Shown here one piece after another: positions 1 through 64,000 of a stretch of DNA of 64,000 nucleotides. Origin of the DNA: Obrimoposthia wandeli (Eukaryota). Both the position numbers and the translations under genes were made by a program. The notes beneath the pieces were generated by a model that worked only from the letters and a program-made list of their open reading frames with translations, was not told where the DNA came from and made no database searches. The stretch is from assembly GCA_977020255.1 (NCBI GenBank), contig CDROCS010000506.1:124001-188000 (forward strand), in the 5' to 3' direction. The stretch's first letter is position 1. Each line of letters begins with the position of its first letter.

Positions 1-2
1 TT

Positions 3-1277
3 GCCGCCAATGAATTCACCTTTGCTGACGATGGTAGCGTCAAAGGCGTGATCACCGGAGACATGGGACGTGATAAAAACGGCGCAGAAAAAGACAACTT
101 CATGCCAGGTATGGAACTTATTGGCAAGTATACCTTAGTCACCGAAGGCTCTCGTGGTCATTTAGGTAAACAATTAATCGAGAAGTACCAATTAGATAAA
201 GACGCCGATCCACAGCATTACGGACTCGGCATTAAAGAGTTGTGGCAAATAGACCCAAATATTCATCAACCGGGATTAGTCATTCACAGTATCGGCTGGC
301 CATTAGCAGAGCACGGTGCGACTGGTGGTGCTTTTTTATATCACGTCGGTAAAGATCAAGCTTATGTCGGTCTCATCACTGATTTAAACTATCAAAACCC
401 TTACCTCAGCCCTTTCGAAGAATTCCAACGGCTTAAATTACACCCTGCAGTGAGTCGCTATTTAAAAGGCGGGAAACGACTAGCTTACGGCGCGAGAACT
501 GTAACCAAAGGTGGTTATAACTGTTTACCGAAGATGGTATTCCCCGGCGGATTATTACTCGGTTGTGATGCCGGTACATTGAACGTGGCTAAATTAAAAG
601 GCACTCATACCGCCATGAAAACAGGTATGGTCGGTGCTGAAGCCGTGTTTTCCGCAATGGCATTGACACGCTATAAAGCCAACGAAAGCACTGAACAAGC
701 AACTGATAAAGCGACAAAAGCCAGTAATAGCCTCGAACACTTCACCTTATTATATGAAGCATCTTGGGTCTACCAAGAGTTATATCAATCACGTAATTTT
801 GCGCCGATCACACATCGCTGTAATGCCATGCTGGGCGTCACCTGGTTTGAGCAAAACATATTGCACAAAAGCTTACCCTTTACCCTGCACGACTCAAAAC
901 CAGATCACAGCCAATTACAAAAAGTCACCCGATCGTCAGCCATCACGTATCCGAAACCAGATAACATCTTAACCTTTGACCGTTTAAGCTCGGTATTTTT
1001 AGCGAATATACAACATGATGCCGACCAACCAAACCACCTTAAACTGACCGACCCGAGTATACCAATGTGTACCAACCTGCCCCGTTTTGCAGAACCCGCG
1101 CAACGATATTGCCCTGCGGCGGTATATGAAATAGTCACGGTTGATAAAGAAGTTAAATTCCAAATAAATGCGCAAAACTGTATCCACTGTAAAGCGTGCG
1201 ACATAAAAGACCCGTCGCAGAACATTGTATGGACACCACCAGAAGGCGGTAGCGGTCCCAACTATTCAGGAATGTAG
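3..1277 (+). CDS. Electron transfer flavoprotein-ubiquinone oxidoreductase (5' end lies before the window)
   Basis: Frame is open from base 3 (AANEFTFADDGSVKGVITGDMG...). Carries GCDAGTLNVAKLKGTHTAMKTG and the C-terminal 4Fe-4S motif CPAAVY...CIHCKACDIKDP typical of ETF-QO. Confidence 0.93.
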   Translation, partial: AANEFTFADDGSVKGVITGDMGRDKNGAEKDNFMPGMELIGKYTLVTEGSRGHLGKQLIEKYQLDKDADPQHYGLGIKELWQIDPNIHQPGLVIHSIGWPLAEHGATGGAFLYHVGKDQAYVGLITDLNYQNPYLSPFEEFQRLKLHPAVSRYLKGGKRLAYGARTVTKGGYNCLPKMVFPGGLLLGCDAGTLNVAKLKGTHTAMKTGMVGAEAVFSAMALTRYKANESTEQATDKATKASNSLEHFTLLYEASWVYQELYQSRNFAPITHRCNAMLGVTWFEQNILHKSLPFTLHDSKPDHSQLQKVTRSSAITYPKPDNILTFDRLSSVFLANIQHDADQPNHLKLTDPSIPMCTNLPRFAEPAQRYCPAAVYEIVTVDKEVKFQINAQNCIHCKACDIKDPSQNIVWTPPEGGSGPNYSGM

Positions 1278-1293
1278 AGCATACTGGCGTATG

Positions 1294-1333
1294 AAAAAAA
1301 AGCGCTACTAATCAGTGATTAGCAGCGCTTTAA
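1294..1333. terminator. Bidirectional intrinsic terminator between convergent ETF-QO and glpD
   Basis: AAAGCGCT(A)CTAATCA-G-TGATTAG(C)AGCGCTTT inverted repeat with an A-run on the left. Confidence 0.75.
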
Positions 1334-1368
1334 TGTGAGTTGATCAATCAACGTAGTGAGTTACGCGA

Positions 1369-2928
1369 TTAACCAACTTTATCTAACTTTACCGGATTAA
1401 GCTTTACGACTTGTGCATTGACGTAGTCAGCAACAGCGGCTTGTTGGGCTTTGTCTAAGTACAAACCAAGCTTAGTACGACGCCACAATACATCTTCCGC
1501 TTTCTTGGCAAATTCTGTTTCAATCAAGTAATCAATTTCGCGGCTGTAAACACCGTGACCAAAGTTAACACCGAAATCAGCTTCAGATTTACAATCAGCG
1601 AATAATTTCCAAGTATCGGTACCAAACTGATTTACATAACGCGTCGCAGTTTCAGGGTTTAGCCATAAATGCTGTGAACAGATGTTGGCAACTAGCTGTG
1701 TACGTGGGTAGCTAAAATCACCGCCCGGCAACGGCGTATCAGCTGTCCATGAATCACCTAACTTATCAAAGTACGGTGAAATCAGTGTCATTGCTGACTC
1801 TGCTAACTTACGGTAAGTCGTTAACTTGCCACCGAAGATAGATAGCAATGGCGCTTGTGTGCCTTCTTGCTCTAGTTCCAGTGTGTAATCACGTGTGATT
1901 GCTTGTGGAGATGAAGATTCGTCATCACACAGTGGACGTACGCCACTGTAAGTCCAAACAACATCGCTTGGCGCAAGTTGTTTCACAAAATGTTCGTTTA
2001 CAACGTCAATCAGGTAATCAACTTCGTCATCAGAGATCGCGACTTTACGTGGGTCGCCAACATATTCAACGTCAGTTGTACCTATGATTGAGAAGTCTTC
2101 CATGTAAGGGATCGCAAACACAATACGGTTATCTTTGTTCTGTAGAATGTAAGCTTGTTCTTCGTCGTGGATGCGCGGTACCACAATGTGTGAACCTTTT
2201 ACCAAACGAATGTTACGTGGAGACTCTTCTTCCATGCTGTCATCGAAGAATTGCTTCACCCAAGGACCCGCTGCATTCACTAATGCACGCGCAGTACGCT
2301 CGAAACGAACATTGGTTTGATCGTTTACAATTGTTACTTGCCATAAACCATCTTTACGTACGGCTTTTTCTACACGGCAATAGTTTTCAACTTCAGCGCC
2401 GTTACGTTGTGCTGCCATCGCATTTAGAATAACTAAACGTGCATCATCAACCCAACAATCTGAATATTCAAAACCTTTAGTAATTTCTTTTTTAAGTAAA
2501 CCTGATTTCGCTAAGTTAACTTGCTTACTACCTGGTAACGTTGTACGTTTACCCAAGTTGTCATACAAGAACAAACCCGCACGAATTAATAACGCAGGAC
2601 GTAAGAAAGGACGATGTGGTAAACGGAAACGCATTGGTTTAACAATGTGTGGCGCTTTCTTCAGTAATACTTCACGCTCTGCAAGTGATTCTGATACCAG
2701 ACGAAACTCGTAATGCTCAAGGTAACGTAAACCACCATGTATCAACTTAGAACTTGCTGATGACGTTGCTGAAGCAAAATCGGCTGCTTCATATAAACCC
2801 ACAGTAAGCCCACGGCCTGCCGCATCTGCTGCAATACCAGCACCATTAATACCGCCGCCTACGACGATCAAATCTAGTACTTCACTGTTCACATTATTGG
2901 TCATTACTTTCTGGTTTCCATTATTCAT
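1369..2928 (-). CDS. glpD: Aerobic glycerol-3-phosphate dehydrogenase
   Basis: DLIVVGGGINGAGIAADAAGRGL, TSSASSKLIHGGLRYLEHYEFRLV and IFGGKLTTYRKLAE motifs; glp context. Confidence 0.97.
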   Translation of the reverse strand: MNNGNQKVMTNNVNSEVLDLIVVGGGINGAGIAADAAGRGLTVGLYEAADFASATSSASSKLIHGGLRYLEHYEFRLVSESLAEREVLLKKAPHIVKPMRFRLPHRPFLRPALLIRAGLFLYDNLGKRTTLPGSKQVNLAKSGLLKKEITKGFEYSDCWVDDARLVILNAMAAQRNGAEVENYCRVEKAVRKDGLWQVTIVNDQTNVRFERTARALVNAAGPWVKQFFDDSMEEESPRNIRLVKGSHIVVPRIHDEEQAYILQNKDNRIVFAIPYMEDFSIIGTTDVEYVGDPRKVAISDDEVDYLIDVVNEHFVKQLAPSDVVWTYSGVRPLCDDESSSPQAITRDYTLELEQEGTQAPLLSIFGGKLTTYRKLAESAMTLISPYFDKLGDSWTADTPLPGGDFSYPRTQLVANICSQHLWLNPETATRYVNQFGTDTWKLFADCKSEADFGVNFGHGVYSREIDYLIETEFAKKAEDVLWRRTKLGLYLDKAQQAAVADYVNAQVVKLNPVKLDKVG

Positions 2929-2959
2929 ACTTAACTCACTTTAATACATTCTTGTCTGA

Positions 2960-3098
2960 GCGAACGACCGCTTTCGAACATCTGCAACTAATATAGAACA
3001 CTTCGGTATTAAAATCATCATTTACTTTCGCATTCGAGCATTTATTTTTACATTTCGAACATTTACTGTTTAATCTAGACCGTATTAAATGTTCGAAT
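2960..3098. promoter_or_regulatory. Cluster of GlpR-type operator half-sites upstream of glpD
   Basis: Repeated ATGTTCG/CGAACAT-like elements at 2960-2981 (GCGAACGACCGCTTTCGAACAT), 3025-3041, 3049-3062 and 3089-3098, resembling the E. coli glp operator (ATGTTCG-N4-CGAACAT). Confidence 0.7.
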
Positions 3099-3276
3099 GG
3101 CTATTAAGCATTAATAATATGTCAACGTGATGACAAAAATAGACCAAGAAACAATAAAACACCTAAAAAAAACCAAAAAAAAGAGCCCCACGATATAAAC
3201 ACTTTCTATTTATATAATGGCACTCTTTCTGTTTAGACTAAGATGATGACCTATTGGCAATCAAACTTAAACACGA

Positions 3277-4809
3277 TTATAGTAAATCGTCTTCTTCGTC
3301 ATGGCCTTCAGACCATGATTGTGCTGCTTTAACAGCACGTTTCCAACCACGGTAGCGACGTTGACGTTTAACATCATCATCATGTGGTTCGAATGATTTT
3401 TCGATAACTGCTTTATCAGACAATTCATCTAGACCATCCCAGAAACCAACCGCTAGACCAGCAAGGTAAGCCGCACCAAGTGCTGTTACTTCTGTTACAG
3501 CTGGACGTAATACAGTTGTATTTAGCACGTCAGATTGGAATTGCATTAGGAAGTTATTCGCTACTGCACCGCCATCTACACGCAGCTCAGCCAATTTAAT
3601 GCCTGAATCCGCTTGCATCGCATCAAGTACGTCACGTGTTTGATACGCAATACTTTCTAATGTTGCACGGATAATGTGATTTGCACCTACACCACGCGTT
3701 AGACCTACAATCGTACCACGAGCATATGCATCCCAGTACGGTGCGCCTAAACCAGTGAACGCAGGCACAACATAAACACCGTTTGATGAATCTACTTTTG
3801 TTGCAAAATATTCAGAATCTTTCGCATCAGAGAGTAACTTCATTTCGTCACGTAGCCATTGGATAGAAGCACCACCCATGAATACCGCGCCTTCGAGTGC
3901 GTATGCTACTTCACCACGTGGACCACATGCCAAGGTAGTTAGTAGACCGTTGCTAGACGTTACTTTTTCTTTACCCGTGTTCATTAATAAGAAACAACCA
4001 GTACCGTAGGTGTTTTTCGCTTGACCTTGTTCTACACACATTTGACCATAAAGTGCAGCTTGCTGATCACCGGCGATACCAGCGATTGGGGTACGCGTAC
4101 CGCCTTTACCACCTAGGTTCATTTGGCCATATACTTCTGAAGACGATTTCACTTCAGCCATCATTGATAGTGGAATATCAAGGATCTTAAGTAATTTTTC
4201 GTCCCACTGTAGCGTATTGATGTTAAACAACATTGTACGTGATGCGTTAGTGTGATCAGTTACATGTACGCGTCCTTGTGTCATTTTCCAAACTAACCAA
4301 GTATCAACAGTACCGAATAATAGTTTACCGGCTTCAGCGTCTTCACGAGCACCCTCGACATTATCAAGGATCCATTTAATTTTTGTACCTGAGAAGTACG
4401 GGTCAACAACAAGACCGGTGTTTTCACGCACGTATTCTTCGAAGCCTGCATCTTGTGCTTTTAATTTGTCACAGATATCAGCAGTACGACGACACTGCCA
4501 TACGATTGCGTTATAAACGGGCTTGCCTGTTTCTTTGTTCCAAACAATCGTCGTTTCACGTTGGTTAGTGATACCAATACCAGCGATTTCATCACTAGTG
4601 ATACCTGTTTTCGCTAACGTTTCAACGAGTACTGAACTCTGAGTTGCATAGATTTCAAGTGGATCATGCTCAACCCAACCGGCTTGCGGATAGATTTGCG
4701 TAAACTCACGTTGAGATACACTGACAATATTTGCATCGTGGTCAAGAATAACGGCACGAGAACTAGTTGTTCCTTGGTCTAAAGCAATAATGTATTTTTT
4801 CTCAGTCAT
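3277..4809 (-). CDS. glpK: Glycerol kinase
   Basis: [30 protein letters not shown] and KNTYGTGCF motifs. Confidence 0.98.
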
Positions 4810-4883
4810 TACGAAGTCCTTTTAATTTCATTTGGTATGAGTACTTAATCGTTAATTTAACATGAGTACTTATGTTTAATTAT

Positions 4884-4915
4884 ACACCTAAGCGATAATC
4901 AAAGTCGCTCAGGTG
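4884..4915. other. Intercistronic hairpin between glpF and glpK
   Basis: ACACCT(A)AGCGA...TCGCT(C)AGGTGT inverted repeat. Confidence 0.45.
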
Positions 4916-4957
4916 TTATTCAAAATTTATGCGGTATTATGTTTCAATGTCGTTAAC

Positions 4958-5815
4958 TTATACTTCAGCCGCTTTAGCTTCAACTGATTCTTCATCACAC
5001 TGGTTTGGAATAGTGCAACCATGACCTGCTGATGGTAGGTATTGACCAATCACTTTTGGATATAACCAACCGCCGAAACATGCACCTACAATTGGACCTA
5101 AGATTGGTACAATGAAGTAAGGAATTTCTTTAGCGCCTGTTAGTGCAAAATCCCAACCCGCGAAGTAAGCGAATAATTTAGGACCAAAGTCACGTGCAGG
5201 GTTCATTGCAAAACCAGTTAGTGGACCTAAAGAGCCACCGATAACCGCGATTAGCACACCGATAAGCACAGGGTTCATTGCGCCACGTGGTTCGCCGTTG
5301 CTTTCATCACCTAATGCTAAGATAGCGAACATTAATACCGCAGTAATCACAAATTCAACCGCAAATGCGCCAATGAATGTTAATGATGGGTGTGGGTAAG
5401 TTGAGAAGATACCTGCTGTCGATAATGCTGCTTCACTATTACGTAGGAAACCGTTAGCAATTTCGTAGTCAGTAAATAAGTTGCTATATAGACCGTATAC
5501 TAACGCTGCAGAGCAGAAAGCACCTGCGAGTTGCGAGAATATATAAGGTAATACTTTGCTTTTATCAAATCCGTGAAAAGCTGCAAGCGCAATCGTCACG
5601 GCTGGGTTAATGTGAGCACCAGAAACACCAGCAGTACAGTAAATAGCAATTGCTACACCCATACCCCAGATAATACTGATTTCCCATTGACCAAAACTAG
5701 CGCCAGTTAATACCAGTGCGGCTACGCAGCCGACACCAAAAAAGATTAACAGTCCAGTACCAATAAACTCAGCAAGGCATTCGCCCATCAGAGTATGCTG
5801 TTTATTGTTAGCCAT
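4958..5815 (-). CDS. glpF: Glycerol uptake facilitator (aquaglyceroporin, MIP family)
   Basis: SGAHINPAVT and GFAMNPARDFGP (two NPA boxes); upstream of glpK. Confidence 0.97.
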   Translation of the reverse strand: MANNKQHTLMGECLAEFIGTGLLIFFGVGCVAALVLTGASFGQWEISIIWGMGVAIAIYCTAGVSGAHINPAVTIALAAFHGFDKSKVLPYIFSQLAGAFCSAALVYGLYSNLFTDYEIANGFLRNSEAALSTAGIFSTYPHPSLTFIGAFAVEFVITAVLMFAILALGDESNGEPRGAMNPVLIGVLIAVIGGSLGPLTGFAMNPARDFGPKLFAYFAGWDFALTGAKEIPYFIVPILGPIVGACFGGWLYPKVIGQYLPSAGHGCTIPNQCDEESVEAKAAEV

Positions 5816-5853
5816 GATTCATTCCTTTGTTTTATTTTATGTAGGGTGTACAC

Positions 5854-5947
5854 AATGTTCGTGTGGATTTTAATTTACACTTTTAATACATAATTAAAAC
5901 AAATAAAGAATAAAAATGAGCGTTCGAGCACGAAAATATGTTCAAAT
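5854..5947. promoter_or_regulatory. GlpR-type operator sites upstream of glpFK
   Basis: AATGTTCGT at 5854 and GCGTTCG-AGCA-CGAAAAT followed by ATGTTC at about 5920-5947. Confidence 0.6.
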
Positions 5948-6277
5948 GAGACGATCTGTATCATATTCACTAACAAAATACGCTATGTCACGCTGGTTTG
6001 ACCAAGATCAAAGCATACATTATTTATCATTAAACGATAGCTTGCAACATAATTTAACACTTTATGGGTAGTAAAGTACTGTTTTGTATAAAAACAAACT
6101 AATACAAGAGTATGGGAAATAACAGCGGATGGCGTAAATGTAATAAAGCGAACATCTGTAAGGTGAAACAATTAAAACGAACAAAATACGGTTAAACCAG
6201 TAACTGGCTTAACCGTATCAATCACACCGCGATAAAAGCAGCGGGCCCTTATTTACAGTAGCCCGATTGCCGTAACC

Positions 6278-7447
6278 CTATTGCGGGATAGCAGAGTGAT
6301 CGCTTGGCTTTGATGTAGCAGTTTTAATGAGCATATAAATACACATCGTTAACATGCAAACACCAAGGTACATAATCAAGCCATTATTATAGTGCTTAAA
6401 GCCTTGTGCCAAAACCGGACCGGCCACAGAACCGGCGCTATAACTCAGCAGCATGATCTCTGTCGCCGCTACAATTTTACTCACGCCTAAGCTGTCACAC
6501 GCTAACGAGATAGCAACTGGATAGAGTGAAAATACACTCGCACCCAATAACATATAGCTTGAGCTAAGCAAGATCGAGTTATGCGCCTTTAATATGCCGA
6601 TAACACCAAGCAAACCGACTAAGCAAAATAATGACATTAATAATGTCTTACTCATTTTGGGTGATAAGTAGCTCACGATTGGTTGTACTAACATGCCGCC
6701 CAAAATAATAATCGCCATTAGCATACCCGTTTGTTCTGCACTGCCCGTTTGCGCTTTGATATACAAAGGCATTAACCCATAAATAGGTGCCATTAACATG
6801 CCAGAAACTAAACAACCCAAAATTGCAGGACGGCTTAATGCCTTTAGCTCTGCGAATCTGATCTTTTGGTGTCCAGTGCAATCAGGTTGCCCGGCCTTGA
6901 TTAATAACGGCGGTAAAATGGCAATCAACAACACACCGATAACCACGCTGTAAGGAAATATGCCTTCTACACCGATCGGCACCAATCCTAATTGGCCTAG
7001 TGCATTACCACCGTATAAAGACGTCATGTATAAACCCAAACGTTTCGCACGTTGTTTTGCGGTATCGGCCATTAATAACCAAGACTCAACAACAACGAAT
7101 ACTCCTGCAACCGCGATACCGGCAATAAAACGCGCCGCCAGCCAAGTTGCAGCACTTGGCATTGCGATCATCAAAAAGATCGACAATAACAGCACACTTA
7201 AAAACAAAATAAACGCAAGGCGATGGCCTATTCTTGCCACTACACCTTCTATCTGTAATGAACCAATCAATAGCCCCAGATAAAAGATACTTGCCAACCA
7301 AGGCGTCAATGTAAGACTGAGTCCAAATGATTGCAAAGATAACGGAATTAGGCTCATTAAAAAGCCAGATGCAATAGCAAAAAATGACAAACCAACAACA
7401 GGTACAAAAGTACTGTTTCGTGAGTTTGTGCAGGCGAATGTTCCCAC
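6278..7447 (-). CDS. MFS transporter (YcaD-like)
   Basis: About 12 hydrophobic segments; VVVESWL and LYPVAISLACD motifs typical of the YcaD-like MFS group. Confidence 0.85.
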   Translation of the reverse strand: MGTFACTNSRNSTFVPVVGLSFFAIASGFLMSLIPLSLQSFGLSLTLTPWLASIFYLGLLIGSLQIEGVVARIGHRLAFILFLSVLLLSIFLMIAMPSAATWLAARFIAGIAVAGVFVVVESWLLMADTAKQRAKRLGLYMTSLYGGNALGQLGLVPIGVEGIFPYSVVIGVLLIAILPPLLIKAGQPDCTGHQKIRFAELKALSRPAILGCLVSGMLMAPIYGLMPLYIKAQTGSAEQTGMLMAIIILGGMLVQPIVSYLSPKMSKTLLMSLFCLVGLLGVIGILKAHNSILLSSSYMLLGASVFSLYPVAISLACDSLGVSKIVAATEIMLLSYSAGSVAGPVLAQGFKHYNNGLIMYLGVCMLTMCIYMLIKTATSKPSDHSAIPQ

Positions 7448-8078
7448 CTTGTATCCTCGAGTTAAATTGTTAAAATATAGGTTAAGCCGCTATATGTGTA
7501 CCAGACACTGGTTACTGCATATTTCGGCGAGACTTTAATCTTAAATTAACTGGAAGTAAAGATTATTTTTATTAAAACACAAAATGATTTATGGATACTA
7601 AAACCAAGTTTAACACCTCTATTTCAGAAGGTTATGGACATGTTAATTTTTTATTATCAACTTTCATTACTACCTTGAAATGAAACCCATATAATTAATA
7701 ATTAAATGTCAAAGCACTGTTTAAACAATACTACTTCGCATTAAAGCGATATAACAACACAGTTAGCATCAAGTTATGGACGTTTGAGAATATGTATTTA
7801 GAATGAATTAGTTAAACATTTTCAGTATGAAACCTTGATGCACAGCTATCCCTACAGATGATATTTTTGTTGTGTCAGCGATTCAAGCTATATTGGGCGA
7901 AGTAATAGGGTTCAGGTAATAAGTGAGGTCGAGGTGACGGGGAATCGTGACGATGACGATGACGATGAATAGTAACGGTGAAAACCGACTGCCAGCATAT
8001 TATAAATGGCTGACAGTCAAAATCATCGGGAGGTTAACAAATATAGCGAAGCACTGGCTGACTCAGCAGCGTGAGAAA

Positions 8079-9641
8079 CTAAACATCCAACGGTTCATTA
8101 CTACTAAAATCAGCATAGAGCACGCGATTCTTGCCCGCTACCTTCGCCGCATACAAGAGTTCATCAGCCTGTTTAATCACGCTTTTTATGGATTTAATTT
8201 GATCAATTGATGACGTAGTTACAGCCCCACCAGACAGGGTTACATGAAATTCAGTTTCGTCACTATAATGCGGTAAGTTAGCGACCGCATCACAGATACG
8301 TTCAAAGATATCAATTTGTTTATTGTCGTTGTTATACGCAATCAACAAACCAAACTCTTCCCCCCCGAGGCGAACTAACACGTCTTTATCACGGATCTGC
8401 TGCTTAATCGCTGTCGTAACACGAACCAGTACATCATCACCGACAAGGTGGCCATAAGTATCGTTAACATGCTTAAAGTTATCTAAATCGATAATCATGA
8501 AAGAATAAAACTGATGACGTTCGACATTTTTCAGTTTAGCCATAAACCCACGGCGGTTTAACAGTCCAGTCAAAGGATCATGGCATGATTCTCTCGCTAA
8601 TATCTTAGACGTAATGCGTAGTTTCAAGGTATATAAGAACCAAGCAGCAAGGACAATGGCAACAAAATAAAACGTAATATCAACAAGACTGTTTTTAATT
8701 AAATATCTGAATTTATCACTCACACTGTCAGGCATAACCAAACGTAAATGCGTGTTGAAACCATCATAACTTAGCGGTTCACTGAGCATGCCAAGATCGG
8801 CACTCGGATTTTCGTCATTAATAATATCGAAATCAGAGTGAATACCGGCAACTAATTCTGCCCATAAGATATCCATGTTAAGCACACCATAGAAGGTCTT
8901 GTCCATGAAAATAGCAATCGAGAAAGTTAATACCTGTTTATTTAGATTCAGGTCTGCATAAGGCCCAGTAATGAAGATTTGATTACCGCGGTCTTCGACA
9001 TCCACGCTCAATATTTTTTGCATATATGGTCGGGTAAATAGCGCTGTTTCAAACCCGTCACGTTTTAGCACTAAGCCATTATATTTCGGAGAACTAATAA
9101 CAAATTTATCCATCGAGATGAAATACAAGCTAATGACATCACTCGAACGTCCAGCAAGAAAGGTCATCATCGGTGCAATTTTGATGGTTTCTTTGATCTT
9201 ATGATGAAGAGTAGAGTTTGTCTCACAGCCCGTTTTATCGCTGACAACTAAGAAGTTAGTTTCAAAGTCATACATTTGCTCACGCGTTGGCTTCTTCGCT
9301 ATCTGGCAAATATCATCATCTGCATAGGTGAATGTTAGCTGGTTATCATCGATTAATTCAGCATTTGAACGGCTCAGCTGAGACATTCCATATTGAATCG
9401 CTTGCAGTTGATAAAACAACTCCCCTAAGCGTCTTTCCGCGACCTGAAATGATTGATTAAAATTATCTAACTGTTTGATTTCAGAGCGGTTAACCTGATA
9501 AGAAATGATAGCGCTAATGATAACAACTAAATAAAGAGTGACTCTAACTTTCACAGTACATCCGTTAACCACATTTTTTATGCGGATTATTTTTGGATAC
9601 TGATAATATACCCATTCAATTGTTATTCCTAGCGTTAACAA
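8079..9641 (-). CDS. Membrane-anchored diguanylate cyclase with periplasmic (Cache-like) sensor
   Basis: Two TM segments; ITGPYADL sensor segment; DPLTGLLNRRG, DLDNFKHVNDTYGHLVGD, RLGGEEF; RxxD I-site (RDKD). True start may be a downstream GTG (VKVRVTL...). Confidence 0.9.
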   Translation of the reverse strand: MLTLGITIEWVYYQYPKIIRIKNVVNGCTVKVRVTLYLVVIISAIISYQVNRSEIKQLDNFNQSFQVAERRLGELFYQLQAIQYGMSQLSRSNAELIDDNQLTFTYADDDICQIAKKPTREQMYDFETNFLVVSDKTGCETNSTLHHKIKETIKIAPMMTFLAGRSSDVISLYFISMDKFVISSPKYNGLVLKRDGFETALFTRPYMQKILSVDVEDRGNQIFITGPYADLNLNKQVLTFSIAIFMDKTFYGVLNMDILWAELVAGIHSDFDIINDENPSADLGMLSEPLSYDGFNTHLRLVMPDSVSDKFRYLIKNSLVDITFYFVAIVLAAWFLYTLKLRITSKILARESCHDPLTGLLNRRGFMAKLKNVERHQFYSFMIIDLDNFKHVNDTYGHLVGDDVLVRVTTAIKQQIRDKDVLVRLGGEEFGLLIAYNNDNKQIDIFERICDAVANLPHYSDETEFHVTLSGGAVTTSSIDQIKSIKSVIKQADELLYAAKVAGKNRVLYADFSSNEPLDV

Positions 9642-9910
9642 TGTAAGAGTATGTCACTGATATAGGATGTTAGCTAAAACTGTATATTAATATAGAAGAT
9701 CGACACTATGCTATTGTGTGGTCGTTAGTAAAACAAACTGTAAATAAGGCCTTTCTAGAGAGTATAGCAGAGGCTCTATGTTATTCGCTGTATATCTGAT
9801 TAATTTATCAATGTGTTAATATGACTCAACTGACCATTAACTCAGCCAGAATTATGCGCCAAGCGATTGACAAGATAAAGATACAAATCAAGTTAAGGTG
9901 TAAATACTGA

Positions 9911-11233
9911 TTACTTCATCATCTGATTGCTTAATGCTCCCAGGCATTTAAATACAATCGCATTAGGCGGTGTTGCAACCGGTAACATAAAGGCACAAGA
10001 CGCCGCGATCGCGATTAATGCCGACAGCACAACCGGTGACATGCCCAGTACTTCAGCCACACCCGCAAACACCGGAATCAACAGTGCTGCACTGGCCGTG
10101 TTACTGGCAAACTCCGTCAACATGACCACAAACGCAACCACGGTTAAGATAACGATCACCATACCCGCTTGGGACAGTACATCACTCAGGCTTTCTGCTA
10201 AAAATACGCTGGTACCCGTTGCCTTTAAGATATTACTTAAACAAATACCACCACCAAATAACAGCAGTACGCCCCAATCCGTGGTTTTCTCGATATCCTT
10301 CCAGTTAACTACCCGCGCGACACCGACTAGAACAATCGCCATCAGTGCAACTAAGGTATCAAACTTCGAAAAACCACCGAGCATGGCATTAATCGGTTTA
10401 CTGAATATCCATAAACTCACCGTCAATGAGAAGATAGCAAGGGTGACAATTTTACCTTTATCCCACGCAATTGGTTGATGGTCTAATTCAAAGACTTCAT
10501 TCAAATTAGGTTTCAATAACATGTACAGTACACCGACTGTCACAGGTAATAGGATTAGCGTAATTGGCACGCCGTAAGCCATCCACTCGGTGAAGCTTAA
10601 ACCAAGGTGCGCTGCCGCAATCGCATTCGGTGGGCTGCCTACAATCGTGGCAATACCACCAATGCTGGCGCAATAAGCAATACCGAGTAACACAAATACA
10701 TAAGTATTGTGACCCGTTTTGGTATTCACTTTATTCAGTACGCCCAGCACTAACGGCAACATCATTGCGGTTGTCGCGGTATTACTGATCCACATAGACA
10801 GACCCGCCGTTACCCCAAATAGCATAAACACAGCGACATCCATTCGACCTTTTGACAGCACCAATACTTTATCGGCAATGGCTTTATCGAGTTCTTGTCG
10901 ATGTAAAGCAGCCGCAAGTGCAAAACCACCGAGGAACAAAAAGATAATCGGATTTGAAAAGTTATTGAGTGCCGTTTGAGTATTAAACACCCCAAAGACC
11001 ACAGCAAGTACAGGCACTAAAATCGCGGTAATACTGACGTGTAACGCTTCCGTTAACCACAATATGGCAATAAAACTGAGTATACTAAGCCCGAGCACTA
11101 CGTCTTTTTCAAACGGTAAAAAGTTGTATAACAGGGCAAATAAAATAACATCTAAGATAATAATAATGCTGTTTTTATTTGTTAGCCACTCCATTGTGTT
11201 TGTGGGTAGCGGTAGACTTTCATTGTGGTTCAT
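9911..11233 (-). CDS. DASS/SLC13 Na+:dicarboxylate symporter (VcINDY homologue) with a frameshifted, truncated C-terminus
   Basis: Closely follows VcINDY as recalled ([40 protein letters not shown]) but stops about 20 aa early; see finding. Confidence 0.88.
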
Positions 11234-11800
11234 CTCGTTCCATCCTCCTAATGAATATGCACTTACAAGTACTCCAATAGGGTTATTTTTACATACTATT
11301 TAATCAGATAGTGATTATTAGGGATAATAATCAGGGATGAAAGGACAGGAATATTCAATAAAGCGAGTTCACTCACAGTTTACATGGTTATTGCTATTTT
11401 TTAACCAGTCAGACTCAAATGAAAAACAAAAACTTAACACACCTATGTACATTCACCATGGAAATGAGTGTGATCCTTTGACAAATATTTGATACCGCAA
11501 AGGTTAATATCGCCTCATCATAACGATTCGTTCGCGCCATCATTGAATACCCTATGAACACACTCGCTTATGGAGCGGTGAATGATACCGTAAATTATGA
11601 TTACCCCACTTTCCATAAAGTAATTTATATACTGAGACAACCTTAATATCTTTAAGGTTGTTAAGTGCTTGTAATTAAAGAAATTGCATATAATACAGGC
11701 ACTAATGACTATGTTACCGCATTGAAAACACAGCCATAAAGTGTTAGTTTAGCGCTATAATTTAATACCAATTTATTTTAATGGGATATTATCACTTTCA

Positions 11801-13465
11801 ATGAATTTATCTTTATTTCGCAAGCTAGTGCTCTTTATTACAATGCTTTTTTCTTGCCACGCCAACGCTCTGGATACCGTTAATCTGGATCTAAGATGGG
11901 ATCACCAATTTCAATTCGCCGGTTATTACGCCGCACTTGAGAAGGGTTATTACCAAGATGAAGGCATCAAAGTCAATTTGCGGGCTGGCTCTGCAAATAA
12001 AAATAATATTGACGAAGTTATTAGCGGCCGTACCGACTTTTCAGTTAGCAACAGCGAACTTATTCTTGCACGCTTGCAAGGTAAACCGGTTGTCGCGCTA
12101 TCAGCGCTATTCCAATACTCTCCAGAGATCTTACTTAGCTTAAAAAGCAGCGCTATTAATTCCCCCTCAGACCTAAAAAACAAGATAATTGCAACAAACA
12201 GTGGTCAACTAGAACCACATTTATTAACCATGTTAGAAATGCAGGGCGGCGCTCTAGGTAAATCCCTCTCAGTAATAAAAAAGTCTGATTTTGAGCTAGA
12301 TTCGCTCATTACAGGTAAGGTAGATGTGATAACGAGCTACTTAACCAACCAGCCTTATACGCTCAATAAAATGGGCATTGATTATAAAGTCATGGATCCG
12401 CAAGTATACGGTATTAATTTTTACAGTGATTTTCTATTTACCAGTGAACAATTCATTTCTAAAAACTATCGTTTGGTCGAGCGTTTTAAACGCGCTTCAT
12501 TACGAGGCTGGGAATATGCACTGGCAAACCCAGATGAAATTATTACTGTCATCTTAGCTAAATATCCCACCTCTAAATCTGCAGCAGCCCTGCGTTATGA
12601 AGCACAAATGATGGTCGCATTGATGCGTAATGATCTTGTCGAATTAGGTCATATAAACCCAGCACGCATTAACGCCATGGCAGAGTCAACGATTAAGTTC
12701 AGCGAGCAAAGCTATGACCTGACGACAATGGATGGTTTTCTTACCTCAACAGAAGATAAAAATATTCAACAGTTCCAATGGCGATTACGTTTTCTGCTCT
12801 TATTTTTCATTATTGCAGCCTGTATCATTGGCCTTTATTTTCGCTTGCATAAAAAATTGCGTCACGAAATCAAAGAACACCAATTGTTAGCGCATCAATT
12901 AAAGGCAGCAGTTAATACCGACCCGCTAAGCGGCATATATAATCGTCGTAAATTTGCCAAATGCTACAAGCACGAAACAGAGCGCTCACTACGCTATGGT
13001 GGTAAGTTCAGTATTGTCATGATCGACATCGATACCTTTAAGCAAACTAATGATACTTATGGTCATGAATTTGGTGATGAGGTAATTAAAAAAGTCGCGG
13101 GCATTCTTGCTGATGGCGTACGAGATATAGATACCTGTGCGCGCTACGGTGGCGAAGAATTCATCCTACTATTACCAAACACGGACGAATATGCATCTGG
13201 TATTCTAGCTGAACGGTTACGTAAAAATATAGAACGATACGTTTTCATTGCACCAAATGAGGATACGGTTACGAGCACGTGCTCATTCGGTGTCGCACAA
13301 TTCCAAAGCAATTTAGACCCTACATCCCGTTTTGTCACACAAAGCAGCCAGGATGAAGGCACCATTGCCTGTGCCGATAAAGCCTTGTATTTCGCCAAGA
13401 AAAATAGCCGGAATCGTGTTTGTTATTGGACTGAGATCGCTGAATCAGTGGATAAAATCGCATAA
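11801..13465 (+). CDS. Diguanylate cyclase with N-terminal NMT1/THI5-like periplasmic binding domain
   Basis: LRWDHQFQFAGYYAALEKGYY (NMT1/THI5-type), one TM, DPLSGIYNRR, RYGGEEF, I-site RDID. Confidence 0.9.
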   Translation: MNLSLFRKLVLFITMLFSCHANALDTVNLDLRWDHQFQFAGYYAALEKGYYQDEGIKVNLRAGSANKNNIDEVISGRTDFSVSNSELILARLQGKPVVALSALFQYSPEILLSLKSSAINSPSDLKNKIIATNSGQLEPHLLTMLEMQGGALGKSLSVIKKSDFELDSLITGKVDVITSYLTNQPYTLNKMGIDYKVMDPQVYGINFYSDFLFTSEQFISKNYRLVERFKRASLRGWEYALANPDEIITVILAKYPTSKSAAALRYEAQMMVALMRNDLVELGHINPARINAMAESTIKFSEQSYDLTTMDGFLTSTEDKNIQQFQWRLRFLLLFFIIAACIIGLYFRLHKKLRHEIKEHQLLAHQLKAAVNTDPLSGIYNRRKFAKCYKHETERSLRYGGKFSIVMIDIDTFKQTNDTYGHEFGDEVIKKVAGILADGVRDIDTCARYGGEEFILLLPNTDEYASGILAERLRKNIERYVFIAPNEDTVTSTCSFGVAQFQSNLDPTSRFVTQSSQDEGTIACADKALYFAKKNSRNRVCYWTEIAESVDKIA

Positions 13466-13620
13466 TTTAAAATGTTATCGTATAGAAATATTAACTTTTT
13501 AACGAAAGTTTGATGTGTAGCGTTGGTTTGGTCTATCTTAATGTGTAACATTCGACACTTGGGCCAGCATCTAGAATGCCTTGTGTTAGTCAGTGTTTAA
13601 TTTAATAAAGGATAGCAAGT

Positions 13621-14385
13621 TTGAATTTAATGTTCATTGAAATGGGTATTCTACTGTTTGTATTTTCAATGATTGTTTATGCAATTATCAGACAAACAAA
13701 AAAAATGATATCAACGAAAAAACGTAAAATTTTGTCGACATACTACAAACGTATAACAGACACCGAAGCGGTGTTAAAATATACCACACAGCTTTCTTTC
13801 AATACGCGTCTTATTATTCTATTACATGAACGTGTTATTTCATCACTGCATGCAGTTTTAGCCGTTGACCCTAAACATGAACATGTAAAAAACAATATAC
13901 ATCAGCATCGCAGTCGTATATCAACAGCGAAGATAACACCGCTAACAGGTATTTTTGTGGAACCTGCAGATGAACGCATCGCCATCGACTTGGCCCGCAG
14001 CATCTCTCGCGTTAAGGCTATATTACGTGATGAGTTAACAAACAAAAATATCACTTTAGAAGATTGCCTAGCTGAAGAAAAAAAGCTAGAACAGATACGT
14101 TTAAAATTACGACTGAGTAACTGCCTGGTTAAAGCAGAGCTATTCTTTAAGCAAGCGAAATACAGTATCACTGAAAAGATGTTAATCGATAATCTCGCGT
14201 TATTGGAATCGATTGAGGTGAAAGATGAATATCTCATCGACAAATTTAATAAGATGACGATTTTATTAAATAAAGCAAATTTTGAAGTGTCGCTGCTTGA
14301 ACTTCAAAAAGAATCAGAAGAAACAAAACCAGATAATCTTACCTCACTTGAGACCTTATTTGAGCAGCAACAGAAGCCGATGTAG
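13621..14385 (+). CDS. Conserved hypothetical protein, N-terminal TM plus helical/coiled-coil body
   Basis: 254-aa ORF with TTG start after AAGGA, N-terminal hydrophobic anchor and an LETLF C-terminal motif. Resembles a Vibrionaceae family often labelled 'DNA repair protein' without evidence (from memory). Confidence 0.7.
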   Translation: MNLMFIEMGILLFVFSMIVYAIIRQTKKMISTKKRKILSTYYKRITDTEAVLKYTTQLSFNTRLIILLHERVISSLHAVLAVDPKHEHVKNNIHQHRSRISTAKITPLTGIFVEPADERIAIDLARSISRVKAILRDELTNKNITLEDCLAEEKKLEQIRLKLRLSNCLVKAELFFKQAKYSITEKMLIDNLALLESIEVKDEYLIDKFNKMTILLNKANFEVSLLELQKESEETKPDNLTSLETLFEQQQKPM

Positions 14386-14407
14386 GTGTAGGTGTAGAAA
14401 TTAAAAT

Positions 14408-14447
14408 AAAAAGGCCCGTTATCTGCTTAAGATAACGGGCCTTTTTT
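14408..14447. terminator. Bidirectional intrinsic terminator
   Basis: AAAAAGGCCCGTTATCT-gctta-AGATAACGGGCCTTTTT, a perfect 17-bp stem. Confidence 0.92.
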
Positions 14448-14473
14448 AATAATAGTCTATTTAAAATAGGCTA

Positions 14474-15046
14474 TTATTTATCTGCACGACTCATAAATTT
14501 ATGGTCAGTCGTATTGATTTTAATTTTTTCGCCACTTGCGATGTATTCTGGCACTTGGATAGATAAACCAGTAGACATGATTGCAGGCTTAGTACGTGCA
14601 CTTGCAGAAGCACCTTTAATTGAAGGGTCAGTTTCAGCAATAACCATTTCAACAGCAGAAGGTAGTTCGATTGATACAGGCTTGCCATCTACGATTAGCA
14701 CTTGAAGACCTTGCGTGTCTTCTGTGATGAATAATAATTCATCTGCAATTGCCGCTTTGTCTAAGCTGTAAGGTGTGTAGTCTTCGGTATCCATGAATAC
14801 ATACTCTTCGCCATCAGCGTAAGAAAATATAACTTGGTTACGTGTAAGATCAGCTAGGTTAAGATTGTCGCCGTCTTTGAATACTTCATCAATTTTTGCA
14901 CCCGTTACTACATCGTACATGCGCATGCGGTAGATACTGCCACCAGCACGACCTTGTGGTACTGAGCGTTCGATATCACGGATGATGTATACGCCATTAT
15001 TATATTCAACAGCGGTATTCTTTTTAACTTCACTTGCCTTTGGCAT
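14474..15046 (-). CDS. yeiP: Elongation factor P-like protein EfpL/YeiP
   Basis: MPKASEVKK start, loop PQGRAGG (Arg tip), SASARTKPA and VPEYI motifs. Confidence 0.92.
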
Positions 15047-15239
15047 TGTCGTTATTCCTAATAGTAAATAGTGTTATAGAAAATAGCATAAAGGCTAAAT
15101 CAGACCAAGTGCTGCAACAAGGAAGCGCCGACTTCTTCACCATTTTTAACCACTTTATTGTATTACTAAACAAATAAAGCGAATCCTGGTCGTCTTGACC
15201 AGCGATGTTCAAGCTTCTATTGCTGAGTCTGATACGCAA

Positions 15240-15863
15240 TTAACGATTCATCTTATAACTTAAACTGTGTTTTACCATCGGCCATTCATGATCTATGATT
15301 GAAAACACCACAGTATCGCGATAGAAACCATCTTTACCTTTTGTATGGTTACGCAGTACCCCATCCTGCTTCGCACCTAAACGCGCGATTGCAGCACGCG
15401 AAACATGATTATGCCAATGGGTGCGAAATTCTGTCGCGATTACATTTAACTGTTCAAACGCATGCTGTAATAACAGGTATTTACATTCGGTATTCGCGCC
15501 TGTTTTTTGATAGCGCTTCGCGTACCAGGTATAACCAATTTCGACACGGTCATTTTCAGGCGTTATATTACATAATCGTGTTGATCCAATAATGTCGCCC
15601 GAGTTATTATCCAATATGGCAAAAGGCAACGCTTTACCCAATGCATGATCATTCAAAGCTTTTTCGATATAACCGTCAATGGTGTCTACAGACGGCACAC
15701 TGGTGAACCATAAATCCCACAAGTGACCATCCGTTGCGGCGTCGATTAATGCACTCGCATGTTTTCGTTGCAACGGAATAAGCGTCACTTTACTACCAAC
15801 CAGTTTGGTTTCTTCTAACCACGTATGATGATCCATATTCAATATTCCTTCAAATTGTTCCAC
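15240..15863 (-). CDS. GNAT acetyltransferase (RimJ/RimL-like)
   Basis: IIGSTR, RVEIGYTWY, NHVSRAAIARLGAKQDGVLRNH and RDTVVFSII motifs. Confidence 0.88.
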   Translation of the reverse strand: MEQFEGILNMDHHTWLEETKLVGSKVTLIPLQRKHASALIDAATDGHLWDLWFTSVPSVDTIDGYIEKALNDHALGKALPFAILDNNSGDIIGSTRLCNITPENDRVEIGYTWYAKRYQKTGANTECKYLLLQHAFEQLNVIATEFRTHWHNHVSRAAIARLGAKQDGVLRNHTKGKDGFYRDTVVFSIIDHEWPMVKHSLSYKMNR

Positions 15864-16165
15864 AAGCGAACTGCCTTATAAATAAGGTAATACCAACGAC
15901 AAATAAACAGAAAAAAACAACATACCCACAAATAGGTAGTTAATCTACATTAACACTAGCCATCTAATTAATAAACATAGTATTTCAGAAAATATCGGAA
16001 TATATAAATAGGCTTTAACCATATTAACGTGTATGATTTTTTATGGATTTATTGTTAGCCTTTTGTCGCGATTTAAATGCCATTTACATAGTGAATGCAT
16101 TGACTTAAAGTGCTGTTACCAGTTTAAATAATAGATAAAATAGACTCGTTCTTCTAGGTTATATA

Positions 16166-17902
16166 ATGAAAAGAAATGTAATAAGTAAAAAATGGATGTA
16201 CTTCCCAATTGTCAGCATGTTGATTTCTACAATCATCGGGTTATTTATCTTCAATTTAACACTATCAAATTGGATAGAAGAAAAAATAGAAGCGGGTTTA
16301 GCAAGTGAGATCACGAGGATCACCCATAAATTGCAAGCTTCAGACTTGCCTTTTAACGATCTTGAAAAACTCGATATTTACATCAAAACAGACATCGAGT
16401 TAAGCCGTCAGAACCACATCACCTTAATTGCATTTGATGGCACAGTCTTAGCTGACAGTGATATTTCATTAGCTGAAGTCATGGATATTGATAATCACCT
16501 CAATCGTAAAGAAATTGTTGATGCTAAAAATAACGGTCATGGCACGACCACCCGTTTTAGTACCACCCGTTTTAAAGACTTACTTTATTCTGCCAACTCA
16601 TTCTCTTACAAAGGCGAAAACTATATTCTTCGTGTTGCGACCCCCTCAACGCGTATCGAATCGATGGCCAACGAATTAATGACTATTTTGTCACTATTAA
16701 TGACGATTAGTTTGGGCTTAGTGACTGCGTCAACATTGCTTAGCAGTAAGTTAATGAATCAACAAGTTCAACATGAAAAAGACTTACAAGAAAGTAAGAT
16801 TGAACAGCGCACCTTGGAAATTGAATTATTACGTCGCCTGACGAATATGCTCGCGGCCTGTAATTCGATTGATGAAGCGCAAATGATTGTCGAAGATATT
16901 ATTCCGCGCATCTTAGGCAATGTTAATGGTGTGGTATCACTGATTCGCTCATCTCGAAATCAACTATTAGTAAAACTGGACTGGGGCGGCGCTTGGCCTG
17001 GCAGTAAAACTTACGCACCTGAAGAATGTTGGGCACTGCGTAAAGGTAAATTCCACCTAGCGAATGATAAATATACCACGTTACCTTGCTCGCACATGGC
17101 AGAAGTGCAAACAGATTGCCCTGAAGCAAACCAAACACTGTGTATTCCACTTGTTGCGCACGGTAATACCATTGGTATGATGCACCTTTACTCTGGTGAC
17201 AAAGATCTAACCGATGAGACACAACAATTAGCCTTTACCGTTGCAGAGCATTTAGGCTTAGCCCTTGCTAACTTGAATATTCAAGAAAAACTGCGTGAAC
17301 AGGCGATTAGTGATCCACTTACTGGTTTATATAACCGTCGTTATTACGAAGAAACAATTAACCAAGAGCTAATGAGAGCCAAACGTAATAAACAAGAGTT
17401 GTCGTTGTTAATGCTCGATTTAGATCACTTCAAGTTGTTTAATGATAACTATGGTCATGACGCGGGCGATTACGTGCTTAAAACCATTGGTTCTCTGCTT
17501 ATTGAGTCGATGCGCGGTGAAGATACGATTTGTCGTCTTGGTGGTGAAGAGTTCATCATTATTTTACCAGAGACAGGCATTGAAGCAGCAAGAACAATTG
17601 CCAACGCACTATGTAAGTCTATCAATGGTTTACATTTAGCGATGAAAGATTTGTCATTAGGTAAACTCAGTGTATCGATTGGTATTTCGACTTATCCGAT
17701 TAATGGTATGCAGAAAGATGAATTAACCAAGCTTTCTGATGTGGCATTATATGAAGCGAAAGAACGTGGTCGTAATCAATCTTGTCACTACAGTGATTTA
17801 ATTATCATGGGTGATGACTTAGACCTAAAGACCATTAAGCCAACTGAAAAAGTGATTAAACAAGATGATAAAAATCTAGAAACACACGTGATAGATATCT
17901 AA
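16166..17902 (+). CDS. Diguanylate cyclase: TM-Cache-like sensor-TM-GAF-GGDEF
   Basis: DNHLNRKEIV...TRFSTT sensor segment; CWALRKG...LCIPLVAHGNTIG GAF; DPLTGLYNRR, RLGGEEF, I-site RGED. Confidence 0.9.
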   Translation: MKRNVISKKWMYFPIVSMLISTIIGLFIFNLTLSNWIEEKIEAGLASEITRITHKLQASDLPFNDLEKLDIYIKTDIELSRQNHITLIAFDGTVLADSDISLAEVMDIDNHLNRKEIVDAKNNGHGTTTRFSTTRFKDLLYSANSFSYKGENYILRVATPSTRIESMANELMTILSLLMTISLGLVTASTLLSSKLMNQQVQHEKDLQESKIEQRTLEIELLRRLTNMLAACNSIDEAQMIVEDIIPRILGNVNGVVSLIRSSRNQLLVKLDWGGAWPGSKTYAPEECWALRKGKFHLANDKYTTLPCSHMAEVQTDCPEANQTLCIPLVAHGNTIGMMHLYSGDKDLTDETQQLAFTVAEHLGLALANLNIQEKLREQAISDPLTGLYNRRYYEETINQELMRAKRNKQELSLLMLDLDHFKLFNDNYGHDAGDYVLKTIGSLLIESMRGEDTICRLGGEEFIIILPETGIEAARTIANALCKSINGLHLAMKDLSLGKLSVSIGISTYPINGMQKDELTKLSDVALYEAKERGRNQSCHYSDLIIMGDDLDLKTIKPTEKVIKQDDKNLETHVIDI

Positions 17903-17911
17903 TCTTGAAAT

Positions 17912-17930
17912 GGGGGCCTTCGGGCCCTTA
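17912..17930 (+). terminator. GC hairpin with cUUCGg tetraloop after the DGC gene
   Basis: GGGCC-TTCG-GGCCC followed by TT. Confidence 0.55.
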
Positions 17931-18146
17931 ATCCCCCGCTCACCAGTCATAGCCACTACCCCATCATATATGACCACCACGCATTACCTGCTAAAATTGT
18001 CCGCTAAAATTATCTCGCCAAAAAACATCAGTAGACGGCACTAGCCTATTTCTCTAATATGTTTATTTTATATCGTATTAACATATAGATATTATAATTA
18101 AAGCACCACAATGTGACTGCCAATTAATTTAATAAGGAATTTATTT

Positions 18147-19187
18147 ATGGGTCAAGAACGTCCTTCTATCTTTTATATCGACTTTCTTCGATTTATTGCA
18201 GCTTTTGCTGTAATAGCTATTCACGTACTGGGTCCTTTTCGCTTTCTATATGGCGATATACCGAATTCTGACTGGCTAGCCGCGAGTGGTATTAATAGTG
18301 TGACTCGCTGGGCAGTACCAGTGTTCATGATGATCACCGGCGCGTTATTATTATCCACAGAACGTGCTTTCAATTGTGAAGATTACTTAGTTAAGCGTCT
18401 ATCCAAAGTGGCAGTTCCTTTCATCGGTTGGACATTAATTTACGCTGTCATTGGCGGTTTTATGGTTAATGATTTAGTCACTAGCACTTGGTCTGTTAGC
18501 GAAACCATGAACATTATCTCTCGCGCGCCGAATGATCCTGTTTGGTATCATCTGTGGTTTTTCTATGACTTCATTCCCCTGTATTTTGTGATCCCTTTGC
18601 TTATTCCGCTATTGAAAAAAGCCACGCCTGAGTTAATCAAACTGTTGTTAGTCGCTTGGATGGTACTGTTTTCAATGAAGTGGCTAAAGGTTGATAGCTT
18701 TTTACAAGAAAACTTAATTTTGTATACTGGTTACTTAATTTTAGGTTGGTATTTGTTTAATCGAGATAACAAACCGCAGTTAAAATACTGGGTGATTGCA
18801 GGTATCAGCATGCTCGTATTTAACTTCTTCGGTACTTGGCAGTTAGCGATAGATACAGGTAAATACAGTAGTTTATTCATGGGTTATAAAACCCTTAATA
18901 CTGTTTTGATTGGTGGCATGCTGTTTGTATTGGCACAAACTTATGCCGATAATATTCAAGGCAAGTTAAGAGCCTTGGTACTCATTATTTCAAAATACAG
19001 CTTGGGTATTTACTTACTTCATCCACTGCTATTAATTCCGGTCAGACAGCTAGACAACGGCTTTTACAGTGCCTTTGGCAGCAACTGGTTAGCGATACCA
19101 GCAATAACGCTAGTGACGATGATACTTTCATTAATGTGTACGATGATGTTAGTTAAAATACCAGTGATAAGGCGCTTAGTACCGTGA
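18147..19187 (+). CDS. Acyltransferase-3 family membrane O-acyltransferase (WecH/YiaH-like)
   Basis: IDFLRFIAAFAVIAIH, RWAVPVFMMITG, YHLWF and SLGIYLLH motifs; multi-TM. Confidence 0.88.
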   Translation: MGQERPSIFYIDFLRFIAAFAVIAIHVLGPFRFLYGDIPNSDWLAASGINSVTRWAVPVFMMITGALLLSTERAFNCEDYLVKRLSKVAVPFIGWTLIYAVIGGFMVNDLVTSTWSVSETMNIISRAPNDPVWYHLWFFYDFIPLYFVIPLLIPLLKKATPELIKLLLVAWMVLFSMKWLKVDSFLQENLILYTGYLILGWYLFNRDNKPQLKYWVIAGISMLVFNFFGTWQLAIDTGKYSSLFMGYKTLNTVLIGGMLFVLAQTYADNIQGKLRALVLIISKYSLGIYLLHPLLLIPVRQLDNGFYSAFGSNWLAIPAITLVTMILSLMCTMMLVKIPVIRRLVP

Positions 19188-19208
19188 TCTTAGGCGATAT
19201 AGCTATGC

Positions 19209-19949
19209 TTGTTGATAGGAATAGACGTTTTGTCCATTGAATATATTTTAGGGATAGCGTCGTTCTTTACATCTGTGGTTGCTGGTGTGCTGGGGTTTGG
19301 TGGCGGCATGTTGCTGATTGCCCTGCTCCCGTTATATTTACACCCGAGCACGATCATTCCGATTCATGGTATTACTCAGCTAGCCAGTAACTCATCGCGT
19401 ATGCTTTTTTCCATTAAAGACGTGCAGTGGTCACTGTTACCTCAGTTTCTCGTTGGTTCCTTGGTCGGTACCATACTCTTTGGCTTATTACTGGTTAATA
19501 TCTCAAGCACTTATATCCCTATCGCCATTGGCACCTATATCCTGCTAAACCTATGGAGCACGCGCTTTGCGGCCTTCATTAAAAAATACGAGAGTTATTA
19601 TATCATTGGTTTATTACAGACAGGTTTAGGTCTTATCGTTGGTGCAACAGGACCAATAGCAACGAGTGTATTAACCAAACAACTCACTTGCAAGAACCAG
19701 ATAATAGCCACCAGCTCGATGTTCATGAGTATTAGTCACGTGGCTAAAATAGTAGTATTTGGCTTCATTGGATTTTCATTTTTTGCACACACAAGCTTAC
19801 TCATTTACATGGTACTAGGCTCAATCATCGGCTCATATGCGGGCACTAAATTACGTAGTCTCGCAAATAATAAACACTTATTATTCATCATTAAACTATT
19901 ACTGAGCCTATTAGCGATAAAAATGATTGCTGCGGTGATCACTCACTAA
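19209..19949 (+). CDS. TauE/SafE family (sulfite exporter-like) membrane protein
   Basis: GVLGFGGGMLL and GLIVGATGP motifs; about 8 TM. Confidence 0.85.
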   Translation: MLIGIDVLSIEYILGIASFFTSVVAGVLGFGGGMLLIALLPLYLHPSTIIPIHGITQLASNSSRMLFSIKDVQWSLLPQFLVGSLVGTILFGLLLVNISSTYIPIAIGTYILLNLWSTRFAAFIKKYESYYIIGLLQTGLGLIVGATGPIATSVLTKQLTCKNQIIATSSMFMSISHVAKIVVFGFIGFSFFAHTSLLIYMVLGSIIGSYAGTKLRSLANNKHLLFIIKLLLSLLAIKMIAAVITH

Positions 19950-19981
19950 CGAACAGGAAGTAACGTCAGCCTATTTCTTTA

Positions 19982-20437
19982 TTACGTTTCTTCGAAGTAC
20001 GCTAATCTCAATTTATTTAACACTAACCCTAAACCAACAATTACGCATGCTCCAATCAACACAGGGTTAAATAAGAATGCCCAGCTTTGACCGGTGAGCA
20101 TAATGAGCATTGGGTTAGCCCCAGCCGGTGGATGCGTTGTATTTGTTAGTAACATAACAGTAACCGCCAACCCAGTTGCAAGCGCCAGAGACCAAGGCGC
20201 TATGCCTACATATTCAACAAACAATACACCGATTAACGCCGTTAAGAAATGGCCAACAATTACATTTCGGGGCTGAGCAAGCGGACTTTTAGGCACTCCA
20301 AACACCAAGACAACGGTGGCACCAAAGGGCGCCATTAACCACAATGTTGAATTGGTAACACTGTCTAGATACGCCAAAATACCAATAGTCAGCGTTGCAA
20401 ATGCTCCAGCAATAATCGGAAAGACAAATTTATTCAT
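19982..20437 (-). CDS. HPP family membrane protein
   Basis: APFGATVVLVFGVPKSPLAQPRNV and THPPAGA motifs. Confidence 0.92.
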   Translation of the reverse strand: MNKFVFPIIAGAFATLTIGILAYLDSVTNSTLWLMAPFGATVVLVFGVPKSPLAQPRNVIVGHFLTALIGVLFVEYVGIAPWSLALATGLAVTVMLLTNTTHPPAGANPMLIMLTGQSWAFLFNPVLIGACVIVGLGLVLNKLRLAYFEET

Positions 20438-20453
20438 ACAACCTCCTCTCTAA

Positions 20454-20497
20454 GTAGACCACTCTGTCTACACACCATGGTAGACAGAGTGGTCTAC
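20454..20497. promoter_or_regulatory. Double TetR operator between divergent HPP and tetR genes
   Basis: Perfect 18-bp inverted repeat GTAGACCACTCTGTCTAC-acaccatg-GTAGACAGAGTGGTCTAC; each arm is itself a GTAGAC-N6-GTCTAC palindrome. Confidence 0.85.
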
Positions 20498-20532
20498 ATG
20501 TGTCAACATATTTCATAATTAAGGAGTTATTC

Positions 20533-21105
20533 ATGAATGAAAAAAAATTAATATTAATTCAAACGGCCTTATCGCTTTTTTATACTCATGGGATTAATTC
20601 TGTTGGTATTAATGAAATATTGAAGCAATCAGGTATCGCGAAGAAAACGCTATATAATCATTTTTCGAGTAAGGATGAGCTTGTCTTAGCCACTTTGATA
20701 TATCGAGATAACATTTTTAATCAATGGTTTAAGGCTACCCTTGATAGTGAAGTGTCAGGTGAAAAATCCATACTCGCAATGTTTAATGGGTTAGATGAAT
20801 GGTTTAATAACGCGGTGCCAGAACTGAGCCAATTTAGAGGTTGTTTCTTTATCAATACCGCGGCTGAATACAGTGTAGCCGACTCGCCAATACGTCAGTA
20901 TTGTCGTGCACATAAACAAGAAATAAGATCCTTCATAAAAAACAAAATTAGTTTATTTATAGACGATTCTGAAGAAGCTAACACGCTTACGGACATCATT
21001 TTCATGCTGAAAGAAGGGGCGATTGTTTCAGCGTTAGTCGAAGGAAATAACAATGCCGGAAAAGCATGTATCCCCGCTGTAACGAAACTGCTAAGTCTAA
21101 ACTGA
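20533..21105 (+). CDS. TetR/AcrR family transcriptional regulator
   Basis: HTH GINEILKQSGIAKKTLYNHFSSKDELV; FRGCFFINTAAEY; AAGGAG RBS before the ATG at 20533. Confidence 0.93.
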   Translation: MNEKKLILIQTALSLFYTHGINSVGINEILKQSGIAKKTLYNHFSSKDELVLATLIYRDNIFNQWFKATLDSEVSGEKSILAMFNGLDEWFNNAVPELSQFRGCFFINTAAEYSVADSPIRQYCRAHKQEIRSFIKNKISLFIDDSEEANTLTDIIFMLKEGAIVSALVEGNNNAGKACIPAVTKLLSLN

Positions 21106-21411
21106 CCACTCATACTCAATTTATAGTAACGTTAGCATCAATAATGCTATCTTCGAATTTGCAGACTAAGTCAGCAACAGCTTAAACACGACTCGCGACA
21201 TCAAGAATTCAACATTTCCAGGGGGATATCAGATGGTACACCTGAGCTTATTAAGAAGCAGTTGTCCTCACCAATTCCAACGGTAGAATGGCTCGAAGCA
21301 GAAGGATCGCGCCTAGAATTTTTGTTCGAGTTATGCTGAAATAATAATTAACCTCAATCACTTTCATAGTAGAATGCGGCAAAAGCTAAACCGTGATTTA
21401 AGGGATGAACA

Positions 21412-22539
21412 GTGATTGGAAAACATAAATTAGAATTAGATACACCCTGTCTGGTTATCGACAAGAACAAGCTGATGAATAACATAGAAACAATGCAAGC
21501 GTTCGCAACAGCAAAGTCGAAACAGGTTCGTCCGCATGCTAAGACACACAAATGCGTTGAGATTTGTCAGCTACAGCTTGATACCGGTAGCATAGGTATA
21601 TCAATTACTAAACCATCTGAAGCGTATGAACTCGCCAAAGCCAAAATTAGACATCTGCTAATTACGTCGCCAATTGTCACTAAACATAAATTAGCGACCT
21701 TAGCTAAAATCCTCAAGTTGGCACCAGAAACAATGATCGTCGTTGATTCTGACGCTAACTTAACTCAGTTAAACCAATTGGGCTGCGAGCTTAATCTCAG
21801 TATTAACCTACTCATTGATATTGACGCGGGTATTGGTAGAACGGGTGCATCCTTTGAAGCGGCGTTTGATTTAGCGCTTGCAGTTCACCAGCATAGCAAT
21901 ACTGTACTTAAAGGCATTCAGTGTTATGCAGGGCATTTCCAGCACATTGTTGATAATGACGAAAGAAAACAAGCGTCAGCAGCACTATTGAATAAAGCGG
22001 GCAAGCTAAAGCAAGATATAGAGCATGCGACAGGTTTAGTTAATCTGATCCAGTCAGGCTCGGGTACTGGTACCTATCAAATAGACAGTGATATAGCCTC
22101 TGTGACCGAAATACAGCCCGGTTCATACTCCGTAATGGATCAGGAGTATTTCGATATCGAATATAGTGTAGGTAATAGTGCAGATAATAGTATCAGTAAT
22201 AGCGTCGGTCATTTCCAACCTGCAATGACGTTACTGACCAGTGTTATCAGTGCCAACCATTCCACGCATGTAACCGTAGATGCAGGTACAAAGGCCTTGT
22301 ACAAAGAAACGACTCATCCACAAATCATCAGCCATGCTGGCCTTAAATATGAATGGCATTATTTTGGTGATGAGCACGGTAAAGTATCGGGTGACAACTT
22401 ACCTAACGTCGGTGACTTGGTTGAAATGATTGTACCGCACTGCGATCCAACCATTAACCTGCATGACAAATTCTATGTCGTTGAAGATGACATTGTTGTC
22501 GAGGTTTGGGATATCGCACTACGTGGTAAACTCGCGTAA
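21412..22539 (+). CDS. DSD1/D-threonine aldolase-like PLP-dependent enzyme (alanine racemase fold)
   Basis: RPHAKTHK (PLP lysine), GSGTGT, EIQPGSY, DEHG and HCDPTINLHD motifs. Confidence 0.9.
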   Translation: MIGKHKLELDTPCLVIDKNKLMNNIETMQAFATAKSKQVRPHAKTHKCVEICQLQLDTGSIGISITKPSEAYELAKAKIRHLLITSPIVTKHKLATLAKILKLAPETMIVVDSDANLTQLNQLGCELNLSINLLIDIDAGIGRTGASFEAAFDLALAVHQHSNTVLKGIQCYAGHFQHIVDNDERKQASAALLNKAGKLKQDIEHATGLVNLIQSGSGTGTYQIDSDIASVTEIQPGSYSVMDQEYFDIEYSVGNSADNSISNSVGHFQPAMTLLTSVISANHSTHVTVDAGTKALYKETTHPQIISHAGLKYEWHYFGDEHGKVSGDNLPNVGDLVEMIVPHCDPTINLHDKFYVVEDDIVVEVWDIALRGKLA

Positions 22540-22666
22540 TGGTTTATGCTTAAACGAGCCTTTTATTAGCCGACATGACATTAGTCAATTACTTGAGTAA
22601 AACACTTGGTTATAGTGACTGGGTATTTTGCTTAACACTAAATTAATCGAAAAAGAGGATATTATT

Positions 22667-22747
22667 ATGAGTTGTTGTGGTGGCTGCGGCGGACAAGATC
22701 ATGAAGAAACTAAAAAAGTTGAAGAAACAGAACAAGATTCAGAGTAG
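22667..22747 (+). CDS. 26-aa small Cys-rich/acidic peptide MSCCGGCGGQDHEETKKVEETEQDSE (not in ORF track)
   Basis: AGAGGA RBS shortly upstream of the ATG, clean stop, followed by a terminator-like hairpin. Confidence 0.7.
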   Translation: MSCCGGCGGQDHEETKKVEETEQDSE

Positions 22748-22770
22748 TTAATAATACTGACTCTTTAAAT

Positions 22771-22802
22771 AAAGACCTTACTTATCATTAGTAGGGTTTT
22801 TT
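22771..22802. terminator. Terminator after the small ORF (also downstream of the convergent CAP gene)
   Basis: ACCTTACT-tatcatt-AGTAGGGT followed by TTTTT. Confidence 0.6.
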
Positions 22803-22816
22803 GCTATAAGGGCTAG

Positions 22817-23467
22817 CTAAAAGGGGGTCGCTAATACTTGTGTCCAATAAATCCCGTAATAGGAATTTTTATTAGTATAAGACGCCATCCCCATCTGTGA
22901 ATACTCCGCATCCATAATATTCAAGCAATGGCCTTTACTGCCTAACCAACCATTGATAACAACGCTCGCTTCAAGCTGCCCTGCAGCAATATTTTCCCCC
23001 GCAGCACGCCAGTTATATCCAGCAGCATAAGTACGTTCCCCGACTCGATGACCTTGTTTATCTCGATGATTAAAATAATCACCTTCTGCCATATTTTGTG
23101 AATGCGCATAAGCGGATTGCTGTAATTGCGCACTCCAAACCACAGGGGCAACAGCAGGCATCTTGCGATTACCGCAAGTATAACCGCTGACTCGCGCAGC
23201 ATTCACCGCAGCGAGCATCTTACGTTTAAAACCGGGCGTTGGCTCTGGACCAAGTCTTCGGTTTGGCTTGGAGATAGCAGGTGTACCTTGGTCAATCGCT
23301 TTATCCGGAGATACAGCGTCGCTATTAGTATCACTATTGGTATCAGAGTTATCATATCGACCATCGCTGGCACATGCGCTTAGCAATACAGTAATCGCAA
23401 AAGTCACGCCCCATTTCGACATAGCTTGCGATTGAAGTCTGACTTTAACTCGTCCAAAATTGATCAT
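22817..23467 (-). CDS. CAP/SCP domain lipoprotein
   Basis: Lipobox LLSAC; HSQNMA, AGENIA and WLGSKGHCLNIM CAP motifs. True start is possibly MSKWG (23422). Confidence 0.88.
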   Translation of the reverse strand: MINFGRVKVRLQSQAMSKWGVTFAITVLLSACASDGRYDNSDTNSDTNSDAVSPDKAIDQGTPAISKPNRRLGPEPTPGFKRKMLAAVNAARVSGYTCGNRKMPAVAPVVWSAQLQQSAYAHSQNMAEGDYFNHRDKQGHRVGERTYAAGYNWRAAGENIAAGQLEASVVINGWLGSKGHCLNIMDAEYSQMGMASYTNKNSYYGIYWTQVLATPF

Positions 23468-23511
23468 TCACCCTCTCATTTTATCCAAATTACGATATAA
23501 CTGCAGTATCG

Positions 23512-24291
23512 TTACGACCTCAATGCCAATAGTTGCTGTAAACGCGCAGGCTCTCGTTCAATTTGCTTTAATGCTTGTTTAAAGTCACGTCTTAAATAAC
23601 CTTTCAGATTACGTGTAGCGTCCCTTGTTGGGATACCTTTCAATCGGCAAAACAACGCTAACGCAAACACCACATTATCTTCTGATAAGCTTGATTGTCG
23701 ATTGGCTTGCGCATTATAACAACTGCCACAGCCGCCCTTAAAAGTATAAGCAGAGTTTGCCATCATCACACCAAAACCCATAAAAATAGCCACGATCTCG
23801 GTGCTGGTATTAAAATCTTCAGCGCCACCTGGTGGTAATTGCTGTGATTGTGCTACCGCATGTTGCGCTAAATGATGCGCATAACTTGAGGCGAGATCGC
23901 CGGGTTTAGATGCCTGCTGGGGGTTATAAGTCATTGCCAAAGGTTGAGATGCCACTAGTGCTGGTAAGGTGTTCGCCCCAGATGAATCTCGTTGCACGGC
24001 AGATAAATCAAGTAATGCAGGCGGTTGTGCACTGAAACACTGAGGTGCTTGTAGTTGTAGCGGCCAATGACTCAATCCGGCATATTTAACCACATGATTA
24101 AAGATGGTTTCTGCCATACCGTGACGGCTATCGATATTACCCGGAAAAAAATCATTGGTTGGTTGGATCAGCTGGCTGCGCTGAAAGAATTCTTGTTGAT
24201 CAAAATGGGTTAATGCCCACTCAAAAGTGTCAAATATCCATTCACAACTGTCGTCATCAATAAGTGGCTTAGAACGAAAAAGATTCAGCAT
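23512..24291 (-). CDS. Conserved hypothetical protein
   Basis: 259-aa ORF with AHHLAQH and GGCGSC motifs. Confidence 0.75.
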   Translation of the reverse strand: MLNLFRSKPLIDDDSCEWIFDTFEWALTHFDQQEFFQRSQLIQPTNDFFPGNIDSRHGMAETIFNHVVKYAGLSHWPLQLQAPQCFSAQPPALLDLSAVQRDSSGANTLPALVASQPLAMTYNPQQASKPGDLASSYAHHLAQHAVAQSQQLPPGGAEDFNTSTEIVAIFMGFGVMMANSAYTFKGGCGSCYNAQANRQSSLSEDNVVFALALFCRLKGIPTRDATRNLKGYLRRDFKQALKQIEREPARLQQLLALRS

Positions 24292-24430
24292 TGGTTGTCT
24301 TTAAAGTGATCATAAGATAACAAACATCATATCCTAACTATCATTAACGACCAATAAACCAATGCTAATTTTTCGTGACGGCGGGCTAATGACTAGCTGA
24401 TTGTCCGCCTTATTAGCCTTATTTCTCCTT

Positions 24431-25315
24431 TTACAGTTGCTTGACGGTGTAACCAGCGGCTTGCAATTGCTGTAACAAGCCATCTTTACCGACTAAATGC
24501 AGCGTGCCAACCAATACCAGTTCCGTCTGTTGATTGTTAAACATCGCTTCAATCTGCGGTAACCAGTTATTATTACGCTGCACTAACAGTGATTGGTAGA
24601 TGTCAGGAAAATCGGCAATTAAAGGGGTTATAGCAAGATCAACTAACGCTTGAGGATCACCATCGCGCCACGCTGTTTTCATCTCAGTCATAAACGTTGG
24701 TAATGTTTTGATATCTTCAAGACTATAACGGATCAATTCGTCTTCTTTACCTTTGCCCAAACCCGCAATAAACGCTAATTGCTCTTCTACCGTCTCTAAT
24801 TTACCTAACGCTTTACCATCAATAACCGCTTTATTATTATAGAATTTATCAACACCAATACCACTGAATTCAAGCCTCTGCAGCTCAACCATGGTTAACA
24901 TTAACGAAACCATACTGGGCTTGAAATTATTAATAACCTGCATGCCAATACCACGCGACTCGCAAAATGCAGCCAACTTTTTATATGTGTCAGGGCTTAA
25001 ATCTTGGGTTAAATCTTGCCCTTTAGGATAACTCAGCTCGCTTAACATGCTTTGCTGAAATTCGGGGCTGTCTAATTTTGCCATATCCGTTTCTAATACC
25101 AATACATCCGTCAATGCATAAGCACGGTCAAATTCAACGGGTAAGGGATAATCATCTGCCGTTAAAACGTGTACAGTCCCACCTAAGTAGATAGTGTTTT
25201 TACCATTACTGTTATCTACCCGAGTAATTTCCCAAACCGATGAGGTTGCGTGTGCGGAACTAGCTGCACCCAAAAGTAGAATCGAAAAGACATAACATAA
25301 TTTAGCTATTTTCAT
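24431..25315 (-). CDS. TraB/GumN (Tiki-like) family exported protein
   Basis: Signal peptide; YLGGTVHVL, GVD, LETVEEQL, RNNNW and VGTLHLVG motifs. Confidence 0.9.
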   Translation of the reverse strand: MKIAKLCYVFSILLLGAASSAHATSSVWEITRVDNSNGKNTIYLGGTVHVLTADDYPLPVEFDRAYALTDVLVLETDMAKLDSPEFQQSMLSELSYPKGQDLTQDLSPDTYKKLAAFCESRGIGMQVINNFKPSMVSLMLTMVELQRLEFSGIGVDKFYNNKAVIDGKALGKLETVEEQLAFIAGLGKGKEDELIRYSLEDIKTLPTFMTEMKTAWRDGDPQALVDLAITPLIADFPDIYQSLLVQRNNNWLPQIEAMFNNQQTELVLVGTLHLVGKDGLLQQLQAAGYTVKQL

Positions 25316-25382
25316 TAAAACCTCTAATTTAAAATCGTGTTTATCGCCATGACCATAGGTTCAGGTATAAGTATTGTACAAT

Positions 25383-26117
25383 TTAGTCTTTAATCGACAA
25401 AACAGGCTTAGTCGGCATCACCGGTTTTATCAGTGATAAGAAGAATGCAGCTGAAATAACCGATGAACCGAACAACATACACATGATCATGATTTGATAT
25501 CGCACCGCAATAAAAGGCGAGACACCCGATAGGATCTGCCCAGTCATCATCCCCGGTAATGATACCAGTCCCACAGCAAACAGCGCATTAGTGATTGGGA
25601 TTAATGATGCTCTTAATGCAATGCGTCGTGCGACAAGATAATCTTCACCACGCGCCATTTCTGCCTGTAAACGTTCAGCTGACAAACTGACGCTATTCAT
25701 TGAATTAGCAAATGCCATTCCCGCTAACGGCACCATGTATTGTGGGCTGTACCAAGGGTCTAACCCCAGCACACCCGCGCTCATGACAAATAGGGTAAAG
25801 CCACCACCAAGAGTGACAGACAGTAATGCATACTTGTACATTTTCCAGCGTTGTTCTGGCACTGCACCCAAGGCGATCCAGCTGGAGGCAACCACCATGA
25901 CTAACAGCACTATCACCACAATACCGGCACTGTGGGATTCAAAAATGTACGACAAGAAATAACCAATTAACAACAGTTGAATCAGCATACGAGATAACGC
26001 ATACAAACCATTTTTAATCGGTAATCGCCACTGCATTAAAATACCCAGCGCCACCAGCACAGGAATAAACGCAAAGGCTAAATTATAAAATGAGATCACC
26101 TGAACGGCGTTGCTCAT
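25383..26117 (-). CDS. UPF0014/FetB (YbbM)-like ABC permease
   Basis: RMLIQLLLIGY, PQYMVPLAGM, GLVSLPGMMTGQILSG and AVRYQIMIM motifs. Confidence 0.88.
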   Translation of the reverse strand: MSNAVQVISFYNLAFAFIPVLVALGILMQWRLPIKNGLYALSRMLIQLLLIGYFLSYIFESHSAGIVVIVLLVMVVASSWIALGAVPEQRWKMYKYALLSVTLGGGFTLFVMSAGVLGLDPWYSPQYMVPLAGMAFANSMNSVSLSAERLQAEMARGEDYLVARRIALRASLIPITNALFAVGLVSLPGMMTGQILSGVSPFIAVRYQIMIMCMLFGSSVISAAFFLSLIKPVMPTKPVLSIKD

Positions 26118-26833
26118 GACTTGCCACCAGTCACTTGTTGCACGGGAATGTCAGAGGCTGCATACAAGGCATCAATATTGATAATACGAATATGGCCTCT
26201 TTTCTCTTCGATTAGACCTTCTTTGGCCAGTTTTTTCAGTAACCGCGAAAACGTTTCCGGTTGAATTGATAATAGCGAAGCCAGTGTTCGTTTCGGTATA
26301 TCAAGTTCAATGACGCCTTCGTTACCATCTTTGTCTTGAATATTCTGCATCAAGAATAACAGTAAACGGTTTTTGGCATTTTCCACCGATAACATTTCAA
26401 TTTCAGAAAGGTTATGGTGCAAACGGATACTCATGTTCGCCATAATCGCAATGCCCGCTTCGGGGTTACTTTTAAGTATTTTAAGATAGGTACTATTATC
26501 AAATGCAATTAATTCACTTGTCGATACCGCTTGTGCAGCAACAGGATAAAAAGGTTTATTCTTAAACATAAGCGCCTCAGCAAAGGTATTGCCTTCGCGC
26601 ATCACTTCAACCACTTTCTCTTGCCCACTTGGACTGGTGCGGTAAATTTTAAGATGCCCCTGTAGTACCAGATAGAAGCAACTGGCTTTATCGCCTTGGT
26701 GAAACACGTTCTCTAAAGGCTCAACGGTATATGCTTTTGCGGTACTAAAGAGCTGTTTAAATTCAACATCGGTAAGGGCGGAAAATAGATGGTGAGCTGA
26801 TACTGTATCGATGATATGAGTGTCGGTGATCAT
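26114..26833 (-). CDS. Crp/Fnr family regulator (Dnr/HcpR-like, lacks Fnr Cys cluster)
   Basis: GQEKVVEV, TFAEALMF, YPVAAQA, HTH LASLLSIQPETFSRLLKKL; ATGA overlap with the downstream permease. Confidence 0.88.
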   Translation of the reverse strand: MITDTHIIDTVSAHHLFSALTDVEFKQLFSTAKAYTVEPLENVFHQGDKASCFYLVLQGHLKIYRTSPSGQEKVVEVMREGNTFAEALMFKNKPFYPVAAQAVSTSELIAFDNSTYLKILKSNPEAGIAIMANMSIRLHHNLSEIEMLSVENAKNRLLLFLMQNIQDKDGNEGVIELDIPKRTLASLLSIQPETFSRLLKKLAKEGLIEEKRGHIRIINIDALYAASDIPVQQVTGGKS

Positions 26834-27100
26834 GAAATCCAACTTTTAATGCGGTTGTTATCTACCTATGACTGCTGTGTGCTCTGCATCGGTTAGAAGA
26901 TAGGGTTAAACAAATGATAATGAGTAATATAATGCCATGATTTTGCTTTTAAACAAACTGAACATTAGTGACGCGGTCACAGATAACAACCACAAAATTG
27001 AGCTACTACCTAAAACGTTGTGGTTTTATTTATTTTTAATATCAATGCCGTTTCCTTTATGCTACCTTCCAGCCGTTTATTTAAAAATGGAGATAAAATA

Positions 27101-28354
27101 ATGCAAATTTTACAAGGTCTACAGATGCTATTCGTCGCATTTGGTGCCCTGGTATTGGTTCCCCTGCTTACAGGTCTGGATCCAAATGTCGCACTGTTCG
27201 GTGCCGGTCTCGGTACACTGGTTTTTCAAGTTGTCACTAAACGTTCTGTTCCTGTTTTTCTTGCTTCTTCTTTTGCTTTTATTGCCCCGATCATGTTCGG
27301 TGTGCAAACCTGGGGCATCGCGAGCACCATGGGTGGCTTAATGGCAGCGGGTTTCACCTATATATTATTGTCAGCGGTGATTAAATTCCGTGGTGTGGCG
27401 ATTATTCATAAGCTACTGCCGCCTGTCGTTGTAGGTCCAGTGATCATGGTTATTGGTCTGGGTTTATCTCCTGTAGCTGTCAATATGGCCATGGGTAAAA
27501 CCGGTGATGGTGCAGTACAGTTGATTGATAACGAAATTGCTATCATCATTGCTGCGATTTCATTATTTACTACTATTGCAGTGAGTGTTTTTGGTCGCGG
27601 TCTGCTTAAACTGATCCCAATCATGGCTGGCATCCTGGCTGGTTATGCCGCGAGTCTTGCCTATGGCATCATCGATTTCGCGCCCGTCTCACAAGCAAGT
27701 TGGTTAGCATTGCCAAACTTTACTTACCCTGAGTTTAATATCAGTGCAGTCTTGTTCATGATCCCAGTGGCATTAGCGCCTGCGATTGAGCATGTCGGTG
27801 ACATTCTTGCTATCTCCAATGCAACCGGTAAAGATTACCTGAAAAAACCAGGTTTACACCGTACCCTTGCTGGTGACGGACTAGCAACGATGGCAGCGTC
27901 TATGTTTGGTGCGCCGCCAAATACCACATACAGCGAAGTGACTGGTGCGGTAATGCTAACGAAAGCATTTAACCCTGTCATCATGACGTGGGCTGCTGTT
28001 ATCGCTATCGTGTTAGCTTTCGTCGGTAAACTCGGCGCGTTACTGCAAACCTTCCCTGTGCCGGTGATGGGTGGCATCATGATCTTACTGTTTGGTACCA
28101 TCGCAACGGTTGGTCTTAATACCTTAATTACCAATCGCGTTGATCTGCACAAATCGCGTAACTTAATCATTGTAGCGGTTACTTTAGTATTCGGTATCGG
28201 TGGTATGGCATTTGGTATTGGCGATTTCAGCCTACAGGGTGTGAGTCTATGCGGTATCGTGGCAATTATCTTAAACTTAGTATTACCTGATGATTTAGGT
28301 GATAACCATGTTGTTGATAAAGTAGAAATAGACACTGAAATTAATGTTAAATAA
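27101..28354 (+). CDS. uraA: Uracil/xanthine permease (NCS2)
   Basis: LQMLFVAFGALVLVP, IEHVGD and PPNTTYSEVTG motifs; GGAG RBS before the ATG at 27101. Confidence 0.9.
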   Translation: MQILQGLQMLFVAFGALVLVPLLTGLDPNVALFGAGLGTLVFQVVTKRSVPVFLASSFAFIAPIMFGVQTWGIASTMGGLMAAGFTYILLSAVIKFRGVAIIHKLLPPVVVGPVIMVIGLGLSPVAVNMAMGKTGDGAVQLIDNEIAIIIAAISLFTTIAVSVFGRGLLKLIPIMAGILAGYAASLAYGIIDFAPVSQASWLALPNFTYPEFNISAVLFMIPVALAPAIEHVGDILAISNATGKDYLKKPGLHRTLAGDGLATMAASMFGAPPNTTYSEVTGAVMLTKAFNPVIMTWAAVIAIVLAFVGKLGALLQTFPVPVMGGIMILLFGTIATVGLNTLITNRVDLHKSRNLIIVAVTLVFGIGGMAFGIGDFSLQGVSLCGIVAIILNLVLPDDLGDNHVVDKVEIDTEINVK

Positions 28355-28360
28355 AAAATA

Positions 28361-28403
28361 AAAAACAGGTGAACACTGATACATATCGGTATTCACCTGC
28401 TTT
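28361..28403. terminator. Bidirectional intrinsic terminator
   Basis: CAGGTGAA...TTCACCTG stem flanked by A and T runs. Confidence 0.75.
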
Positions 28404-28407
28404 GTTA

Positions 28408-28971
28408 TTACACTTTTAGTGGTTTAGATGTGTCGTAAACCAGTTCAAAATAATGATTGTTGTTATATTCAAACTCTTGAATAACCGTCAGCCCTAGTTT
28501 CTTGGTATGCGCCGCATAAGATCGTGGATTAATCTTATTAATAAAGGTCACGAGAATAGGAAAACGCTTCGCCATGTGTTCTCTAGCAAAATCAAAAATC
28601 GTTTCTAACGCGCCAGTACCACGAATACTTTTATCAATGCATACTGGACCGTACTGATAAGAGTTATCAGTCGAAAGCTGCTGCCCTAAATATGCTAAGT
28701 TATGCAAATCTTTGATCATGTGTGCAAACATCGGCCAGTTCGACCAAAACGACCAAGAAGCCGCCATCACATAAGCAACAACAGCGCCGTCTTTACGCGC
28801 AATAAATAACCCGCTCTCTTCAGTAATTAAGCGCGTTAACTCTTCCTTGGTAAACGGCGTAGTAACAAAACCATCCGCTTTGTCTTCAGCTGCAATCGAA
28901 TCCACTTGGTATTTATAATGAAGTGTTAAGGTATCTTCAATATCGCTTAATTCAGCCACTTTTAACTGCAT
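28408..28971 (-). CDS. GNAT family acetyltransferase
   Basis: DGFVTT, YQYGPVCID and INKINPRSYAAH motifs. Confidence 0.8.
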   Translation of the reverse strand: MQLKVAELSDIEDTLTLHYKYQVDSIAAEDKADGFVTTPFTKEELTRLITEESGLFIARKDGAVVAYVMAASWSFWSNWPMFAHMIKDLHNLAYLGQQLSTDNSYQYGPVCIDKSIRGTGALETIFDFAREHMAKRFPILVTFINKINPRSYAAHTKKLGLTVIQEFEYNNNHYFELVYDTSKPLKV

Positions 28972-29103
28972 GCTTACGCTTCCTTTTTATTGCTACATTA
29001 TATGCCCAACTAATAGCATAAATATAACATCATCCTTATAAACGGATCCAGCGATAAACCAAGTCAACTCAATCAATTATCAAAGCATGACTCTTATACA
29101 TCC

Positions 29104-29520
29104 TTACTTTGGAAAGCCGGCAAAGGTAGGCGCATCTAAAGCGGCGTCATACCAAGGCGCACGTTCATGCCAAAAGATGTTATCTTGAGGCGCGACATTC
29201 AGCACGGTATCTTCGTCCAATTCTAATGAACCGGCAGGAACGATTAAGGTTTTACCCTTATTGACTAAATACGGCACACCAGTACCACACTCGATACAAA
29301 ATACCCGTGCAAAATGACGATTTGGATAATCAAAACGTTTAGTTTTATCCGTGCCTGACAACCAGGTAATATGGTCCGATTGACAGAAAAGATTAGCTGC
29401 ATGGGCAGAGCCGGTGATCTTCTGGCACTGCGCGCAATGACACAAATGGAACTGACTAAAGTCATTGCTCACTTCAAATTTAACCTCGCCGCATAAGCAG
29501 CCACCTGTTATTTTACCCAT
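29104..29520 (-). CDS. GFA family Zn-binding protein
   Basis: GGCLCG, CHCAQCQK and FCIECGT motifs. Confidence 0.92.
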   Translation of the reverse strand: MGKITGGCLCGEVKFEVSNDFSQFHLCHCAQCQKITGSAHAANLFCQSDHITWLSGTDKTKRFDYPNRHFARVFCIECGTGVPYLVNKGKTLIVPAGSLELDEDTVLNVAPQDNIFWHERAPWYDAALDAPTFAGFPK

Positions 29521-29559
29521 CAGTTATTTCCTTATAATGTAATAAATAGTTGGCATAAA

Positions 29560-29775
29560 TTAGCTATCGCCAATACGAAAACCTATTTTAAGTGTCACTT
29601 GAAAATGCCCTACCGCACCATCGACAATGTGTCCACGGGTTTCGACCACTTCAAACCAATCCATATTCTTAACCGTTTTATGACACTCGGCCAAGGCATT
29701 TTGAATCGCTTCTTCAATACTGGTTTTAGACGAACCGACCATTTCAATTTTTTTGTAGGTATGATGATTTGACAT
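29560..29775 (-). CDS. Dodecin (flavin-binding)
   Basis: YKKIEMVGSS, WFEVVETRGHI and FQVTLKIGF motifs. Confidence 0.93.
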   Translation of the reverse strand: MSNHHTYKKIEMVGSSKTSIEEAIQNALAECHKTVKNMDWFEVVETRGHIVDGAVGHFQVTLKIGFRIGDS

Positions 29776-29856
29776 AGTTAACTCCAATTAAGCATAAAAC
29801 AACCTAAGTGTAAATATAGCTTGGTATTGCTATGATGGTCATAACAAGGAGGTTTC

Positions 29857-30573
29857 ATGTTCAAATCATTAAATAAACTATTAACGAAAGCGGTCTATGC
29901 ACCAATCATCATTGCGCAAGGGCGTTATGTAAAAAAAGTAACACCAAAACTACCAGAAGCGGCAGGCAAGCGTACTGGTATAACTGGTGAGGGGAAAAAA
30001 ATAAGACTGCTTATTATCGGAGATTCAGCCGCTGCGGGAGTCGGGGTAGATGACCAATCTCAAGCATTAGCCGGAAATCTGGTCGCAGAACTAGCCAATA
30101 ACTATCAAGTTGACTGGTTGTTATTAGCCAAATCTGGCCATACCACATTAGATAGCTTAAAAATGCTATCCGCTCAACCACAGCAAACGTTCGATATCAT
30201 CGTTACCTCACTCGGGGTTAATGATGTCACAGGCACCCTACCCGCCTCTGCTTGGATAGTACAACAGCAAGATTTAATCACCCAATTACGAGAACAGTTT
30301 AACTGCCAGCAGATCCTTATCACCCAAGTACCACCCATGGGTCAGTTCCCTGCACTACCGCAACCATTACGCCGTTATTTAGGGGCAAGAGCCTCGCAAT
30401 TTAACCGTAAGTTATCGACGCTAATTGACAGCCAAGTTGATTGTCAGTTAATTGATATCAATGGTGAATTAAATGCAGAAGACATGGCTGAAGATGGTTT
30501 TCATCCAGGCCCGGTCATTTATCAGCACTGGGCAGAGCTGGTTGCTGAAAAAATAAAATCGCAACACAACTAA
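29857..30573 (+). CDS. SGNH/GDSL hydrolase
   Basis: GDSAAAGVG, SLGVND and DGFHP blocks. Confidence 0.92.
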   Translation: MFKSLNKLLTKAVYAPIIIAQGRYVKKVTPKLPEAAGKRTGITGEGKKIRLLIIGDSAAAGVGVDDQSQALAGNLVAELANNYQVDWLLLAKSGHTTLDSLKMLSAQPQQTFDIIVTSLGVNDVTGTLPASAWIVQQQDLITQLREQFNCQQILITQVPPMGQFPALPQPLRRYLGARASQFNRKLSTLIDSQVDCQLIDINGELNAEDMAEDGFHPGPVIYQHWAELVAEKIKSQHN

Positions 30574-30585
30574 AATAACGACAAT

Positions 30586-30614
30586 AAAAAAGCCCTGTGT
30601 CGACAGGGCTACTT
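30586..30614 (+). terminator. Terminator hairpin after the SGNH gene
   Basis: AGCCCTGT-gtcg-ACAGGGCT with an upstream A-run. Confidence 0.65.
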
Positions 30615-30650
30615 AATCGAACTTTAATTCAACATTACGTCTGCACATAC

Positions 30651-30714
30651 AAACCGCTGTATAAACCACTGTATAAACTACTGTATAAACTACTGTGTAA
30701 ACTACTGTATAAAC
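30651..30714. repeat. 12-bp tandem repeat (AAACTACTGTAT consensus), 5.3 copies
   Basis: AAACCGCTGTAT AAACCACTGTAT AAACTACTGTAT AAACTACTGTGT AAACTACTGTAT AAAC read directly. Confidence 0.95.
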
Positions 30715-30883
30715 ATGAAGCGCACATTGTATATCTCACCACGAGCAACTAATCTACTGTATTAATTATAAAAAAGTATTATTGAGTTCAGTTCTTACAA
30801 TCACAGAAGAAATACAAACTACTGATAATTAAAGATAAAATAAACAACCTATCAGATTGCTTAATATAAAAAATAATAAATAC

Positions 30884-30939
30884 TTGCAAACACCGGCCTA
30901 AAATACTACTGTATATAAAACCACTGGATGTAACAACAG
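30884..30939 (+). promoter_or_regulatory. Sigma70 promoter with LexA (SOS) boxes upstream of the sulA-like gene
   Basis: TTGCAA-17 nt-TACTGT; SOS box CTGGATGTAACAACAG (30924-30939, CTG-N10-CAG) and imperfect CTGTATATAAAACCAC (30909-30924). Confidence 0.8.
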
Positions 30940-30948
30940 GTAACGACC

Positions 30949-31314
30949 ATGCAAACTAAATCTTTTACATATAACGCGAACACTTCTGCACATAACAATA
31001 ACTTCCTTAATGCTGATGACGCCGTAATTGAAGATAACCATGGTCAATGGACGGCTATCATTGCACCGCCAATGACGCTTACCGCGGCACTGTTATCACA
31101 GCATGGTATTAGCGCGAATAGTGCATTAATCATTCATAAGGCTAAAATAAATAATAAATTCCATACATTATTGAAAGCGGCGCAAAGTCCGACTATTTCA
31201 ACAGTCGTGACCTGGGATGACGAGCTAACAACAGATGAAATATTCCAAGTTAAAGCAACGATGAAAAGCTATAACACAGAGTGTGTGATACAGAGCAACA
31301 AAAAATTACACTAA
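30949..31314 (+). CDS. sulA: SulA-like SOS cell-division inhibitor (short, divergent)
   Basis: WTAIIAPP...HGIS...LIIH...AAQS...VVTW pattern resembling SulA, C-terminal His, SOS boxes upstream. Confidence 0.7.
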   Translation: MQTKSFTYNANTSAHNNNFLNADDAVIEDNHGQWTAIIAPPMTLTAALLSQHGISANSALIIHKAKINNKFHTLLKAAQSPTISTVVTWDDELTTDEIFQVKATMKSYNTECVIQSNKKLH

Positions 31315-31387
31315 TGAAACAGATACTTGCTATATTTAGTTATTAGATTCGAATATTGAATAACGACTAGAAGAGCAAGGACTGCCG

Positions 31388-32314
31388 ATGAAGATCCTCA
31401 TAATCGATGATTCCAAGATTGAACGAGTAATTATTCGCTCATACTTACAACATCTTAATCACGAAGTCTTCGACGCTGAAAACGGTGAAACAGGTATCGC
31501 CCTTTTTGCCCAATGCAATCCAGATATTGTATTGCTTGGTGTGGTAATGGCTGGTATTAATGGCTATCAAGTCGCCACGAAAATTCGACAAGAATACGCT
31601 GACTGGGTACCAATCATTTTCCTTAGCGGTAAAACCGCACCAGAAGATGTCATGATTGGTATTGAAGCTGGTGGTGATGATTACCTACCAAAACCTATCC
31701 AAAAACAAATACTCATTGCAAAAATGACGGCAATGGAACGTATTGCAGCAATGCGAACCCAACTATTAAAAACCAAAAGTGATTTAGAGTTAGCCAATGA
31801 AGAATTAGGGCGTCTTGCGACATTAGATGGTCTCACTGGTATTGCCAACCGTCGCCATTTAGATATCACCGTCGCGAAAGAACTCGCACGTGCACAGCGT
31901 CATCAACAACCACTGACCTTTATTATTGCTGATATCGATTTCTTTAAAAAATACAATGATCACTATGGCCACATTCAAGGTGATGAATGCTTAAAAGCAG
32001 TTGCAACGGCACTTGATAATGCGATACGTAGGCCGTCCGAGCTGGTTGCACGGTATGGTGGCGAAGAATTTTGTATGCTATTACCCAATACCGATACAGA
32101 AGGTGCTAAATTAATTGCTGAAAAGTTAGTTAATGCGGTGCGTTCATTAGAAATTAGCCATGCAGGTATCGACAAACCTGCCATTGTCACCATGAGTTTT
32201 GGCGTGGTTAGTTTGGTTCCAGACCACAGTTTGACCGTCAAGGAGTTAATGTTACAAGCAGATGAAAAACTCTATCAAGCCAAAGAAAGTGGCCGAGATA
32301 AGTGGGTATTATAA
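31388..32314 (+). CDS. REC-GGDEF diguanylate cyclase with degenerate phosphoacceptor
   Basis: IIDDS...IVLLGVVM (Gly at the Asp site)...FLSG...LPKP; DGLTGIANRR, RYGGEEF. Confidence 0.9.
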   Translation: MKILIIDDSKIERVIIRSYLQHLNHEVFDAENGETGIALFAQCNPDIVLLGVVMAGINGYQVATKIRQEYADWVPIIFLSGKTAPEDVMIGIEAGGDDYLPKPIQKQILIAKMTAMERIAAMRTQLLKTKSDLELANEELGRLATLDGLTGIANRRHLDITVAKELARAQRHQQPLTFIIADIDFFKKYNDHYGHIQGDECLKAVATALDNAIRRPSELVARYGGEEFCMLLPNTDTEGAKLIAEKLVNAVRSLEISHAGIDKPAIVTMSFGVVSLVPDHSLTVKELMLQADEKLYQAKESGRDKWVL

Positions 32315-32430
32315 ACCATGAAGGTCAATATCTAAGGGTGGTGAAATGTTCAAATATAGCAATTAACGTAAAATGCCGCTCATGTTAAGTGAACGGCATT
32401 ACACATATACTAATTTTTAAATAATACAAA

Positions 32431-34761
32431 TTAGCTAATTATTGTTACGTCATTACCTTTACCTGCCCAGCTAAATTCATGCTTATTAACTTGGTCTAGA
32501 TATGCTTTACGATCACTGTAATAAGATTTACTCGTCGTATTTAATTCAGCTTTAATATTATGATAAACCACGTTGAAACCTGTACTATCAGCGGTAGCAA
32601 TACTCACACCATGCTCGCCCATTTTAGCAAGAGTCAATTTACTGTTAACGTTATCTCGCGTGCTTGATGCCAGCGCAATATCATCAAATAGTGCTTTAAG
32701 GTTATCGATCCCATCCGGAATAGGTCCAAGTTGTGATAGCAAAGAATCTAACCCTTCACTCAAGAACGAACCAAAAGTGCCCGAGCTTACTGATGAGGTA
32801 GTAAAGTCGACAGCTTGAGTTGAGCCATCAGTAAGATTATGCTCAGTGACAAAGCTAGAATGAATATCACCAGACAACGTAATTGCACCATTAGCCTCAA
32901 GTACACCTTTAACTAATGCTTCTTTACCTTGCGGAAAACCATCCCAATGATCAACATTCAAATAGAACTGTTGTTTTAGTAAATCAGGTACTTCAGAAGA
33001 GCTCAAAATCAGATTCAGAGTGTAGTCTGAAACTGGGTCTGCAAGTGGTTGACGGGTATCTGATAAATCAGCTAAAAGTGGTGCAGTCGAAACAGAGCTT
33101 GCTACGATTTTATTTTTCACATTATTCGCCGTCGCCATGCCGAGACCAGCTGCTAACCAAGTAAGTTGATCTGAAGAATACGCCGCTTGTGCAGATGGGT
33201 TTTGTGATGCTTTGTAGCCTGCATATAAATCAAAACTTGATTTTATGACCAAATAACGCGCACCTAAATCAGAAAATAATGTCGTTTTACCCATGGTAAA
33301 ATATGCAAGCCCAGTATCAACGCCTGTTTCCGGTAATTGAGCTATATCTTTTAAAGGGTGACCATCAGCAAGTGTAGCTTTGGCTTTAAGCATAACCTGA
33401 TTTAAATAACTGCTCGTCAACTCACCTTTTAGCACAAGTGCAATTTTTTCTCTCGCTTTCGTCCCTGCTTCAGTATCTCCGATAACAAAGCGGCTCTTAA
33501 ACTCTTTTGTATACTCAAATAATAGTGCATTTTGAAGTAATAATTTTTGCAACGCATATACTGGCAAATCAATATCAACCACAGGACTCATCAGACTCAA
33601 TGCACCCGCGATTTCGAGATCACTTTTTCCTATTACAGTTAAGAAACCAGTCAGCACAGCCTTATTCATCACGACAGTACCAGGGAAACCATCTTCTGGT
33701 ATGAGATGATCCGGACGATTAGTACGATAATCAGTTAAAAATAACTGTAAGTTCTGACCAAATTGTAGGTCTCGATAAATCTTAGTTTTTGGAAATAGAT
33801 GTTCATCTTTATTTACAGATAACAAGCCGGTGCCAGCTGTATCAGTATTTGGATGTAAAGCGGCATGGTCTATCGGCATAAACTCAAAATATACTTGCTC
33901 TGCATTCTTCTTACGTGCCAGCTGTTCTTCTCCACCTGCGCCATCGGTATAAGTTGCATTAGTCTGCCAACTATCATCGGAAAACTCATGGTCATCCCAA
34001 ATACTGACCAACGGATAATTCTCATGTACTTCTTGTAACACAGGATCCGAGCGATACGTTTCGTATAGCTGGCGATAATTATCAACACTTTGCGCAGCTT
34101 TATATGCTTTATCACCAACACCAATCTGTAATGCACCAGTACTATCACGGAAACTAATTTGACGATCGCCATTAGTATTCTGGAATTTACTGTCACCATC
34201 GGTTTCATAGATGTAATCACCAAGGTGTAAAACAAAATCCAAATCGTCCTGCTCCAAGATAGATAAATAAGTATTGTAGTAGCGGCCAAGGTAATCTTGG
34301 CAAGATACAAAGGCAAATTTAACAGCCACATCATCTGTTGCATCTGGCGCAGTCTTAGTACGTCCTGTGTTAGAAGAATAAGCAACGCCATCTTTCTTAT
34401 ACACAAACCGGTAGTAATAGTGCGTTTTAGCATCAAGTTCTGTCACCCTAACTTTCAAGCAATTACCGGTATCAGTACTGACATCAAATTCTTTCTCTAA
34501 CACTACATTACTAAAATCATCTTTAGTTTTAGATACTTGTAATACAGCCTTAAGATCATTAGCCCCATCAACGACCCGCGTCCATAACACCACAGAGTTA
34601 GGTGTTGGATCACCTGACATAACTGATTGAGGGAAATATTTAACAACCGCTTTTTTAGGGTCATCATCATCAAAGGCACAACCGGTTAATAACGAAGATA
34701 CACTAAGTGCTCCAGCTGAAACGACAAGCGTTTGCAAAAAATGTCGGCGTGTAAAAGTCAT
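32431..34761 (-). CDS. phoD: PhoD-type alkaline phosphatase, Tat-signal lipoprotein
   Basis: TRRHFL twin-arginine motif plus LTGC lipobox; SGDPTPNSVVLWTR, LHLGDYIYE, IWDDHEFSDD, DHWDGF and SGDIH motifs. Confidence 0.92.
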   Translation of the reverse strand: MTFTRRHFLQTLVVSAGALSVSSLLTGCAFDDDDPKKAVVKYFPQSVMSGDPTPNSVVLWTRVVDGANDLKAVLQVSKTKDDFSNVVLEKEFDVSTDTGNCLKVRVTELDAKTHYYYRFVYKKDGVAYSSNTGRTKTAPDATDDVAVKFAFVSCQDYLGRYYNTYLSILEQDDLDFVLHLGDYIYETDGDSKFQNTNGDRQISFRDSTGALQIGVGDKAYKAAQSVDNYRQLYETYRSDPVLQEVHENYPLVSIWDDHEFSDDSWQTNATYTDGAGGEEQLARKKNAEQVYFEFMPIDHAALHPNTDTAGTGLLSVNKDEHLFPKTKIYRDLQFGQNLQLFLTDYRTNRPDHLIPEDGFPGTVVMNKAVLTGFLTVIGKSDLEIAGALSLMSPVVDIDLPVYALQKLLLQNALLFEYTKEFKSRFVIGDTEAGTKAREKIALVLKGELTSSYLNQVMLKAKATLADGHPLKDIAQLPETGVDTGLAYFTMGKTTLFSDLGARYLVIKSSFDLYAGYKASQNPSAQAAYSSDQLTWLAAGLGMATANNVKNKIVASSVSTAPLLADLSDTRQPLADPVSDYTLNLILSSSEVPDLLKQQFYLNVDHWDGFPQGKEALVKGVLEANGAITLSGDIHSSFVTEHNLTDGSTQAVDFTTSSVSSGTFGSFLSEGLDSLLSQLGPIPDGIDNLKALFDDIALASSTRDNVNSKLTLAKMGEHGVSIATADSTGFNVVYHNIKAELNTTSKSYYSDRKAYLDQVNKHEFSWAGKGNDVTIIS

Positions 34762-34780
34762 AAATCATCCTTGAATTCAT

Positions 34781-34810
34781 TTGTTTACAAAATGTTACAA
34801 TATGTCACAA
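34781..34810. promoter_or_regulatory. Three 10-bp direct repeats just upstream of phoD
   Basis: TTGTTTACAA AATGTTACAA TATGTCACAA. Confidence 0.5.
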
Positions 34811-35007
34811 CTTGATATTTAACAATGCTATATGTAGTCGAACATCTCATTTTATAAAAAAAATGTTAAATTTTAATGAATGAATGAATGAAAGATATAA
34901 CTGGCAGGAAAGAAAAAGTCCGCATAGGCTAATGTCGGACTTAAATAAATGAGTATGTTTCCAAAAAATAACGCAAACGTTAAAAAAACGCTTGCCAAAA
35001 TAGTCTC

Positions 35008-38000
35008 CTATAAACTCGCTTTAAAGTCTGCAAACGCCATTTTAACGCGCTTAATTGATACCGGGTAACTTGTCCCTAATTGCTGAGCAAATAGCGATAC
35101 ACGCAACTCTTCAAGCATCCAACGTAGTTTTAATAACTCATGTTGTTGTGCCAGCGTTAATCGAGGCATTTTCGTTAACTGGATATAACTTGCTAATAAT
35201 GGTTGAACCGCAACAGCATTACCGCGATCACGCACAGGGTCTGCTTTGAGTTTATGCAAACGATGTTCAATAGCACCAATATAACGTTGCACGTCGGCTA
35301 ATTTCTTAGCGCCACAGTGAGTCACAAAACCACTATAAATAAGGTTGCCTAATTGCGCTTTAATATCACCATTGGCGACGATCATGTCTAACGATACTTT
35401 ACCTTTAAGTTGCTTATGTACTTGATGCGCAGCGGTTAAAATTTTCTCAACCTGCTTTGCTACTTCAACGGTTTCATCAGCTAAGTTTGCACGTACTAAT
35501 TCTTTTAATGCTTCAAAACTATCGGCATCACTCGGTGCTGGTTGCGTGGCGATAATGCAATCCACAGCACAAGAAATACAATCATGGATCAAGTCTGTGA
35601 CTTTACCAAACGGATTGAAATACAGTCCAAGTTTGGCTTTATTTGGCAGTTTTTGCTCAAGGTATTTAATCGGTGACGGTACATTAAGTAAAATCAATCG
35701 ACGTAAACCAGCTTTCGCCGCTACAGCCGCATCTTCTTGATGATCGAACAGCTTAATCTCAACTGAACTTTTGTTATCCACTAATGCCGGATAGGCTTTA
35801 ACTTCATAACCACCATGTTTTTGTTTAAATTCAGCCGGTAACTTACCAAAGTCCCAAGTGATAAGGTCTTTTTTCTCAATGCCTTTATCTGCAACTTTCA
35901 CTAAGGTTTGTTGAATATGTCCTTGAAGTTGTTGCTTTAACGCACCGAGATCATTACCAAAGCTAATTTGATTTAGTTTTTCATCGACAATCTTGAAATG
36001 CATTTTAAGATGCGTTGGCAGCGTTAATAACTCCCACACATCTTGATCTAACCGTACACCTGTCATGCGTAATAATTGCTTATTTAAACTAGCCGCTAAC
36101 TCACCTTGGCTAGGGTCCATATTTTCCAGTGCGGCATTGGCATAATTTGGTGCGGGTACAAAATTACGACGTAATGTTTTAGGTAACGCCTTAATCATAG
36201 TAATAATCAATTCTTCACGTAAAGCAGGGATCTGCCAATCAAAACCTTGCTCATTAATTTGGTTTAAGATCGCTAACGGGATCATAACCGTAACGCCATC
36301 TTCAAGTGTACCCGGTTCAAAGTTGTATTCGAGTTTGAATTTAAAGCTGTTTTGAGTCCAAAACTCAGGATAGCTATGGGCAGTAATTGATTCCGCATCA
36401 TGCTTCATCAAACGAGCTTGGGTTAACGTTAATAAATCTGGCGTTTGCTGGATCTCTTTTTTCCACCAGCTATCAAAGTGACGACCAGAACAAACGTGCT
36501 CAGGAATAACATCGGAGTAAAAGCCAAATAGATCATCATCACTGACCAGAATGTCACGACGACGCGATTTATGTTCGAGTTCGTGAATGCGTTCAACTTC
36601 GGCCATGTTGTGCTTAAAGAACGCATGTTTGGTATTAAACTCACCTTCAACTAAACCACTGCGAATAAATATTTCACGACATATCGCCGGATCAATTTGG
36701 CTGTAGTTAACCATGCGCTTAGCCACAATTACCAATCCATACAAGGTAACTTTCTCAGCAGCAACAACCGCAGCACGACGTTTTTCCCAATGCGGTTCAC
36801 TGTAAGTTGATTTATTTAAATGGGTGGACAGTGGTTCAATCCATTCTGGTTGGATCTTGGCAGCAATACGACCAAATAAACGCGATGTTTCCACCAATTC
36901 AGCAACCATCACCCACTTAGGTTGTTTTTTAAATAACCCTGAGCCAGGAAAGATATTAAATTTACTGTTACGTGCACCGGTATAATCTTGGTCTTTATCT
37001 TTAAAACCAACATGGCTTAGCATACCTGCTAGCAATGCTTTGTGAATATTATCACTGTTGCTGATCTCGCCTTCTTCGTTAAGCTTGACAGGATTAACAA
37101 TAAAACCAAGCTCTCTCACCACTTGCGACAGTTGCGAGTAAATATCTTGCCACTCACGCACGCGCATATAAGCGAGGTAATCTTTCTTGCACAAACGGCG
37201 GAACTGCGATGAAGAGAGTTCATCTTGTTGCTGTTTGACATAATTCCATAGATTCAAGAAGGTGATGAAATCTGATTCTTTATCATAAAAACGGCGATGT
37301 TGCTCATCGGCCGCTTGTTGTTTTTCCATAGGACGTTCACGTGGGTCTTGAATCGACAAGGCCGCGGTAATTATCATCACTTCATTTAAACAACCATTGG
37401 TATTGGCTTCCATCACCATACGGGCAAGACGCGGGTCAATCGGCAGTTTAGCCAATGCAATACCAACCGGTGTCAGGCGTTTATTATGATCAGCATTGCT
37501 GATATCAATCGCACCTAACTCTTCGAGCAGTTTAAGACCATCGGTAATATTACGGCTATCTGGCGGCTGCACGAATGGGAAATTAGCAACGTCGCCTAAG
37601 CCCAAAGCATGCATTTGTAAAATAACAGAAGCAAGGTTAGTACGCTGGATCTCTGGATCTGTGAATTCTGGACGATTATTGAAATCTTCTTCACTGTAAA
37701 GACGAATACAAATACCCGCACTAACACGGCCACAACGACCCATACGTTGGTTTGCACTTGCTTGTGATACAGCTTCAATCGGTAGGCGTTGCACTTTAGT
37801 ACGGTAGCTATAACGGCTAATACGCGCAGTACCCGGATCAATGACATACTTGATGCCCGGCACCGTTAATGATGTTTCAGCGACGTTGGTTGCTAATACC
37901 ACACGACGGCCAACGTGACTTTGGAAAATGCGGTTTTGCTCGGCATTCGTCAAACGGGCGTACAACGGCAGTACTTCGGTATCGCGAAGCTTTAATTTAT

Positions 38001-38916
38001 TTAATGCATCAGCGGTATCGCGGATCTCACGTTCACCGTTAAGGAATACCAGAATATCGCCAAGGCCTTCGCTTTGCAGTTCATCGACCGCTTCAACAAT
38101 GCCTTGGATTTGATCACGTTCGTGGCCATCTTCTTGTTCTGCTAACGCGTTATAACGCACTTCTACAGGATAAGTACGACCAGACACTTCAATCATCGGC
38201 GCGTTATTAAAGTGCTTAGAAAAACGCTCTGGATCGATTGTCGCAGAGGTAATAATCACTTTTAAATCAGGTCGACGATTAAGTAGCTGTTTTAAATAAC
38301 CAAGAATGAAATCAATATTTAAACTACGTTCATGGGCTTCATCGATAATGATCACGTCATATTTACTTAAGAAGCGATCTTGTTGGATCTCGGCAAGTAA
38401 AATACCGTCAGTCATTATCTTGATGTAACTTTTCTTACTGACGTTATCACTAAATCGGATCTTATAACCAACGTGCTCACCGATTTCTGAATCCAACTCT
38501 TCGGCAATACGGTTAGCGACAGTACGCGCAGCAAGTCGTCTTGGTTGCGTATGACCAATCATGCCATCAATACCTAACCCAAGGTCGAGGCATATTTTAG
38601 GGATCTGAGTGGTTTTACCCGACCCCGTTTCACCCGCAATAATAACGACTTGGTTATTTAAGATGGCCTCGGCGATATCGTTACGCTTCTGACTAATCGG
38701 CAGAGACTCAGGGTAAGAGACGACAGGCAAGTTATCGATACGCGACTGACGCAGACTTGCCGATGCAGCAATATCTTGCTGTAGTTTATCAACGGTTTTT
38801 TCTTGCTTGTCAGAAGGTAATTTTTGCGCTGCTTGCAAACGACGTTTAAAACGAAAACGATCGGAATGCATACAGGTAGATAGCTCAGCCGTCAGGGATT
38901 TTAAGATACTCTGCAT
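35008..38916 (-). CDS. hrpA: ATP-dependent RNA helicase HrpA
   Basis: GETGSGKTTQ, DEAH, SAT, ATNVAETSLT and QRMGRCGR motifs; 1302 aa ending LGTSYPVSIKR. Confidence 0.97.
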   Translation of the reverse strand: MQSILKSLTAELSTCMHSDRFRFKRRLQAAQKLPSDKQEKTVDKLQQDIAASASLRQSRIDNLPVVSYPESLPISQKRNDIAEAILNNQVVIIAGETGSGKTTQIPKICLDLGLGIDGMIGHTQPRRLAARTVANRIAEELDSEIGEHVGYKIRFSDNVSKKSYIKIMTDGILLAEIQQDRFLSKYDVIIIDEAHERSLNIDFILGYLKQLLNRRPDLKVIITSATIDPERFSKHFNNAPMIEVSGRTYPVEVRYNALAEQEDGHERDQIQGIVEAVDELQSEGLGDILVFLNGEREIRDTADALNKLKLRDTEVLPLYARLTNAEQNRIFQSHVGRRVVLATNVAETSLTVPGIKYVIDPGTARISRYSYRTKVQRLPIEAVSQASANQRMGRCGRVSAGICIRLYSEEDFNNRPEFTDPEIQRTNLASVILQMHALGLGDVANFPFVQPPDSRNITDGLKLLEELGAIDISNADHNKRLTPVGIALAKLPIDPRLARMVMEANTNGCLNEVMIITAALSIQDPRERPMEKQQAADEQHRRFYDKESDFITFLNLWNYVKQQQDELSSSQFRRLCKKDYLAYMRVREWQDIYSQLSQVVRELGFIVNPVKLNEEGEISNSDNIHKALLAGMLSHVGFKDKDQDYTGARNSKFNIFPGSGLFKKQPKWVMVAELVETSRLFGRIAAKIQPEWIEPLSTHLNKSTYSEPHWEKRRAAVVAAEKVTLYGLVIVAKRMVNYSQIDPAICREIFIRSGLVEGEFNTKHAFFKHNMAEVERIHELEHKSRRRDILVSDDDLFGFYSDVIPEHVCSGRHFDSWWKKEIQQTPDLLTLTQARLMKHDAESITAHSYPEFWTQNSFKFKLEYNFEPGTLEDGVTVMIPLAILNQINEQGFDWQIPALREELIITMIKALPKTLRRNFVPAPNYANAALENMDPSQGELAASLNKQLLRMTGVRLDQDVWELLTLPTHLKMHFKIVDEKLNQISFGNDLGALKQQLQGHIQQTLVKVADKGIEKKDLITWDFGKLPAEFKQKHGGYEVKAYPALVDNKSSVEIKLFDHQEDAAVAAKAGLRRLILLNVPSPIKYLEQKLPNKAKLGLYFNPFGKVTDLIHDCISCAVDCIIATQPAPSDADSFEALKELVRANLADETVEVAKQVEKILTAAHQVHKQLKGKVSLDMIVANGDIKAQLGNLIYSGFVTHCGAKKLADVQRYIGAIEHRLHKLKADPVRDRGNAVAVQPLLASYIQLTKMPRLTLAQQHELLKLRWMLEELRVSLFAQQLGTSYPVSIKRVKMAFADFKASL

Positions 38917-39284
38917 AATAGTTAGAAAACGCCCATTAACTTTAGGTTAAAATCGAAATACTATGCCAGTATCTATAGAATTTCAAATGATTATTGGTTT
39001 TCAAATGAAATGCCTTCTTGTCATTACCCTATTATCACTTTTAGTCATAACTATGGGACACTTTTTAGACTACGGGCACGGCTTCAATAGAATATAAATT
39101 TAATTTTTAACGGCACAAATTATTTACACTTTATTCGTCATAAAACGAACCAAGAAACAAAAATACCCCCAAATGAGTAACCCCTATCTGCGTTAGTAAC
39201 GCTGTCACGATTAATTTACAAACACACTAACCACTAACTAATTTATATCTATTTATACCAACATTTTATCCTTTTGATTTTAAA

Positions 39285-39363
39285 CACATGTTTATTCGAC
39301 CTGAGTCACATCAAAAACAGTCGAAAGAAAATAAAATCCACTCGATTTCGCTCGAACGAACAT
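39285..39363 (+). promoter_or_regulatory. GlpR-type half-sites upstream of glpT
   Basis: CTCGATTTCGCTCGAACGAACAT at about 39341-39363 and ATGTTTATTCG at about 39288. Confidence 0.5.
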
Positions 39364-39420
39364 CACACCCTATAAAATGGTTATTAAAAACCATCAACAC
39401 GTTGAAACTCGAGGTTATAA

Positions 39421-40782
39421 ATGTTTGGTATTTTCAAACCGAAAGAGCACATTGCTCGTTTACCCGCAGACCAAGTCGACTCCACCTATAAATTCTTACG
39501 CTGGCAGTTATTCTTTGGTATTTTCTTTGGCTATGCAGGCTATTATCTAGTCCGTAAAAACTTCAGTTTGGCCATGCCATACTTGATTGAACAAGGTTTT
39601 AGCCGTGGCGACCTTGGTGTCGCTTTATCCGCAGTCTCTATTTCGTACGGCCTATCTAAATTCCTGATGGGCAGTGTCTCCGATCGCTCTAATCCACGCT
39701 ATTTCTTGACTGCTGGGTTATTAATGTCCGCTGCTGTTATGTTTACTTTTGGCTACATGCCTTGGGCAACCAGCAGTATTACCGCCATGTTTGTATTATT
39801 ATTTCTAAACGGTTGGTTCCAAGGTATGGGTTGGCCAGCTTGCGGCAGAACCATGGTTCACTGGTGGTCAAAGAAAGAACGTGGCGAATTAGTCTCGGTT
39901 TGGAATGTCGCGCATAATGTTGGCGGTGGTCTAATCGGCCCTATGTTCTTGCTTGGCTTATGGGCCTTTAATGATGATTGGCATGCTGCATTTTATGTAC
40001 CTGCATTTTTTGCTGTGATCGTCGCTGTTTTTGTCTGGTTCACGGTCCGTGATACTCCGCAGTCTTGCGGGTTACCACCAATCGAAGAATATAAAGATGA
40101 TTACCCAGATGACTACAGTAAAGATCATGAACAAGAAATGACGGCTAAAGAAATCTTCTTCAAATACGTACTCAACAATAAACTGCTGTGGTCTATCGCA
40201 ATTGCTAATGCCTTTGTGTATATGATCCGTTACGGTGTTTTAGATTGGGCTCCTGTTTATTTAAAAGAAGCAAAAGGTTTCACGGTAGACGGTTCTTCTT
40301 GGGCTTATTTCTTATACGAGTGGGCAGGTATTCCAGGCACCCTACTTTGTGGTTGGATCTCTGATAAATTATTCAAAGGTCGTCGTGCACCAGCGGGGAT
40401 ATTATTCATGGTCCTAGTGACGATTGCCGTACTGGTTTATTGGTTTAATCCTGCAGGCAACCCAATGATTGATATGGCAGCGCTAATTGCTATTGGCTTC
40501 CTGATTTACGGACCAGTAATGTTAATTGGCTTATATGCTCTTGAGCTTGCGCCTAAGAAAGCGGCTGGTACAGCGGCTGGCTTAACTGGTCTATTTGGTT
40601 ATCTCGGCGGCGCGGTAGCTGCAAATGCAGTACTGGGTTATACCGTTGACCATTTCGGTTGGGATGGCGGCTTTATGGTATTAGTCTGCTCTTGCTTTGC
40701 ATCAATTATTTGTTTAGGTTACGCATATGTCGGTGAAAAACGTTTTCACGAGAACAAAAATAGTGATACTGCGGTTGCATAA
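39421..40782 (+). CDS. glpT: Glycerol-3-phosphate:phosphate antiporter
   Basis: [29 protein letters not shown] and [10 protein letters not shown] motifs. Confidence 0.96.
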
Positions 40783-40808
40783 ATAACCGGTATTACAGGC
40801 AATAACTT

Positions 40809-40852
40809 TAGCGGCGATTTAGCTATTCTCTTTAAGAATAAATTCGCCGCTA
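40809..40852. terminator. Hairpin between convergent glpT and the CBS gene
   Basis: TAGCGGCGA...TCGCCGCTA inverted repeat. Confidence 0.6.
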
Positions 40853-40911
40853 TCTTACTGCTAAATTAAAGTAACCAAACTAACAGTTCCTAAATTAAAC
40901 TTAACTCAATA

Positions 40912-41331
40912 TTAACGGCATTTTTCGTAACAAGATTGCTGTTGTTTATCCATTGCTTTGAGTACATCACGACGTGAAATAATCCCAACTACCACGCCAT
41001 GCTCGTCAATCACAGGGTAGCTCTTGGGTTTTGCTGATACCATTTTCTGTGCTAATTCAATAATACTGTCTTCAGATCTGGCGGTGAGCACATCAGATCT
41101 CATCAAGTCACCGACAATCGCGACCTCTTCGCAGTAATAACTCGACTCCAATAACGTTGCTAAGCAATCTTGTTCGGAAACCCATCCCACAAGCGCATCA
41201 TTATCATCCACCACAGGAGCACCAATATGAGTCGATTTTAACAGCTTATCGACAGCCGTCGCGACAGGCATATCTACAGTTAACTTAACTGGCCGTAACT
41301 GCATATAATCAGATACTTTTAAAGAATTCAT
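40912..41331 (-). CDS. CBS-domain protein
   Basis: VSDYM, GAPVVD, GWVSEQD, YPVID and GIISRRDVL tandem CBS pair. Confidence 0.9.
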   Translation of the reverse strand: MNSLKVSDYMQLRPVKLTVDMPVATAVDKLLKSTHIGAPVVDDNDALVGWVSEQDCLATLLESSYYCEEVAIVGDLMRSDVLTARSEDSIIELAQKMVSAKPKSYPVIDEHGVVVGIISRRDVLKAMDKQQQSCYEKCR

Positions 41332-41727
41332 TCCCTTACCCCTTTAATATGTTAACCAATTGAAATAATGCATGGCTATTACTTAACCTAAGCATAGGTT
41401 ATATGGATATTTCTACCATCAAGACCTTAAAATGGCTGAAATTACTTTATTTACAACATTGATAAGCAGTAAAGCAAAAAAAACTAACATATTGTAAAAA
41501 ATAAATAACCCCAAAAAAAGCAAAACATGCGACATCTCAAACTACTTTTTAACGTAATATCGATATTTAAAACCAATAAAATGCCATTTTCTGAAGTTAT
41601 AGGAAAGTTGGCAATTGTAATTACAACTTTTTATGAAATTATGTTCTTGAAGAAGGTCACACTATTGTCATAGTATCGAGGGATAAGAAATATTAATATC
41701 TCGCTTGATGAGAAGGGAAGCAAAGCA

Positions 41728-43128
41728 ATGAAAAAAACAATGTATGAAAAGATTTGGGATTCTCACTTAGTTCATGAACCAGAGAATGGAACTCCAATAC
41801 TTTATATCGATCGTCATTTGATGCATGAAGTAACAAGTCCTCAAGCGTTTGAAGGTTTAAAGATTCAACAACGTCCAGTACGTAACAAGCACAGTATCCT
41901 AGCAACAATGGATCACTGCGTACCAACGGTTGACCGCCACTTACCAATTAAAGATCCAATTGCCGCAAAACAGATCCAAACAATGGCGGATAACTGTGAA
42001 GAACACGACCTATTAATTTACGATATGGAGAATGCTAACAACGGTGTTATTCATATTGTGGTACCTGAACATGGTTTTATCCACCCAGGTATGACTGCTG
42101 TATGTGGTGATTCTCACACAGCAACACACGGTGCATTTGGTGCGTTAGCATTCGGTATCGGTACGTCTGAAGTTGAACATGTAATGGCAACGCAAACGTT
42201 ACAACAGAAAAAATCTAAAACGATGCTAGTAAGCGTTGAAGGTAAACTGTCTCGGTTTTCTACTGCTAAAGACATTGCACTTGCTGTAATCGGTAAAATC
42301 GGTACAGCAGGCGGCACCGGTCATGTTATTGAATTCGCTGGTTCAGCAATCCGTGACTTAACAATGGAAGGTCGTATGACCCTTTGTAACATGGCAATTG
42401 AAGGTGGCGCTCGTGCAGGTTTAATCGCACCAGATCAGACTACTTTCGATTACATTGAAGGCAAAGAATTTGCGCCTAAAGGCGATCACTGGGCTGCTGC
42501 ACTAGCATACTGGAAGTCGTTACCAACAGATGATGGCGCTAAATTCGATACGATTGTTGAATTAGTCGCAGAAGATATTGCACCACAAGTAACGTGGGGT
42601 ACATCACCAGAGCAAGTTTCACCAGTAACAGCAAACGTTCCGTCTCCAACAGATTTTGATGACGTCATAAAATCGTCTGCATGTAAAGGCGCATTGTCTT
42701 ACATGGGTATTACTGCTGGCGCACCAATCACCGATATTAAAATTGATTTAGTATTTGTTGGTTCTTGCACCAACGGTCGCATTGAAGATTTCCGTGCGAT
42801 TGCAGATATGACGAAAGGCAAAAAAGTAAGTGCAGCAGTACAAGCGATTGCGGTACCGGGTTCTTACCTAGTGAAAGAACAAGCGGAAAAAGAAGGTCTA
42901 GATAAGATCTTGATGGATGCAGGTTGGGAATGGCGTGAACCAGGTTGTTCAATGTGCTTAGCAATGAATGGCGATCAACTTAAGGAAGGTCAACGTAGTG
43001 CATCTACGTCAAACCGTAACTTTGAAGGTCGACAAGGTAAAGGTGGTCGTACGCACCTCGTATCTCCAGCAATGGCTGCCGCTGCAGCAATTGAAGGCCA
43101 TTTTGTTGACATCCGTAACTGGGCGTAA
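41728..43128 (+). CDS. leuC: Isopropylmalate/citramalate isomerase large subunit
   Basis: [28 protein letters not shown] and [11 protein letters not shown] motifs. Confidence 0.97.
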
Positions 43129-43159
43129 GCTTTAGCACATTAGTGATCAAGGAATTAAA

Positions 43160-43780
43160 ATGAAAGCATATAAAAATCATACTAGTGTTGCTGCATTAAT
43201 GAATCGTAGTAACGTAGATACAGATCAAATCATCCCGAAACAGTTCTTGAAAAAAGTAGAACGTACCGGCTTTGGCATTCACTTATTTCATGACTGGCGT
43301 TTTCTTGATGACGGTTCAGAAAATCCTGAATTTGAATTAAATAAACCCGCATTCAAAGGCGCTAAAATTTTAGTGGCTGGCGATAACTTTGGTTGTGGTT
43401 CATCACGTGAACATGCGCCGTGGGCGATTGAAGATTTTGGTTTCAACACCGTTATTTCAACGAGCTATGCCGACATCTTTTACTCAAACTGCTTTAAAAA
43501 CGGTATTTTACCAATCCGTGTAAGTAAAGACGAGTTAGCCGCATTAATGGCTGAGATTGAAGCGAACGAAGGTGTCGAATTTACTGTTGACCTACCAGCG
43601 CAAACAGTAACAACACCAGGCGGTATTGTTATTAACATTGAAGTTGATCCATTCCGTAAACAAAGCCTTATCGAAGGTGCTGATGATATCTCATGGACAT
43701 TAAAGCATGAAGGTAAAATCACTGAATTCGAAGCAAAAAATAAGCAACAGTTCCCATGGTTATGGACTGAAGCGAACTAA
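43160..43780 (+). CDS. leuD: Isopropylmalate/citramalate isomerase small subunit
   Basis: NVDTDQIIPKQFL and NFGCGSSREHAPW motifs. Confidence 0.97.
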   Translation: MKAYKNHTSVAALMNRSNVDTDQIIPKQFLKKVERTGFGIHLFHDWRFLDDGSENPEFELNKPAFKGAKILVAGDNFGCGSSREHAPWAIEDFGFNTVISTSYADIFYSNCFKNGILPIRVSKDELAALMAEIEANEGVEFTVDLPAQTVTTPGGIVINIEVDPFRKQSLIEGADDISWTLKHEGKITEFEAKNKQQFPWLWTEAN

Positions 43781-43923
43781 CTTTTGGTCGTGTTGTTATA
43801 GACAATACAAATGCTCTGTCATCGCTATATAATAGGCTATAACAGAGCATACCAAAAGGCAGTTTAAAGCGGGTAGCCATCTTCTATCCGCTCTTTCCCT
43901 ACAATTTGAAGCAGGTAGCAAAT

Positions 43924-45462
43924 ATGGAAATCATGCGCCCTCGAGTCCAGTTGATGGACACTACTCTTCGCGACGGAGAGCAAACCCAAGGTGTCTCCTT
44001 CACGCCCGAAGAAAAAGTCAGTATTGCCAAAGCCCTACTCCAATCACTTAATGTTGATCGCATTGAAGTTGCGTCTGCACGTGTGTCACTCGGTGAAAAA
44101 AACGCCGTATCCTCATTAATGCAATGGGCTGAACAAGAACACCTAGCTGACCGAATTGAAATATTAGGCTTTGTTGACCATACCAAAAGCGTTGACTGGA
44201 TTAAATCCAGTGGTGCTAAAGTCATTAACTTATTAACCAAAGGCAGTGAGAAACACTGTACTGAACAATTACGTAAAACCCCTGCGGCACATATTGCAGA
44301 TGTCAGAGAAACCATCCATTATGCAATGGAGCAAGGTTTAACCGTTAACATCTATCTTGAAGATTGGTCTAATGGTTATAGCGATAATCCTGACTATGTT
44401 TATCACATGATCAGTGCGCTAGCAGATTTACCTATCCAACATTATATGCTCCCCGATACGCTTGGTGTTATGTCGCCTGATGAAGTGCACACTAGCCTCT
44501 CCGATATGATGAATCGTTTCCCGCAACTGCAATTTGATTTCCATCCGCACAATGATTACGGCTTGGCAACAGCAAATGCATTAGCGGCAGCCAAAGTGGG
44601 GATTAGTGCCATCCATTGTACGGTTAACTGCTTGGGTGAACGTGCTGGTAATGCGTCACTGGCAGAAGTGGCGGTAGTATTAAAAGACAAACTCGGCATC
44701 GAATCATCAATCAACGAACAGCGTATCCATCAGATAAGCCAAATGATTGAAAACTTCTCAGGGAAAATAACCCCTGCGAATGCCCCTATCATTGGCGCTG
44801 ACGTGTTTACCCAAACGAGTGGTATCCATGCTGATGGCGATAATAAAGGCGGCTTATATCAAACGGTATTAGGTCCTGAGCGATTTGAGCGTACACGCAC
44901 CTATGCACTCGGTAAAATGAGTGGGAAAGCATCGCTAGAGAAAAACTTAGCTGACTTAAACATTGATTTAACGGCCGAGCAAAAAACCAAATTACTCGAA
45001 CGGATTGTGACACTCGGCGATCAAAAAGCCATTATCACGCCTGAAGACTTGCCTTTTATTATTGCGGACCTATTGGAAAGTAAAGACTACTCGCATATTG
45101 AACTGCTTAACTGCTCAATAACATCTGGGTTAAATGTAGATTCGACAGCCAGTATTCGTGTTCGTATTGGTGATGACATATATAAATCTGCCGGTTCTGG
45201 TAACGGTGGTTTTGATGCATTCAGTATGGCAATACAGGCGCTTATGCCAAAGGTTGGTTTTGAGTTCCCTAATTTAGAAAACTACCAAGTACGTATTCCA
45301 CCAGGCGGCAAGACCAGCGCCCTAACAGAAAGTTTCATTACTTGGGAACAAGATAACAAAACCTTCCGAACCCGTGGCGTCAGTTCAAACCAAGTATTTG
45401 CAGGGGTACAAGCAACAATGCGCATGCTCAATAAACTACTTCACGAATCCATAACAGCATAA
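43924..45462 (+). CDS. cimA: (R)-citramalate synthase, Leptospira/Bacteroidetes type (DRE-TIM plus C-terminal regulatory domain)
   Basis: DTTLRDGEQTQGVSF, EVASARVS, EILGFVD, NLLTKGS, YLEDWSNG, HADGD and VRIPPGGKT match L. interrogans CimA as recalled, rather than LeuA. ORF-track start is TTG 43906; ATG 43924 preferred. Confidence 0.8.
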   Translation: MEIMRPRVQLMDTTLRDGEQTQGVSFTPEEKVSIAKALLQSLNVDRIEVASARVSLGEKNAVSSLMQWAEQEHLADRIEILGFVDHTKSVDWIKSSGAKVINLLTKGSEKHCTEQLRKTPAAHIADVRETIHYAMEQGLTVNIYLEDWSNGYSDNPDYVYHMISALADLPIQHYMLPDTLGVMSPDEVHTSLSDMMNRFPQLQFDFHPHNDYGLATANALAAAKVGISAIHCTVNCLGERAGNASLAEVAVVLKDKLGIESSINEQRIHQISQMIENFSGKITPANAPIIGADVFTQTSGIHADGDNKGGLYQTVLGPERFERTRTYALGKMSGKASLEKNLADLNIDLTAEQKTKLLERIVTLGDQKAIITPEDLPFIIADLLESKDYSHIELLNCSITSGLNVDSTASIRVRIGDDIYKSAGSGNGGFDAFSMAIQALMPKVGFEFPNLENYQVRIPPGGKTSALTESFITWEQDNKTFRTRGVSSNQVFAGVQATMRMLNKLLHESITA

Positions 45463-45863
45463 CCATACAGCAATCCAGACTTGCGTTATTCGCATTTAAC
45501 GTAAGTCTGTCAATAAGTAGAATACTGCAATTAAGCTGTGCACATCCGCAATCTAATCTCCCGTAATATTTAATTATATTTTCGTAAGCTATACTTAACG
45601 TATATATCGCCACAGCGACAACTTGCAATATAAAGACCCGCTAAACAACTCTAGTCACATCTAACTCACTAAAAAATGACTTTTATAAATTCAAACATAA
45701 CGCATTATTTAACATTACAAGAATAATAAAATGCTTATAAAACCGCAATTTAATTGCGCAATTTTGAAATCAAAGTCTAAATTTAGAAAAGAAGTGAGAA
45801 AAACTTCAGACTTGTAGATGCCAATTCCTGCAGATGCAAGTAATTAAATTTTGGGGGTTACCT

Positions 45864-47786
45864 ATGGGTATTTTTGAACATTATCAGCAAAGATACGAAG
45901 AAAGTCGTGAAGAAGAATATACGATCCAAGAGTTTTTGAATTTATGTCGTGACGACAAAACTGTATATGCATCTGCTGCTGAAAGATTACTACACGCAAT
46001 CGGTGAGCCAGAAATGGTTGATACCGCGACTGATTCTCGCCTGAGCCGATTATTTTCAAACCGCGTTGTTGCACGCTATCCCGCGTTTAAAGATTTCTAT
46101 GGCATGGAAGACGCCATTGAACAGATCGTTGCTTACCTAAAACACTCGGCGCAAGGATTAGAAGAAAAGAAACAAATCTTGTATTTATTGGGGCCTGTTG
46201 GGGGTGGTAAATCATCTTTAGCAGAAAAACTCAAAGACCTGATGCAAAACGAATCTATTTATCGCATTAAAGGTTCACCAGTCAACGACCATCCATTTAG
46301 TCTGTTTGACGTCAATGAAGATGCTAATATTTTACGCACTGAATACGGCATTCCAACACGTTATCTTGGTCATGTGATGTCACCTTGGGCAGCGAAACGC
46401 TTAAAAGAATTTGGTGGTGATATAAGTCAGTTCAAAGTGGAAAAAGTTCGTCCATCGATTCTCCATCAGATTGCGATTGCTAAAACCGAACCTGGCGATG
46501 AAAATAACCAAGATATTTCATCGCTCGTGGGTAAGGTTGATATTCGTCAGTTAGAACATTTCTCACAAGATGATCCTGATGCATACAGTTACTCTGGCGC
46601 ACTCTGTAAAGCCAACCAAGGTGTGATGGAGTTTGTAGAGATGTTTAAAGCACCGATTAAAGTGCTCCACCCCCTACTTACCGCAACACAGGAAGGTAAC
46701 TATAACAGTACCGAAGGTCTCTCAGCCTTGCCTTTCGAAGGCATAATCCTTGCTCACTCGAATGAATCTGAGTGGCAAACATTCCGTAACAATAAAAACA
46801 ACGAAGCGTTTTTAGACCGTGTTTATATTGTTAAAGTACCCTACTGCTTACGCATCAGTGAAGAACAAGCCATTTATCGTAAATTACTGGAAAACAGTGC
46901 GCTGCATAATGCTAAATGTGCACCAGGAACACTTGATGCGCTTGCGCAATTCACCGTGCTATCACGCATTAAAGATCCTGAAAATTCATCAATCTACTCG
47001 AAAATGCGCGTTTATGATGGCGAGACCTTAAAAGATACCGACCCGAAAGCCAAGTCGTATCAAGAGTACCGTGATTATGCGGGTGTCGATGAAGGTATGT
47101 CAGGGCTATCAACCCGTTTTGCCTATAAAATTTTATCCAAAGTATTCAACTTTGATCATGTTGAAGTTGCCGCTAACCCTGTACATCTTTTCTATGTACT
47201 CGAACAACAAATTGAACGTGAGCAATTCCCTCAAGATATTGCAGACCGTTATTTAGAGTTCTTGAAAGGTTATTTGATCCCGAAATATGCTGAATTTATC
47301 GGCAAAGAAATTCAAACCGCGTATTTAGAATCTTACTCTGAATATGGTCAAAACATTTTCGACCGCTATGTCACCTATGCTGATTTCTGGATCCAAGATC
47401 AAGAGTTTCGAGATCCTGATACAGGTCAACTTTTTGATAGAGAAGCATTAAATAACGATCTGGAAAAAATTGAGAAACCAGCGGGTATCAGTAACCCGAA
47501 AGATTTCCGTAATGAAATCGTCAATTTCGTATTACGTGCCAGAGCCAATAACAGCGGTAAAAATCCAGCTTGGGTCAGTTACGAAAAACTCCGTACGGTT
47601 ATCGAGAAGAAAATGTTCTCCAACACCGAAGAGTTGTTACCCGTTATCTCATTTAACGGTAAAACATCCACCGATGAACAACAAAAACATGACAACTTTG
47701 TAGCCCGTATGATGGAAAAAGGCTATACCAAAAAACAAGTTAGACTGTTGTCAGAATGGTATTTACGTGTACGTAAATCATCATAA
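45864..47786 (+). CDS. yeaG: PrkA/YeaG AAA+ serine kinase
   Basis: [21 protein letters not shown] and [13 protein letters not shown] motifs. Confidence 0.96.
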
Positions 47787-47809
47787 TAGATTTTGTTAGG
47801 GGGTATGAG

Positions 47810-49078
47810 ATGGCACATTTTATTGATCGCAGATTAAACGGTAAGAATAAAAGTACCGTTAATCGACAACGCTTTATGCGTCGTTATAACTCACAAATAA
47901 AAAAGGCGGTATCTGATGCTGTAAACAATCGCAGTATCCAGGATATTACATCTGGAGAAAGTGTCAGTATTCCAACTCGTGACATCTCAGAACCTATGTT
48001 TCACCAAGGCAAAGGCGGTGATCGCACCATCGTTCACCCAGGTAACGATCAATTTATTACCGGCGATAAAATTAATCGCCCACCACCCGCAGGCGGTTCT
48101 GGTGCTGGCGGCGGTGAGGCCAGTGATAGTGGCGAAGGTAATGATGAATTTAATTTTCAAATATCCAAAGACGAATACCTTGATCTATTATTTGAAGATT
48201 TAGAATTACCTAATTTACAAGAAAACCAATTCAACAGTATTGTTGAAATGAAAACCCATCGCGCCGGTTATACATCTAACGGTAACCCAGGTAACATCGC
48301 GATTGTTAAATCATTACAAAATTCACTCGCAAGACGTACCGCATTATCCGGTAGTAAGAAAAGAAAAGTAAAAGCATTACAACTTGAAGTTGACGAGTTA
48401 ACCCAGCGCGGCGACGTTGAAGGCCAATTTGTCGACGAACTCAACAAAGAAATTGCAGAGCTTAAAAAGCGCATCAGTAAAGTACCTTTCATTGATACCT
48501 TTGATTTACGCTATAACAATTTTGAGCAATACGCAGTACCCAATAGCCAAGCGGTGATGTTTTGTTTGATGGATGTATCAGGTTCAATGGATCAACCGAC
48601 TAAAGACATGGCGAAACGATTCTACATTTTACTCTATTTGTTTTTAACCCGAACTTACAAAAAAATTGAAGTGGTTTACATACGTCACCATACACAAGCA
48701 AAAGAAGTTGATGAGCATGAGTTTTTTTACTCGCAAGAGACCGGTGGTACGATTGTATCGTCAGCCTTAAAACTCATGGATAAAATTGTCACTGATAAAT
48801 TCCCAGCCAATGAGTGGAATATTTATGCAGCACAAGCTTCTGATGGAGATAACTGGGCTGATGACTCGCCTTTATGTCGCAAGATATTAGTGGATAAGAT
48901 CATGCCCAGAGTGCGTTATTTCAGCTATATAGAAATAACCAATCGAGCACATCAGACATTATGGCGTGAATATGAAAAAGTAGCAGAAGACTACTCACAG
49001 TTCGCCTTGCAACACATTCGTCAGCTCGAAGATATTTATCCTGTATTCCGTGAACTATTCAAGAAACAGGCCGCTTAG
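47810..49078 (+). CDS. yeaH: YeaH (UPF0229, vWA-like)
   Basis: [29 protein letters not shown] and ASDGDNW motifs. Confidence 0.95.
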
Positions 49079-49089
49079 GGAGAGTCTAT

Positions 49090-50601
49090 ATGTTAAAAGA
49101 TGAAGTAAAGCAGCTTAGCGATGGTCCTGATTGGAACTTCCCATTACTTGAGGAATATCATGTCGAAATAAAACGTATTGCCGAGTACTACCGACTTGAT
49201 ACTTATCCCAATCAAATAGAAGTGATCACCGCAGAGCAAATGATGGATGCTTATTCTTCAGTAGGGATGCCGATTGGCTATAACCACTGGAGCTTTGGTA
49301 AGAAATTCATTCAAACCGAGCAAAGCTACAAACGCGGGCAAATGGGACTGGCGTATGAAATTGTGATTAATTCTAGCCCTTGCATTGCCTACTTAATGGA
49401 AGAAAATACCATCCCGATGCAAGCGTTAGTGATCGCACATGCCTGTTATGGTCATAACTCTTTTTTTAAAGGCAATTATCTGTTTAAGTCTTGGACTGAC
49501 GCTGAATCAATTATAGATTATTTACTATTTTCCAAAAACTATATTGCCGAGTGCGAACAAAAATACGGTATTGATGCTGTCGAAAATATTGTCGATTCAT
49601 GCCATGCATTAATGAGCTATGGTGTTGACCGTTATAAGCGGCCAAGTGAGCCGTCATTAAGTGAAGAGAAACGTCGTCAACAAGAACGTACTGATTATTT
49701 ACAGACCCAAGTAAATGAACTGTGGCGCACCCTGCCCCAAAGTAATGAAAAAGCAGAACCTGTTGAACCTAATTTCCCAGCAGAACCACAAGAAAATATG
49801 CTGTATTTTGTAGAGAAAAATGCCCCTTTATTACAATCTTGGCAGCGTGAAATAATTCGTATCGTGCGTAAGATAAGTCAGTATTTTTATCCACAAAAAC
49901 AAACTCAAGTGATGAATGAAGGCTGGGCAACATTTTGGCATTATACCATTACCAATCACCTGTATGACGAAGGTTTAGTCTCCGATAATTTTATGTTAGA
50001 GATATTACATAATCATACTAATGTTGTTGCGCAACCAGCGTATAACAGCCCTTACTACTCAGGTATGAACCCTTACGCGCTGGGGTTTGCGATGTTTACT
50101 GATATTCGTCGCATCTGTGAACACCCGACAGCTGAAGATAAAGCCTGGTTCCCTGATATTGCCGGCAGTGATTGGTTAGACACATTGCATTTTGCCATGC
50201 AGAACTTTAAAGATGAAAGCTTCATTAGCCAATATTTATCGCCAAAAGTAATGCGTGATATGCACTTATTTTCAATCGAGGATAATGACAGCAGTAAATA
50301 TATTGAAGTATCAGCAATTCATAATGAAGAAGGCTACCAACAACTGCGTAGTAAGTTATCTGCCCAATATAATTTAAGTAACAATGAACCTAACATTCAG
50401 GTATTTAATGTTGATAGAAAGGGTGATCGTTCTTTAACACTACGTTATGTGCCGCATCAAGATATACCGCTGGAGGGTAAATCTGCACAAGAAGTAATGA
50501 AACATCTACATCGATTATGGGGCTTTGATGTTAAGTTAGAACAAGTTCAAGCCAATGGTAATATTGAACTGCTCTGTCAAAGTATAACGCCTACGCCTTA
50601 A
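49090..50601 (+). CDS. ycgB: SpoVR/YcgB family protein
   Basis: GLAYEIVINS, HACYGHNSFF and MNEGWA motifs. Confidence 0.95.
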   Translation: MLKDEVKQLSDGPDWNFPLLEEYHVEIKRIAEYYRLDTYPNQIEVITAEQMMDAYSSVGMPIGYNHWSFGKKFIQTEQSYKRGQMGLAYEIVINSSPCIAYLMEENTIPMQALVIAHACYGHNSFFKGNYLFKSWTDAESIIDYLLFSKNYIAECEQKYGIDAVENIVDSCHALMSYGVDRYKRPSEPSLSEEKRRQQERTDYLQTQVNELWRTLPQSNEKAEPVEPNFPAEPQENMLYFVEKNAPLLQSWQREIIRIVRKISQYFYPQKQTQVMNEGWATFWHYTITNHLYDEGLVSDNFMLEILHNHTNVVAQPAYNSPYYSGMNPYALGFAMFTDIRRICEHPTAEDKAWFPDIAGSDWLDTLHFAMQNFKDESFISQYLSPKVMRDMHLFSIEDNDSSKYIEVSAIHNEEGYQQLRSKLSAQYNLSNNEPNIQVFNVDRKGDRSLTLRYVPHQDIPLEGKSAQEVMKHLHRLWGFDVKLEQVQANGNIELLCQSITPTP

Positions 50602-50605
50602 TGAG

Positions 50606-50632
50606 AAAAACCAGTCAATGACTGGTTTTTTT
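50606..50632. terminator. Bidirectional terminator between ycgB and fadR
   Basis: AAAAACCAGTCA-A-TGACTGGTTTTT. Confidence 0.88.
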
Positions 50633-50654
50633 ATATGATATGATTGCGTCAGTA

Positions 50655-51434
50655 TTATTTAATACGTTGTTCGAAAGCGACGCAAATATCATCCCATGTT
50701 TCGTCACGGTATTGCTGCCAAAGTAGGCCTGAGTTCATACCGTAATTACGAATAACATTCAAACAGTCATCGGCTTTATTTTCTTCCGCTACCGTTTTCA
50801 ATTGTTTGTAAAAATCTTGAGCCAATACACGCGCTTCAGGGTAATCAAAATAAATTTTCCCCAAAATACGATACATATTATCAAAGCCGTTTAGAATCAA
50901 TGCATACACTAAATTACCCGATAGAAAGGCTAATTTGTGTAACATACGATAATCATATTCGGTGTAAGCATCTTTGTTATCCGCTAATGCTTCAGCTTCA
51001 TTTAAGATCTCAACGACTCTTTCAGGATCACGTTTTATCGCAGCACGAACAAAAATAACACTGATATTGGTACGCGCAGATAATAAGTCACGCACTAACT
51101 CAGGTAGGCGCTCAGGATCTAATCGGACTAAATCTTCTAAAATTGAAAGACTCGAGGTTTCCCAAAAATTATTAACTTGAGTCGGTTTTCCGTGACGAAT
51201 AGTGAGCCACCCATCACGTGCTAAACGTTGCAGTACTTCACGTAGCGTCGTTCGGGTAACACCAATAAGTTCAGAAAGTTCTCTTTCTGCAGGCAGAATT
51301 GAACCTGGAGGAAAACGGTTTTTCCAAATTGATTCGATAAGGTATTCTTCGGCAAAGCCAGCAGGGCTTTTAGCCTTAATAATACCGTCATTCTGACGCT
51401 TTTTAATTGTTGTTTTACTATTAGTAATATCCAT
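50655..51434 (-). CDS. fadR: Fatty-acid metabolism regulator FadR
   Basis: IIKAKSPAGFAEEY, LPAERELSELIGVTRTTLREVLQRL and HGKPT motifs; divergent from nhaB. Confidence 0.95.
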   Translation of the reverse strand: MDITNSKTTIKKRQNDGIIKAKSPAGFAEEYLIESIWKNRFPPGSILPAERELSELIGVTRTTLREVLQRLARDGWLTIRHGKPTQVNNFWETSSLSILEDLVRLDPERLPELVRDLLSARTNISVIFVRAAIKRDPERVVEILNEAEALADNKDAYTEYDYRMLHKLAFLSGNLVYALILNGFDNMYRILGKIYFDYPEARVLAQDFYKQLKTVAEENKADDCLNVIRNYGMNSGLLWQQYRDETWDDICVAFEQRIK

Positions 51435-51492
51435 TTAACTTCTCATATCGGAAATATAACAGGCTGTATCTTTTTGAATGTTAGCATCCACA

Positions 51493-51509
51493 GGCTCGTC
51501 CGACCAGAT
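51493..51509. promoter_or_regulatory. Putative FadR operator in the fadR-nhaB intergenic region
   Basis: GGCTCGTCCGACCAGAT matches 12 of 16 positions of AACTGGTCnGACCAGTT. Confidence 0.55.
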
Positions 51510-51677
51510 TTAAATTAGATCCTATCAACAGAATAATTAATTTCCGACATAAATATTAAAATAACTTTATTCGCAATAACAATAATCTGTATCAATAAAA
51601 ATGTTGGCGTACGTCACAGAAAATGCTTAGAATGTCGCAGTTTTATTTTTCTTTAAACCAAATACTGGACACTTCTA

Positions 51678-53264
51678 ATGGACATTAGTCTTACCACGGC
51701 TGCAAAGCTTAACTTCTTAGGTAACTCACCTCAGTGGTACAAAATTGCAATCATTGCCTTTCTTATTATAAACCCAATTATCTTTGCAATTGACCCATTT
51801 ATTGCTGGTTGGTTATTAGTTACTGAGTTTATTTTCACTTTAGCAATGGCGCTTAAATGCTACCCGCTTCAACCTGGTGGCTTACTTGCAATCGAAGCGG
51901 TTGCGATTGGTATGACGTCTGCAGATCAAGTACAGCATGAGCTTGTCAGCAATATCGAAGTATTATTGCTGCTAATATTCATGGTTGCTGGTATCTACTT
52001 CATGAAGTCATTATTGCTTTATGTTTTCACAAAATTGTTGATTAACATTAAATCTAAAGCACTGTTGGCTTTGTCTTTCTCTGTAGTATCTGCATTCCTA
52101 TCTGCATTCTTAGATGCGCTAACGGTGATTGCCGTGGTGATTAGTGTGGCGATTGGTTTCTATAGTATCTACCACAAAGTCGCATCCGGTAGTGATGTTA
52201 AAAATGACCATGATCATACTAATGATGCATCGGTTAATGAATTGAAACGTCAAGATTTAGATGATTACCGTTCGTTCTTACGTAGCCTTATGATGCATGC
52301 CGGTGTTGGTACTGCGCTAGGTGGCGTATGTACTATGGTTGGTGAACCACAAAATTTAATCATTGCAGAACAAGCGGGTTGGCAATTTGTTGAGTTTGCA
52401 TTACGCATGTCACCTATTACAGTACCGGTATTTTTCTTTGGTCTACTAACATGTTTCCTTGTTGAGAAGTTTAAAGTATTTGGTTACGGTGCTGAATTAC
52501 CATCAGCGGTACGTACTATTCTGGTTGATTTTGATAAACATGAAGATGCGAACCGCAGCCAACGTGAACGAGTGAAACTTTATACCCAAGCAGCAATTGG
52601 TGTTTGGTTAATTATTGGTCTCGCAATGCACTTAGCGGCTGTCGGTCTGATTGGTTTATCAGTAATCATTCTTGCAACTGCCTTTAACGGTATTACTGAA
52701 GAACACGCACTGGGTAAGGCATTTGAAGAAGCACTGCCGTTCACTGCGTTACTCGCGGTATTCTTCACTATTGTTGCGGTGATCATTGATCAACAACTGT
52801 TCATTCCACTGATTAATGCCGTACTTGCTGCTGACCCACATCAGCAGTTACCGCTATTCTATTTAGCAAATGGTATCTTATCGATGGTCAGTGATAATGT
52901 ATTCGTTGGTACTGTTTATATTACCGAAGTAAAAGCAGCATTGGTAAATGGTACGATCACACGTGATCAGTTCGACTTACTTGCTGTTGCAATTAACACC
53001 GGTACTAACTTACCTTCTGTGGCAACGCCAAATGGACAAGCGGCATTCTTATTCTTGTTAACATCGGCGGTTGCGCCACTGTTACGCTTATCATATGGCC
53101 GTATGGTTATCATGGCATTACCGTATACGATTGTGATGACGTTGGTTGGTCTTGCCTCACTGATGTACTTCTTAGAACCAGCAACTACAATGATGCTTGA
53201 TATGGGTTTAATTAGTGCACATGTCGATAGCGCCGCTGAAGTTGTTAAATCTGCTGCTCACTAG
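51678..53264 (+). CDS. nhaB: Na+/H+ antiporter NhaB
   Basis: [35 protein letters not shown] and [17 protein letters not shown] motifs. Confidence 0.97.
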
Positions 53265-53294
53265 GATAAGTAACGGTAGTTAATCACTTAGTAT

Positions 53295-53323
53295 AAAAAC
53301 GTCGCTCTATGCGGCGTTTTTTT
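53295..53323 (+). terminator. Intrinsic terminator after nhaB
   Basis: AAAAACGTCGC-tctat-GCGGCGTTTTTT. Confidence 0.8.
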
Positions 53324-53448
53324 ATGCTTGATATAGCTTAATACCGACATAAGTTTTATTCTTACATAGCTTTACACTCGTGCGACAATATCAAAACTAA
53401 CAATATGATATAACAGCAAGTAATCATTAAATTCACTTGAGATAATAT

Positions 53449-53973
53449 ATGTACCAGTTTATTTCTAACCTTCCAAAACAACGCCTTCCTTGGGTTTTGC
53501 TTGCGCTTACCGGCATGGGATTAGAAGCATCAGCGCTGTTTTTCCAATATGTGATGGAACTACAGCCTTGTGTATTATGCGTTTATGAACGAGTCGCCAT
53601 GATGGGGATTATTTTAGCGGGCTTAGTGGGTGCAATAGCACCAGCGAATCCATTCATACGTTTCAGTGGTTTTGCATTATGGTTTGTCAGTGCTATCTAC
53701 AGCTTGAGCATTGCCATGGAACACGTGGATATTCAGCTTAATCCATCACCATTTTCGACATGTGACTTCTTCCCTAATTTCCCAAGCTGGGCACCATTAC
53801 ATGAGTGGGCTCCGTGGTTGTTTAATCCAACCGGATTTTGTGATGAAATTAGCTGGCAGTTCTTGTCCTATACCATGCCACAATGGTTAATTGTAACCTC
53901 AGCAATTTACTTAGCTGTTGCAGTTGTGGTATTTAGTTGCCATATTGTTGGCCTAATTAAAGCAGCTAAATAA
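53449..53973 (+). CDS. dsbB: Disulfide bond formation protein DsbB
   Basis: PCVLCVYER, TCDF...P.W and C-EISWQFL motifs. Confidence 0.96.
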   Translation: MYQFISNLPKQRLPWVLLALTGMGLEASALFFQYVMELQPCVLCVYERVAMMGIILAGLVGAIAPANPFIRFSGFALWFVSAIYSLSIAMEHVDIQLNPSPFSTCDFFPNFPSWAPLHEWAPWLFNPTGFCDEISWQFLSYTMPQWLIVTSAIYLAVAVVVFSCHIVGLIKAAK

Positions 53974-53986
53974 CAAGGGAATCGTA

Positions 53987-54295
53987 ATGAGTAAATCTGA
54001 ATTAACGCAAGCTCAACAAGATCAACTGGACGCGAAAGTATTACAACGTTTATTAACGCATTTAGATGATAACAAACAAGTTCAAAATATTGATTTAATG
54101 ATCCTTGCTGATTTTTGCCGAAATTGCTTAGGTAAATGGTATAAATCTGCAGCGGATGAGCTTGAGCTAGATGTCTCTGCCGATGAAGCAAGAGAACGTA
54201 TCTACGGTATGACGTATGCGGAATGGAAAGAAAACCATCAGCTACCAGCAACTGAAGCACAGCTTGCTGCGTTTAATGCTAAACCGAAAAAGTAA
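53987..54295 (+). CDS. DUF1244 family protein
   Basis: VQNIDLMILADFCRNCL.KWY and RERIYGMTY.EWK motifs. Confidence 0.85.
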   Translation: MSKSELTQAQQDQLDAKVLQRLLTHLDDNKQVQNIDLMILADFCRNCLGKWYKSAADELELDVSADEARERIYGMTYAEWKENHQLPATEAQLAAFNAKPKK

Positions 54296-54333
54296 TCGAG
54301 TCTCCATGCGTTAAATGGTGAACTTGTGATACT

Positions 54334-54371
54334 AAAAAGGGCGAATAAACTTAACGTTTACTCGCCCTTTT
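54334..54371. terminator. Bidirectional terminator
   Basis: AAAAGGGCGA...TCGCCCTTTT. Confidence 0.8.
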
Positions 54372-54398
54372 CTATAATGACGGTATTAATCGACGTGA

Positions 54399-54680
54399 TT
54401 AACCATATTGACAAAGATACGCTGTTTCTTGCACGACTTTAACTTGAAACTTACTGTCGCTAGCAACATGAAATTGCTCACCAGCATTAAATGTTTGCCA
54501 TTCAGATTGTCCAGGCAACAATACTGTTAGCGCTCCAGTAATTACGATCATCACTTCAGCTAAGGCCGTCCCGAATTCATATTCGCCAACAGCCATCACG
54601 CCAACACTTGCTTCTTTATCCGCTTCTTTAAAACCAATTGAAGCAACTTGACCATCAAAATACTGATTTATCTTAAACAT
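54399..54680 (-). CDS. ppnP: Pyrimidine/purine nucleoside phosphorylase (YaiE)
   Basis: N.YFDG.V.SI, SVGVM..GEYEFGT and AYLC motifs. Confidence 0.92.
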
Positions 54681-54819
54681 CTAAAATCCTTTTATACGAT
54701 TAACTAATCTCTTAGTCATCAGAATAACTGAAAAAATGTCTGATTAACAGTACCCCTAAATCAAAGGTTCAATAGCCTAAGGCAAAGCGCCATCCGCTAA
54801 GCAAGATAATTGGATAGCG

Positions 54820-56037
54820 TTAAAAGTTATAATAACCAGTAAGCTGGATCATATTGTCATCATTGTAGGTTTTATTGGCGTAATCATCATCGCTCACGTT
54901 AAACCACCAACCTTCAAGACCCACTGAAAGTTTTTTAGTGACATTTACTTTGGCCTGAACAAAACCATGCTGAGAACTAAAGTCAAAGTCATAGTTATGA
55001 CCGAGCAGTATTTCGCTATCATTTAAGCCAAACAAGGTGATTCTTGCACCCGCAAATAGGTCATTTTGAAAACTATTATCAAAGGCGTCAACACCATGTT
55101 GATCCCAGCTATATTCAGCAAGTAAGTTAATACCCACATTTTTATTTTGTATTAGTTTAAACTCAGTGCCTAACACCATAGCGCGCGTAGATTGGTCTTC
55201 AACAACCTTATAAAGTACTTCCGCTTTTAATTCGATCCGCCCCAAATCTGCGTTAACGTCTACCGATACTTGGTCAACTAAATTAACATACCAAACTGGA
55301 TCGCCGACGGTTTGACTCAGTAATTCCGGCGTACGAGTATGTCCGCCAAAGTAGCTCACACCAAGATCAATATTTTTAATACTCTTACTATAACGCAGGG
55401 CAATATCAGGATGGTATTCTTCACCCCAACCTTCATATTCATAGCTATAATCATTCTCAAAACTAAAACGAGCACCAGGTGTTGGCATCGCAGCCTCACG
55501 ATAGCCAATCAATAACATAGCTTCAAGTAGCGCATCGTTTAAATTAATGCCCAACCTAAGCATGGGCTGACCCAGCTTATCTTCTCCGTTAGGTGATTCG
55601 TTATAATCGGTTTGATTAACAATATCGACTAAATGGTGGTTTTCCATCACTCCCCAATAAACTTGGTCAAAACCGATAGACGCTTGCCATTTTTTAGTCA
55701 CAAGAGCCGCTTTGAACTCTCTTAAGTCAATATGCGTACGTTCATCATCACGCTCATCAATCCGAATAAACGGGTGCACTGTATACACCATATTATTACG
55801 CTCTGAAGAAGCTTCCACATGCGGTGATAAAGCAGCAGATATTTGATGATACACAGGATAAGGGTAATCACTATCTACTGGGTTTAACGGCTGTTCAGGT
55901 GTGTCCAGAAATAAACGTTGCTCCAAGCTTGCACTTCCCTTCACTTTTATTTCAGCGTTAACACTTGTGATAACACTCGTCGTTATAAAGCCTAAGGTAA
56001 TTAACCCACAGCATTTTATCAATGATTTCAATTCCAT
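54820..56037 (-). CDS. Predicted outer-membrane beta-barrel protein
   Basis: Signal peptide, alternating aromatic strands, C-terminal GYYNF; VYWGVMENHHLVDIVNQTD...EDKLGQPM motif. Confidence 0.75.
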   Translation of the reverse strand: MELKSLIKCCGLITLGFITTSVITSVNAEIKVKGSASLEQRLFLDTPEQPLNPVDSDYPYPVYHQISAALSPHVEASSERNNMVYTVHPFIRIDERDDERTHIDLREFKAALVTKKWQASIGFDQVYWGVMENHHLVDIVNQTDYNESPNGEDKLGQPMLRLGINLNDALLEAMLLIGYREAAMPTPGARFSFENDYSYEYEGWGEEYHPDIALRYSKSIKNIDLGVSYFGGHTRTPELLSQTVGDPVWYVNLVDQVSVDVNADLGRIELKAEVLYKVVEDQSTRAMVLGTEFKLIQNKNVGINLLAEYSWDQHGVDAFDNSFQNDLFAGARITLFGLNDSEILLGHNYDFDFSSQHGFVQAKVNVTKKLSVGLEGWWFNVSDDDYANKTYNDDNMIQLTGYYNF

Positions 56038-56319
56038 TCCCCATCAAAGAAAGCAGTAACTAGGGCGAAGTAATAAACAACGGTCCTTGTTGTCTTATTT
56101 ATACGTATACAATTCTCCTTAGTATGTCTTTATATGCTTACACGAAGCAATTTTTTTAACTAAAACCATACTCATCTACATCTCAACGCTAATACTGCAT
56201 AGCCATTAATCATGAGTTGAAAACAAACTTAAGCATTAAATAGAGCTTTAACATAATTTATTGGTATAATTTATGCTTAACGTTATTTATTAACACACAA
56301 GACAAGTAACGACGTAAAA

Positions 56320-57297
56320 ATGACACAAGGAAAATTCATGCGCTTTAAGTTATGCGGCATTATTTTATTGGCTTTTAGCCAAATCAATTATAGTTTTGCC
56401 AGCGGCTGGTTATTTGGCATGCATAATGACGTTATCTCGAATGAAGATGGCAATTATACCAATGCTGTATTTATTAATTACACCTCAGAAGCACCGGCTT
56501 TAAATAATCAATTTTGGCAAGCATTAACCGCTTTTGATCCCAATGCCCTTAAATACGCAGTGAATTATCAATTCGGTCAGCAAATGTGGACGCCTAGTGA
56601 TATATCAGCAACAACCCCACAACCTAACGAACGTCCCTATGCCGGATTGTTATTTGGCGAAGCAAGCGTATTAGGTTACAGCACCGTAAGTTCTTATCGC
56701 CTGTCATTATTATTTGGCGCGGTTGGCGAACAATCAAGAGCAGGTGATACTCAAAAATATATTCATGAATTAATCGATGCAACGACACCACAGGGCTGGG
56801 ACAATCAAGTTGAAGATGAGCTTGTGTACCAAGTTACAGCTGAGGCAGATCAACTCATAGGCCGCCCTCTCATGCTCATTGGCGAATCCGATCTGTCAGT
56901 TTACCAACGTCTTGCAGTAGGTAATTATCAAAGTGAAGCAGCATTCGGCAGTACTGTGCGCTGGGGTGTTGATTTAGGTGCCAATTATAACAACCTCAGT
57001 CTGCACCCTCACCGCTTGCAAGGTATGTTATTAGCACCAAATAGTTCTGGCATCATGCTTTATGCGACAGCAGAGGTTCGTTATCGTTTTAATGATATAA
57101 CTATCGAAGGTGATACGCCCGATGCTGTACCTGAGGTAACGTTAAACAACCTGCAAGGTACACTTGCTGCAGGTTTACTCGCTTATTATCATAATGTGGG
57201 CGTTAAGTTCAGTGTTGTCGCAATGAGTCCCGACTTCGAAGAAGACGCACATGAGGAATATATCGTCGGCAGTTTGGGCCTATTCTGGCAGTTTTAG
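56320..57297 (+). CDS. Lipid A 3-O-deacylase LpxR-like / DUF2219 outer-membrane protein
   Basis: NDV...DGNYTN, GQQMWTP, NERPYAG, QKYIH and GWDNQ motifs; C-terminal WQF. Confidence 0.85.
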   Translation: MTQGKFMRFKLCGIILLAFSQINYSFASGWLFGMHNDVISNEDGNYTNAVFINYTSEAPALNNQFWQALTAFDPNALKYAVNYQFGQQMWTPSDISATTPQPNERPYAGLLFGEASVLGYSTVSSYRLSLLFGAVGEQSRAGDTQKYIHELIDATTPQGWDNQVEDELVYQVTAEADQLIGRPLMLIGESDLSVYQRLAVGNYQSEAAFGSTVRWGVDLGANYNNLSLHPHRLQGMLLAPNSSGIMLYATAEVRYRFNDITIEGDTPDAVPEVTLNNLQGTLAAGLLAYYHNVGVKFSVVAMSPDFEEDAHEEYIVGSLGLFWQF

Positions 57298-57427
57298 CCA
57301 AAGTTTATTCTACAATGTATGAATTGTGCACATTTAAAAAAATACTAGAAAGTAGATATATGTTACTAATTTCCCGTGTTAACATGCTTGCAAATTAGTC
57401 ATTTTTCTGCCTTAAAGATATATTTAC

Positions 57428-58471
57428 ATGCATGATTCTTCATTAACATATACTCGCCGCCCTAAAGGCACCCTTGCAATGTGTAGCTTGTATGCCTTTA
57501 CTGGCGCAGCGATCGCGGCCTCGGTTATATTCTCATTGCTGCTATTTTTATCTATTCACGATAAATTACTCATGCAAATTTTATTCGGTAGCTTAGCGGT
57601 CATCTTCGAATTAGGTAAATTCTTTGCTTGGTATGAATTTGGTGAACGCATTGCCCGTAAAGCATTTCATGCCGCAATCATTGCGCTTGGCTTCTATTGT
57701 ATTCTCGCCATTATTTCGATAGGCGGTAGTATCGGCGGTATCAACAGTGCAACCAATGTCGCCCAACAATATGTTGATAAGCGTGAAAGTAAAGTAAATG
57801 CTGTCAATCAGCAAATACTCGCTATCGACGCTGAAATTGCACTAAATAATAAAGCTGCAGATAAATACCTCGAATTAAAAATGATCTCGATTGGTGTTAC
57901 ACGTATTCAGAATGAAAACCAAATACTACGTGAACAACAAACACAGCTTCGAATTGAACGTGATAATGTGCCTGTCGCTGAAAATGGCTCGGTTATTAGT
58001 TTGATCGCAAGTCTTGCTAAAATTCTCAATACCACGACTGAAAATGCACAATCTTGGTTAGTCATATTCTTATCGGTATTACTGGATATTTTTGCCGCAT
58101 TCTTTGTGGGTTTGATTGGTGAAGAACTGCGTTTCCGTCATTCAATCGTCCGTAAGAAAAATCAAGAAAAAGCCGATAAAGCTGAACGTTTACACTTGTT
58201 AGCAACACAAAACTATATTGAAATTGAAGCACCGCCACAAATTGAAGACCAACCGTTACTGATTGAAAAACAGATGTCAGTAACGTCACTCGCGGTCTTA
58301 AAAGCAACACAAGAGCAAGACTTGAGATGCTCTAAGAAGCACATTGCTGAAGTATTAAAACTCAGTGCTGAAGACATAGAGCATGTCTTTGAAGAATTCT
58401 TATCATTTGGTGTCGTAGAAAGAAAACGTAACAACCATTTACGTTGGATAAGACAAGCGGATGTAGCTTAA
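57428..58471 (+). CDS. Uncharacterised membrane protein: TM bundle, coiled coil, TM, C-terminal winged-helix-like domain
   Basis: Hydrophobic segments at the N-terminus and around residue 210, heptad-rich middle, C-terminal SKKHIAEVLKLS...FEEFLSFGVVERK. Confidence 0.7.
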   Translation: MHDSSLTYTRRPKGTLAMCSLYAFTGAAIAASVIFSLLLFLSIHDKLLMQILFGSLAVIFELGKFFAWYEFGERIARKAFHAAIIALGFYCILAIISIGGSIGGINSATNVAQQYVDKRESKVNAVNQQILAIDAEIALNNKAADKYLELKMISIGVTRIQNENQILREQQTQLRIERDNVPVAENGSVISLIASLAKILNTTTENAQSWLVIFLSVLLDIFAAFFVGLIGEELRFRHSIVRKKNQEKADKAERLHLLATQNYIEIEAPPQIEDQPLLIEKQMSVTSLAVLKATQEQDLRCSKKHIAEVLKLSAEDIEHVFEEFLSFGVVERKRNNHLRWIRQADVA

Positions 58472-58737
58472 CCCGCTATATTCCTCGGTAACGATATCCC
58501 TTATCGAGCTTGTTATATCCATACAGAGCTTGCTCTATCTCTAGATAGCTTTCGATGCACTAGATAACATAGATATTCTATAAATATTTAAGCTAATTCA
58601 ACACAAAACGTTAATTATGATTGTGTTGAATTAGTCTATCGCGCTATAAATCCCACCTTCGCTGTATTAATATTTTCATCCTTGCTAACATAGCCTGTAG
58701 ATTACACTTCCCATTCTTGATTTATGAGTCAGCCCGA

Positions 58738-59442
58738 ATGATTAAACAACAATTACATATTGCCCTCGTTGAAGATGAAATAAATATCGCAGAGAATTAT
58801 CGTGATGCATTACAACGAATCGGCTATCGGGTTTCCATTTTTCATAACCGTCAAGATGCGCTCACCGCTTTTGCACTCGCATTACCAGATATGGCGATCA
58901 TTGATGTCGGCTTGCAAGATGAATATGAAGGTGGTTTCGAGCTATGTCGTACATTGCGCCAACTTTCAGATACCCTACCGATTATATTTTTAACCGCGAG
59001 AAACAGCGAACTTGACGAAATATCAGCATTACGCCTTGGCGCTGATGATTACTTAACCAAAGACGTTAGTATTCATCAAGTTTTAGCCCGTGTTGCCGCG
59101 CTGTTTCGCCGTATTCAAGCATTAAAAAAGCCCCAATCTAGCGACGAACAAGTACTCAACCGAGGCGCATTGCGGATCAATGTTGAGCGTATTGAAACAT
59201 CCTGGCAAGATCAGCCTGTGATGCTTACGTTAACCGAATTTTGGATTGTCCATACCCTTGCTAAATACCCAGGTCAGGTTAAAAACCGTGATCAACTCAT
59301 GGATGCTGCGCACGTGGTGTTAGATAACAATACCATCACCACACACATCAAGCGCATCCGCAAAAAATTCAGTTATATCGATAGCGAATTCAATGCGATT
59401 AAAACAGCTTACGGTATGGGTTATCGCTGGGTTATTGAGTGA
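58738..59442 (+). CDS. pdsR: OmpR-family response regulator of the proteobacterial dedicated sortase system type
   Basis: IALVEDE..IAENY.DAL, IIDVGL..EYEGGFELC, FLTAR.SELD, LRLGADDYLTKD and KRIRKKF as recalled for PdsR. Confidence 0.8.
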   Translation: MIKQQLHIALVEDEINIAENYRDALQRIGYRVSIFHNRQDALTAFALALPDMAIIDVGLQDEYEGGFELCRTLRQLSDTLPIIFLTARNSELDEISALRLGADDYLTKDVSIHQVLARVAALFRRIQALKKPQSSDEQVLNRGALRINVERIETSWQDQPVMLTLTEFWIVHTLAKYPGQVKNRDQLMDAAHVVLDNNTITTHIKRIRKKFSYIDSEFNAIKTAYGMGYRWVIE

Positions 59443-61511
59443 AATTTCACTTTAACCTAAAAACGCAATTATTCTTTGTTGCCAGCTTAATGTTATTACT
59501 GCCTTGGGCTGGTTGTCAGAGTGTCAGTATTTTGGAAACCAGTTTACGCCAAAGCCACAGCCAGTTACTTGACGTGCAAATGGCTGCGGCAGCACAACAA
59601 CTGCAACGCAAACTAAAGCAATCACAACATGCCAACTTTAATACCAATCAAGGTAACTATTACGCTCCCCTCACTGACAGTAAAATGTTATTGGATGGAT
59701 TTGATGGTGAAGAAAGTGATTGGGAGAATATAACCACCCCTTGGTTTCAGCTTAATACTTATGGCTACGTGGCCAAATTAGCCGCAGTAACAACCCCCGC
59801 TACCACGGTAAAATTTAAGTTAGCCGCCAATGATAAATTACTCTATATCTTTATTCAGACCTCGGCACTGACCCCGCATTATTATAATCCAACGCAACCG
59901 CAACGATCTGCAGATCAGCTTAATATCCGCAGTATCAACAACACAGGTCTTATTTCACAGTGGCAGATTAACCCACAAGGTTCTGGTCGTGTAGAAATGC
60001 ATAACACCGCTCAGGCTATAACAACCAGCCGAGATGCGGGTTCATGGGTATGGCGCGATGGTCACTACACGATAGAAATTGCAATCCCAATTAACTTAGC
60101 CAGTAATGCCATTGGTTTTGATCTCATCCTTAATGACTATCAGATAAATCAACACTTTAAATCGATACCGAGCACGACTTACGAGCGCATTCTTGTGCGT
60201 GAAAAATTGGATTTAAACCACCAGCTTGCGAACTATCAACAACCTGGCCTGAGTTTATATTTGCTCAATAGCCAATATTGGTTGGTTGGGCAACTCAATG
60301 CAGAGCAAATGATGAATGACGCAGAGGGGGATATTCATAGCGACCAAGCAGATTCATCTTGGTTCAGCAACGCCATCTACAACAAGTTATTTACCTCAGA
60401 CTCATTACCTTATTGGCGAGAACCAACTAGCTTAGGTCGCTGGATATCACCACAGCAGCTAGGACAAACAATCTGGTATCAAGACTCACCGATTAATAAG
60501 CAACAACACAGTAAAACCATCATCATTGACGGCCAACCATTCTATTTTATCGCCGTACAAGATTCACGACAAAGCTTACTGTCAGCAAGTAAAGCCTTAA
60601 ACCAACTGTTAATTTTACTGTTTACTATTATCGCCATTATAGTCTCAGTATTATTTGCTTTTGCATCACTACTATCATGGCGTATTGTCAAAATGAAACA
60701 AAATTACCGTGACGCTATTGATAGTGACGGTAAGATAATGGCGGTACCTAACGCCAGTAAACTGCCAGACGAACTGGGTGACTTATCCCGTGTAATGCAG
60801 CAGCTAACCGTCAACCAAGGTAAGTACACCGATTACCTTGCTTCACTGGCCGATAAACTGTCGCATGAATTAAAAACACCAGTGGCCGTTATTCGCACAT
60901 CGTTGGAAAATCTTGAGCTATCCAACTTAGATCCTGAAGCAACAAAATACCTGACCCGTGCCATGCAAGGTACTAACCGCCTAAGCCAAACATTAAATGC
61001 CCTGAGTGAAGCCAATAAACTAGAACAAAGTTTTGAATATGCGCAATGGCAAGTCGTGCCGTTTGACGATATGTTAGAAGAATTAACAGAGGCTTATCGC
61101 CAAATTTATAGCCATCATCAATTTCAATTAAGCTATGATAAAAGTGATGCTAAAAACAAACAGTACGCGATAAATTTAGCCCCTGAACTCATCGTCCAAT
61201 TACTCGATAAACTCATCAGTAATGCCGTTGATTATGCGCCTGTAGACCAGCCGATTCGCTTTACGCTAACGAAGCAAGACACCCAACTGCAACTCTCGGT
61301 CGAAAACCAAGGGCCACACTTTAGCAGTGATAATATCCCGCAACTGTTTGACTCTATGGTTTCCAATCGTGCGCAATCAGCTACCCCGCACCTAGGACTC
61401 GGATTGCACATCGTTAAGTTAATCAGTGACTTTCATCACGGTAAAATAACCGCAGAAAACTTATCCGGTGAAAAAGGCGTTATATTTAAGCTATTATTAC
61501 CTATAGAATAG
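59439..61511 (+). CDS. pdsS: Sensor histidine kinase, PdsS type
   Basis: GTGA overlap with pdsR; large periplasmic domain, HAMP, H-box LSHELKTPVAVIRTSLENL, NAVDY, HLGLGLHIV. Confidence 0.8.
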   Translation: MKFHFNLKTQLFFVASLMLLLPWAGCQSVSILETSLRQSHSQLLDVQMAAAAQQLQRKLKQSQHANFNTNQGNYYAPLTDSKMLLDGFDGEESDWENITTPWFQLNTYGYVAKLAAVTTPATTVKFKLAANDKLLYIFIQTSALTPHYYNPTQPQRSADQLNIRSINNTGLISQWQINPQGSGRVEMHNTAQAITTSRDAGSWVWRDGHYTIEIAIPINLASNAIGFDLILNDYQINQHFKSIPSTTYERILVREKLDLNHQLANYQQPGLSLYLLNSQYWLVGQLNAEQMMNDAEGDIHSDQADSSWFSNAIYNKLFTSDSLPYWREPTSLGRWISPQQLGQTIWYQDSPINKQQHSKTIIIDGQPFYFIAVQDSRQSLLSASKALNQLLILLFTIIAIIVSVLFAFASLLSWRIVKMKQNYRDAIDSDGKIMAVPNASKLPDELGDLSRVMQQLTVNQGKYTDYLASLADKLSHELKTPVAVIRTSLENLELSNLDPEATKYLTRAMQGTNRLSQTLNALSEANKLEQSFEYAQWQVVPFDDMLEELTEAYRQIYSHHQFQLSYDKSDAKNKQYAINLAPELIVQLLDKLISNAVDYAPVDQPIRFTLTKQDTQLQLSVENQGPHFSSDNIPQLFDSMVSNRAQSATPHLGLGLHIVKLISDFHHGKITAENLSGEKGVIFKLLLPIE

Positions 61512-61574
61512 TTAAGTGAGTAGAGAGATATAAATTAATAAATAAACAGATAGATAACTTATAAAGAGGTATGC

Positions 61575-62234
61575 ATGCTAATACGACCTATCGCAAAACG
61601 TAATGGTATGACGTTTACTATTGTTGCTGCTGTACTTATCTTCAGCAGTATTATCGCCCTACTCTCAATCGCTAACAACAACAGCCTCTACTTTCCATTA
61701 TTCGCTGGCTCGTTGGTTGTCGGGTTCATCCTATTACTTGTTGGCATAGTTAAAATAAATGATGTCGATTATCGTTTTTCGTTAACCAACGAAGGTATTC
61801 ATTACTTCACCTCTCGAGGTGGCTTCACCATCCTCTGGCAAGATATACAACGAATTGATATACCAAGAATAAATGATGGGTTAGCACTAAAAGACTTACC
61901 TTACATTGGTATTCGTCTCAACCAACGAGAAAATCTTATTAACAGCGCTTCATTACCCACCCTCTCACACATGTTACTAGAACAGCGTGCGCTGATCATG
62001 CTCACAGATCCCAACTCTACATTGTATGGCAATGCTGACAACATGCTTTATCCCAACATAAAAGTGACCCACAAATATAAAGGGTTACAGGCTATGTTTA
62101 TCAATCGAATGCACTACCTTCACGATACCCTAGGTTATGATATTTACTTTCCCGAAGATGATCTTGACCGCCCCCCAGCAGAGTTTGTCACGTTACTGCG
62201 TCAATTTAAAACACATTGTCCTAGATCAGTGTAA
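61575..62234 (+). CDS. DUF2982-like membrane protein
   Basis: KRNGMT, two TM segments, W..I.RIDIPR, LPYIGIRL and DLDR motifs. Confidence 0.75.
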   Translation: MLIRPIAKRNGMTFTIVAAVLIFSSIIALLSIANNNSLYFPLFAGSLVVGFILLLVGIVKINDVDYRFSLTNEGIHYFTSRGGFTILWQDIQRIDIPRINDGLALKDLPYIGIRLNQRENLINSASLPTLSHMLLEQRALIMLTDPNSTLYGNADNMLYPNIKVTHKYKGLQAMFINRMHYLHDTLGYDIYFPEDDLDRPPAEFVTLLRQFKTHCPRSV

Positions 62235-62301
62235 ATGGTAATAATTATCAATTAGACTTGCATTAAATATTTTTATATGGATAATACGAACTATTCTCAT
62301 T
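62234..62301 (+). promoter_or_regulatory. Two Fur-like boxes
   Basis: AATGGTAATAATTATCAAT (62234-62252, 16/18 to AATGATAATnATTATCATT) and AATACGAACTATTCTCATT (62283-62301, 14/18 on the reverse strand). Confidence 0.75.
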
Positions 62302-62339
62302 AAGACATAGTCTATTATAAAAAATAAAAAGGATTTGTT

Positions 62340-64000
62340 GTGAAAAAGTCTGCCCTTTGCTTTGCCATCTCTTCAGCTTTACTTACTGCTTCATTTGCAT
62401 CACATGCTGCAAACGTACAAGTACTTGATAAAACACTTTCTCCTGCTGCAAACTTTCTTGCATATACAGAATTCGAATTATCAGGTGAACCACTTGCTGA
62501 ATCTCTTGGTTTAGACCTTGACGTTTTAGACCCTAACCAAGTTGACCAGCCGACTGCATTCGATTATGCCGCTGGTATTGAAAGTTATGAATACTCAGAA
62601 GAAGCGATGTATGCGTTAAACTACCAGTCTACGATGGGTCCTCACCTTGTAAATGGTCCAGTAAACCAAGCTCGCGGTGGTTCTCTTGCCGATCTAGGTA
62701 AACGTTTCATCTCACTAGCAGGAGCAGTTGGTTTCCCAAGTGAAGAAATTCCATTAAATATGTATCCTATCTCTGTACCATACGTATCAGGTAATCCTGA
62801 GTTCGTCGGTAAAGTAGATACAACTAAAGTAAATGGCGAAGAACTAGAAGTATTATCAGCAACAGGTAAAGCAGCAGTTCACAACACCGTAATTCCAGCT
62901 TACTTCCGTGACTACAAAACACTCGCATGGGACAGCGCAAGTTTCGATAAAGCCTTAAACCCTGGCGCAATCGGCAGCATCTTCCTTAAAGAAGTCATGT
63001 GGTCACAAGATTTTCTCGGTGGCATGCACGTTACGACGACAGATGAAGAAGTTGAAGCAACATCAAGTACAATGGATCAAGATGGCGTACACAGTCTTGG
63101 TGTATCCGCTGCCGATGGTTTCAACGGTATGATCTTAACTGAAATGTCACTAGATAAGTTACTTATCCTACAACAGCAACTTGGCTTTGACGGTAACAAG
63201 CTAGGCGTTAAATTTGGTCCTGATTATGATGCATCTAAAAAACCTATCTGGTTTGCACATAAAGTCGCTGTTAAAGAAACACAGAAAAACAACGTCAATC
63301 ACATCGGTGAATTATCAGTAACAGATGGTTCTTCGTCATTACGTGATACTTGGATGCTATTGTGGCCAGTAAGTGAATTCTATGCATTTACTGACCAGCG
63401 TACAGCGAACACAGCGCAAAACCCAGCATTCAAAGCTGTGTTTGATGGCAAACCATTTGCTGCAGCACCAAAACAAAATATTGATAACAAGACAAGCAAC
63501 AATGTAATCGCTGACGATGCTTTCTCTGTTGCCAGCAACGTGGCTAACCTGTCGTTCCAAAACTTAGCAAACCTACATTTCAATAAGAAAGCAGGTACGT
63601 TTGTTACTCAATACGACGGCAAGCAAAATGCACAAGTTGAGACATTTGACGCGGCATACAGCATCGTAGCACTATCAATTTACCAACGTTCACAAGATGC
63701 ATTACCAGTAGGTTATGCAGCAGCAGACGGCGGTGATGTAGATTTAGCAACACCTCAAGGTAAACAAGCACTTAGTCTAATCAAAGCCCAAGCAGATTAC
63801 ATCGTTAACACGTTAGTAGCGAAAAATGGTCTCGTATATGACGGCGCCACAATTGGTAAATCAGTAGATAAAAATCAATCACTTGACGCGCAATTCTCTG
63901 CAATTCGTGGCTTAGTTGCTGCTTACCTTGCAACACAAGACGAAAGCTACAAGCAAGCAGCACGTTCAATCTTCCTTGCGGTAGAGAAAAACATGTTTGA
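62340..64000 (+). CDS. Large secreted uncharacterised protein, >553 aa, 3' truncated by the window end (absent from ORF track)
   Basis: AAGGA RBS, GTG start, uninterrupted frame to base 64000; signal peptide MKKSALCFAISSALLTASFASHA. Confidence 0.88.
   Translation, partial: MKKSALCFAISSALLTASFASHAANVQVLDKTLSPAANFLAYTEFELSGEPLAESLGLDLDVLDPNQVDQPTAFDYAAGIESYEYSEEAMYALNYQSTMGPHLVNGPVNQARGGSLADLGKRFISLAGAVGFPSEEIPLNMYPISVPYVSGNPEFVGKVDTTKVNGEELEVLSATGKAAVHNTVIPAYFRDYKTLAWDSASFDKALNPGAIGSIFLKEVMWSQDFLGGMHVTTTDEEVEATSSTMDQDGVHSLGVSAADGFNGMILTEMSLDKLLILQQQLGFDGNKLGVKFGPDYDASKKPIWFAHKVAVKETQKNNVNHIGELSVTDGSSSLRDTWMLLWPVSEFYAFTDQRTANTAQNPAFKAVFDGKPFAAAPKQNIDNKTSNNVIADDAFSVASNVANLSFQNLANLHFNKKAGTFVTQYDGKQNAQVETFDAAYSIVALSIYQRSQDALPVGYAAADGGDVDLATPQGKQALSLIKAQADYIVNTLVAKNGLVYDGATIGKSVDKNQSLDAQFSAIRGLVAAYLATQDESYKQAARSIFLAVEKNMF

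What the first reader, a model, noticed from the sequence alone, without database searches (positions are those of the whole stretch)
41728..45462. leuC-leuD-cimA: candidate dedicated citramalate (threonine-independent isoleucine) pathway cluster
The third gene follows Leptospira-type CimA along its length (ASARVS, EILGFVD, NLLTKGS, YLEDWSNG, PDTLG, HADGD, VRIPPGGKT), including the Leu/Leu/Tyr residues I recall as shaping the pyruvate-selective pocket, rather than gammaproteobacterial LeuA. It is clustered with its own LeuC/LeuD isomerase but no leuA/leuB, unlike the canonical leuABCD order. Established chemistry: pyruvate + acetyl-CoA -> citramalate -> (LeuCD) methylmalate -> (LeuB) 2-oxobutyrate -> Ile. 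This route is known from spirochaetes, Bacteroidetes, Geobacter and archaea and seems unusual for this lineage. The inference is a horizontally acquired module with specialised LeuCD paralogues.
Basis: partly seen in the sequence, partly recalled or inferred. Interest (0 to 1): 0.72.

Follow-up and report, generated by a model that had tools for sequence, protein, structure and literature searches.

The report
Moritella leuC-leuD-cimA isoleucine operon
This Moritella bacterium has a three-gene operon that most likely makes the isoleucine precursor from pyruvate instead of threonine; the route is known, the operon is widespread in related marine bacteria and methane-oxidisers, and it is ordinary rather than a recent foreign import.

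Summary

The third protein is a Leptospira-type (R)-citramalate synthase. It aligns without gaps to the solved LiCMS catalytic domain (about 53% identity) and keeps Leu81, Leu104 and Tyr144. It scores twice as high on the CimA model as on any LeuA model.

- **Not unusual:** the same gene order is in four of four Moritella loci at one chromosomal site, and in Psychromonas, Motilimonas, Agarivorans, Alginatibacterium and most Methylococcales (69 of 80 loci).
- **Not a recent transfer:** the CimA and LeuC trees agree.
- **Probably not dedicated paralogues:** published tables list one leuCD pair per methanotroph, often beside cimA. The stored two thirds of the Psychromonas ingrahamii table lists one pair.

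So these LeuCD are more likely the cell's only isomerase, shared by the leucine and isoleucine routes. I could not check Moritella itself for leuA, leuB, ilvA or a second leuCD.

The scan noted the same kind of cluster before on another piece of this assembly (s1-241286). Verdict: new member of a known kind, low interest.

The parts
41618..41727 (+). Promoter and 5' leader region of the operon. A sigma-70-like match has TTGTCA at 41665, an 18-nt spacer and AATATT ending at 41694.
   Evidence: The last ~110 nt before leuC are nearly invariant in four Moritella genomes, while the stretch further upstream is variable (alignment A1). A metatranscriptome contig begins at about 41709-41712. There is no Rfam match and no conserved leader peptide.
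41728..43128 (+). leuC, large subunit of 3-isopropylmalate/citramalate isomerase (aconitase family)
   Evidence: TIGR00170 scores 750 bits (cutoff 560) and Pfam Aconitase 575 bits. It is 63% identical to E. coli LeuC and 75-79% identical to the cimA-linked LeuC of Motilimonas, Psychromonas and Methylococcales.
43160..43780 (+). leuD, small subunit of the isomerase
   Evidence: TIGR00171 scores 267 bits (cutoff 116) and Pfam Aconitase_C matches. It is 52% identical to E. coli LeuD.
43781..43923 (+). leuD-cimA spacer with two strong hairpins (43781-43858 and 43868-43892); variable between strains
   Evidence: The RNA fold is -43.7 kcal/mol with z -5.0. In related Moritella sequences this spacer is shortened or replaced (joints 43773-43903 and 43785-43866).
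43924..45462 (+). cimA, Leptospira-type (R)-citramalate synthase, 512 aa, with a C-terminal LeuA-dimer regulatory domain
   Evidence: NF042433 scores 644 bits against 323 for the best LeuA model. It aligns without gaps to PDB 3BLE (LiCMS) at 380 bits and to 3F6G (the regulatory domain) at 86-90 bits. Catalytic and pocket residues are invariant in 70 orthologues. It is 27% identical to E. coli LeuA.
45476..45509 (+). 13-bp stem-loop 14 nt after the cimA stop, probably a 3'-end or terminator hairpin without a clear U tract
   Evidence: The RNA fold is -21.4 kcal/mol with z -6.3; 0 of 200 shuffles fold as well. The simple terminator scan did not list it because there is no T run.

Best explanation
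leuC-leuD-cimA is a chromosomal, genus-wide biosynthetic operon of Moritella.

Proposed mechanism:
1. CimA condenses pyruvate with acetyl-CoA to give (R)-citramalate.
2. LeuCD isomerises citramalate, via citraconate, to 3-methylmalate.
3. A LeuB encoded elsewhere oxidises and decarboxylates 3-methylmalate to 2-oxobutyrate.
4. 2-Oxobutyrate enters the common ilv enzymes to give isoleucine.
5. The C-terminal domain of CimA most likely binds isoleucine for feedback inhibition.

The LeuCD here is most likely also the cell's general 2-isopropylmalate isomerase, shared with leucine synthesis, and not a dedicated paralogue.

What is shown: gene identities, residue conservation, gene order, distribution, and an RNA-library contig that covers exactly the three genes.

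What is inferred: substrate preference, isoleucine feedback, sharing of LeuCD, and the use of a distant LeuB.
For: **CimA identity**
- Its best family is the Leptospira CimA equivalog, at 644 bits against no more than 323 for LeuA models.
- It aligns without gaps over 321 residues to the solved LiCMS catalytic domain. By my count of that alignment, 170 of 321 positions are identical.
- Arg16, Asp17, Glu146, Thr179, His207, His209, His302 and Asp304 are kept, as are the pocket residues Leu81, Leu104 and Tyr144. All are invariant in 70 orthologues. E. coli LeuA has Val, Phe and Ser at the three pocket positions.

**Regulatory domain**
- It matches the LiCMS regulatory domain 3F6G. Six of the nine residues I recall as isoleucine-site residues are identical and one more is conservative.

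**Operon**
- The gaps between genes are 31 nt and 143 nt.
- One 3,819-nt contig from a metatranscriptome starts 16 nt before the leuC ATG and ends about 125 nt after the cimA stop.
- A strong hairpin follows cimA.

**Conservation**
- The order leuC-leuD-cimA is found in 69 of 80 related loci, in Psychromonas and in Moritella sp. 5.
- The flanks are identical in all four Moritella loci.

**Shared LeuCD**
- Both subunits pass the equivalog cutoffs.
- S3 Table of PMC10602362 lists one leuD/C pair per gammaproteobacterial methanotroph. In Methylobacter tundripaludum, M. oryzae and Methylomonas lenta that pair is the one beside citM.
- The stored part of the Psychromonas ingrahamii gene table shows solitary leuA and leuB and only the rnd-adjacent leuCD pair (with the synteny).
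- Bacteroides has leuA-leuC-leuD-cimA-leuB in one operon.
- From established knowledge, E. coli LeuBCD, the Leptospira enzymes and the M. jannaschii enzymes all process citramalate-pathway intermediates. No specialised isomerase is therefore required.
Against: - No enzyme data exist for this clade.
- The score is below the curated cutoff of the CimA equivalog (644 against 950).
- LeuB, LeuA and IlvA of Moritella were not found or excluded. Moritella was not among the best 120 hits of the cimA-associated LeuB family.
- Window LeuC is nearer to Methylococcales LeuC (77%) than to E. coli LeuC (63%). This leaves room for an old transfer and for a second, enteric-type leuABCD elsewhere in the genome.
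Its organism is unknown.
- Two of the recalled isoleucine-site residues differ: Val468 is Thr and Pro493 is Ser.
- The RNA evidence is an assembled contig, which cannot prove a single transcript.
Confidence: 0.7

Rival explanations
1. The cluster is a horizontally acquired, self-contained citramalate module whose LeuCD are specialised paralogues, working beside a canonical leuABCD operon and IlvA elsewhere in the Moritella genome.
For: - Window LeuC and LeuD are only 63% and 52% identical to the E. coli proteins but 75-79% identical to cimA-linked LeuC of distant orders.
- The three genes sit in different chromosomal contexts in different genera.
- A 'SAR324' MAG carries the cluster too.
- Some Methylomonas have two LeuB, one of them beside citM.
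- ilvA, and a leuC beside a LysR gene, were noted on other pieces of this mixed assembly.
Against: - The cluster lies at one fixed site with identical flanks in all four Moritella loci, and its GC content is not anomalous.
- The CimA and LeuC trees are congruent. Methylococcales are one clade and Moritella lies outside it, so there is no recent donor.
- Published tables list a single leuCD pair where cimA is adjacent. P. ingrahamii shows no second pair in the stored two thirds of its gene list.
- LeuC and LeuD pass the equivalog cutoffs.
- Ordinary LeuCD already handles citramalate (established knowledge).
Confidence: 0.2
2. The third gene is a divergent 2-isopropylmalate synthase (LeuA), as several RefSeq records name it, and the cluster is simply a rearranged leucine operon.
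For: NCBI names several orthologues '2-isopropylmalate synthase'. The domain architecture is that of LeuA. The score is below the curated CimA cutoff.
Against: - It is 27% identical to E. coli LeuA but about 53% identical to LiCMS.
- The CimA model scores twice as high as any LeuA model.
- The pocket residues are Leu, Leu and Tyr as in LiCMS, where E. coli LeuA has Val, Phe and Ser.
- P. ingrahamii and Bacteroides carry a separate LeuA as well.
Confidence: 0.04
3. The enzyme is a citramalate synthase, but its main role is not isoleucine supply. It might instead make 2-oxobutyrate or propionyl-CoA for other products, or serve as a carbon or redox overflow route in cold or high-pressure growth.
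For: The hosts are psychrophiles, piezophiles and methanotrophs. Transcripts are present, with large summed contig depth, in one marine metatranscriptome (X19). A separate ilvA may exist.
Against: The amino-acid-binding regulatory domain is kept, with most of the recalled isoleucine-site residues. The gene is linked only to leu genes in all lineages. Nothing in the neighbourhood points to another product.
Confidence: 0.06

Closest known systems
Leptospira interrogans citramalate synthase LiCMS/CimA (PDB 3BLE/3BLF/3BLI catalytic domain; 3F6G/3F6H regulatory domain; NCBIfam NF042433)
   Same: The three-part architecture is the same. The alignment over residues 5-325 has no gaps and uses identical numbering, with about 53% identity. 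All catalytic residues and the Leu81/Leu104/Tyr144 pocket are kept. The regulatory domain is about 42% identical, with the Asp431, Leu451, Tyr454, Ile458, Thr464 and Gln495 equivalents kept.
   Different: The score is below the equivalog cutoff (644 against 950). Tyr430 is Phe, Val468 is Thr and Pro493 is Ser in the effector site. The host is a gammaproteobacterium, and here the gene is fused into an operon with leuCD. No biochemistry exists for this clade.
Bacteroides leu operon leuA-leuC-leuD-cimA-leuB (seen here in a B. finegoldii record)
   Same: The core order leuC-leuD-cimA is the same, and the CimA is of the same Leptospira type at 49% identity.
   Different: Moritella lacks leuA and leuB at the locus. 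Its LeuC and LeuD are proteobacterial: 63% and 52% identical to E. coli against 52% and 46% to Bacteroides.
citM/cimA of gammaproteobacterial methanotrophs (for example MALCv4_1503 of Methylotuvimicrobium alcaliphilum 20Z), described as the threonine-independent isoleucine route in PMC10602362
   Same: It belongs to the same orthologous group (63-68% identity), and most Methylococcales loci fetched have the same leuC-leuD-cimA order.
   Different: In methanotrophs the linkage varies. cimA lies beside leuCD, beside a distinctive leuB, or beside both. Moritella has only leuCD beside it, at a Moritella-specific site.
Geobacter sulfurreducens / cyanobacterial type CimA (TIGR00977) and Methanocaldococcus jannaschii CimA
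   Same: The reaction and pathway role are the same (established knowledge).
   Different: These are different clades of the LeuA/HMGL superfamily. TIGR00977 scores only 165 bits here.
Canonical enterobacterial leuABCD operon with its leuL attenuator
   Same: LeuC and LeuD are orthologous in function and pass the same equivalog models.
   Different: There is no leuA, leuB or leader peptide here, and cimA occupies the third position.

Membership tests
Leptospira-type (R)-citramalate synthase (LiCMS clade) | HMGL-like TIM-barrel catalytic domain, followed by a linker subdomain and a C-terminal LeuA-dimer regulatory domain | tested here: met
   Pfam PF00682 covers residues 13-281, PF22617 covers 295-374 and PF08502 covers 377-512 of the 518-aa ORF.
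Leptospira-type (R)-citramalate synthase (LiCMS clade) | Closer to characterised CimA than to any LeuA, homocitrate synthase or Geobacter-type CimA | tested here: met
   NF042433 scores 644 bits, the best LeuA model 323, NifV 256 and TIGR00977 165. In the PDB search, 3BLE scores 380 bits against 171 for the next chain, a homocitrate synthase.
Leptospira-type (R)-citramalate synthase (LiCMS clade) | Reaches NCBIfam's curated equivalog cutoff for CimA (950 bits) | tested here: not met
   The score is 644 bits. The cutoff marks the narrow trusted range of a Leptospira-centred model; it is not a chemical feature. It does mean that automatic naming does not call this protein CimA.
Leptospira-type (R)-citramalate synthase (LiCMS clade) | Catalytic and metal-binding residues Arg16, Asp17, Glu146, Thr179, His207, His209, His302 and Asp304 | tested here: met
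   All are present, and all are invariant in 70 orthologues. The roles of these residues come from my recollection of Ma et al. 2008; the paper was not retrievable. The loss of activity on mutating a histidine of the HxH[DN]D motif is mentioned in PMC7826400.
Leptospira-type (R)-citramalate synthase (LiCMS clade) | Small hydrophobic pocket Leu81/Leu104/Tyr144 that selects pyruvate | tested here: met
   Leu, Leu and Tyr occur in the window protein and in all 70 orthologues; E. coli LeuA has Val, Phe and Ser. The assignment of the pocket is from memory; no paper in the library holds these residue names.
Leptospira-type (R)-citramalate synthase (LiCMS clade) | Pyruvate-specific activity and isoleucine feedback inhibition | not testable with these tools
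   This needs an enzyme assay. Sequence only: the effector-site equivalents read F D L Y I T T S Q where LiCMS has Y D L Y I T V P Q.
Complete citramalate (pyruvate) pathway to 2-oxobutyrate | CimA, LeuC/LeuD and LeuB all present in the organism | tested here: inconclusive
   CimA and LeuCD are present. No LeuB lies in the 64-kb window, and Moritella was not among the best 120 hits of two LeuB word searches. The rest of the genome could not be scanned.
Indirect evidence points the other way: one pair per genome in the methanotroph table and in the stored part of the P. ingrahamii table.
Canonical leuABCD operon | leuA and leuB adjacent to leuCD, with a Leu-rich leader peptide | tested here: not met
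   tblastn with E. coli LeuA and LeuB finds only cimA (27% identity) and no leuB in the window. There is no conserved leader ORF.

The most novel reading that the evidence does not exclude
In Moritella, Psychromonas and their relatives, as in many Methylococcales, the only LeuCD of the cell is transcribed together with CimA. The pyruvate route would then be the main or sole source of 2-oxobutyrate, with no biosynthetic IlvA. A distinctive, highly conserved LeuB family (75-80% identical across orders, and adjacent to cimA in several genomes) would be the matching dehydrogenase. That would define a gammaproteobacteria-wide, operon-level coupling of leucine and isoleucine synthesis that has not been described.
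Probability: 0.25. Interest if true: 0.35.

Novelty: new member of a known kind. Interest (0 to 1): 0.2.

Why it matters
The main value is for annotation and physiology.
- RefSeq names these proteins inconsistently: '2-isopropylmalate synthase', 'alpha-isopropylmalate synthase regulatory domain-containing protein' and, rarely, '(R)-citramalate synthase'. Metabolic reconstructions of Moritella (which includes fish pathogens and deep-sea piezophiles), Psychromonas and many methanotrophs may therefore miss the pyruvate route to isoleucine, or wrongly count a second LeuA.
- If LeuCD is shared, the operon ties leucine and isoleucine synthesis to one promoter. That bears on auxotrophy predictions and on 13C flux models.
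- It does not open a new kind of biology.

Tried and rejected
1. **Attenuator or riboswitch before leuC.** Rfam gave nothing. Small ORFs upstream are not conserved among four Moritella genomes. A scan of 83 loci for Ile/Leu/Val/Thr-rich leader peptides gave only scattered chance hits. The best was 'MLLLLLLASITMRA' in Alginatibacterium, which has no terminator after it and no counterpart in Agarivorans.
2. **A conserved regulator next to the cluster.** The upstream genes differ between lineages: a CBS pair in Moritella, rnd in Psychromonas, DUF1415 in Motilimonas, and others elsewhere. None is a LysR gene.
3. **Recent transfer from methanotrophs.** Rejected by the trees.
4. **Plasmid carriage.** The only plasmid-labelled hits above 40% identity are Bacteroidota records at 47-50%.
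5. **Finding Moritella's own leuA, leuB, ilvA or a second leuCD.** All of these attempts failed or were uninformative:
   - the single genome-contig scan;
   - two LeuB word searches;
   - papers and supplements on Moritella yayanosii and Motilimonas;
   - earlier notes of this scan.
6. **The two LiCMS structure papers.** They could not be read, so the residue roles are from memory. The residue types I recalled match the PDB sequences at every position checked.
7. **The large HMMER search and structure prediction.** Not used. The protein is not open after the family, PDB and word searches.
Full report
**What is there**

The window is bacterial DNA of the genus Moritella. The third protein of the cluster is 99% identical to proteins of M. 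dasanensis, and the locus is 99% identical to M. dasanensis ArB 0140 (L001). Earlier notes of this scan show that the assembly is a mixture of an invertebrate and several bacteria. They also show that this window lies on a multi-megabase Moritella piece.

Three ORFs lie head to tail on the + strand:
- 41728-43128;
- 43160-43780;
- 43906-45462, with an in-frame ATG at 43924, which is the more likely start.

The gaps between them are 31 nt and 143 nt.

NCBIfam and Pfam identify the three proteins:
- **LeuC:** TIGR00170 scores 750 bits against a cutoff of 560.
- **LeuD:** TIGR00171 scores 267 bits against a cutoff of 116.
- **Third protein:** it has the LeuA-type architecture of HMGL-like, HCS_D2 and LeuA_dimer domains. 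Its best model by a factor of two is the Leptospira (R)-citramalate synthase equivalog NF042433, at 644 bits. The best LeuA model scores 323 bits and the Geobacter-type CimA model scores 165 bits.

The flanking genes are unrelated to amino-acid synthesis. On one side are hrpA, glpT and a small CBS-pair gene that is divergent from leuC. On the other side are prkA-yeaH-ycgB, fadR, nhaB and dsbB. tblastn with E. coli LeuA, LeuB and IlvA finds nothing else in the 64 kb.

**Is the third gene a citramalate synthase?**

The protein aligns without a single gap to the solved catalytic domain of Leptospira interrogans citramalate synthase (3BLE, 380 bits). Window numbering therefore equals LiCMS numbering. 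By my count of that alignment, 170 of 321 positions are identical. The next best solved chains are a homocitrate synthase (171 bits) and LeuA proteins (148 bits or less).

The following residues are all present:
- Arg16 and Asp17;
- Glu146 and Thr179;
- His207 and His209;
- His302 and Asp304;
- the three residues that I recall (Ma et al. 2008, not retrievable here) as forming the small pocket for the pyruvate methyl group: Leu81, Leu104 and Tyr144.

In an alignment of 70 orthologues from the fetched loci, every one of these positions is invariant. E. coli LeuA has Val, Phe and Ser at 81, 104 and 144. Identity to E. coli LeuA is 27%.

The C-terminal 120 residues match the LiCMS regulatory domain (3F6G, 90 bits). 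The nine residues that I recall as lining the isoleucine site (Zhang et al. 2009, not retrievable) are Y430, D431, L451, Y454, I458, T464, V468, P493 and Q495. My recollection is consistent with the PDB sequence at all nine. In the window protein they read F, D, L, Y, I, T, T, S and Q. Isoleucine feedback on LiCMS is stated in PMC7826400 and PMC13381585.

I conclude that the gene encodes a LiCMS-type citramalate synthase with an amino-acid effector site, most likely for isoleucine. Activity and inhibition are inferred, not shown.

**Operon structure**

- The last ~110 nt before leuC are almost invariant in four Moritella genomes, whereas the sequence further upstream is not.
- A sigma-70-like match lies at 41665-41694.
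- There is no Rfam hit and no conserved leader peptide.
- A marine metatranscriptome (run X17) holds one 3,819-nt contig of a related Moritella. It begins 16 nt before the leuC ATG, runs through leuD and cimA, and stops about 125 nt after the cimA stop. It includes none of the flanking genes. This is what a tricistronic mRNA would give. It is an assembled contig, however, and cannot prove a single molecule.
- A 13-bp hairpin (-21.4 kcal/mol, z -6.3) follows cimA.
- The leuD-cimA spacer folds into strong hairpins, but in related strains it is replaced or shortened. It is therefore unlikely to be a conserved regulatory element.

**Distribution**

A scan of one genome per species with LeuC returned 80 loci at 74% identity or more:
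- three Moritella;
- three Motilimonas;
- Agarivorans;
- Alginatibacterium;
- one 'SAR324' MAG;
- about 70 Methylococcales or methanotroph-like MAGs.

In 69 of the 80 loci a cimA orthologue (62-99% identity) follows leuD on the same strand. Most of the others end within about 3.6 kb after leuD. Psychromonas has the same trio between rnd and a DUF3010 gene.

Moritella sp. 5 (complete genome), PE36 and a sediment MAG have the trio between exactly the same neighbours as the window. No other genus shares those neighbours.

The word search found more than 30 Moritella protein clusters at 84-99% identity, then many Psychromonas at 68%. JGI names several of these 'D-citramalate synthase'. NCBI names vary.

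A methanotroph paper already describes the gene (citM, MALCv4_1503) as the first step of the threonine-independent isoleucine pathway (PMC10602362). In a Bacteroides finegoldii record the gene order is leuA-leuC-leuD-cimA-leuB, with a CimA 49% identical to the window's.

The route is therefore not unusual for this lineage, and the gene order is an old, recurrent one.

**Horizontal module with dedicated paralogues?**

Quick maximum-likelihood trees of CimA and of LeuC, rooted on E. coli LeuA and LeuC, agree with each other:
- Methylococcales form one well-supported clade in both trees.
- The same sub-groups recur in both: Agarivorans with Alginatibacterium, the three Motilimonas (with Psychromonas beside them, well supported only in the CimA tree), and Moritella.
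- Moritella lies outside the methanotroph clade.

The three genes have therefore travelled together for a long time, and there is no sign of a recent donor. GC content is unremarkable.

Some facts leave an ancient transfer possible:
- Window LeuC is nearer to Methylococcales LeuC (77%) than to E. coli LeuC (63%).
- The chromosomal context differs between genera.

I could not scan a Moritella genome for a second leuCD. The single genome scan returned only cimA-linked loci, and the word search shows only the best 120 hits.

Indirect evidence favours a single, shared isomerase:
- **Methanotroph table.** S3 Table of PMC10602362 lists paralogues where they exist (two leuB in several Methylomonas) but only one leuD/C pair for every gammaproteobacterial methanotroph. 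In Methylobacter tundripaludum, M. oryzae and Methylomonas lenta that single pair has gene numbers adjacent to citM.
- **Psychromonas ingrahamii gene table.** The stored part of the PMC2405808 supplement, about two thirds of the genome, has a solitary leuA (Ping_0224), a solitary leuB (Ping_2363) and only one leuCD (Ping_1757/1758). That pair lies next to RNase D, as the cimA-linked pair does in Psychromonas sp. MME2.
- **Family scores.** Both subunits score well above the LeuC and LeuD equivalog cutoffs.
- **Established knowledge.** Ordinary LeuCD and LeuB process the citramalate-pathway intermediates in Leptospira, Methanocaldococcus and engineered E. coli.

I therefore put about 0.7 on the shared-operon reading and about 0.2 on the dedicated-paralogue reading.

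**The dehydrogenase step**

In seven loci (Alginatibacterium and six Methylococcales) a leuB lies shortly downstream of cimA on the opposite strand. It is only 40-44% identical to E. coli LeuB and sits right at the TIGR00169 cutoff, at 353.5 bits against 353.2.

This LeuB type is strikingly conserved, at 75-89% identity, across these taxa:
- Aliagarivorans, Motilimonas, Psychromonas and Celerinatantimonas;
- Methylomonas;
- Pseudohongiella;
- Porticoccaceae MAGs.

It is solitary in Motilimonas. The methanotroph table shows it next to citM in Methylotuvimicrobium and Methylomonas. Several Methylomonas have a second leuB beside leuCD. Moritella did not appear among the best 120 hits of either search. 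That says nothing either way.

**Verdict**

This is a real and correctly recognised cimA operon, assigned by strong homology to a solved and characterised enzyme. It is conserved across a genus and found in many gammaproteobacteria, and it is already recognised in databases and in one paper on methanotrophs. It is a new member of a known kind. The same kind of cluster was already noted by this scan on another piece of the assembly (s1-241286).

Noticed in passing
L079:15873-16982 (-); L055:13696-14805 (-); also L010, L012, L021, L056, L080: A divergent leuB lies just downstream of cimA on the opposite strand in Alginatibacterium and six Methylococcales loci. It is 40-44% identical to E. coli LeuB and sits exactly at the TIGR00169 cutoff. 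The family is 75-89% conserved across several orders. In Methylomonas it coexists with a second leuB. It may be the dehydrogenase matched to the pyruvate route.
   Followed up: partly
window 40912-41331 (-): A 139-aa CBS-pair protein is transcribed divergently from leuC. The 396-nt intergenic region has two conserved blocks. This neighbour is found only in Moritella. Any link to the operon is unknown.
   Followed up: partly
window 43781-43923: The leuD-cimA spacer folds into strong hairpins (-43.7 kcal/mol, z -5), yet it is replaced by other, shorter sequence in related Moritella strains seen in RNA libraries. It may be a small repeat or insertion element rather than a regulator.
   Followed up: partly
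Psychromonas ingrahamii 37, Ping_1759 (PMC2405808 supplement): The gene slot after leuD, where cimA is expected by synteny with L084, has no protein entry in either supplementary table (row 1671 is missing and the GI numbers run on). cimA may be a pseudogene or uncalled in that strain's 2008 annotation.
   Followed up: no
L083:7852-9237: In one Psychromonas draft assembly leuC is called as two pieces (399 aa and 58 aa). In the complete genome of the same species (L084) it is intact at 465 aa. This is probably an assembly error.
   Followed up: no
L026 (NVSR01000063.1): A MAG labelled 'SAR324 cluster' carries leuC-leuD-cimA and branches among the gammaproteobacterial sequences. The cause is either a mis-binned contig or a transfer.
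   Followed up: no
Names: The same orthologous protein is named '2-isopropylmalate synthase', 'alpha-isopropylmalate synthase regulatory domain-containing protein' or '(R)-citramalate synthase' in different Moritella and Psychromonas records. The strict 950-bit cutoff of NF042433 leaves this clade without a specific name.
   Followed up: partly
window 41300-45900, sequencing runs: Near-identical DNA occurs in food metagenomes and ice metagenomes from several studies, which fits a cold-loving, seafood-associated Moritella. One marine metatranscriptome (X19) has large summed contig depth over leuC and leuD.
   Followed up: no
window 45834-50601: prkA-yeaH-ycgB (PrkA kinase, DUF444, SpoVR-like) follows the operon as a conserved trio, then fadR, nhaB and dsbB as in enteric bacteria.
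   Followed up: no
L058:9191-9801: leuD is split into two reading frames in one Methylobacter MAG, which indicates a frameshift or an assembly error.
   Followed up: no
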